Origin: a virus | Lineage: Duplodnaviria; Caudoviricetes | DNA: 29,435 bases | Virus record (IMG/VR): IMGVR_UViG_3300023314_000007 | Location: 1 to 29,435 of that record | Strand: one strand, 5' to 3' | In this document: in pieces, positions 1 to 29,435 of the stretch | Position numbering within the stretch: position 1 is the stretch's first letter | How the letters are laid out: every line of letters starts with the position of its first letter | Translations under genes and position numbers: made by a program | The notes under the pieces: model-generated | Told to the model about the DNA's origin: nothing | Database searches by the model: none | The model's input: the letters and a program-made list of their open reading frames with translations, nothing else

Positions 1-2967
1 CTCGGTGGTATTCTCGGAGCTATGAGTACTGCATTGGCAAAGGGACGCGGACGCGAAAAGAGTCCTCTTGATGATATTAAGGTGGCCGAACTTCCATTCT
101 TCCAAGCTAGTCAACGATTAGCTCCTGAGCAACAAGCTCGTCTTACTACAGTATTACAGACTAACCCAGATCTTGCTAACCGCGCTCTACAGATGAGTGA
201 CGATGAAGCAGTTAAGTTTACAGATACGTTACTCAAGGGACCAACTCCTTCTAAAACTCCAAGGGGTGCAGAATCAGAGATTGTCGCTCCAACTCCTGAA
301 GCGCCTACTAATCCATTCGCAGCTCGAACGGACGAAATTCCTCAACCTAACACCATAACTCCTGCTCAGAACTCGATTGTACCGGACCTAGAAGCTGCGG
401 CTACATCATCTAACCCGGCTGAATATCTAAGAAGCCGTCAAGCCAGTGAAGCTGTATCAACTCCTGACCGATTCGTTGGTGAAGATGTAGATACATTGAC
501 ACTTCCTACATATGATGGTGAAGCAGATGTTAAGGTCCTATCAGATCTTGCAAATAACTCATTACAGAAATCTTCAAGCGGCATTAAGAATGGCGCTGTT
601 GAACGTGCCAAGCAAGAAATTGAAAATGGTACCGCACTTCCTATCCGTATCCGTCAGACTCCTGAAGGTGGAATCGTCATTGAAGACGGCCGACACCGAC
701 TCCAGGCTGCAGTTGAACTTAATCTCCCTTCTTACCCTATTGAAGATGTTAGCGCATCTTATGGCGGTACTCCAGTTAAGACTATCGCGGCAGAAGTTAC
801 CCCTCAGGTTGATATTGGTGAAATTACTATGGATCTCAGCCCTGCGGACCGCGCAGCTGCGGCATTAGGACAATCACCTCGTGCACCTAAGACTGCAAAA
901 CCTACTGAATTAGCTGTAATCGGTGACGTAGATTCTGATCTTGCTCGAGAAATCGGCATTGATACAGGTAAACTTGATCCAGAAGTTGCTAAAGCAATCA
1001 CATATCTTACTCAAGGTAAAGTTGCGAGTGATGCAAGTGAGAAGGCTACAAAAGCTATCGGTCGTTATCTAAGCGACTCTATTGGTTATGCCACACGAAC
1101 ACTCGGTGAAGCCGGTGCGCGTACTGCAGAATCATTGGTCCGTGGAAGCAAAACAAAAGCAGATATGAAAACAGCACTCCGACCAGAAATGGTAGAGATT
1201 GTCAAGCTATCTAAGAATATCGCCGGTAAAACAGAAACAGCTCGTATTCAAACAGGTGCAAACATCGTTAAAGCACTTGAAGATCGTGAAAATGTTGCCA
1301 AATATATTACTGATCCGGAGACGCGTCAGCTTTATGACCGTATCGTTACAGTATTCGACACCATTAAAGAGCGTATGATCGCCGAAGGTATGCCAGTTCG
1401 AGACAACTATAGTCCATGGAACATGCTTAAGGACTACTCTGAAAGCCCTAGCTACCTAGCTGAAGGTCTTACAGATAAGAAGACTCGAGTTGTCTCAGGT
1501 AACGCTATGGAGCGAAGCCTCGATGAACGACCACCACTAACGAACAACAATATCTTAGAAGTTCTCCCTCGATACGTCGATGGGATGATTAACCACATCT
1601 CATTTACACCTGTACTTGACGAATTTACAGATGCATTAGATAGTGTTCCTGCCCACATTCGCGCGAACACAAGTCAATTTAATGATGGCATCCAATACCT
1701 CAATAAGATGCTCGCTAACGGTATTTCTCAAGGATCATCTAGTGTTACAGATAAATGGATTAAGGGATTACAGAACAACGTCTATAGTGCCTTCTTGTGG
1801 AACAACCCTAAGAACGCGGCCTTTGCACTCTCTCAGAAGCTATTAGCTGCTGGTGATATTACTGCTGATGGACGTAATCTTGCGAAGGCATTTGATCCAG
1901 AAGATCTAAAGCTTGTAGATAGCAAAGCATGGTTCGGTGAGCGTACTGTATCCGGCGACATCGCTGGTGGCGCAGAAGCCTCAACCCGTGCCGGTGAAGC
2001 ACTCCGATCTACTAAGGTTGGTGAAGCTGCTCGTAAATACGATATTAACCGATGGGGTGAACAGAAGTCAGTTGAAGGGCCATTCCGACAAGCATTTGCT
2101 CAGGGACTTTCTCAGAGTAAAGCGTATACAGAAGCTATCGCATCTGGCAAAACTCAGTCACAAGCTATTAAGATCGCCCTCAAGGACCCTGCGGCACTAG
2201 CATTTGCAGAGAGAAGCGGTAACATCCAGGTTAATAATACAGCCTTCGGTGCTAACTCGTTAGCTCGACCAGAGTTCCTCCGTGATTCTTCAGCTGTCAA
2301 ACGCGCACTCACAATGTTCATGCGATTCCCTCTCGGAATCAGTAACTATGTTCGCGACACTATCCAGATTAAAGATGCTCGGGCACTTGACGTTATTCAA
2401 CGTGGAGATCCTCGAGCAACTAGTATTGCTAACATGCGCGGTGAATACAAAGCGTATCTTAAGGGACTTAAAGACGTAGAGTCTGCTGTTAAAGATGGCA
2501 AAGCCCCTGCAGATGCACCGACACCAGAGATCATCCGCGATCACATTAAGCTTGTAGAAGACAACGTAAAGATAATTGATAACACTATTAAAGATCTGTC
2601 AAGTCTTCGTGCCGGTAAACGTGTAGCTGCACTGTCAGCTATGTGGGCCGCGACTGCAGCTATTCAATTCGCATGGGACGGTATCGCAAGTACGATCAAC
2701 CCAGAAGCAGATGCACCTACAGTTGGTGGCTCAGTCTCTAAGACCGATCCTACTGTAGTAAGCCTCGCGAACCCATGGAACCAGAACTCAAAAGTCCGTG
2801 CAGGATTTAATTCTCCACTCAACCCAGTCAATAAATACGGTGGTATCAACAGCCGTACAGTCCTAAATGCAATCCCAGTTGTGGGTGCAATTAATACAGC
2901 CAGTCGCACAGTCACTGGTGGTAACGGTATCTCTGATTGGATTGATGATAGACTCCGTGGTAAGTAG
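1..2967 (+). CDS. Large internal virion / DNA-ejection (polyvalent-type) protein with embedded ParB/Sulfiredoxin-like domain; probably 5'-truncated by the window
   Basis: Frame is open from base 1 (first ATG at 22). At least 981 aa, Ala/Gly-rich. Motif LPIRIRQTPEGGIVIEDGRHRLQAA matches ParB/Srx DGxHR. Last gene before the lysis cassette. Confidence 0.65.
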   Translation, partial: LGGILGAMSTALAKGRGREKSPLDDIKVAELPFFQASQRLAPEQQARLTTVLQTNPDLANRALQMSDDEAVKFTDTLLKGPTPSKTPRGAESEIVAPTPEAPTNPFAARTDEIPQPNTITPAQNSIVPDLEAAATSSNPAEYLRSRQASEAVSTPDRFVGEDVDTLTLPTYDGEADVKVLSDLANNSLQKSSSGIKNGAVERAKQEIENGTALPIRIRQTPEGGIVIEDGRHRLQAAVELNLPSYPIEDVSASYGGTPVKTIAAEVTPQVDIGEITMDLSPADRAAAALGQSPRAPKTAKPTELAVIGDVDSDLAREIGIDTGKLDPEVAKAITYLTQGKVASDASEKATKAIGRYLSDSIGYATRTLGEAGARTAESLVRGSKTKADMKTALRPEMVEIVKLSKNIAGKTETARIQTGANIVKALEDRENVAKYITDPETRQLYDRIVTVFDTIKERMIAEGMPVRDNYSPWNMLKDYSESPSYLAEGLTDKKTRVVSGNAMERSLDERPPLTNNNILEVLPRYVDGMINHISFTPVLDEFTDALDSVPAHIRANTSQFNDGIQYLNKMLANGISQGSSSVTDKWIKGLQNNVYSAFLWNNPKNAAFALSQKLLAAGDITADGRNLAKAFDPEDLKLVDSKAWFGERTVSGDIAGGAEASTRAGEALRSTKVGEAARKYDINRWGEQKSVEGPFRQAFAQGLSQSKAYTEAIASGKTQSQAIKIALKDPAALAFAERSGNIQVNNTAFGANSLARPEFLRDSSAVKRALTMFMRFPLGISNYVRDTIQIKDARALDVIQRGDPRATSIANMRGEYKAYLKGLKDVESAVKDGKAPADAPTPEIIRDHIKLVEDNVKIIDNTIKDLSSLRAGKRVAALSAMWAATAAIQFAWDGIASTINPEADAPTVGGSVSKTDPTVVSLANPWNQNSKVRAGFNSPLNPVNKYGGINSRTVLNAIPVVGAINTASRTVTGGNGISDWIDDRLRGK

Positions 2968-2971
2968 ACGC

Positions 2972-3000
2972 TTGAAAGTTATGTATACAAGTGTCATTAT
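2972..3000 (+). promoter_or_regulatory. Putative sigma70-type rightward promoter for the lysis cassette
   Basis: TTGAAA-17 bp-CATTAT with TG extended -10. Resembles motifs at 4781, 20612 and 26563. Confidence 0.5.
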
Positions 3001-3029
3001 AAAAGAAACGATTAAAAGGCGATAGGCAG

Positions 3030-3272
3030 ATGGCGATTAAACAAAACAGCTCTGAGCCACCTATGGATCTGCCAACCATACATTATCGTGTGGGGATAGT
3101 AGAAGGCAAGGTGGAGGATGTCGAGACAGACATTAAGAGCGTGAAAGAAAACTATGTCAAGAAAACAGATGGTAAATTTATCAGGAATATCGGGGTACTC
3201 ATTGTCACCACGTTTATCACTGTACTCGTTACCCTCTTTGCTAAGTTTATCTTCAGCGGAGGTCTTAACTAA
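3030..3272 (+). CDS. Small membrane protein (coiled coil plus C-terminal TM helix; holin/XhlA-like architecture)
   Basis: 80 aa, one hydrophobic C-terminal helix, TAATG coupling to the next gene. Confidence 0.6.
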   Translation: MAIKQNSSEPPMDLPTIHYRVGIVEGKVEDVETDIKSVKENYVKKTDGKFIRNIGVLIVTTFITVLVTLFAKFIFSGGLN

Positions 3273-3955
3273 TGTTTAAGTCTAAACCTTTTAGAATTGT
3301 CGCTTACATCCTTGCTTCAACCCTGTTGGTGTTATCACTAACTTTCTCATTTATCACACTTTCACCTGTAGATGTACTCCAGAACTGGAGCCAGCAAACG
3401 GTTGAACAGCCGGCAAACGGGCAACTACCAACCTTCCAAGAAGGCGATACGGTAAAGATCAACACAACATCAAACAAGATCCGCGACATTGACGGAGAAC
3501 GAACGGTCTATATCGACTGTATCCAGGATGGAATTGAAAATCGATACAATGTGTCCACTGCTTCAGTCGGACGGGAACTAGGACAGAAAACAAGCGAAAT
3601 CTCCTACATCATCCCTTACGGAATTTCAAATCTTCCACAGACTTGTCACTTTAGTACATTCATTAACTATAATGTATATGGCATACGGGATCACGAAGAA
3701 TCAGTAAAGACAAATGACTTCATAGTTATGCGGCGCAATCCGACACAAACAGTAGTAACAAACAACACAACAACAGAAACACGAATCACAGAGGGCGCTA
3801 ACGCGGATCAATCAAACAGTCCGTCACCGCAAACTCCGGCAACACCAACAGTTCAAACAAACGACGAACAGAATAATAGCACAGAGACTAAGCAGGAAAC
3901 AGTGGTACAAGCAAAAGTATGTATCCCATTCACCGGCATTTGTCTCTTAAACTAG
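3272..3955 (+). CDS. Membrane-anchored/secreted lysis-cassette protein of unknown function
   Basis: N-terminal TM/signal segment, beta-rich middle with a Cys pair, T/P/N-rich linker, C-terminal CIPFTGIC. Confidence 0.6.
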   Translation: MFKSKPFRIVAYILASTLLVLSLTFSFITLSPVDVLQNWSQQTVEQPANGQLPTFQEGDTVKINTTSNKIRDIDGERTVYIDCIQDGIENRYNVSTASVGRELGQKTSEISYIIPYGISNLPQTCHFSTFINYNVYGIRDHEESVKTNDFIVMRRNPTQTVVTNNTTTETRITEGANADQSNSPSPQTPATPTVQTNDEQNNSTETKQETVVQAKVCIPFTGICLLN

Positions 3956-3967
3956 AGGAACAAAATC

Positions 3968-4777
3968 ATGGGAAAATGGATACAATTAATAGATGCAAAT
4001 ATGACAGTCGGCTACCAAGGTGGCTGGTGTCTTAAATACGTTCAAGATGCATATGGAACGGATCACCCATTCCCTACAGCTACGGCTGCTTGGAACTCGA
4101 GACAGGGTAATCACCCTAACGAAGTTCCTCCTATGGGAATCACCGTCCCTGTTTACTTCTCACTAGTAGGTGAACCAGCAGGACATGTCGCGATCCGATT
4201 AGATGATGGCTATGTAGCTTCATCAAGTAATCCAGGCTATCACCCTCGTCCGTTCTTTCACCCTAACCTCGATCACCTCATGCGATACTACGGAGCATAC
4301 CGCCCTGTTTACCTCGGCTGGAGTGAATACGTTGGTACTCGTAAAGTCGTTGGATGGGAAGACTACCGTGACGAATCTATCGGTGGAGAGGTTCCATTCG
4401 ATCGTCAGACTCAAGAAGATCCTACGTTACCCCTAGGTGAAACCAAGATTGCACAATCTGGTGTTACCGGTAACAACAGTAAGACTTACCGTATCCGTAC
4501 TATTGATGGACGCGAAGTCTCAAGAGAGCTTATTGGTGAGAACAACACCTCTCCAGTTGCAGAAATTACGTTGATCGGTACCTATGTGGAACCAGTAGTA
4601 GTTCCTGAACCAGAACCAGAAACTCCAAACCCTACCCCTGAAGACCCTGTGGTAGTAGCACCTCCAGTTAAGAGCGAGAATAACATCGGCGCTCAACTGA
4701 TCCGCGTATTGAAAGCTATCTGGGGACGTATCCTCGTTGCTATCAATAAGTATAATGAAGAACACAAAAAGGTCTGA
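3968..4777 (+). CDS. Endolysin: CHAP/NlpC-like amidase plus G5 domain, Pro-rich linker and amphipathic tail
   Basis: GWCLKYVQDAY (catalytic Cys) and GHVAI (His). G5-like VPFDRQTQEDPTLPLGETKIAQSGVTG...PVAEITLIGT. RBS GAGGA. Confidence 0.8.
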   Translation: MGKWIQLIDANMTVGYQGGWCLKYVQDAYGTDHPFPTATAAWNSRQGNHPNEVPPMGITVPVYFSLVGEPAGHVAIRLDDGYVASSSNPGYHPRPFFHPNLDHLMRYYGAYRPVYLGWSEYVGTRKVVGWEDYRDESIGGEVPFDRQTQEDPTLPLGETKIAQSGVTGNNSKTYRIRTIDGREVSRELIGENNTSPVAEITLIGTYVEPVVVPEPEPETPNPTPEDPVVVAPPVKSENNIGAQLIRVLKAIWGRILVAINKYNEEHKKV

Positions 4778-4780
4778 CCC

Positions 4781-4809
4781 TGGAAACGGGCCACACTATA
4801 TGATAAGAT
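4781..4809 (+). promoter_or_regulatory. Putative rightward promoter upstream of the holin
   Basis: TGGAAA-17 bp-TAAGAT with TG extended -10. Confidence 0.4.
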
Positions 4810-4841
4810 AACTATAAGAATTGTTAAAAGGTAAAATTGAA

Positions 4842-5117
4842 ATGGCAACTAAAGAAGACATCGTAGCACCAGTAGAATATAAAGTAGTCGAATTTAAGGA
4901 CACCCGTATCGGGCGTACTGTTCGGACCTTTGCTCAGGTATTCATTGCTATGGTACCGGTATTCCTAGGTATCGTTTTGATCCCTGAAGTACAAACCTTT
5001 ATTGCCGCTAATGTCGCCTGGCTGGTTCCCCTTTTACCACCAACGATCGCAGTAGTCACATTCCTGTATAACTATATTCAGGATAAACTAAAGGCTGCAA
5101 CAAAGACACAACTTTAA
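4842..5117 (+). CDS. Holin candidate (2 TM helices)
   Basis: GRTVRTFAQVFIA...VTFLYNY pattern, two hydrophobic helices, follows the endolysin. ATG 4842 is preferred over TTG 4821. Confidence 0.7.
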   Translation: MATKEDIVAPVEYKVVEFKDTRIGRTVRTFAQVFIAMVPVFLGIVLIPEVQTFIAANVAWLVPLLPPTIAVVTFLYNYIQDKLKAATKTQL

Positions 5118-5130
5118 CAGAAAGAGGAAT

Positions 5131-5301
5131 ATGCTTGTAGCACTCGCTTCAATCGCACTTTTCTCGGCCATCGCAGTATTACTACTTGCAAAGCTTATCC
5201 CTATTGTAGCAGGACTCATCCTGGCAGCAGTAGTTGTAGGATTCATTGCAGCAGTCATTCTGGTTATCGCCGGTATAGTGGCATTAGTCAATAGAGGCTA
5301 A
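5131..5301 (+). CDS. Very hydrophobic 56-aa membrane protein (not in the ORF track)
   Basis: AGAGGA RBS, MLVALASIALFSAIAVLLLAKLIPIVAGLILAAVVVGFIAAVILVIAGIVALVNRG*, ends at the terminator. Confidence 0.7.
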   Translation: MLVALASIALFSAIAVLLLAKLIPIVAGLILAAVVVGFIAAVILVIAGIVALVNRG

Positions 5302-5304
5302 AAC

Positions 5305-5333
5305 AAAAAGACACCAATTACGGTGTCTTTTTT
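5305..5333. terminator. Bidirectional rho-independent terminator
   Basis: AAAAAGACACC-aattac-GGTGTCTTTTTT between convergent operons. Confidence 0.85.
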
Positions 5334-5409
5334 ATTCCCCTTTGTTCTAAGAGCTGATATCATCTCGGGGAAGTCCGATATCTTATCCTCCTAGTTAAGT
5401 GCCATCCTA

Positions 5410-5706
5410 TTATATATCACGATATACTATTCTGTCAAGCCCCAGTTTGAATCTTTCTACATCCTCTGCGTTTGGTACTAGGGTAATGGTTGCTTTTCCA
5501 TTCTCTAAATCCCAGTCAGTTCGGTATTCAGATCTTACTCCTACCGCGAGCCATTGAGCACCTTTGTCCATCATATTTTTGAAAGACTCAGATTGCATAA
5601 GCTTCTCGATCATAGGTGGACGAGTCACATATTCTAAGGTTTTATTGTCAGGCTCAACACTCAAGTGGTAAGTCAGAGTCGTCTTCTTCGTAGCTGGGAC
5701 ACACAT
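5410..5706 (-). CDS. Hypothetical protein
   Basis: 98-aa ORF packed in the leftward operon. Confidence 0.6.
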   Translation of the reverse strand: MCVPATKKTTLTYHLSVEPDNKTLEYVTRPPMIEKLMQSESFKNMMDKGAQWLAVGVRSEYRTDWDLENGKATITLVPNAEDVERFKLGLDRIVYRDI

Positions 5707-5709
5707 CCA

Positions 5710-5952
5710 TTAGATTCCTATTGCTTCCATAAGTTTCGGTCGGTCAAATCCGAACACTATTTTAGTATCTTCACCTTCAGTAATCATTGTTACTGGGACC
5801 CTTGAGATGTCGAGAGTTTGTTGCAAGAACATTCTCGCGGCTTCGTCTTCATCAAGATTAACGTAAGTGTATTCTATCCACTTACTATCTAGCCATTGTT
5901 TTTCTGTTTTACAAAATGCACAGTTTGTTGTACCGTAGATAGTTATTTTCAT
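5710..5952 (-). CDS. nrdH: Glutaredoxin-like NrdH-redoxin
   Basis: ITIYGTTNCAFCKTEKQWL, VP cis-Pro motif, GFDRPKL. Confidence 0.85.
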   Translation of the reverse strand: MKITIYGTTNCAFCKTEKQWLDSKWIEYTYVNLDEDEAARMFLQQTLDISRVPVTMITEGEDTKIVFGFDRPKLMEAIGI

Positions 5953-6062
5953 TCAGGTATATCCAGTTCTACTGAGGTGTCAAGTGCTTTACTACCCAGG
6001 ATCTTAGCATAAACTTCAGGGTTAATCTCTGGGTTTACTATTAGCTCTGGTGATTTTTCCAT
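5949..6062 (-). CDS. 37-aa hypothetical protein (not in the ORF track)
   Basis: MEKSPELIVNPEINPEVYAKILGSKALDTSVELDIPE*, coupled on both sides (TAATG, ATGA). Confidence 0.55.
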   Translation of the reverse strand: MEKSPELIVNPEINPEVYAKILGSKALDTSVELDIPE

Positions 6063-6280
6063 TATTGACATCCTTCACAGGCAAATGCGTCTGCAGGGTC
6101 CGGTGGTACATATGTTTGGCCAGTATTCTCGGCGAAGTCTCTAGCCTCTGCTTCACGATCTGCCATAGCCTGATCGATCAACGCGAGCTTTTCATCCAGT
6201 GTGAGTTCATCGTTTAACAGTTCTTTGGCTAAATTTTGTTTAGCTGGTGTCTCAGTAGACGTTGCAAATTTCTCAATCAT
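6062..6280 (-). CDS. Small acidic protein ending in CxxC (DPADAFACEGCQ)
   Basis: 72 aa, AAAGGA RBS. The terminus resembles the redox tail of ribonucleotide reductase large subunits. Confidence 0.7.
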   Translation of the reverse strand: MIEKFATSTETPAKQNLAKELLNDELTLDEKLALIDQAMADREAEARDFAENTGQTYVPPDPADAFACEGCQ

Positions 6281-6302
6281 AGCTTTCCTTTTTTAGTTAG
6301 TC

Positions 6303-7079
6303 TTATACATTAACATAGACTGATTTGAGTTGTCCAGGGACTTTATCTTGGAGCCTGTGACGTACTGTTCCTCCACAAGTGGTACATCGGAAGATCCTAT
6401 ATGTAGCGCTATTGGTGTCGGTTGTGCCCCTAGACTGGAAGTTAGTTCCACCACAACGTGTACAGACATTTGGTCGTCCAGACATAATAGCCATATTCGG
6501 GTGATTGCGGATATATGGTAAGAATCTTTCGTATACTTCTTCGAGAGATATGATATCTCCCTTGTTATACTTCTCCATAAGCTTAAGGGTTTTTCGTGCC
6601 GGCTTATCACTCATAAAGTCAGTTTCAAGATCCGCGTATGTGATCTTTTCTTTTCTAGTTAAGCCGAGGAATTCAGTCAATTCATCCAAGCTATTGCCTG
6701 GGAACTTGAACTCGCGCCGTGCTACTAGTAATGTATCGATAGTTCTATAAGGGGCTGGTGGTACGAAGCCTTGCTCAACGAAGAAACGATTAGACATCTT
6801 ATTGTCAAATCCAGACGCGTTGTGAGCTATAGCTACATCCGCCTCATCTAACAATTCCCATAGAGCAAACACAAAATCTTTATAAGTAGAGAAGTCGTGA
6901 CGACTGAGGTAACTTACTTTTTTATCACCTCTCCATTTCCATGCGAAACTCATAAGCTGCTGGTGGCGAACGGTCTTTACAACCTTAAATTCCCACTTGT
7001 TTCCATAACCTTCTACGATCTGTCGAGTCACCTCGAGGTCGTATAATAATATCCTTGGTTCTCGTTCCATAAATTCCAT
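6303..7079 (-). CDS. DnaQ/RNase H-like 3'-5' exonuclease with C-terminal Zn ribbon
   Basis: LLYDLE (ExoI), AHNASGFD (ExoII), IDTL, YNKGDI (ExoIII), CTRCG...CTTCG. Confidence 0.85.
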   Translation of the reverse strand: MEFMEREPRILLYDLEVTRQIVEGYGNKWEFKVVKTVRHQQLMSFAWKWRGDKKVSYLSRHDFSTYKDFVFALWELLDEADVAIAHNASGFDNKMSNRFFVEQGFVPPAPYRTIDTLLVARREFKFPGNSLDELTEFLGLTRKEKITYADLETDFMSDKPARKTLKLMEKYNKGDIISLEEVYERFLPYIRNHPNMAIMSGRPNVCTRCGGTNFQSRGTTDTNSATYRIFRCTTCGGTVRHRLQDKVPGQLKSVYVNV

Positions 7080-7089
7080 TCTTAGATTA

Positions 7090-7241
7090 AATATACAATG
7101 TTGATAATAACTGCCCCTGTGACTAAAAGGTGTTATATAGGGGCAGTTTCGCTTTCTTGGCAGGGGACTAACATTCTCGAAGAGGTTAGCGGCTTACCTT
7201 CAGCTGTCACAGCCGTACCGTTATTATCAACATTCTATATT
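7090..7241. ncRNA. Putative structured RNA module closed by a 22-bp stem
   Basis: 7090-7111 pairs with 7220-7241 (1 mismatch) and encloses three hairpins. Strand uncertain; flanking transcription is minus. Confidence 0.55.
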
Positions 7242-7300
7242 CAAGGTGGCGGTGAAGTCCAGGAGAAAGACGACACCGCCAATAGGGGGTATAAGGGGCA

Positions 7301-7555
7301 CAGTTCTTACGAACTGCGAAGAGCAACCAATACACGTTAATCGGCTTTCCACCTTCAGGAAATCACCCCTGGGTAATAACCATGTGACTCGCAACACCTG
7401 TATCTTATAAACCGGCTACCCGTGATTAAATCGGACCGAGGGTCGTTTTTAGCTGACCAAATCATTGGGAAGTCTGCCTATAGTTCAGATCCTTCCAGCC
7501 TTGATATTTACTCCGCTGTGTGTCAAGTTGCTCTTCGCAAACCATAAGGTTCGCG
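7301..7555 (-). ncRNA. Putative structured RNA module (~250 nt)
   Basis: 13-bp inverted repeat 7315-7327/7527-7539. Flanking hairpins include CAGTTC-GUAA-GAACTG (GNRA loop on minus). G-U pairs favour minus. Confidence 0.55.
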
Positions 7556-7688
7556 GTTGTAGTCAGACGAGTACGGTGGGCCACCTGTGCTCTATATCGT
7601 CCAACGACTATACTGCCGGATCTCTATAGATACTCCACCTCGATGAATAACGGTCTTCTAGAAAGCACCGCACTAATCTGACTACAAC
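7556..7688 (-). ncRNA. Putative structured RNA module (~130 nt)
   Basis: 12-bp stem 7556-7567/7677-7688, continued by GUGCGGUG/CACCGUAC (G-U on minus). Confidence 0.55.
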
Positions 7689-7700
7689 TATTTTAAGGTA

Positions 7701-8300
7701 CTAATGCCTTGCTAATATCTCATAAGCGTACATTATTCGTTGAGATTGCATACACTTGCCACATCTCTCAAACTTGTTCTGGAACGCGATAGTCGCAGAC
7801 TCTACATTGTCATACGCTAGTACGGCATTTTTAGCTGCTATCTCTGTTCCATTTAGTTCCTCCATAAGATAATTAAGTTGAACATTTACGTTCAAGTAAT
7901 CACCTTTGGCGACTAAATTACTCCTACGGGCACCGATCCACTGGGCTAGTCCAAGACCACCCGGTACATCTGATGTGTTAAATCCGTGCTCCTGTTGTAG
8001 ATTCCCCATGATACCAGCAGTCTGATTTCGGGTGAATCCTTGGGAGATCAGAAAATTCCAAGCAATGCTTTCGTTTTCTGATGGAGTTGTTATTGATTGT
8101 GTAGGTGCTGGTTGCTGTTCTACTACGGGAGCCGGTTCCGGTAATACCTCTTTCGGGGTGTCCATTATCGGCTCAACTTTCTTTTCTACTTGTTGAGTAG
8201 TCACCTGTTTTGTTTCGGCGACTGGTGGTTCTTCTTTTTCTACCGGGAGGGCTAAGGTACTCAGTACCAAGGCCACCACGATTATTAAAATCTTAATCAC
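7701..8300 (-). CDS. Secreted phage-tail-type lysozyme
   Basis: Signal peptide, P/E/T linker, then AWNFLISQGFTRNQTAGIMGNLQQEH..GLAQW...QLNYLMEEL...FERC (Phage_lysozyme2-like). Confidence 0.85.
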   Translation of the reverse strand: MIKILIIVVALVLSTLALPVEKEEPPVAETKQVTTQQVEKKVEPIMDTPKEVLPEPAPVVEQQPAPTQSITTPSENESIAWNFLISQGFTRNQTAGIMGNLQQEHGFNTSDVPGGLGLAQWIGARRSNLVAKGDYLNVNVQLNYLMEELNGTEIAAKNAVLAYDNVESATIAFQNKFERCGKCMQSQRIMYAYEILARH

Positions 8301-8306
8301 TATCTC

Positions 8307-8335
8307 AATGTAGCATACTCAGGATCAAAAGTCAA
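8307..8335 (-). promoter_or_regulatory. Repeated leftward phage promoter, copy 1
   Basis: TTGACT-17 bp-TACATT with TGC extended -10. Confidence 0.7.
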
Positions 8336-8338
8336 TAC

Positions 8339-8680
8339 TTATTTGAGTTTTGATGTTGCGGCTTTGACACCAAGCATCTGAGCGAGAAGGATGTGATCTA
8401 CTGCGACACTATTCCAGTGTTCGCGGATACCACCATTAGCATATTCACCATCGTCTTCTACTTCAGCGAGTGTATCGATAAATGCAGCAGCTGCTCGTTT
8501 AATTCGATCTACTTTAGGATTATCACTAGGATTGAAATCGATAGTCACAATTTTCATTCCGATTGACAATTCCTCTTCTTTTTTCTTATCCTCTGCAGCA
8601 GCTGTTGCTGTTTTAGTTTGAGGCAATTTATTTGATTCTATACACATATCCCTTTTCTCTCTTTCTATTGAAAATTTCAA
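8339..8680 (-). CDS. Acb2/Tad1-like helical-hairpin protein (candidate nucleotide-signal sponge); true start probably further downstream
   Basis: G..V..DFNPS....VDRIKRAAAAFID...AQMLGVKAAT pattern. Confidence 0.55.
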   Translation of the reverse strand: MKFSIEREKRDMCIESNKLPQTKTATAAAEDKKKEEELSIGMKIVTIDFNPSDNPKVDRIKRAAAAFIDTLAEVEDDGEYANGGIREHWNSVAVDHILLAQMLGVKAATSKLK

Positions 8681-8709
8681 TTCTGTAAGGTGTAAGTATT
8701 TGGCAGAAT

Positions 8710-9117
8710 CTATTTATCTGCCATTACATTCGTTGGAAGATCATATCCACCAATAATAGCAGCTTGCTCTTCTGGTGTTAGGTTCTTGGCCAACATCTCA
8801 AAGCTTGCCTGAGCCTTCATGTAATTCTGTTGAGCTTGCAATAGTTTGTCGTACAATGCGATGTACTTAGGCTTGCGAGGCTGTCCAGTTTTAGAAGCAA
8901 TCCAGTCTGCTCGTAGGTGAGACTTACGCGTGTGGTATAGCTTCTGAGGTAATGGAGCTGACACTACGTCACTCATTGCCTTCATTTGTCGTCTAGCAAT
9001 AATCATTGCCATGTATGCGACCTTGACAAGATCGATGTTGGTGTATTGGTAGCCTTCTGCTTCCATCTTCTCAACTTCTTCTATCAGATCGACTTGTTCC
9101 ATTTCTGCATCGTTCAT
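8710..9117 (-). CDS. Hypothetical helical protein
   Basis: 135 aa, GGAG RBS, coupled to the upstream gene. Confidence 0.7.
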   Translation of the reverse strand: MNDAEMEQVDLIEEVEKMEAEGYQYTNIDLVKVAYMAMIIARRQMKAMSDVVSAPLPQKLYHTRKSHLRADWIASKTGQPRKPKYIALYDKLLQAQQNYMKAQASFEMLAKNLTPEEQAAIIGGYDLPTNVMADK

Positions 9118-9323
9118 TAGATAACTCCGTATCCGTCTAGTGTGTCGTTAATCATTCTCACGATCATTTCGCGATCAGAGACTTCACTCAACATCTTTGC
9201 TTTGTAATTCTGCAGGTCCTGGGGCTGCATCCCCTCCAGTACTTCCATTATCGATATCAGTTCCGGTTGAGTCACTGCTATCTCGAACCTCTCCGGGTTC
9301 GTCCTTTGTTGTTCCATCGTCAT
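9117..9323 (-). CDS. Hypothetical protein
   Basis: 68 aa, AGAGGA upstream, TAATG coupling. Confidence 0.6.
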   Translation of the reverse strand: MTMEQQRTNPERFEIAVTQPELISIMEVLEGMQPQDLQNYKAKMLSEVSDREMIVRMINDTLDGYGVI

Positions 9324-9414
9324 CTTCTTGGTCCTCTTTTAGTTTTTCTAGTTCGTGAAGATAATACACTGGAACACAAATCGTTTCTACTGCGGTCTCT
9401 TCTCTAGTAGCCAT
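9184..9414 (-). CDS. Hypothetical acidic protein overlapping the next gene
   Basis: ATG 1 nt after the upstream stop; 140-nt overlap with 9117-9323. Confidence 0.45.
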   Translation of the reverse strand: MATREETAVETICVPVYYLHELEKLKEDQEDDDGTTKDEPGEVRDSSDSTGTDIDNGSTGGDAAPGPAELQSKDVE

Positions 9415-9415
9415 A

Positions 9416-9613
9416 CTAAGCGTATTTGTCGATTAAGACAAGTATCCCACCAATAATTAAGAAGACTACGATCAACCAAGCTAACCACAAGCCAGCTACA
9501 GCGAGGACCGGGAGGAATACTAACCACCATGACCATGCGATAACTGCAGTAAGCTTAAGAATAATAAATACTATTGTAGTGATAACACTAACTGCTCCTA
9601 AAAATCTAAACAT
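9416..9613 (-). CDS. Small membrane protein (transmembrane Fragile-X-F-like motif)
   Basis: FIILKLTAVIAWSWWLVFLP. Confidence 0.7.
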   Translation of the reverse strand: MFRFLGAVSVITTIVFIILKLTAVIAWSWWLVFLPVLAVAGLWLAWLIVVFLIIGGILVLIDKYA

Positions 9614-9875
9614 TTTTCTTTAACCATTCTGAGTAGATATTGTCTAACTCGCTAATTTTATCAACACCGAGAAAATCATCATCATCCAAGATCATTAACC
9701 TTGACGCTGGCCAGCTAATAATTCCTGGCCTAGATTCTGACTGTACTCTGACTTGATTGTCTGATATAACCTCCAGGACAACGGCTACCTTAAGATACTT
9801 ATGGTGTCCGGATGCAGCTGCTTGTACAACTGTTTGTCCTGAAATAAGCTCGCGTCCAGTAAAGTCTTTTGCCAT
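9606..9875 (-). CDS. Hypothetical SH3-like beta-barrel protein
   Basis: MAKDFTGRELISGQTVV...; ATG 9875 directly follows the upstream stop. Confidence 0.6.
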   Translation of the reverse strand: MAKDFTGRELISGQTVVQAAASGHHKYLKVAVVLEVISDNQVRVQSESRPGIISWPASRLMILDDDDFLGVDKISELDNIYSEWLKKNV

Positions 9876-9876
9876 A

Positions 9877-10212
9877 TTAGAATCGCTTAACTTTCCATGA
9901 GTAGTTAGCTGGTTCTGTTTCTGATGTACCATCTAGATATGCCTGGGATTCAACAACCTCAGCAATTCGTTCAATCTGTTCCAGTTGGCTATTGTTGCCA
10001 CCTACGATAATATTCCTATTAGATCGTAGTGCTTTAATAATGATACTATCGCGGATAGATAAGATTAACTTATCAGGTACGCTGTGGCTTCCGAGAAGAT
10101 CACGGATACCATCAGTATCTACATAAAGATCTTTACGTTTAGCTCGCCATGCTTCTGCCTCGTCCCATGCTTTAAAGCTATCACCGAGGTCTAATACAGT
10201 TACCCTAGGCAT
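9877..10212 (-). CDS. Degenerate polynucleotide-kinase (AAA_33)-like domain lacking the P-loop
   Basis: VDTDGIRDLLG...IIKALRSNRNIIVGGNN resembles the PNK kinase domain, but there is no GxxGxGKS. Confidence 0.45.
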   Translation of the reverse strand: MPRVTVLDLGDSFKAWDEAEAWRAKRKDLYVDTDGIRDLLGSHSVPDKLILSIRDSIIIKALRSNRNIIVGGNNSQLEQIERIAEVVESQAYLDGTSETEPANYSWKVKRF

Positions 10213-10397
10213 TATACTATATACGCAATCCACAACGCGACTAAAATGAGTACGTTGAAAATTAAGTTTGCTACATATTCACCGGCGGTATGACGCACAT
10301 TAGTCTTGTACTTACCGATAATGAATGGTCCACCGATTGTAGTAATCAATACTATAACAGTGAGAATGATTGTGACTATGAGTCCAAATACTTCCAT
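10212..10397 (-). CDS. Small two-TM membrane protein
   Basis: 61 aa, two hydrophobic segments. Confidence 0.65.
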   Translation of the reverse strand: MEVFGLIVTIILTVIVLITTIGGPFIIGKYKTNVRHTAGEYVANLIFNVLILVALWIAYIV

Positions 10398-10409
10398 ACT
10401 AATCCGTTC

Positions 10410-10772
10410 TTATAAAATTATTTCTACACCAACTTTGCCATCAATGACAAATTCAAATTCTATTTTATTGATGTACTTTTGTGAATCGTCCGGGAGGACA
10501 CCAGCTTTCACTAGTCCATCCTGACAAAACTTCGCTACCATACTTGATACATTATCTATATCTCGTCTAGTATTCTGTTCGTGCACAATGAACTTTATTC
10601 CCAGCGGAAACACCGCGGTATAAGGAAGCATTGATCCCCGAGCTTCTATAACGGTATTCGTTACGAGTTCGGTCCATTCTTTTTTCATCTTAGCTCCGAG
10701 GAATCTATTACGTCTTTCGGCGTTAATGTATTCGTTGAGGCTAGGGAATTTAGCTGGTATCCAGATATTCAT
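10410..10772 (-). CDS. rusA: RusA-like Holliday junction resolvase
   Basis: PSLNEY, RRDIDN, KFCQDGLVKAGVLPDDS. Confidence 0.85.
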   Translation of the reverse strand: MNIWIPAKFPSLNEYINAERRNRFLGAKMKKEWTELVTNTVIEARGSMLPYTAVFPLGIKFIVHEQNTRRDIDNVSSMVAKFCQDGLVKAGVLPDDSQKYINKIEFEFVIDGKVGVEIIL

Positions 10773-10930
10773 TATATGAAAATTATCAATCCTATTATGA
10801 ATAATATTACAATGAAACCGAGTATGTATGGCCAGAGAACGAACTCCGGCACACCATAGTAAGTTTTCAAGGGCGTTTCGATATATTTAACTATATCTAA
10901 ACTGGGAGGCTCCGATGGCTGATTTGCCAT
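10772..10930 (-). CDS. 52-aa membrane protein (not in the ORF track)
   Basis: AAGGA RBS; MANQPSEPP...WPYILGFIVILFIIGLIIFI*; TAATG coupling to rusA. Confidence 0.6.
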   Translation of the reverse strand: MANQPSEPPSLDIVKYIETPLKTYYGVPEFVLWPYILGFIVILFIIGLIIFI

Positions 10931-10944
10931 AAATTATTGTCCTT

Positions 10945-11418
10945 TTAATGCTTATCACTTTTAAGAAGTGAAACTCTTGTCTGGCCCATCTTTAAATAAG
11001 TATCAGTCCTGAAGGTCAGATCATCTGCCTGATCGGCAATGAGTTGTACTTCATTATATATCTTAAAGGCATCATCGATCAAGGGTTTGAACTCTTTTGC
11101 AGCGTCTACCTTTGCTCGATGCTCCGCTTTTCCGACTGGCCCATCTTGTGAATACTCAAGAGTAAGTTCTGATCTACGGGTATCTCTATCCTCTTTCAGT
11201 CCTTCAAACACTCTCTTCATATCACGGGCAATAGCTTTAGCTGTAGCAGCGTTCTGGCCGAGACCTGAGTTTTGCCTTGCTAATGTTAGAAGGTTAATAC
11301 TCAAGGTCTCGTCATTAGAATCATCAGATGCCTTGGTAGCCTCAGCTTGTTTAGCTTGTATCCGAGAACGTAGAAGTTCTATATTCTCTTGTACTCTATT
11401 TAAGTCTAATTCTGGCAT
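10945..11418 (-). CDS. Coiled-coil protein, possibly UvsY-like recombination mediator
   Basis: All-helical 157 aa between ssb and rusA; GGAG RBS. Confidence 0.5.
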   Translation of the reverse strand: MPELDLNRVQENIELLRSRIQAKQAEATKASDDSNDETLSINLLTLARQNSGLGQNAATAKAIARDMKRVFEGLKEDRDTRRSELTLEYSQDGPVGKAEHRAKVDAAKEFKPLIDDAFKIYNEVQLIADQADDLTFRTDTYLKMGQTRVSLLKSDKH

Positions 11419-11427
11419 CTTATTCTC

Positions 11428-11961
11428 CTAGTTAAATGGAATTTCTGAGAGATCGATTGGCTTGTCTTCGATGTCTTCTAACACAATATCGGTAATGGGT
11501 TCATCCGCTGAAGCTTCCTCACCGAGTCGATGAACATTAGTCGCGTATTGAGAGCTACTCTTTACCTTCAAAACGTCGATTGGATCAGCGTCTTTAGGCA
11601 CTTCTTTGTTCTCTCGTGTAGGAGTAACTGTATAACGAGTATCAGTTGCACTCTTACCGGTGCGAGCAATCTTCACATCGTATCCAGCAGGATCACCGTA
11701 CTCTTCGTCTTGGATAAGATCGTTAAGAGCGTTGTAGATCATCTTACCAGCTTCAAAGATTTGCATCTTCTCAGAATCGAAGTTGTAGATAGGCCATGCC
11801 CATCGTACTGCTGTTTTACCATCCTGGAACTCAGTAGTAAATTCTACCGGAAGGTCCAAGAAACGAACACGGACACTATCGCCATCGTCTAGCTTGAGGA
11901 AGTCTTCGCTTCCGGCTGACGCTGGTTTGTTTTGCGCGTATAGATTTCGTACATCTACCAT
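11428..11961 (-). CDS. ssb: Phage single-stranded DNA-binding protein (gp32-like)
   Basis: FLKLDDGDSVRVRFL, YDVKIARTG..TDTRYTVTP, acidic tail ending IDLSEIPFN; AAGGAG RBS before ATG 11961. Confidence 0.8.
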   Translation of the reverse strand: MVDVRNLYAQNKPASAGSEDFLKLDDGDSVRVRFLDLPVEFTTEFQDGKTAVRWAWPIYNFDSEKMQIFEAGKMIYNALNDLIQDEEYGDPAGYDVKIARTGKSATDTRYTVTPTRENKEVPKDADPIDVLKVKSSSQYATNVHRLGEEASADEPITDIVLEDIEDKPIDLSEIPFN

Positions 11962-12052
11962 TTTATTTCTCCTTGTCTGGCGACACAAATGCCGCTAATT
12001 TAAATAACTTGTTTCCTAAATATTTGCGAATGTTTCGTAGCATAGCTACTCC

Positions 12053-12289
12053 TTACTTATCTTTATTCTTTTGGCCTTGGTAAACGATAAGTCCCAAAGC
12101 AGCCAACCCGTATGCACCCTGGAAGGTCCCTAACAGTCCATCAGCCCACGGTTGCAAGTCAATGTCGCCGCGAAGTGTTAGTGCTGTAAAGAAAGATACT
12201 ACAATGAAACCAGACCATAATGCGGTGGTGATAAGAGCCTTGATCGTAGACCAAAGATTCTTCGTATCGATGTTAAATAGCTTCTTCAT
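12053..12289 (-). CDS. Two-TM membrane protein
   Basis: 78 aa, AAAGGAG RBS. Confidence 0.7.
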   Translation of the reverse strand: MKKLFNIDTKNLWSTIKALITTALWSGFIVVSFFTALTLRGDIDLQPWADGLLGTFQGAYGLAALGLIVYQGQKNKDK

Positions 12290-12308
12290 ATTTCTCCTTT
12301 CTAACCCG

Positions 12309-12758
12309 TTAGTCCTTAACCCGGATTAGGTTTACATCAACGCCCTTAAGTTTGGCGATTTCTGCTAATGTGATTTCTACAAGAGGCGTATTGGCTGACC
12401 AGTCTTCTGAGAACCCACCATCGTCATTGATTTCGTAAGCGTTCAATGATCCATCATCACTATCTTTAGTAATAACATATGTAGGCGTAACTTCAACTAC
12501 AGTCTTATGGTAGTCTACACTATCATCGCTGTAAAGCTCTTGGCCGACCTTGTATATTGATTCTTCAAACATTTCATCAGTCCAGTTCCAAGTGTTACCT
12601 TCAATTTTGTATGACCCTGCGCTAGTGACAGTCCGGATAGTGACTTCCTTACCAGCAAATGAAATCATGTCGCCAGTAGTAATATCGCGTCCGTACTGAG
12701 TCTCATTCTTAAGATCAGACTTGACTCGTACTCTATCTCCGACCTTATACTTAGCCAT
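12309..12758 (-). CDS. Tandem SH3/KOW-like protein with conserved C-terminal tag (paralog 3)
   Basis: YKVGDRVRVK, YKVGQEL, VEITLAEIAKLKGVDVNLIRVKD. Confidence 0.75.
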   Translation of the reverse strand: MAKYKVGDRVRVKSDLKNETQYGRDITTGDMISFAGKEVTIRTVTSAGSYKIEGNTWNWTDEMFEESIYKVGQELYSDDSVDYHKTVVEVTPTYVITKDSDDGSLNAYEINDDGGFSEDWSANTPLVEITLAEIAKLKGVDVNLIRVKD

Positions 12759-13216
12759 TATTCTTTAATCCTCAACTTAGAGACATCAACTCCGGCAAGT
12801 TTAGCAACTTCATCGAGTGTGAGTTCTGTTACTTCTGCTTCTGCAGCACCCTTAACGGTCCATTTACCTTCTGATTCAAGTTCTTGAACTGTATAAGTTT
12901 CAACACTTTCGTGAGAATCATCTTCAGTAACGAACACTACGTTTCCTGCAACACCTTCTACAGAGTATTCAGTATCACCGCCGTAGGTTGATGAATAAAC
13001 AAGAACATCGCCAACTTCAAGAGTGCCTAATGTCTTAACTGCAACAGTAAGATCAGAGGCTTTGTACCAGTCCTCATCACCGTCTTCAGTTTCAACATAG
13101 TACTCGTAATCACTACCAAGATCAGTATCTGTGATAGTTCCGATCTTACCTTTTGCGCCATTCTCGTCAGAGAGAATTCTTACTTTTTGGTCTTCTTCAA
13201 ATTTAGCTTTTGCCAT
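12758..13216 (-). CDS. Tandem SH3/KOW-like protein with conserved C-terminal tag (paralog 2)
   Basis: FEEDQKVRIL, LEVGDVLV, TELTLDEVAKLAGVDVSKLRIKE. Confidence 0.75.
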   Translation of the reverse strand: MAKAKFEEDQKVRILSDENGAKGKIGTITDTDLGSDYEYYVETEDGDEDWYKASDLTVAVKTLGTLEVGDVLVYSSTYGGDTEYSVEGVAGNVVFVTEDDSHESVETYTVQELESEGKWTVKGAAEAEVTELTLDEVAKLAGVDVSKLRIKE

Positions 13217-13220
13217 TGTA

Positions 13221-13664
13221 TTATTCCTTTATTCTTAGGTTACTTACGTTAATTCCCATTTTCTCTGCGATCTCTTCTAATGTGACTTCAACTACATCAC
13301 CTTTAAAGGTCCAGCCTTCGTAACTATCGATATCTTCTGTGTTAAAAGAATCATCGTCTGTGTCAGCTGTCACTAAGTAGTGTTCACCTTTGTGTTCAAA
13401 TGATGCTAACACTTTACGATCAAAGCTATAGTCCTTTTTAGTCAATATATCACCAGCTACTGCGTCTTTTAATGTTTTACTCACAAGCTCAAAATCTCCG
13501 TTCTTCCAATTAGTTTCTTTACCGTCTACTTCAACCACCGGGCCTGACCATCCTGAGCCTTCGCGTACAATAATTCCTACGCTCTCACCAACTTTACTAA
13601 TGTTATAGTAATCAGAGCTACCTCTTACAAGCTTAACTCTATCACCAACTTTAAAATCTGTCAC
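13221..13664 (-). CDS. Tandem SH3/KOW-like protein with conserved C-terminal tag (paralog 1)
   Basis: FKVGDRVKLV, AVAGDILT, VEVTLEEIAEKMGINVSNLRIKE. Confidence 0.75.
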   Translation of the reverse strand: MTDFKVGDRVKLVRGSSDYYNISKVGESVGIIVREGSGWSGPVVEVDGKETNWKNGDFELVSKTLKDAVAGDILTKKDYSFDRKVLASFEHKGEHYLVTADTDDDSFNTEDIDSYEGWTFKGDVVEVTLEEIAEKMGINVSNLRIKE

Positions 13665-14602
13665 TACAACGCTTCCTTTAGGTCAATGACCTCATTACTA
13701 TATGTAACCCAGCCTTTGTCTGTAAGGTGGAAGATATCCATCCCTTCTACAGTGTACCCGGCTTCCTTCAAAATTTCTGCTTCAAAACTGAGCTGCAACC
13801 AATATTTAGATAACTGTGTTTTCGGTAATGCTAGGAACGGTGCGAGCAACTCTTCTTTAGCTAATACATCAAAGTTCGTCTTATAGTCTTGTACGCGGAC
13901 AATCTTCTTCTTACGATCGATCCACTTAACGCGGTCAATCTCTGCAAGGCGTAAGTTCTTTTCGTCAAGTACTTGTACTTCGTAATCAGCATCTTCTTCA
14001 ATACGAGTCTTACCTTTTTCGTCAGATCCTGCGAAGAAATCTTCGACAATCTTTTTAACGTGTGGCTGATCGGTCAATGCTTTATTAGTACCCTGAGCCT
14101 CACCGGTCTTAGCACCCATAAGGTGATGTCGGCCATAAAGTTCGATACCAGCGTGAATCGCTTTACCGAACAATGTCGATACGTCACCCTTGAGTGACCA
14201 GATAGCCTCGTGTTCTTCAACAGTCCCACCGTATGCTCCAACCATTTTAGGAAGGATAAAGTCTTTAGGGAAAGGTTTAACGAACTTTGATGCGAATCGA
14301 GATGCGCTTAGGTATCGCTCACCCTTCTCGGTCCAGAAGTGGTGTTGAGAGTCGCGGTATGCAGTACCCTCGGTCATAGGACTTACTACTTTAGTAAGCT
14401 CAACTGGCATTAATGACTTGGCTTCTAAAGCACGACCATCTTCTGCATATGATTGACTAATGCCAACAATGTGTTCAAGTGCTAATTTCTTTGCACCTTC
14501 AAGATCATCATCGATCTCAACTGTAATTGAAGGTTGAAGGTTTCCATACTGAGTAGTAGGGATAACGGCACCGATTGTAATTTCTTTTACTTTGTTAGCC
14601 AT
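13664..14602 (-). CDS. PD-(D/E)xK exonuclease (RecB/Cas4-like superfamily) with extra N-terminal domain
   Basis: YLSAS, GKAIH, EIDRV, QDYKT, YWLQLSFE. Confidence 0.8.
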   Translation of the reverse strand: MANKVKEITIGAVIPTTQYGNLQPSITVEIDDDLEGAKKLALEHIVGISQSYAEDGRALEAKSLMPVELTKVVSPMTEGTAYRDSQHHFWTEKGERYLSASRFASKFVKPFPKDFILPKMVGAYGGTVEEHEAIWSLKGDVSTLFGKAIHAGIELYGRHHLMGAKTGEAQGTNKALTDQPHVKKIVEDFFAGSDEKGKTRIEEDADYEVQVLDEKNLRLAEIDRVKWIDRKKKIVRVQDYKTNFDVLAKEELLAPFLALPKTQLSKYWLQLSFEAEILKEAGYTVEGMDIFHLTDKGWVTYSNEVIDLKEAL

Positions 14603-14862
14603 TATGCGAACCTTTCCTTAGCTTCTTCAATATCTGTGTACGCTTGTTTCGGATCAAATGCTCCGGCCTTGATGTCCATAATATCAAGTAGATCACCGTC
14701 CTTTGAAAGATAGATCACAATACGATCTGCAGTACCAGATTCTAACACTGGGACTGACTTATACAATACACTTGTCAGTTCACGATCACCTGGATCGTCA
14801 AAGATTTCATCGAATCCTACTGAGTCTTCACCGTTGAATAATTCTACTTGTATATCAAACAT
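14602..14862 (-). CDS. Hypothetical acidic protein
   Basis: 86 aa, coupled to the nuclease gene. Confidence 0.65.
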   Translation of the reverse strand: MFDIQVELFNGEDSVGFDEIFDDPGDRELTSVLYKSVPVLESGTADRIVIYLSKDGDLLDIMDIKAGAFDPKQAYTDIEEAKERFA

Positions 14863-14871
14863 ATGGTCCCC

Positions 14872-15201
14872 TTATTTTACCGCGATACGAACGCTAGACT
14901 TAACTGGTGTTGTACGCTTGAACTTTTGCGCGAGTTCTGGTTCCGCAGCTTCAAATGCTTTCACATCGATAGTTGTACGGCTAGACTCTGCGACAAATGT
15001 GAGCTTGACAAAATCGTTCTCGAAACTCTTAACACCACTCTCTTGCATAGCAAGGGCGATAGCATCACGAATCTCACGATCCTTCTCCTGGTAAGACTTA
15101 AGTTCATTCTGGAAAGATACTGTAGCTGCAGCAATTTGTTCTTGTGTAGCAAGAATCTTATCATTATTGATCTTAAGTTGTTTTGTCAGTTCTTCGTTCA
15201 T
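14872..15201 (-). CDS. Coiled-coil protein (Gp157/Gam-like architecture) in the recombination module
   Basis: N-terminal coiled coil, then GVKSFEND..KLTFV...IDVKAF; first gene after promoter copy 2. Confidence 0.55.
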   Translation of the reverse strand: MNEELTKQLKINNDKILATQEQIAAATVSFQNELKSYQEKDREIRDAIALAMQESGVKSFENDFVKLTFVAESSRTTIDVKAFEAAEPELAQKFKRTTPVKSSVRIAVK

Positions 15202-15227
15202 TTATACCCTTTCTTATTTACCTTCTC

Positions 15228-15256
15228 AATATAGCACACTTGCCATAAAAAGTCAA
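15228..15256 (-). promoter_or_regulatory. Repeated leftward phage promoter, copy 2
   Basis: TTGACT-17 bp-TATATT, AAGTGTGC before -10. Confidence 0.8.
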
Positions 15257-15264
15257 TAGGTTTT

Positions 15265-15504
15265 TTACTGATTAGTTTGTACTTCTCTGTTATCCACAAT
15301 CGGTACTCCGAGTTCCATGCCGGTCTGCTGCGGTAACTTCGCGCGTCTGTATGCATCGTAATCCAGATCCGCAAAGGTGAATACTTCGTCTGCTAACTTG
15401 ATAGACTTATGATCCGGGATGAAAAAGAATAACTTGGCAAGATAGATAGATTGCTCTTCCGTGATGTCAAGTATTCTTCCGTCTTTTAAATAGACCCGAC
15501 CCAT
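15265..15504 (-). CDS. Hypothetical protein
   Basis: MGRVYLKDGRILDITEEQSIYL; resembles the N-terminus of 17552-18040. Confidence 0.6.
   Translation of the reverse strand: MGRVYLKDGRILDITEEQSIYLAKLFFFIPDHKSIKLADEVFTFADLDYDAYRRAKLPQQTGMELGVPIVDNREVQTNQ
15290..15298 (+). promoter_or_regulatory. Consensus DnaA box
   Basis: TTATCCACA, ~35 bp upstream of promoter copy 2, inside a CDS. Confidence 0.4.
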
Positions 15505-15842
15505 GCGATTTGGTGACTCAACACCCATCCAGTTTTATCTAGTCCGGGATATTGTACCTTGTGCCATACCCAGAAGTTCTCTAGGAGAGTTCCGGTAATG
15601 AGTACGCCTTTAGGGCCATACCATGATACGATCGATCCGGGCTGGTATTTTGTAGTTTTCTTAATGTATACGCTATATTCTGATACAAGCACAATACCAA
15701 TAGTACCAAAGATAAACGATACGCCGAGAGACAGGAAGTTCATACTATCAACGTATGGCCAATAGAATGTCAGGAATCCAGCAGTTGCTAGTAGGATTCC
15801 GATTATATAATACAAGTGAGTTAAGAATTTACTTTTCATCAT
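15486..15842 (-). CDS. Membrane protein with C-terminal SH3-like domain
   Basis: Two TM helices then YQPGSIVSW...GWV. Confidence 0.65.
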   Translation of the reverse strand: MMKSKFLTHLYYIIGILLATAGFLTFYWPYVDSMNFLSLGVSFIFGTIGIVLVSEYSVYIKKTTKYQPGSIVSWYGPKGVLITGTLLENFWVWHKVQYPGLDKTGWVLSHQIAWVGSI

Positions 15843-16038
15843 CCGCCATCTGGGCTAACTCATGTAATGAGATATCGGTCCCTAAAAGTTTATTACGATA
15901 TTCGTTCATCTTCACTAATGCAGTTGCAGTAATTCGGATAACATTATCTGGTAAGTTTATTGGTTGGTGTAGGCGTAAACGCCTATCCATCCAGTGTTCA
16001 GTTACTGCACCTTGTACTTCTTTTAGTTTGTTCGCCAC
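15829..16038 (-). CDS. Hypothetical protein
   Basis: 69 aa, GGAG RBS, coupled. Confidence 0.6.
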   Translation of the reverse strand: MANKLKEVQGAVTEHWMDRRLRLHQPINLPDNVIRITATALVKMNEYRNKLLGTDISLHELAQMADDEK

Positions 16039-16340
16039 TATTTAAACTCCTTAAAATCTGAATGATCTGATAGTTCTAATGAGATAGAAAGGTTCTTTTC
16101 GTCATCGTACTCATAGTATGAAACCCGGAAGCGTCCAGTTGCATGTTGGGCCGAGTGATCTTCGGAATGTTGAGCTGATTTAAGGACACCATCTACAAGA
16201 TCCGTGAGCATAGATACAAGCTCTGAATGAGTAGGTGATCGATCTTTATCGTGATGAGTCCATCCGAATAAAGAGAATACTGGTGTCGCTATTGTCGCGG
16301 CCTTATCTATTGTTTCATAATAATCATCGCTAGTTTTCAT
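16038..16340 (-). CDS. Hypothetical protein
   Basis: 100 aa, AAGGA RBS, overlapping coupling. Confidence 0.7.
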   Translation of the reverse strand: MKTSDDYYETIDKAATIATPVFSLFGWTHHDKDRSPTHSELVSMLTDLVDGVLKSAQHSEDHSAQHATGRFRVSYYEYDDEKNLSISLELSDHSDFKEFK

Positions 16341-16614
16341 CTGTGTCCTTCTTTCTTGCCATAAATTGTATCATTTGTTCTGGGCTTGGCTTCTGTGGTA
16401 TAAGGTTCTGCGCGTGTATGTCGTCATGGACGGCTCTACAGATCAGCACTTTATTTAAAACATGTTCTCTGAATCTTTTTTCTAACCCGTCTCTGTATGC
16501 AGATTTAGGGAAGGCTTCGTGGTGGATATCTTCAAAACATTCATCCTCTTCTCTATACTTACAGGGAGTTTCAGAGTTGCAAGGTATTTCTTCAAAATGT
16601 CGCTTGCTACTCAT
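16330..16614 (-). CDS. HNH-like small nuclease/Zn-binding protein
   Basis: C..C...EDIHH...NKVLICRAVHDDIH. Confidence 0.6.
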   Translation of the reverse strand: MSSKRHFEEIPCNSETPCKYREEDECFEDIHHEAFPKSAYRDGLEKRFREHVLNKVLICRAVHDDIHAQNLIPQKPSPEQMIQFMARKKDTDEN

Positions 16615-16940
16615 TATGCTAGATACTTCTCCTCCAACATACCTTCATCTTTGAGATCACGGAGCAGTCCTAATTCAAGTACCGGTCCCATCTTCTCGTC
16701 AAATTCAGCCATAGTTTTAAAGTTAAAACTGTTCCAAGAATCATTCGCGCGACTATACATGATAGTAGCCTCCATTCTTATGTCAGCGAAGTCTAGAATA
16801 TCCTTATTCTGAGCGAGAGCTTCAGAGGTCAGATTTCTAATTCTCGTCTTTACGGCTGAAGATGCACTCCACACCGTTTTTCCAGTTGAATTCAAAATAA
16901 ACTTAACTGTAATAGGTACTCGTATTGTTTGTCCAGCCAC
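16614..16940 (-). CDS. Hypothetical protein
   Basis: GTG 16940 with AAAGGAG RBS. Confidence 0.65.
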   Translation of the reverse strand: MAGQTIRVPITVKFILNSTGKTVWSASSAVKTRIRNLTSEALAQNKDILDFADIRMEATIMYSRANDSWNSFNFKTMAEFDEKMGPVLELGLLRDLKDEGMLEEKYLA

Positions 16941-17110
16941 TATTCTTTCTCCTTTAGTATTTGATCTATTGCCAATTCGTCTAACCAAGATGTAACATTA
17001 TCGTCATTTGATAGTAGGTAGTCCCTAGGACTTCCAGACTTCACAGCCTGTATAGTTCCGAATCCTGGAACTTCTGTACCTATATCGTAAAATCCATGCT
17101 CGTTCTTCAT
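16940..17110 (-). CDS. Hypothetical protein
   Basis: ATG 17110 after AGGAAAGG; first CDS after the RNA cluster. Confidence 0.6.
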   Translation of the reverse strand: MKNEHGFYDIGTEVPGFGTIQAVKSGSPRDYLLSNDDNVTSWLDELAIDQILKEKE

Positions 17111-17139
17111 CCCTATACCTTTCCTTATGAACACTTCGA

Positions 17140-17288
17140 GGGGGGTGTCTTACTCCGGATCAAGGATCGCGTATCAGCAATGCACTCTTCCACGTCCAGC
17201 ACCGGCAGAAAACCGTAGAACACCACCAGCCACTATGTCTTTGGCTGCGCGGCCTCAGACGGGTCTAGTGAGATTCGTGCATCCCCCC
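17140..17288 (-). ncRNA. Putative multi-branched RNA module (~150 nt)
   Basis: G6/C6 closing stem, AUGCAC/GUGCAU inner stem, three hairpins with G-U pairs on minus. Confidence 0.5.
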
Positions 17289-17316
17289 AGAATTACTCAT
17301 AAATTGTTAAGTAAAC

Positions 17317-17420
17317 AGTCAAGCGATCAGCGGATGGAGTTTCGCTAACTCCCCGGTGGGCACTCGCCTTCCGTGTAGGCTATCGCGTTACAGCGTATTT
17401 TTACAGCTGACCGCATGACT
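17317..17420 (-). ncRNA. Putative cloverleaf-like RNA module (~104 nt)
   Basis: AGUCA-U-GCGGUCAGC / GCUGAUCGC-U-UGACU closing stem plus three short hairpins. Confidence 0.55.
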
Positions 17421-17437
17421 ATCTAATTTGCTAAGTC

Positions 17438-17506
17438 GATAAGGTACCGGGCGGCCCGACAGGTGGCTATCAATGTGTATTGATTCACCCGGTACTAATC
17501 CTTATC
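17438..17506 (-). ncRNA. Putative three-way-junction RNA (~69 nt) at the transcript 5' end
   Basis: GAUAAGG/CCUUAUC and UACCGGGUG/CGCCCGGUA stems, two inner hairpins. Confidence 0.5.
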
Positions 17507-17514
17507 TATCATTC

Positions 17515-17543
17515 AATATAGCACACTTGCTTCAAAAAGTCAA
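17515..17543 (-). promoter_or_regulatory. Repeated leftward phage promoter, copy 3
   Basis: TTGACT-17 bp-TATATT, near-identical to copy 2. Confidence 0.8.
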
Positions 17544-17551
17544 TGACATTT

Positions 17552-18040
17552 TTACATTGAATCTGTGTATTTCCACAGCCTAGACGCTTCATCCTCTGTA
17601 CATAAATCTATGTCAGTAGGACGGTCGCCATTAATCTCTTCAACTCTGCGAAACGCGATAGTAACATTGCCAGTATCAGCGCGATCCAACGTATAATAGC
17701 TGGGATGATTAGCATAGTATTTCTCGTATTCCTTACTACTGATAACTTTTTTATACCAGTTCGTTACAACATAACCCTCGGTATCAATGAGTGGCCCGGT
17801 CTTTAATTCTTCTGCACGTCCGGCATACAAGGCCTTGACTTTATCTTCTACTCGTTTTGTAGTAGGTTCTACGTTATCAATAGCGTCATATCTATAGGCT
17901 ATCCCATTCAAAGTGAATCGATCACCACGAATAACAGGGTCGGTTGTTAGCTGCTCATTCAGGTATTTACCTTGAGCCTCACTAACAAGCAACTCCTGCT
18001 CGTTATAGTCTTTCCATTTTATACGCCAATAATACGACAC
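17552..18040 (-). CDS. Hypothetical protein
   Basis: 162 aa, GTG start with AAGGA RBS. Confidence 0.7.
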   Translation of the reverse strand: MSYYWRIKWKDYNEQELLVSEAQGKYLNEQLTTDPVIRGDRFTLNGIAYRYDAIDNVEPTTKRVEDKVKALYAGRAEELKTGPLIDTEGYVVTNWYKKVISSKEYEKYYANHPSYYTLDRADTGNVTIAFRRVEEINGDRPTDIDLCTEDEASRLWKYTDSM

Positions 18041-18043
18041 GTT

Positions 18044-18286
18044 TTATTCCTTATCTTGCCAGCCCTGTACGACCTCTGTTAAAATGTCTAGATCATCATC
18101 ACTGTTATGTGCGCTAGGATCTACTGACTCTTGTTCTAGCAACTGAGTAAACCAGTAACCCTCTGAAGCTTGGCCCATAGTATGTGGCTTGTCTTCTCTG
18201 TTCCAGTAACCCTCACTATCCCGGCTCCAGATAGAACCCTTAGGAAGCCAGTCACTAATTTGGTAATTTAGTCTATAATATTTCAT
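18044..18286 (-). CDS. Hypothetical protein
   Basis: MKYYRLNYQISDWLPKGSIW... Confidence 0.6.
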   Translation of the reverse strand: MKYYRLNYQISDWLPKGSIWSRDSEGYWNREDKPHTMGQASEGYWFTQLLEQESVDPSAHNSDDDLDILTEVVQGWQDKE

Positions 18287-18291
18287 AATAT

Positions 18292-18384
18292 TTATCCCCA
18301 TGGATCAAAGAAATCTTCGATACCTTCAATTAATAATTCACCCAGGATCTCTACACCATCCGCGATATCTTCTAATATGTCCAT
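18292..18384 (-). CDS. 30-aa acidic peptide (not in the ORF track)
   Basis: GGAG RBS; MDILEDIADGVEILGELLIEGIEDFFDPWG*. Confidence 0.45.
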   Translation of the reverse strand: MDILEDIADGVEILGELLIEGIEDFFDPWG

Positions 18385-18465
18385 ACTTGACTACTCCACA
18401 TTACATATAATATTAGTGTCGCTGATACCAGGAAGGCCACAGCTATGTACCAAATCCAATTTACT

Positions 18466-19470
18466 TTATTCGGTTCCACGTTCACGGTCCTTTGCTGCAG
18501 TAACTACTTTATGTACTTCCGGGATAGCCATTGCACCCTCACCGACTGCACTCGCTACTCGCTTGATAGAGTTAGCGCGGATATCACCGGCTGCAAATAC
18601 TCCGCGGATCGATGTCTCATGGTCATACGGCTTACGTCCACAAATATTCTCAAACTCTTTCATAGCATTACGCTTTAGATCCCGTCCAGTAAGAACGAAT
18701 CCATGCTGGTCTCTTTCTATCAAATCTTCTAACCAATTTGTCAAGGGGATAGCACCAATGAGGATAAAGATATTATCTACATCAAATCCTTCGTGGTATA
18801 TTTCACCCTGCAAATACATTGTAGTTAAATGATTAACACCGTCTACATTTACGATTTCGCTGTTGTAATGAATAGTTACATTCTCGGTCGCTTCGAGTCT
18901 TTCAACAAGATAATGACTCATCTTGTCATCTATAGATCCTCCGCGTACAACTAAATGTACAGTAGATCCAGGATATTGTGATAGATGCAAAGCGGCCTGT
19001 CCGGCAGAGTTAGCACCACCAACCACAGCAAAATTCTTACCACGGTATTTGGTACTAAGACTAGGTGATCCATATGATACACCACGTCCTAGGAACTTTG
19101 TCAAGTTAGGCACGTTGAGTCTGCGATATTGAACGCCCATAGCTAGTACAACTGACCGGGTATCTGTGTAGACACCTGAATCATCTAGTACTCGGATCTT
19201 ATTATCTTCACGCTCAATACCACAAACACGCGCAGGGGCTAAGAACTCAACGTCAAACTTATATGTCTGGTCTAACATCCGTTGAGTTAATTCGCGACCA
19301 GTCACGCCATCGGGGAATCCGGCATAGTTTTCGATCAATGTAGATGTTCCTGCTTGTCCTCCAAAGTCAGTGTTCATATCCATCACTAGGGTCTTTAAAC
19401 CTTCACTCGCTGCATTTACAGCGGCAGATAGTCCAGCTGGCCCGGAGCCTACAATAATCACATCGTACAT
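18466..19470 (-). CDS. trxB: Thioredoxin-reductase-family FAD/NAD(P)H oxidoreductase lacking the CxxC active site
   Basis: [13 protein letters not shown]...[23 protein letters not shown]; [10 protein letters not shown] where TrxB has GxGVSYCATC. Confidence 0.85.
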
Positions 19471-19493
19471 AAATCTATACCCCTTGTTTAAAA

Positions 19494-20075
19494 TTAGGCT
19501 CGGTCGATTGGTGTTAGCTCATCAAGTCGATCAAGTACATCCTCAAGATCGTAAAGATAACCGTTGATTTCTACAGTCTCAGACTCCTCTTCTTCTGCAA
19601 TATCTTCGTTATCACCAGAGATAACTGTGAAATTCTCTTCACCCTGCATCTCACTGACTGGTGTTTTAAATACCATACCGTAAGAAATAGGATTCCGGTC
19701 CGCGATGTAGGTAACGATTGTTTGAGTCTCAACTCCGACAACCTGGCCACCTGACATGCGATCAAACTCTACACGATCACCAACTTTAATAACAAGTTCT
19801 AGATCTTCGTCAGCGAAATCTTCTTCGCCATAAGACTCATCACTAAACTGGACAGTATAAGGGAACGGATTTTTATTATTCTCTTCCCATTCACTATAAG
19901 TTTCAATACGAACAATAGTGCCTTCTTTGCCAATAAGTTCTTGGTTCAAATATTCAGGTGATCCATCTTCGTCTACGTTTCGTAGAACACGAACAACTTG
20001 ACCAATCTTAAATTTAGTATTAGGTTGGTCTCGGTCAGCCTCGGCTGTTGCTACTGGTGTACTTGCTCCACACAT
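19494..20075 (-). CDS. Acidic tandem SH3/KOW-like protein
   Basis: [19 protein letters not shown]; GAGAGGA RBS. Confidence 0.7.
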
Positions 20076-20090
20076 ATAAATAAATCCTCT

Positions 20091-20521
20091 CTATATGTTA
20101 TCTAAATTTTGAACCTTGGTGGGTTGGGGTTGATTACGTTTATAGAAATCTACCAACTTCCCCCACTTGAAATGTAACTCTTTTATGATGTGATACTTGG
20201 GGAATACGGACGACCCCGGGCTGCAGCTACTGCTCTCACACCTTCTAACACTTTATCTTTACCGTAGTCTTTGATAAGGAACTTTGCATAACGTCTCTGT
20301 TCATCTACTGGCCTCAGTTTTATATCAAGTGCTACCTCAAACGCAGTCATTACTTCTATGATGTCGTCATTAGGTATTTGGTTGATACCTATCGGCTTCT
20401 TTACTTCTTCGGCAACTACTACAGAAACCGCTGTAGCCATTCGGACAGTCTTATTGACTGTATCGATAACCACAGATGCGCCTTCTTTAATGTCTTCACT
20501 AGCGGTGTATCCATCAGACAT
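20091..20521 (-). pseudogene. Frameshifted gene resembling the C-terminal domain of phage replication-initiator proteins
   Basis: ORF stops at PYSPSITS* (20183). The -1 frame continues IKELHFKWGKLVDFYKRN...* to 20091, filling the gap to the next RBS. Confidence 0.5.
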
Positions 20522-20565
20522 TCCTTGCTCTCTTTTCATTCATGTAGTACATTTCCATACTATTC

Positions 20566-20594
20566 ATCATAGCACACTCGCTCTTAAAAGTCAA
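20566..20594 (-). promoter_or_regulatory. Repeated leftward phage promoter, copy 4
   Basis: TTGACT-17 bp-TATGAT, AGTGTGC before -10. Confidence 0.8.
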
Positions 20595-20603
20595 TAACAA
20601 TAT

Positions 20604-20640
20604 GTAGACGCTTGTGGATAACTGCATACTACTGTATCAT
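20604..20640 (+). promoter_or_regulatory. Divergent rightward promoter overlapped by a DnaA box
   Basis: GTAGACGCTTG (also at 2964-2974), TGTGGATAA at 20613-20621, TATCAT at 20635-20640. Confidence 0.5.
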
Positions 20641-20646
20641 ACCCTT

Positions 20647-20904
20647 ATGAATAGCATAGACCTTATGGAAGTTATCGTTAAAACGATCTTGGGAGACCAA
20701 GCCACTATAACACACAAAGAAGATGAGTATGGTGCGGTGATAACAATTCACCCTAACGGCTCAAGTATCGCATCGTTACTTGGTCGGAATGGTTCTACAA
20801 TAGATGCAATTAGAACACTAGCAAAGGTAATCGGTATTAACGGTAAGCATAGAATTAAAGTGAGTATACAAGAAGATGGCCCGGAAGATCGACGCGCAAA
20901 CTGA
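20647..20904 (+). CDS. khpA: KH-domain RNA-binding protein (KhpA/UPF0109 family)
   Basis: Single type II KH domain: LMEVIVKTIL...EDEYGAVITI...LLGRNGSTIDAIRTLAKVIG with GxxG loop. Confidence 0.8.
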   Translation: MNSIDLMEVIVKTILGDQATITHKEDEYGAVITIHPNGSSIASLLGRNGSTIDAIRTLAKVIGINGKHRIKVSIQEDGPEDRRAN

Positions 20905-21427
20905 AGTTAGAATTGTCGCCCTCATCGCTAGAGGCGATCCCTATACTTCAATCCAATCAGCATTAAAAGAAGATGGCATAGATATTAGTTTATCTGCTAT
21001 CACTGATGTTAAACAACGTAACACCTCAGCTCTTGAGCAAATCAAGAGTTCTCTTGCTGTACACGAAACCTCAAAGGCTACCAGGATCTTAAGCAAGGCC
21101 CGGAAGCAGATAGAGGATGCGCTAGATAGCAATGAACAATACCAGAAAGATCTAGACATGCTTAAACAAGCATACGAAGATGGTGATATAGATATTAAAG
21201 AATATTTACACGAGAAAGACAAGCTCTATCGTACTAACTTTATATCAATCAAAGATCTCACCACTGTATCTAAGGAGATGTTCAACCAGTCTCAACTTGA
21301 GTCCGGCAAACCTACTACTATAACAGAAAACCCAGAAGAAAACAAGAAGAACTTAATGATCCTACTCCGGGCCATTCAGGCCGGTGATGAGATCGGGATG
21401 CTACACGGAATCTTCCCTGATGCTTAG
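20876..21427 (+). CDS. HTH protein, possible terminase small subunit
   Basis: N-terminal HTH-like IVALIARGDPYTSIQSAL...ISLSAI, coiled coil, QLESGKPT motif. Confidence 0.5.
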   Translation: MARKIDAQTEVRIVALIARGDPYTSIQSALKEDGIDISLSAITDVKQRNTSALEQIKSSLAVHETSKATRILSKARKQIEDALDSNEQYQKDLDMLKQAYEDGDIDIKEYLHEKDKLYRTNFISIKDLTTVSKEMFNQSQLESGKPTTITENPEENKKNLMILLRAIQAGDEIGMLHGIFPDA

Positions 21428-21695
21428 TCTTACTCAATTCAAAAAGAATATCTTCCCACTTTTTAAGCTTATGGTCAATACCGGCCATATCTTTGAGATT
21501 GCTTATAAAGGTGTTGTATATGATATCCATGTACAAGCTACCAAGAAGAAGCCACACACAACTAGGGCAAAGAAAGCACGAAAAGAGGAGGTAACTCTTC
21601 AAGCTCTCGATGTTATCCCTTGTGTTATGTGCGACTCACTCCGGATAGCCGGGGTGTGTATGAATAAAAGTTGTCCTTCTAACTTACCAGCTTAA
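21420..21695 (+). CDS. Phd/YefM-like N-terminal domain plus C4 Zn finger
   Basis: SLTQFKKNIFPLFKLMVNTGHIFEIAYKG; CVMC...CMNKSC. Confidence 0.55.
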   Translation: MLSLTQFKKNIFPLFKLMVNTGHIFEIAYKGVVYDIHVQATKKKPHTTRAKKARKEEVTLQALDVIPCVMCDSLRIAGVCMNKSCPSNLPA

Positions 21696-22005
21696 CCGCT
21701 TTATCTGCTTGAAAGGCTAACTCTAGGCCCTTATATCCGAACATCACATATTTCATACCAACTTCATACGCGACAACGATAGCACCTTTAGCTATAGCTC
21801 GCGCAAAGTCTGATCCAAAATATTCTACAAGTTTCTCGGGTGTACGACAAGCGAACCTATAACCACTAAACCCAGTTGTCCATTTATCAACCGGAGTTGT
21901 GTTGCCATAATAAGTATACATCGCGTCCTCTGGATTCGTAATATACTTATTCATGTATGATCCGAAAACACCGTAGTCTTTATATTCCAATCTATAAACA
22001 ATCAT
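21679..22005 (-). CDS. Hypothetical early protein
   Basis: 108 aa, MIVYRLE. Confidence 0.65.
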   Translation of the reverse strand: MIVYRLEYKDYGVFGSYMNKYITNPEDAMYTYYGNTTPVDKWTTGFSGYRFACRTPEKLVEYFGSDFARAIAKGAIVVAYEVGMKYVMFGYKGLELAFQADKAVKLVS

Positions 22006-22023
22006 AGCGCCCCATTAATTCCC

Positions 22024-22329
22024 TTATCGTTTTCTAGTCTTCAATTCTTTCTCGAACACATCGATCCACGCTTCTATTTCCTCAGCTATCTGCTCATTCA
22101 CCGCTTCTTCGCGGTCCACAGAGTCAGATGCAAAGTCACTATCACCCATATAAGGATAGGATGTCGGCCGTTCCGATAACCTCCTTTTTAACATGGCGAT
22201 AGTATTAATAATATGACTAGTCTCCATGTCAGTGACCTCTATCTCTCGACCATTCTTCATGGTCCAAGTCTCATAGTCCTCAGGCTCAGGATCATAGGCA
22301 TCATATCCCATATCTTCAGCGTAACTCAT
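22024..22329 (-). CDS. Conserved-looking phage hypothetical protein
   Basis: WTMKNGREIEVTDMETSHIINTIAML; GGAGG RBS. Confidence 0.75.
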   Translation of the reverse strand: MSYAEDMGYDAYDPEPEDYETWTMKNGREIEVTDMETSHIINTIAMLKRRLSERPTSYPYMGDSDFASDSVDREEAVNEQIAEEIEAWIDVFEKELKTRKR

Positions 22330-22559
22330 AACAATCCTCCCTTCACGCCTCGGATGAGATTCAAAATAATTGCCTCATTAATTCCCTTGACATGATTATA
22401 AGTATATTTCATAACATTTAACACTTCTTTCGCTTGATGTGGTGTAAGGTCGCTATCTAGTTGCATAATATACTGATATGTGTATTTTACGTTTAGATAA
22501 TCCGGAAGGACTCGGATCTCATAAGATCCACCCTCATACCTTACATCTATACGAGGCAA
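22326..22559 (-). CDS. Hypothetical early protein
   Basis: 77 aa, coupled. Confidence 0.6.
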   Translation of the reverse strand: MPRIDVRYEGGSYEIRVLPDYLNVKYTYQYIMQLDSDLTPHQAKEVLNVMKYTYNHVKGINEAIILNLIRGVKGGLL

Positions 22560-22560
22560 C

Positions 22561-22788
22561 CTATCGCGCCCCCTTAAAGATCCTCAAATCATCATCCTCG
22601 GCTTGCATCTCAATGATACAGACGAGTGATCCATCTTGTCGCTCTATCTCGTGGCAACTAACTTCTCTATAACCGGCCATGACCGGCTTATTTTCTATCA
22701 CTAACCATAGCGCGAATATTGATATAGCTATCGCGACCAGTGAGGCCACAAGCTCAGGAGTTATAATTTCTTTCTTCTTAGTAGCCAT
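22561..22788 (-). CDS. Single-TM membrane protein
   Basis: 75 aa, hydrophobic helix plus Cys pair. Confidence 0.65.
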   Translation of the reverse strand: MATKKKEIITPELVASLVAIAISIFALWLVIENKPVMAGYREVSCHEIERQDGSLVCIIEMQAEDDDLRIFKGAR

Positions 22789-22824
22789 TAAATCAATCCC
22801 CTTTTGTCTTGATTAAAAGTTAGT

Positions 22825-22950
22825 TTAATTCTCTTCAGTTCCAACAGTAGCCACGCCATACAACTTAGCCTCCTCATCCATTATTCTACCTTCTGCCTCC
22901 ATATCCTCATCAAAGAGGCGCTGCGATTCTTCATCCCTAAACATACTCAT
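22825..22950 (-). CDS. 41-aa acidic peptide (not in the ORF track)
   Basis: TAATG coupling, GGAG RBS; MSMFRDEESQRLFDEDMEAEGRIMDEEAKLYGVATVGTEEN*. Confidence 0.55.
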   Translation of the reverse strand: MSMFRDEESQRLFDEDMEAEGRIMDEEAKLYGVATVGTEEN

Positions 22951-23318
22951 TAGATACTAACTCCATCCCAGACTTCTGGATCTGTTAGGCCGTCAATCTC
23001 TTTCAAGATCTCGGTCAGTGTATTTTTAAATAGATCTAGTATACGTTGAGCTTTAGCTTGTCGCCTCTTGCTCATACGTTCAATCTGTGTTGTAATAGGT
23101 GCATTGTGGACACCCCCTCCGCCATACCCTCGGTATACTCCGAACTGATCGGGGATATCCTCAGTGGGATATACTAGCTCAGACTTGATATAGATCCACT
23201 CTTCGCGGTTCATTATACTGTAGTGGATATCTTCAAGGTCCACATCCACGCCTTCAATTTTTAAATTGTCAATTAATTCCCTTAGGTTATCATCAACGAT
23301 TAAATCGATATCATTCAT
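22950..23318 (-). CDS. Hypothetical acidic early protein
   Basis: 122 aa. Confidence 0.7.
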   Translation of the reverse strand: MNDIDLIVDDNLRELIDNLKIEGVDVDLEDIHYSIMNREEWIYIKSELVYPTEDIPDQFGVYRGYGGGGVHNAPITTQIERMSKRRQAKAQRILDLFKNTLTEILKEIDGLTDPEVWDGVSI

Positions 23319-23319
23319 A

Positions 23320-23592
23320 TTAAAATGGCCTTACTTCTGTGCCCTCTTCAATATGTAAGAGGTATAGCTTAACGGCTAGGCGTTGCTTTTCTGTAAGTTT
23401 CTTAGATTCTGCTACATGTTGCAACAGGCTTTGAAATTGCCACTCTTCCCATGTCCGGTTAATGTAACGGATGTAGCGCTTAAATAGTAACTCATTATCA
23501 ACGTACACCTCGGCTTTATGTCCCCAGTTCCGGCTATTCTCGTATACACTTGCTTTAATAACTATATTATCTGTTATATTGAAAGTTGTCAT
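23320..23592 (-). CDS. Hypothetical early protein (YxNRTWE motif)
   Basis: 90 aa, AAGGGGG RBS. Confidence 0.7.
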   Translation of the reverse strand: MTTFNITDNIVIKASVYENSRNWGHKAEVYVDNELLFKRYIRYINRTWEEWQFQSLLQHVAESKKLTEKQRLAVKLYLLHIEEGTEVRPF

Positions 23593-23603
23593 ATTACCCC
23601 CTT

Positions 23604-24227
23604 TTATAAGTTAATGCTCATCATTTCGCCACTCATGGCCTCAAGGATAGCTCCGGCCTCACCATCGATATGGATATCATTACGGCTTAAGAGACTATCT
23701 ATTGTCTGTTCCCATTCTTTAATCTGTTCCTTAATATCTGCATGATCTCTTACGATATCATACTTGTGCCGGATTCGCATGATCTTATAATCTAGCTTAT
23801 CTCTAGGGCTTAAGGTATTAACAAAGGTGTTAATCTCTTTAAAGTTATTAAATGGCAACGTCTTACGATCTGTATCCGGCCCATATTCAACGTGATATCT
23901 GCTATTATCAAGCGTAGCCTCGGCCTTCTCAGGTACTCCGGCCCATTCCAACAGTTCCACATCATCCTCTTTAATATAACTAGCTAAAGATCTTAACTCC
24001 TCAATTTCTCCATAACTGATCCGTTCCGCTTTGATCTCACCGCGTAAATATTCAAGTCTGGTATCGATAATCTCATCAATATCATCAAAAGCCTGATTCT
24101 TTAGCATCTCTTTAGGCTCATCACCATCATAGCTAAACACCTCAACACCATCTAGAGTAGTAACGTAGCCCTCCCCTTCAGTGATATCTATTTTATATCC
24201 CTTGTGTTCTATTGTCTCTTTACTCAT
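23604..24227 (-). CDS. Multi-domain hypothetical early protein
   Basis: GAGGGA RBS before MSKET; ERISYGEI...LLEWAGVPE module. Confidence 0.7.
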   Translation of the reverse strand: MSKETIEHKGYKIDITEGEGYVTTLDGVEVFSYDGDEPKEMLKNQAFDDIDEIIDTRLEYLRGEIKAERISYGEIEELRSLASYIKEDDVELLEWAGVPEKAEATLDNSRYHVEYGPDTDRKTLPFNNFKEINTFVNTLSPRDKLDYKIMRIRHKYDIVRDHADIKEQIKEWEQTIDSLLSRNDIHIDGEAGAILEAMSGEMMSINL

Positions 24228-24228
24228 C

Positions 24229-24423
24229 TTATCCCTCTTTATATTCATTAACGTCATTAGTTAAATCTTTGACACTATAAATATCATTAACTACATCAAG
24301 CAATAGCTCGTAGACGCGATCAATGTTGTTGCCGTCCTCTTCACCTAGAAAGGCCTGAAGATCCTCTTGTGTCATTTTGTTTCGTTGCCCGTTTTCTATA
24401 GCGTTTTCTTCGATTGTTTTCAT
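24229..24423 (-). CDS. Hypothetical acidic protein
   Basis: 64 aa, coupled. Confidence 0.6.
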   Translation of the reverse strand: MKTIEENAIENGQRNKMTQEDLQAFLGEEDGNNIDRVYELLLDVVNDIYSVKDLTNDVNEYKEG

Positions 24424-24572
24424 TATTCTTTATCCTTCTGCTCGTCTAGATAGTTTAATATATTGCCTTCAAGTATGTTGTATAGTTCACTCTGTTGCTC
24501 TTCTGTCAGCTCTTCAGACTCTGAAAGCTTGCGCGTAAATGTTACTAATCTGATTCTATTAGGCCCATGCAT
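24423..24572 (-). CDS. 49-aa hypothetical protein (not in the ORF track)
   Basis: TAATG coupling on both ends. Confidence 0.55.
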   Translation of the reverse strand: MHGPNRIRLVTFTRKLSESEELTEEQQSELYNILEGNILNYLDEQKDKE

Positions 24573-24937
24573 TAGATAAACTCAACCTCTCCGTTAGGTA
24601 ACGTGAGCATTACACTGTCTTGTTTATACTTATCGCGCAATTCGTTACAGAGTTCACCCATTATAAAATGACTATCTTCGGTTGCAATTTCAATCTTAAA
24701 AGATCGCTCTGCTTTACCTTGCCAATACCCCTGCACTTCATAGATAGTAAATCCATTAATAGCATAGCTCTTTAGTATTCGCGCTACCTCGGCCGGATAC
24801 TTTGCTATAGCTAGGTCATTAAACTTAGCCACCTCTGTATCTGTAAGTATCTTATCGCTAGGCATTGCGCCTTTAAGTGATGATTGATATTGTTGCTTAC
24901 TCTGTACTGGTGTAGCATTGATTGTGTATAATTTCAT
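24572..24937 (-). CDS. SAM-lyase/DUF3574-like ferredoxin-fold protein
   Basis: GFTIYEVQGYWQGKAERSFKIEI...LRDKYKQDSVML. Confidence 0.55.
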   Translation of the reverse strand: MKLYTINATPVQSKQQYQSSLKGAMPSDKILTDTEVAKFNDLAIAKYPAEVARILKSYAINGFTIYEVQGYWQGKAERSFKIEIATEDSHFIMGELCNELRDKYKQDSVMLTLPNGEVEFI

Positions 24938-25101
24938 TGTGATACTTCCTCTAGGTGTTCTATCGCGCTTTTAATGTCTTCGTCAATATTAGCCTCATAA
25001 ATAGCCTTAACCACTTCAAGGATACGGCTAGTGCTAAAGCCTGTTTCTTTACTAGCCTGTAAAGCTAGTTTCTGCTCTTCTGCTCCCCATGTTATAATCA
25101 T
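24934..25101 (-). CDS. 55-aa hypothetical protein (not in the ORF track)
   Basis: AAGGGGG RBS, ATGA overlap. Confidence 0.6.
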   Translation of the reverse strand: MIITWGAEEQKLALQASKETGFSTSRILEVVKAIYEANIDEDIKSAIEHLEEVSQ

Positions 25102-25116
25102 GTTACCCCCTTATTA

Positions 25117-25236
25117 TTAGATATTAGGTTGCCATGCCATGAGTAGCATTAAAGCTATCAATCCTGCAACCTCTAGCGTTGTCTTAAACTTGTTAATCAG
25201 GCTCTTCTTATTCGTTTTATTGTGTTTATATTGCAT
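25117..25236 (-). CDS. 39-aa basic/hydrophobic peptide
   Basis: MQYKHNKTNKKSLINKFKTTLEVAGLIALMLLMAWQPNI*. Confidence 0.45.
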   Translation of the reverse strand: MQYKHNKTNKKSLINKFKTTLEVAGLIALMLLMAWQPNI

Positions 25237-25241
25237 AATAG

Positions 25242-25358
25242 TTAATTAAATGTAACGATTGTTAATGGATATGGATCTAGGTCCACTGGTGGCACTACTT
25301 CGATTCGTGGTGTCGCCTTTGTTGCTATATACTGTACTTTAATCTTTTTTGATGCCAT
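25242..25358 (-). CDS. 38-aa first early peptide
   Basis: Strong GGAGGT RBS; MASKKIKVQYIATKATPRIEVVPPVDLDPYPLTIVTFN*. Confidence 0.55.
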   Translation of the reverse strand: MASKKIKVQYIATKATPRIEVVPPVDLDPYPLTIVTFN

Positions 25359-25462
25359 TTCTTTTTACCTCCAGAAATTAGCTTTTGTTTATTATAAGCG
25401 TTGGATCTGGTGAGGCTTAACGGGTTATGCTCTCGGTTGATCGCTTACTTGCTTATGTATTA

Positions 25463-25491
25463 ATAATAGCACATCATCATTAATAATACAA
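25463..25491 (-). promoter_or_regulatory. Leftward early promoter
   Basis: TTGTAT-17 bp-TATTAT with TGTGC before -10; DnaA box TGTGGATAA at 25518-25526. Confidence 0.6.
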
Positions 25492-25550
25492 TACTTTTAT
25501 GATAGTTTATATAATACTGTGGATAACTCAGTTAATGGCCTTATTTTCAT

Positions 25551-26080
25551 ATCCACCCCTGTTAGTGCTGTCAGAGGGGTATTAAAAACGAGCCATTCTA
25601 AGGCTCTCTAAGGCCCTTCTGGATCAATAGTTGAGTGTATGCCCGTCTATTCTATAGCGCCCATACACAAGCTTAGAATCGGCCGGAAGAAAAAGAAAGG
25701 GCTGTTAGTGATAAGGGTAAAGGTGTCATTATTACATAGGGAAGTATACAACTATTATCATTACTCTTATTATTCTTATTGTAGGGTTATTATTATAGCT
25801 CTATTTATTGTTTATGTGTAAGGTATTAACATGCCTCCGTGTGCTTACGCTTGTCTTTTGATTAATGCAACCGCTCATCCACCCCTGTTATCTTACCTTT
25901 TACGACATAAGCCTTATTGTTAATAGATGGATGTGTACTCATCTTTAGCCTAAAAGCTTAATGTCGCACAATATACGCTACCCCTGTTACAGTACACCCC
26001 TATCCCTTTAAGTTTAATGTTAATTGTTTAATGTTTTAATTTTTATTTTAATTGTTTAATTGTTTATTTAACTATTTAAT
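25551..26080. repeat. Direct repeats (ATCC)ACCCCTGTTA x3 plus T-rich TTAAT-repeat tract; candidate origin or packaging/terminus region
   Basis: Copies at 25551-25564, 25877-25890 and 25980-25989; AT tract ~26007-26080. Confidence 0.55.
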
Positions 26081-26228
26081 GGTTAGGGGGATCATCAGAC
26101 CCCTATAGCACCCGACTGGGGAAGATTAAATATGCTGGGGTGGCGATATTAATCCCTCCCATGTTGCGTCCATAAAATATTTTACAGTTAAAGGCTTACT
26201 ATACCACAAAAAATTTTTATTAAAAGAC

Positions 26229-26258
26229 TTGACAAATCGAATACAGTCGTGTTATCCT
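26229..26258 (+). promoter_or_regulatory. Putative rightward promoter
   Basis: TTGACA-18 bp-TATCCT with TG extended -10 and A/T-tract UP element. Confidence 0.5.
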
Positions 26259-26562
26259 TAGTATACAGTCCAGGCAAGGCAGAAGCAGCCACTAGAGGAC
26301 TCTAAGATATCTAGTATACAAGCTTATAACGGGTGATCTCGCCTATAATGAGATGCAGTGACGGAAATTGATTCCCACTAAAGAGTAATCGTACCTTAAT
26401 AAATAATTAAATAGAATCGATCGTCTTCGACGATAGTTGTATTGAATTCATTGTTAGACAGTTTCGAGGATAATAGCTAATTTCTTGAACTGCCGACGTT
26501 AGAGGTTGCCTAGTAGCGAAGCGCTGCAAATTAGGGAGCCTTTTTAGAATACCCTTTGACCA

Positions 26563-26591
26563 TTGAAACTGTATATACCTTCTGCTATTAT
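26563..26591 (+). promoter_or_regulatory. Rightward promoter for the packaging operon
   Basis: TTGAAA-17 bp-TATTAT with TGC extended -10. Confidence 0.6.
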
Positions 26592-26620
26592 TACATCATA
26601 TTAATAAGCAAAGGAACAGC

Positions 26621-26947
26621 ATGGGAAAACAAATGATTTACATCGACAAGGATGTAGCACCACTATTAAAGGCTGAGGGCCGCGGCAACATGTCGCCACT
26701 CATCAACGATTTATTACGAAAACATTATATGAGCGCACCGGTTGGAGAAGTTGAAACTCCTGATCTAGCTCCTGTGAAAGAAACAGCTCCAGAGACTCCG
26801 GATGTACCGGAAACCACATCACCCTACGAAGTCACGAAATCTCGAACTGGCGAAGGGTCGATTGATGGCAGAATCGAAGAAACCGAGAAGCAACTCGTCG
26901 ATGGAAAGATCGGCGGCGACCAAACTGACGGTGCCGTCTGGAATTAA
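26621..26947 (+). CDS. Ribbon-helix-helix-like protein with acidic disordered tail
   Basis: KQMIYIDKDVAPLLKAEGRGNMSPLINDLLRKHY; AAAGGA RBS. Confidence 0.65.
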   Translation: MGKQMIYIDKDVAPLLKAEGRGNMSPLINDLLRKHYMSAPVGEVETPDLAPVKETAPETPDVPETTSPYEVTKSRTGEGSIDGRIEETEKQLVDGKIGGDQTDGAVWN

Positions 26948-26950
26948 TCC

Positions 26951-28534
26951 ATGGATATCGATGTAGCGACTAAACAGGCTACAGAGGCAGCGCTCGATGA
27001 GATCGCAGAACGAGCTAAAACAGACTTGTTCTATCTTGTCAAATATATTCTTGCTTCTGATCCTAACCTGATTACAGAAGGTACGCACCGCGACCTTACT
27101 GAAATTACTAAACCACTGTTGCCAGGCTTCGTCCCGGGAACTGAGGTTAACTTTACCCCAAAGACTCGCTACAATAACGGTAAAAAGGATGAGGTCCTCT
27201 CGGACCAATTCGATGAGAAGAGGAAGCAAGTCTTGATTCTCATGCCGCGTGGTACATTTAAGAGTTCAATCATTACGATTGGATTCACTTTACAATATTT
27301 ACTAAATGATCCGAACGCTCGAGTCCTTATTGACTCCGAGACGTATGGAAAGGCTAAGAACTTCTTGGCCGAGATTAAAGGACACTTAGATTCAAATGTC
27401 AAATTCAGAACAATCTTCAAACACATCTACGGAGTCTTTCCAGATGATACTCGAAAGGACCCCTCGGTCCGCTGGACGGACGCTCAGGTTGATCTCGCAA
27501 GTCGAACGATTAAAAGAAAAGAACCCAGCATTATGTGTTCGGGTGTTGACCGATCGATTAACGGGATGCACTTCGATCTCATCATTGAAGACGACCTTCA
27601 CTCAGAAAAGAACGTCACGAATAAAGACCAGATCGAACAAGTCATTGCCCACCGCCGACTCGCCCTCTCACTTTTGGACCCAGGTATGCCACGAATTACC
27701 ATTGGAACTCGTTGGGACTTCATGGATGCCTATTCCGATATCCTTAAGAACAAACGAAAGTCCTATAACATCCTTCTTCGCAAGGCCATTGAAGACGACG
27801 ACACTCTCCTCTTCCCAGAACGCTTAACTCGAGAGTTCCTCGACGAGCAGCGCCGCGAACAGGGTAGCTATATCTTCTCATGTCAATACATGAACAACCC
27901 AGTAGACGACGAAACGGCTACGTTTAAGCACTCATATTTCAAATATGTGGACTGGGACGATATAAAAGACAAACCTATCAACTGGTTCTTAGCCATAGAC
28001 CCCTCTAACGAAGGGCCTTATTCTGACTACGCCGCATTTGTCCTGGCCGGGCTGGATGCCGAGCATAATTTGTATGTTCGAGAGGTATATCATAACAAGA
28101 TGAAGTATTCTGATATTATTACCCTGATGTTCGATTGGTATCAGCGGTACACTCCGAGAGGAATGGCGCTAGAGACAGTTGCAACTCAGAAGAATATAGA
28201 GTATATGTTAATAGATGAACAAAAACGCCGAGGCGTTTGGTTGCCGATGAAGATCATCAAAAGCCGAAGTACAGCCAAGGAGGATCGTATTCGTTCTCTA
28301 GCACCTTATTACGAGTATGGACGAGTGTTCCACGTTAAAGATTCTAACCAGATGGAAGATCTTGAATACGAATTGACGCACTTCCCTAAGGGTGAGAACG
28401 ACGACATGATCGACGCACTTGCCACAATCCTCGAAATTGCAACTCCGCCTAGCGGCAGGAATGTACGCAGACAAAATAAAGAAAAAACACCGAGAACTTA
28501 CGATAAACCAAGAAGCCTAGTCACAGGAATATAA
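26951..28534 (+). CDS. terL: Terminase large subunit
   Basis: Walker A LILMPRGTFKSS, Walker B FDLIIEDD, coupling motif IGTRW, nuclease LAIDPS / DYAA / NDDMIDALA. Confidence 0.95.
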   Translation: MDIDVATKQATEAALDEIAERAKTDLFYLVKYILASDPNLITEGTHRDLTEITKPLLPGFVPGTEVNFTPKTRYNNGKKDEVLSDQFDEKRKQVLILMPRGTFKSSIITIGFTLQYLLNDPNARVLIDSETYGKAKNFLAEIKGHLDSNVKFRTIFKHIYGVFPDDTRKDPSVRWTDAQVDLASRTIKRKEPSIMCSGVDRSINGMHFDLIIEDDLHSEKNVTNKDQIEQVIAHRRLALSLLDPGMPRITIGTRWDFMDAYSDILKNKRKSYNILLRKAIEDDDTLLFPERLTREFLDEQRREQGSYIFSCQYMNNPVDDETATFKHSYFKYVDWDDIKDKPINWFLAIDPSNEGPYSDYAAFVLAGLDAEHNLYVREVYHNKMKYSDIITLMFDWYQRYTPRGMALETVATQKNIEYMLIDEQKRRGVWLPMKIIKSRSTAKEDRIRSLAPYYEYGRVFHVKDSNQMEDLEYELTHFPKGENDDMIDALATILEIATPPSGRNVRRQNKEKTPRTYDKPRSLVTGI

Positions 28535-29435
28535 TGATAAACAACGACGAACAATCCAAGGGTTTTTACAAGCCAAAAAACAAAGCTGAACGCGAAGCCC
28601 GACGAAGAGTTTGGGAACGCTTCCAGGCCATGCGCGACGATCAGATCCGTAAGGAAGCTGAAGAGCAATGGGAACGTGCCGATAGGCAGTTTATGCAATG
28701 GCACCCTGAGCGCGATCCAGGTGATTGGCGATCAATGATGACACTGCCGGACGCTTTCGGAGCTGTCCAGGCCCACATGCAAGAAACAATCGACCGTCGT
28801 GGCCGACCATTCCTTGAACAAGTGGATGCATCAGACTTTATTCGAGAATCTTTCTCGAACCACATCTTCAACTTTTCAATGGATCGAACTGGTTTCGATC
28901 TTCAGCAGTTCATGGCTAAACAAGCCGCTGCTATTCGTGGTACCGCTTTCGTCGTTGAACGCTACCGCTACGAAAAACGAAAAGTTAAAGATCTTGATTC
29001 TATCGATAAAGATGGAAACATTAAATATACAGAACGTGAAATCATCGATGCCGATGATACTTATACTGAGTTCGTAGATAACGATACTATTTATTGGGAC
29101 CCTGCAGCAACTCACGAATCTCGTGCCCGTGATGGTGTCGAGCGTGAAGTGATCGACTGGGATGAATTCCAACGTATCTACAAAGACCGCCCAGACTACA
29201 TGAATATTACCAAGGTCCCTAAGGCCGGCAATATTACTGAGAATGTCCTCTTCTTTAAGAAGGCTTCGGACATGACCGACAATGATGTCGAGATCTTGAA
29301 CTACTACAACCGTGCTACTGACTCTTACGATGTTCTCGCGAACAACGTACTTATTCGTATGGCACCGATCCCTTACAAGCACAAGGAAATTCCTTTTGCT
29401 GTTTACCGTCACTACATCCTACTCGGCCGTATGTA
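28534..29435 (+). CDS. Portal protein, 3'-truncated (not in the ORF track)
   Basis: TAATG coupling to terL; open to the window end: MINNDEQSKG...AAAIRGTAFV...IYWDPAA...PIPYKHKEIPF. Confidence 0.85.
   Translation, partial: MINNDEQSKGFYKPKNKAEREARRRVWERFQAMRDDQIRKEAEEQWERADRQFMQWHPERDPGDWRSMMTLPDAFGAVQAHMQETIDRRGRPFLEQVDASDFIRESFSNHIFNFSMDRTGFDLQQFMAKQAAAIRGTAFVVERYRYEKRKVKDLDSIDKDGNIKYTEREIIDADDTYTEFVDNDTIYWDPAATHESRARDGVEREVIDWDEFQRIYKDRPDYMNITKVPKAGNITENVLFFKKASDMTDNDVEILNYYNRATDSYDVLANNVLIRMAPIPYKHKEIPFAVYRHYILLGRM

Follow-up and report, generated by a model that had tools for sequence, protein, structure and literature searches.

The stretch of DNA analysed here, hereafter called the window (29,435 nt), is a phage fragment with a terminase encoded at positions 26951–28534. 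In this window, a gap of 621 nt without a credible gene separates the gene for a muramidase from that for an exonuclease. The features of the gap and its surroundings, in the direction of the minus strand, are as follows.

8307–8335, minus strand: sigma70-like promoter preceding the muramidase gene, with 9/12 consensus positions and an extended TG
7701–8300, minus strand: muramidase (Phage_lysozyme2, PF18013), the 5′ neighbour of the block, close in sequence to a gene family of the Saccharimonadia hosts
7556–7688, minus strand: module 1 (M1), a 133-nt hairpin with closing stems of 13 bp and 9 bp; no homologue found
7536–7555, minus strand: hairpin A of the module-2 frame, with a loop complementary to that of hairpin C; present in the window, L002, and L010
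7315–7539, minus strand: module 2 (M2), a 13-bp closing stem (stem B) around a 199-nt insert; frame present in the window, L002, and L010
7299–7318, minus strand: hairpin C with a GNRA tetraloop (GUAA in the window, GCAA in L002)
7281–7298, minus strand: single-stranded C-rich linker, which has the highest primary-sequence conservation within the block
7245–7280, minus strand: module 3 (M3), an acceptor-stem-like hairpin with a 7-bp covarying stem, a pyrimidine-rich loop, and G at position 1
7087–7244, minus strand: module 4 (M4), an AU-rich stalk of 8–9 bp plus 15 bp around a 108-nt insert; stalk present in the window, L001, and L013
7159–7199, minus strand: core of the module-4 insert, 41 nt, with an unpaired C-run, shared by RNAs in the tRNA clusters of L004 and L005
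6303–7079, minus strand: RNase H-fold 3′–5′ exonuclease (RNase_H_2/phrog_403), the 3′ neighbour of the block

The promoter-like site is one of three copies of a repeat (at 8291, 15212, and 17499), and the promoter scan as a whole was not above shuffles (13 versus 8.3 ± 2.7). The muramidase of the phage carries a signal anchor and is shortened relative to a family of host cell-wall enzymes, which have about 430 aa. Just upstream of it, the gene at 8339–8680 (minus strand) gives a weak match to the Acb2/Tad1 hairpin (E 3e-4, below the cut-off), and its product is possibly a signalling-nucleotide sponge.

The host is likely a member of the Saccharimonadia (ultra-small Saccharibacteria), judging from sequence matches. 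Among 185,579 genomes, the only relative of the exonuclease lies in a Ca. Saccharibacteria assembly. In searches confined to the class Saccharimonadia, the muramidase alignment matches 136 of the 401 genomes (best E 9e-71), and the window DNA is matched by 65 of them, mostly at the end of the SSB gene; G348 is one weak match within the latter tally, and no conclusion depends on it by itself. A spacer match to the phage was not found.

First, we examined whether the block is structured as the first-pass annotation had described it. All four of the proposed closing stems exist, with Watson–Crick pairs at 21/22, 8/8, 13/13, and 12/12 positions, as does the GUAA tetraloop hairpin, at 7299–7318. 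The near-complete tiling was also borne out, as the modules cover 584 of 602 nt; the module list was correct in its stems and left out the two hairpins at 7536–7555 and 7299–7318 and the C-rich linker at 7281–7298. Uninterrupted Watson–Crick stems of at least 11 bp, enclosing at least 30 nt within 300 nt, occur three times in the 29.4-kb window, all within the block (0–3 in each of five locally shuffled whole windows). The minus strand of 7087–7688 folds with −207.5 kcal/mol (z −5.55), and none of the 20 shuffles folds as well. The z values of the single modules on the minus and plus strands are −4.1 and −3.1 for M1, −3.5 and −2.0 for M2, −6.1 and −5.4 for M3, and −6.6 and −5.4 for M4. Accordingly, the suggested preference for the minus strand is clear for M1 and M2 and slight for M3, but it is absent for M4, in which the two strands fold with −53.6 (minus) versus −53.1 kcal/mol (plus) and contain four versus six G–U pairs.

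Five ORFs of 53–80 aa overlap the block. When they were compared with 165 other loci, one antisense ORF was matched, over 36 aa and in one phage only, and no protein ORF is conserved across the block. The view that the block contains no known RNA class also stood: no family of Rfam 15 reached its gathering threshold, with chance-level matches only, even at E values up to 10, and ARAGORN found neither a tRNA nor a tmRNA (cloverleaf, or tRNA-like domain (TLD) with T arm and CCA) in the window. Among annotated phages, there is no DNA match to the block, and the flanking proteins are less than 60% identical to annotated-phage proteins.

Next, we analysed the same position in related phages. Searches with the exonuclease and the muramidase returned 7, 17, 7, 9, and 14 loci, and these sets overlap widely. 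In four relatives, non-coding DNA lies between the same two genes (276 nt in L001, 235 nt in L002, 160 nt in L010, and 374 nt in L013), and in L003, L004, L005, L011, L015, L018, and L023, the exonuclease is likewise preceded by structured non-coding DNA. Five of these slots contain tRNAs (one in L004, four in L005, one in L011, five in L015, and two in L018). In addition, L004, L005, and L015 contain tmRNA-like RNAs of 82–84 nt with G3·U70 and ACCA and without the message part, and L003 gives an Rfam tmRNA match below the cut-off. These tmRNA-like RNAs, which consist of the TLD only, are located as follows.

L004, 3434–3515: TLD-only tmRNA-like RNA
L005, 2685–2767: TLD-only tmRNA-like RNA
L015, 509–592: TLD-only tmRNA-like RNA
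L003, 1860–1939: TLD-only tmRNA-like RNA (the match below the Rfam cut-off)

As a side result, the four form a new set of DS6A type and are candidate SmpB decoys. In the more distant muramidase relatives L037, L040, L041, and L042, stalk-closed or tRNA-like RNAs directly follow the enzyme gene, and likewise in L073, which was found by a motif match. No such block lies next to the exonuclease in L006, L016, L022, and L049, or next to the muramidase in L038, L039, and L098. Because tRNAs and tmRNA-like RNAs lie in the slot of relatives, the block occupies the tRNA-cluster position of part of the clade, filled here by other RNAs.

Two further observations concern these relatives. L040 (about 3310–3570) and L001 (3878–3962) contain tRNA-like folds within long closing stems, which ARAGORN does not call; one of them has D and T arms and no anticodon arm. 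Moreover, L005 (3075–3145), L011 (325–440), and L073 (915–1030), the cassettes of which are otherwise unrelated, share a conserved structured RNA family (z 14–18 between copies) without an Rfam match.

Comparison of the cassettes revealed three conserved frames with compensatory changes: a three-hairpin junction, the C-rich linker with the ACCU hairpin, and a 23-bp AU-rich stalk. The M3 stem and the M2 and M4 frames all keep their pairing through such changes. The M2 frame consists of hairpin A, stem B, and hairpin C with its GNRA loop, and both hairpins and the complementarity between the A and C loops are kept in all three copies (window, L002, and L010). As the two loops are complementary, the frame can alternatively form one long duplex. 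These two forms differ by 1–3 kcal/mol, and G–U pairs preserve both of them on the minus strand only. In M3, the outer six pairs are paired in all 30 cells of five sequences, and three of the six pairs have changed on both sides; among 500 shuffles, none matched the paired fraction or the covariation score and 99 matched the number of covarying pairs, although such controls overstate the significance, since each frame is represented by only 3–6 sequences, all related. The M4 stalk extends over 23–24 bp, with one purine mismatch at the same position in all three copies (window, L001, and L013).

These changes bear on the idea that the block is a decaying tRNA cluster full of functionless relics. 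The slot is indeed that of tRNA clusters, M3 resembles a bare acceptor stem, and the inserts are not conserved between close relatives. Nevertheless, the compensatory changes in the frames largely refute this idea, and the folding (z −5.6), the near-complete tiling, and the conservation of an insert core between phages with 54–60% identical exonucleases also speak against it. We consider it improbable.

In contrast to the frames, the inserts are exchanged. The stem B insert is 199 nt long in the window, 91 nt in L002, and 37 nt in L010, and its contents are unrelated among the three (z 0.0 and −1.6). L001 and L013, with 95% identical muramidase DNA and near-identical exonucleases, have unrelated slot-1 and M4 inserts (z −0.3 each) despite the same frames. 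The M4 insert of the window resembles those of L004 (z 11.1) and L005 (z 9.5), the exonucleases of which are 54–60% identical to that of the window, more than those of L001 (z 3.4, with only a short common stretch) and L013 (z −1.2), which have the same frame. This match of the M4 core to distant phages, together with the unrelated inserts in near-identical phages, shows that inserts move between frames; we do not claim a direction of transfer, because the exonuclease tree is weakly supported (2/12 branches starred). M1 is dissimilar to what the relatives carry in slot 1 (z −0.5 to 0.6). An 11-nt motif of the M2 insert (7422–7432) recurs in L005, L011, and L073 (z about 3); in the motif scan, 10 of the 12 matches were AT-rich chance matches, one was the contig of L005, and one was new (L073). 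A reading of this 11-mer as a mimic of the tRNA-Lys anticodon was rejected, since the host anticodon stems differ (4/4). In the absence of homologues, the folds of M1 and most of the M2 insert depend on the energy calculations. The modules had been called non-homologous, which is correct within the window, but three of the four are partly homologous to sequences of other phages.

The modules recur in varying combinations among the cassettes, and the complementarity between modules does not exceed 9 bp. Both facts, together with the slot length of 160–621 nt, the exchanged contents, and the lack of an Rfam match, contradict a single large RNA like GOLLD, ROOL, or OLE. The first-pass annotation had named one large ncRNA as an option, and 600 nt of uninterrupted structure in the tRNA region of a phage would suggest it. 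We judge this option to be quite improbable.

Could the stems act as DNA, as cruciform or hairpin sites of recombination or replication that also drive the exchange of inserts? The M2 frame is an inverted hairpin pair capable of forming a cruciform, M4 has no strand preference, and a RusA-like resolvase is encoded nearby. On the other hand, G–U pairs preserve both M2 forms only on the minus strand, the GNRA loop is conserved, the DNA energies are about half of the RNA ones and strand-neutral, and tRNAs share the slot. A role as DNA is thus hardly probable.

With tRNAs in the slot of relatives, covarying frames, and no protein conserved across the block, the proposal of a cassette of distinct phage ncRNAs on the minus strand has held up. 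We are highly confident that the muramidase–exonuclease gap contains a real ncRNA cassette, which is conserved, modular, and composed of new RNA families absent from Rfam. No published account of such a frame-and-insert cassette was found, in a search from which most subscription papers were absent, so this does not mean absence from print.

The unpaired C-run is present in all seven of the closest cassettes, six of which then carry the M3-type hairpin, and all six copies of this hairpin have an invariant ACCU directly after the stem. An M3 model trained without the window detects the window copy at E 2.5e-6. Charging of M3 as a minihelix was considered and rejected, because it ends with ACCU, not CCA, in 6/6 copies and no match to the CCA-adding family exists in the five closest hosts (0/5; 20 of 121 genomes in the class have one). 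In L002 (3938–3955), the M3 insert is a hairpin with a GAGGA loop, presumably like a CsrA-binding site. A derivation of the cassette from host tmRNA, RNase P RNA, or 16S rRNA was also rejected, as no significant match exists.

In its layout, the M4 core is like the apex of T-box stem I, which is a double T-loop. The interdigitated double T-loop, found in T-box stem I, RNase P, and the L1 stalk, is described as binding the tRNA elbow (PMC7583486, PMC4810234), with the consensus AGAGA and UGxRA (PMC7583486). In L004 and L005, the core likewise comprises an internal-loop pentanucleotide, a 5-bp helix, and a 12-nt apical loop ending with UGAAA. It differs from the known examples in being stand-alone, and in the window, positions 1 and 5 deviate from the consensus. 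A strict pattern, drawn post hoc, matches only L004 and L005 (2 versus 0.12 in shuffled sequences); to match the window copy as well, the pattern has to be relaxed, and it is then not above chance (3 versus 1.2). A T-box riboswitch was rejected, as the block lacks the T-box sequence, the antiterminator, and the specifier spacing. T-box-like leaders of hosts (42 of 151 genomes, all under the cut-off) are, by eye, unlike the M4 core. Host copies of the M4 core or M3 were not found in 151 genomes each, in a search without a positive control.

The 3′ side of M4 reads GAAAC, stem, GUU, stem, which we take to be the order in a hammerhead ribozyme, and M4 might on this ground be self-cleaving. A hammerhead core has CUGANGA and GAAA at a three-way junction. 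There is no CUGANGA at the stem I junction of M4, no Rfam hammerhead match, and the features are absent from L004 and L005. The hammerhead reading, which is highly improbable, was rejected on these three grounds.

The closest precedents of the cassette are RNA C and RNA D of T4 and the tmRNA fragment of DS6A. The former are non-tRNA small RNAs of the T4 tRNA region, described as being of unknown function (PMC3014915, PMC9697503). Like them, the cassette is located in a phage tRNA-cluster slot (with tRNAs there in five relatives), but its RNAs take the place of the tRNAs and combine conserved frames with inserts that are exchanged; among the annotated phages, no sequence link between the two was found. 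The mycobacteriophage DS6A encodes a TLD-only tmRNA, and a similar TLD-only molecule is reported to inhibit tmRNA (PMC4131195, PMC11915505). TLD-only RNAs occur in this slot of L003, L004, L005, and L015, whereas the window has none: M3 is acceptor-like, has no D or T arm and no G3·U70, and ends with ACCU. What non-tRNA stable RNAs do in the tRNA clusters of phages has been a standing question from T4 RNA C and D onwards. Here, one clade displays many such RNAs with a visible build of constant frames and rapidly exchanged inserts, which permits separate in vitro tests of the two parts.

Two other groups of RNAs share single features with the cassette. First, P4 CI, P1/P7 C4, and phi80 M3 are described as RNase P-processed hairpins without a T loop, derived from longer phage transcripts (PMC5499578). 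M3 of the cassette has the shape of these hairpins, but the cassette has no Rfam match, no long antisense target was found for it in the phage or in 401 host-class genomes, and the host L15 lacks GGU. Second, the C-rich sRNAs RsaE and RNAIII of Firmicutes are variable structured RNAs reported to have conserved unpaired C-runs (PMC2790875). The cassettes also have such a conserved C-run, but their linker is phage-encoded, has no terminator of its own, and places the seed at a putative processed 3′ end.

How might the cassette work? We propose that the promoter at 8335 would drive one transcript through the muramidase gene, the RNA cassette, and, by read-through, the exonuclease gene. Host RNase III would then cleave the long stalks of M4, M1, and the extended M2 form, and host RNase P would cut on the 5′ side of G7280. 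Excision by RNase III, which the first-pass annotation had suggested, is plausible. RNase III, RNase P RNA, and tmRNA are each present in five of five Saccharimonadia genomes. An RNase III substrate is a near-continuous duplex of about 20 bp or more. The M4 stalk has 23–24 bp with one mismatch in three phages, the extended M2 form 14–18 bp, and M1 13 plus 9 bp. The long stalks are thus RNase III-like by length, from which we infer the cutting; the conserved purine mismatch is also part of the substrate-like M4 stalk.

As for RNase P, the enzyme of bacteria is reported to cut hairpin phage RNAs (PMC5499578), and all six M3 copies have the form of a hairpin substrate, namely, a single-stranded leader, a helix beginning with G, and a 3′ RCC. 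Pairing of RCCA with the GGU of L15 and a preference for U at position −1 have been described (PMC4919922). Position −1 of M3 is C in 4/6 copies, and the preferred U is present only in the window among the aligned copies. The L15 of the host RNase P RNA (L142 and L143) has GAU instead of the consensus GGU in both aligned sequences, which makes pairing with L15 a weaker explanation of the conserved ACC. Taken together, the processing of the cassette transcript into separate RNAs is probable.

The cut at G7280 would release an M2 RNA with the GNRA hairpin and a free C-rich 3′ tail, like helix 45 of 16S rRNA with its tail. The linker resembles the anti-SD tail of host 16S rRNA, and the L002 linker differs from this tail at 1 of 11 positions. 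The host 16S genes retain this tail and sit inside a perfect stalk of more than 20 bp; the loss of the anti-SD in CPR is reported for part of the Parcubacteria (PMC9297842). The free tail would pair with G-run ribosome-binding sites and thereby reduce their translation, and unpaired UCCC seeds such as the C-runs of RsaE and RNAIII are reported to bind and block SD sequences (PMC2790875). The mean pairing energy of the linker with phage start regions is −6.95 kcal/mol, versus −7.45 kcal/mol for the host anti-SD, and in G005 the linker pairs with start regions no better than with gene interiors. Its top partners are the start regions of genes at 14.6–25.1 kb, the orthologues of which in G002 rank 1, 3, 5, 8, and 26 of 77. 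These targets are candidates only, because the linker does not surpass the host anti-SD on average, and common descent by itself makes the start regions of orthologues similar. We regard the pairing of the linker tail with ribosome-binding sites as a tentative possibility. No long antisense target of the cassette RNAs was found in the phage or in 401 genomes of the host class; in a search of these genomes for spacer or antisense targets, 15 gave matches of 19–36 nt (E 0.003–0.05), which we read as chance.

The inserts would serve as tRNA-binding or tRNA-like decoys, with the M4 core gripping tRNA elbows. That the M4 core clamps tRNA elbows is doubtful. If it does, a stand-alone, elbow-clamping double T-loop RNA would be a fourth natural use of the motif. 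Whether the released RNAs act on translation in trans is, in our judgement, an evenly balanced question. For the model as a whole, in which a four-RNA cassette in the tRNA slot is cut by host RNase III and RNase P and is predicted to act on translation, we see an even chance. Its most elaborate version is rather doubtful: a plug-in system in which fixed frames, cut by the two host enzymes, would release interchangeable anti-translation RNAs, including a mimic of the 16S tail and an elbow clamp, and the swapping of inserts among nearly identical phages would resemble an arms race. The cassette offers a view of how phages of CPR bacteria with reduced genomes may steer host translation by RNA, not protein.

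Alternatively, the structures could act in cis, as mRNA processing or stability elements that tune the output of the exonuclease operon, the released pieces having no role. The start codon of the exonuclease lies 8 nt past the M4 stalk without a Shine–Dalgarno sequence, the ACCU of M3 directly precedes the start region in L002 and L010, and no terminator-like site is present within the block, all of which would suit such elements. A cis role leaves the structured inserts of 37–199 nt and their exchange unexplained, and the same M4 core occurs in the middle of tRNA clusters, with true tRNAs occupying the slot. We therefore deem it unlikely, and favour the release of RNAs that act in trans.

The window contains a second cassette of the same build.

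17135–17500, minus strand: second cassette, behind its own promoter-like repeat (z −4.2 on the minus strand)

Its counterparts lie at G002:C1:34750–35630 and G001:C1:27700–28250. The cassette of G002 comprises about six modules, each closed by a stalk of 15–25 bp, one in common with the window and two with G001.

Finally, the 8-mer that opens the processing stalk of host 16S rRNA, which resembles what we take to be the rRNA boxA, occurs six times in 20 cassettes (0.2 in shuffled sequences). It is absent from the first cluster of the window and is located at 17303–17310 of the window and in the cassettes of L013, L023, L011, L005, and G002. Elsewhere in the window, an AT-rich stretch of 1.5 kb with few ORFs (25100–26620) lies between divergent operons.

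Follow-up and report, generated by a model that had tools for sequence, protein, structure and literature searches.

The closest described precedent for the locus analysed here is the tRNA transcription unit of phage T4, which also holds RNAC and RNAD (species 1 and 2), annotated as non-tRNA structured RNAs of 119-139 nt and described as small stable RNAs of unknown function (PMC3014915, PMC9697503). GOLLD and ROOL are described as phage RNAs encoded near tRNA islands, and the linker of GOLLD sometimes carries tRNAs (PMC12286853). In bacterial pre-rRNA, the boxA element is described as recruiting the Nus complex, and RNase III cuts the leader-trailer helices to release the pre-rRNAs (PMC10250234). 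The Y RNAs YrlA and YrlB are described as having a GNCGAAN(0-1)G motif near the 5′ end, a D/T-arm domain and a long terminal helix that is interrupted by internal loops and formed by the two ends of the RNA, with one precursor carrying several RNAs (PMC4201824).

Here, we focus on a promoter-led cassette of three RNA modules, M1, M2 and M3, in a tailed phage. The window, that is, the whole stretch of 29,435 nucleotides that was analysed (IMG/VR record IMGVR_UViG_3300023314_000007), is a fragment classed as linear and 61% complete, and its genes include a terminase, RusA, a single-strand binding protein, exonucleases, a thioredoxin reductase, a glutaredoxin, a G5-domain protein and a lysozyme-like protein. 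Two complete relatives are 48-49 kb in length and have direct terminal repeats. The product of window positions 8339-8680 (minus strand) has a weak match to the Acb2/Tad1 hairpin domain (E 3e-4, below the curated cut-off) and is possibly an anti-defence sponge protein. An AT-rich and nearly gene-free region of 1.5 kb (25100-26620), with short tandem repeats at ~26007-26062, separates divergent early and packaging genes and is likely to be an origin or terminal region.

The layout of the cassette is not unprecedented, given T4 RNAC and RNAD and the occurrence of GOLLD and ROOL near tRNA arrays. M1-M3 resemble RNAC and RNAD in setting: the same site in one relative (L017) holds M1, M3 and a tRNA-Met, and the window's own array is without a tRNA. 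RNAC has a T-arm, the 3′ end of RNAD runs into CCA and neither has a long terminal duplex, whereas M1-M3 are the opposite on each count; the comparison is one of features and not of sequence, and it makes M1-M3 candidate members of this group only. GOLLD and ROOL, likewise structured phage RNAs of unknown function by tRNA islands, are single large conserved RNAs (many GOLLD exceed 800 nt), in contrast to the small, unrelated and freely exchanged modules of the cassette, and the Rfam GOLLD and ROOL models have no match in the cassette region or in the relatives' arrays. The likeness to Y RNAs lies in the long helix that joins the 5′ and 3′ ends and is broken by internal loops. M1-M3 were nevertheless rejected as Y RNAs, as they have no GNCGAAN(0-1)G motif or T-arm; one copy of M1 (in L017) matches the motif and the other three do not. 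Ro60/TROVE is absent from 201 Saccharibacteria-class genomes and from the two complete close relatives, and was found in one of five phage records, the distant G005 only, in a search where the window itself counts as a fragment. This more distant relative, of 85 kb, has a TROVE/Ro60 protein and 24 tRNAs (G005:C1:61906-62559; L030, L031). In common with bacterial pre-rRNA, the arrays have a promoter, a boxA-like motif, cores held in long end-to-end helices and, in a relative, tRNAs in the same row. Unlike pre-rRNA, the cassette cores have no rRNA-like sequence and the helix sequences match host helices no better than chance.

Three closed modules behind a phage promoter

The cassette and its surroundings comprise the following features, all on the minus strand.

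17515..17543, minus strand: sigma70-type phage promoter, TTGACT-17-TATATT with an extended -10 TG (from sequence)
17438..17506, minus strand: M1, a three-way-junction RNA (z -3.9; homologues in L010, L011 and L017)
17312..17425, minus strand: M2, a multiway junction with three well-predicted hairpins on a 19-bp closing helix (z -4.0)
17302..17312, minus strand: boxA-like motif between M2 and M3 (pattern and host-leader matrix)
17124..17303, minus strand: M3 (homologues at L011 11100-11274 and L017 4408-4582; covariation)
17277..17282, minus strand: 5′ strand of a predicted 6-bp pseudoknot in M3 (invariant in 3/3 copies; complementary to 17185-17180)
17180..17185, minus strand: loop strand of the predicted M3 pseudoknot (complementarity)
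16940..17126, minus strand: purine-rich ribosome-binding region and first downstream CDS (ATG 17110, 56 aa; sequence and ORF list), outside the RNA cassette

The near-consensus promoter reported in a preliminary description of this DNA is real as a sequence feature and is one of four near-identical copies in the window (8291-8344, 15212-15265, 17499-17552 and 20562-20599), the other three of which run straight into CDSs. Judged from its sequence, transcription would start near 17508. The first likely start codon is ATG 17110, ~400 nt after the -10 box as first described; the 56-aa CDS that it opens has no family and no PHROG match, and the ORF list contains no minus-strand ORF of more than 33 codons inside the cassette region. 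No terminator was found 3′ of the array, which therefore probably forms the 5′ portion of a transcript that continues into CDSs, and the earlier idea of a 'dedicated' non-coding RNA unit is not supported.

A promoter-led cassette of three closed modules is confirmed. At the limits first proposed for them the modules fold as described, with energies of -27.6 kcal/mol for M1 (z -3.9), -42.3 kcal/mol for M2 (z -4.0) and -56.6 kcal/mol for M3 (z only -1.6). Single-sequence z-scores are weak when taken alone; a loose cut is passed by 62 of 489 sliding windows of the contig, and because such scores are common there they do not settle the structure. The AT-rich linkers, first taken for mere spacers, turn out for the most part to be the paired feet of closing helices, and M2 therefore extends to 17312-17425 and M3 to 17124-17303. 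Each core is thus surrounded by a long helix of the pre-rRNA type, of 16, 19 and 26 bp for M1, M2 and M3. The energies of these closing duplexes lie within the lowest 1% of 1409 control segments, and that of M2 (-29.1 kcal/mol) is lower than all 1409.

M1 is built of an invariant terminal helix, a purine-led bulge of 5-6 nt, a covarying helix P2 and two small hairpins. M2 had been called cloverleaf-like; it is a multiway junction without T-loop or CCA, and hence not a tRNA cloverleaf. M3 consists of an AU-rich foot helix, invariant internal loops, a G6/C6 helix (17288-17283 paired with 17145-17140) and a three-way junction with one variable and one conserved arm.

The decisive evidence for the folds is covariation and not the z-scores. 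Two-sided changes are present in 10 of the 40 pairs of M3 (three sequences; 99.2% of cells paired) and in 5 of the 24 pairs of M1 (four sequences), four of the latter in the 7-bp P2; since the alignments are small, with 3-4 sequences per family, and partly fitted to structure, these counts are support and not probabilities. None of 500 shuffles scores as high as M3, and slid controls pair at 30-53%. Four of the seven pairs in the AU-rich foot covary, which indicates that the helix is kept and not its letters. Helices 3 and 4 of M1, the two hairpins, are ~75% paired in the model alignment and fold individually in three of the four copies, and hardly any loop letters of this module are conserved. 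The folds of M1 and M3 are shown by these compensatory changes, and we are highly confident that the cassette is a real structured non-coding RNA.

Homologues of M1 occur in three relatives, where it is the first module in each, and those of M3 in two. M2 has no homologue in relatives or elsewhere, and its model, built from the window and an identical record, is hence a single-sequence one. Covariance models of M1, M2 and M3 recover their own members only among 23 phage sources and have no match in 151 Saccharibacteria-class genomes each; blastn against GenBank phages gives no match, and a wider protein alignment yields no new viral loci. One new match to the M3 loop pattern was dropped, as it falls within coding sequence and disagrees with the M3 model.

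The preliminary description held that the G-U pairs work only on the minus strand. The region as a whole favours that strand (z -4.0 on the minus strand vs -1.1 on the plus strand). M2 at its first limits does not, each strand giving -42.3, and a preference for the minus strand emerges once the extended foot is included (-47.9 vs -43.1). The sense strand is the more stable in 27 of 29 modules. This bias, the G-U pairs and the covarying inner helices count against a reading of the modules as inverted-repeat cassettes or selfish insertions that act at the DNA level behind a strong promoter and have no RNA function. Such elements would fit the inverted repeats that bound the modules and the way in which modules abut closely and move as units, but there is a tRNA in the row and neither a target duplication nor a recombinase gene was seen near the site; we consider this origin very improbable.

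Six unpaired bases past the G6 helix of M3 are invariant and complementary to six invariant bases of an apical loop, which suggests a 6-bp pseudoknot; this predicted pairing never varies among the copies and shows no covariation. Five letters are common to the predicted helix and the core of the host 16S leader helix, a match that was given no weight as it was spotted afterwards and the picking of sites favoured that word. The otherwise variable helices of M3 enclose invariant single-stranded stretches and the predicted pseudoknot, which could mark the cores as new ribozymes or small-molecule-binding RNAs (for example, sponges of host alarm signals), with the M3 pseudoknot as the pocket, and the weak Acb2/Tad1-like protein match of the phage, although below the curated cut-off, would agree with this. 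However, Rfam up to E 5 yields neither a ribozyme nor a riboswitch, a hammerhead core is absent, and M1 is almost devoid of conserved loop letters, which makes this reading improbable.

Searches for known classes were negative: Rfam, up to E 5, and ARAGORN, for which this had been expected, have no match in the cassette region, and a known cis-regulatory family is likewise absent in Rfam up to E 5. Candidate identities that were rejected include tRNA or tmRNA (no T-loop, no 3′ CCA, no ARAGORN or Rfam match), known self-cleaving ribozymes (no Rfam match, no hammerhead core in M1-M3), a riboswitch or attenuator (no Rfam aptamer, no terminator, no constant downstream gene) and a retron (no reverse transcriptase gene in five phage records, four of them complete). 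The modules were also rejected as mimics of rRNA fragments (p 0.08-0.99 against two 16S and two 23S sequences). An nhmmer search for rRNA likeness, an idea taken from inspecting some sister modules by eye, gave no match, and chained-word scores against rRNA reached p 0.04 or less in 3 of 116 comparisons, none of them M1-M3. Comparison of M1-M3 with host tmRNA and RNase P RNA gave no significant match, and antisense pairing to the phage's own genes was absent at E 0.05. The searchable supplements of the Fremin and Kyrpides 2023 catalogue (PMC10690425) contain no match, and overlap with other parts of the catalogue is possible. The cassette is a set of two covarying folds absent from Rfam (M1 and M3) and a third without homologue support (M2), in a setting of known type.

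Gain, loss and exchange of modules among relatives

Scans with the 162-aa protein encoded upstream of the cassette gave ten loci, which collapse to the window and five distinct relatives. The protein itself belongs to no family and matches no fold at E 0.001, where only weak rows for WYL activators appear, and is not tied to the array because it is also present where the site is empty (L018). The promoter is kept at the same site in 5/5 relatives. It is followed by seven closed modules in L011, five in L010, eight in L017 and two large ones in L015; in L018 there is no array, and the promoter leads straight to a ribosome-binding site and CDS. A tRNA-Met and a CCA-ended tRNA-like unit are among the modules of L017, in keeping with the layout like a phage tRNA array that had been proposed. 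Neighbouring modules in the relatives are separated by 0-2 nt in 12 of 18 gaps, and both the last module and the first downstream gene vary between relatives. Whole modules have been gained, lost and exchanged.

Helix and core are exchangeable separately. The modules at L011 10873 and L017 3924 have the same closing helix (foot) and different cores, as do window 7080-7250 and L021, and the core of window 7555-7689 recurs in the L017 array (3924-4058) inside another helix.

The window has a second array at 7080-7700 (minus strand), where the lysozyme-like and exonuclease genes are separated by at least three helix-closed modules. We take this to be the 'cluster 1' to which the cassette had been likened in architecture, with no evident sequence similarity. 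The likeness does not extend to the promoter, as no copy stands directly in front and the nearest precedes the lysozyme-like gene; similarity is indeed absent within the window, but one core of this array lies at the cassette site in L017. Relatives carry other cargo at the second site, including tRNAs (L024 and L025), and in the second-site arrays of more distant relatives tRNAs are accompanied by a tmRNA match of only 82 nt. This match, at L024 9434-9515, is above the Rfam gathering score and without the coding part. Similar CCA-ended units were seen by eye at L023 ~1860-1940 and L025 ~3650-3730, and a T-loop-containing core lies at L021 9853-9992 within the same closing helix as in the window's second array.

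Other sister modules also stand out. A conserved module (L011 10987-11098, L017 4060-4175) has an unpaired anti-Shine-Dalgarno-like word in an internal loop and is a possible mimic of the 16S 3′ end. A 165-nt module common to L011 (10690-10854) and L010 (10754-10921), with a loop pairing that by eye appears to covary, is a good candidate for a new pseudoknotted RNA family. L015 1322-1526, likened by eye to the 16S head region, was rejected, being not above shuffles (p 0.13 and 0.56 against two 16S sequences).

This variability bears on two further readings. The array lies between the promoter and the first CDS, and M1 starts with a Shine-Dalgarno-like word, as might be expected of a cis-acting riboswitch or attenuator leader of the downstream genes. 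Such a leader is nonetheless a very remote prospect, given an array with no terminator, downstream genes and last modules that vary among relatives, an empty site in L018 and a core that is also found at a second locus. Alternatively, the array might stay uncut and serve as one modular scaffold or as an RNA that forms oligomers, much like GOLLD and ROOL, which are described as phage RNAs near tRNA islands, GOLLD sometimes with tRNAs (PMC12286853); some loops are self-complementary. We think this quite unlikely, since the arrays have no conserved order or core, their modules (70-240 nt) are lost, moved and swapped, and none matches GOLLD or ROOL in Rfam.

A boxA-like motif and the host

The host is probably one of the ultra-small Saccharibacteria, a call made because of an exonuclease gene in one metagenome-assembled genome (MAG), weak G5-domain matches and the leader motif described below. 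In the alignment of the phage exonuclease the only genome match falls in a single Saccharibacteria MAG (one locus from eight candidate stretches), without further synteny. NusB is encoded in 5/5 and RNase III in 99/101 Saccharibacteria-class genomes. Five genomes of this class (G007, G013, G016, G023 and G027) all have tmRNA and RNase P RNA, and a small SRP RNA match was found in 0/5. In G023, an isolated 74-nt match to positions 1082-1155 of the 23S model (G023:C5:66767-66840; L072) lies away from the rRNA operon and may be an rRNA-mimicking ribosomal-protein leader.

Six gaps between modules are at least 8 nt long, and a boxA-like motif lies in five of them, the exception being the M1-M2 gap of the window. 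A strict pattern, drawn from the arrays after the fact, has a single match in each of the five arrays, and the rest of these five records contains just two more. With a matrix derived from twelve Saccharibacteria 16S leader sites, which were chosen semi-manually at the foot of the leader helix, the best array site ranks 18/58,846 in the window and 22/96,680, 1/98,104, 1/3,112 and 2/23,598 in relatives. By count the phage consensus motif is not enriched in Saccharibacteria-class genomes, with 6 exact matches in 81 genomes vs 8 for the reversed control; two of the six sit in 16S leaders of Saccharibacteria, at the leader position. A similar word is found in L028 between a promoter and a CCA-ended tRNA-like gene.

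The host leader motif may be a boxA, to judge from its position and likeness. The copy in the window is degenerate, lacks one T relative to the consensus form of L010 and L017, sits after M2 and not near the +1, and departs from GYTCTTTAANA, the boxA consensus described for gamma-proteobacteria (PMC5725501). The motif pairs with the trailer in host leaders, whereas in the cassette it is mostly unpaired and lies mid-array. We put the chance that it is a working boxA, which would recruit NusB/NusE and help the long helices to form, slightly short of even. The idea that the closing helices copy host rRNA leader helices was rejected, as they share 14/25 5-mers vs 13.0 in shuffles (p 0.43). Our literature search found nothing on boxA in phage tRNA operons or on such arrays in Saccharibacteria phages; the testable link to rRNA-style processing thus appears to be new, none having been found in print.

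A pre-rRNA-like model for biogenesis and role

We propose, tentatively and with a little less than half of our confidence, that the cassette is a stable-RNA operon built like pre-rRNA, in which a single precursor carries modules that are cut by RNase III and act in trans, with decoys as the likeliest role. The host polymerase would transcribe the row as one precursor, perhaps with Nus help, and each closing helix would form once its module is finished. Host RNase III would then free cores of ~70-150 nt and leave the rest of the transcript as mRNA. By analogy with pre-rRNA, release of the cores from their closing helices by RNase III is the step we favour, with reasonable rather than strong confidence.

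Cleavage could instead serve the message. The modules would then process or stabilise the mRNA of the downstream operon, as do the RNase III sites in the early transcript of T7, where cleavage at R1.1 is described as maturing and protecting the mRNA (PMC8708148). Long duplexes are RNase III-type substrates, there is no terminator past the array, and the M3 foot ends in three bases that also belong to a Shine-Dalgarno-like word. A single site would do for this purpose, yet the arrays hold 2-8 different complex cores with invariant loops; one relative has no array at all, and a tRNA is found among the modules. We accordingly rate processing for the sake of the mRNA as a minor alternative, of low probability.

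In the stable-RNA operon proposed here, the freed cores would be trans-acting, and their likeliest role is that of decoys for RNA-binding proteins of the host. Our guess, held with slightly less conviction than the operon model as a whole, is that they decoy or compete with host proteins, for example defence nucleases and translation or processing factors, and are not guides, enzymes or scaffolds. It is made because the sister arrays hold tRNAs, CCA-ended look-alikes, the 82-nt tmRNA match and anti-Shine-Dalgarno-like words. No decoy target can be named for M1-M3 because they have no likeness to host rRNA, tmRNA or RNase P RNA. Fast gain and loss of modules is what counter-defence cargo would be expected to show.

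On a broader and more speculative view, which we think unlikely to be right in full, Saccharibacteria phages would run a miniature rRNA-style line, in which boxA and leader-trailer helices carry swappable RNA cargoes that form a counter-defence or takeover library. The cargoes in such a line would be tRNAs, look-alikes of the tmRNA end and of the anti-Shine-Dalgarno, and new folds such as M1-M3.

The function of the small stable RNAs of phage tRNA clusters, such as T4 RNAC and RNAD, is still unknown, and this locus offers two new folds together with a testable model of biogenesis. Sister phages with 0, 2, 3, 5, 7 or 8 modules at one site are a natural experiment. If the model is true, phages carry exchangeable RNA accessory 'genes' as they do small anti-defence proteins, and new RNA folds could be sought in cassettes of this type.
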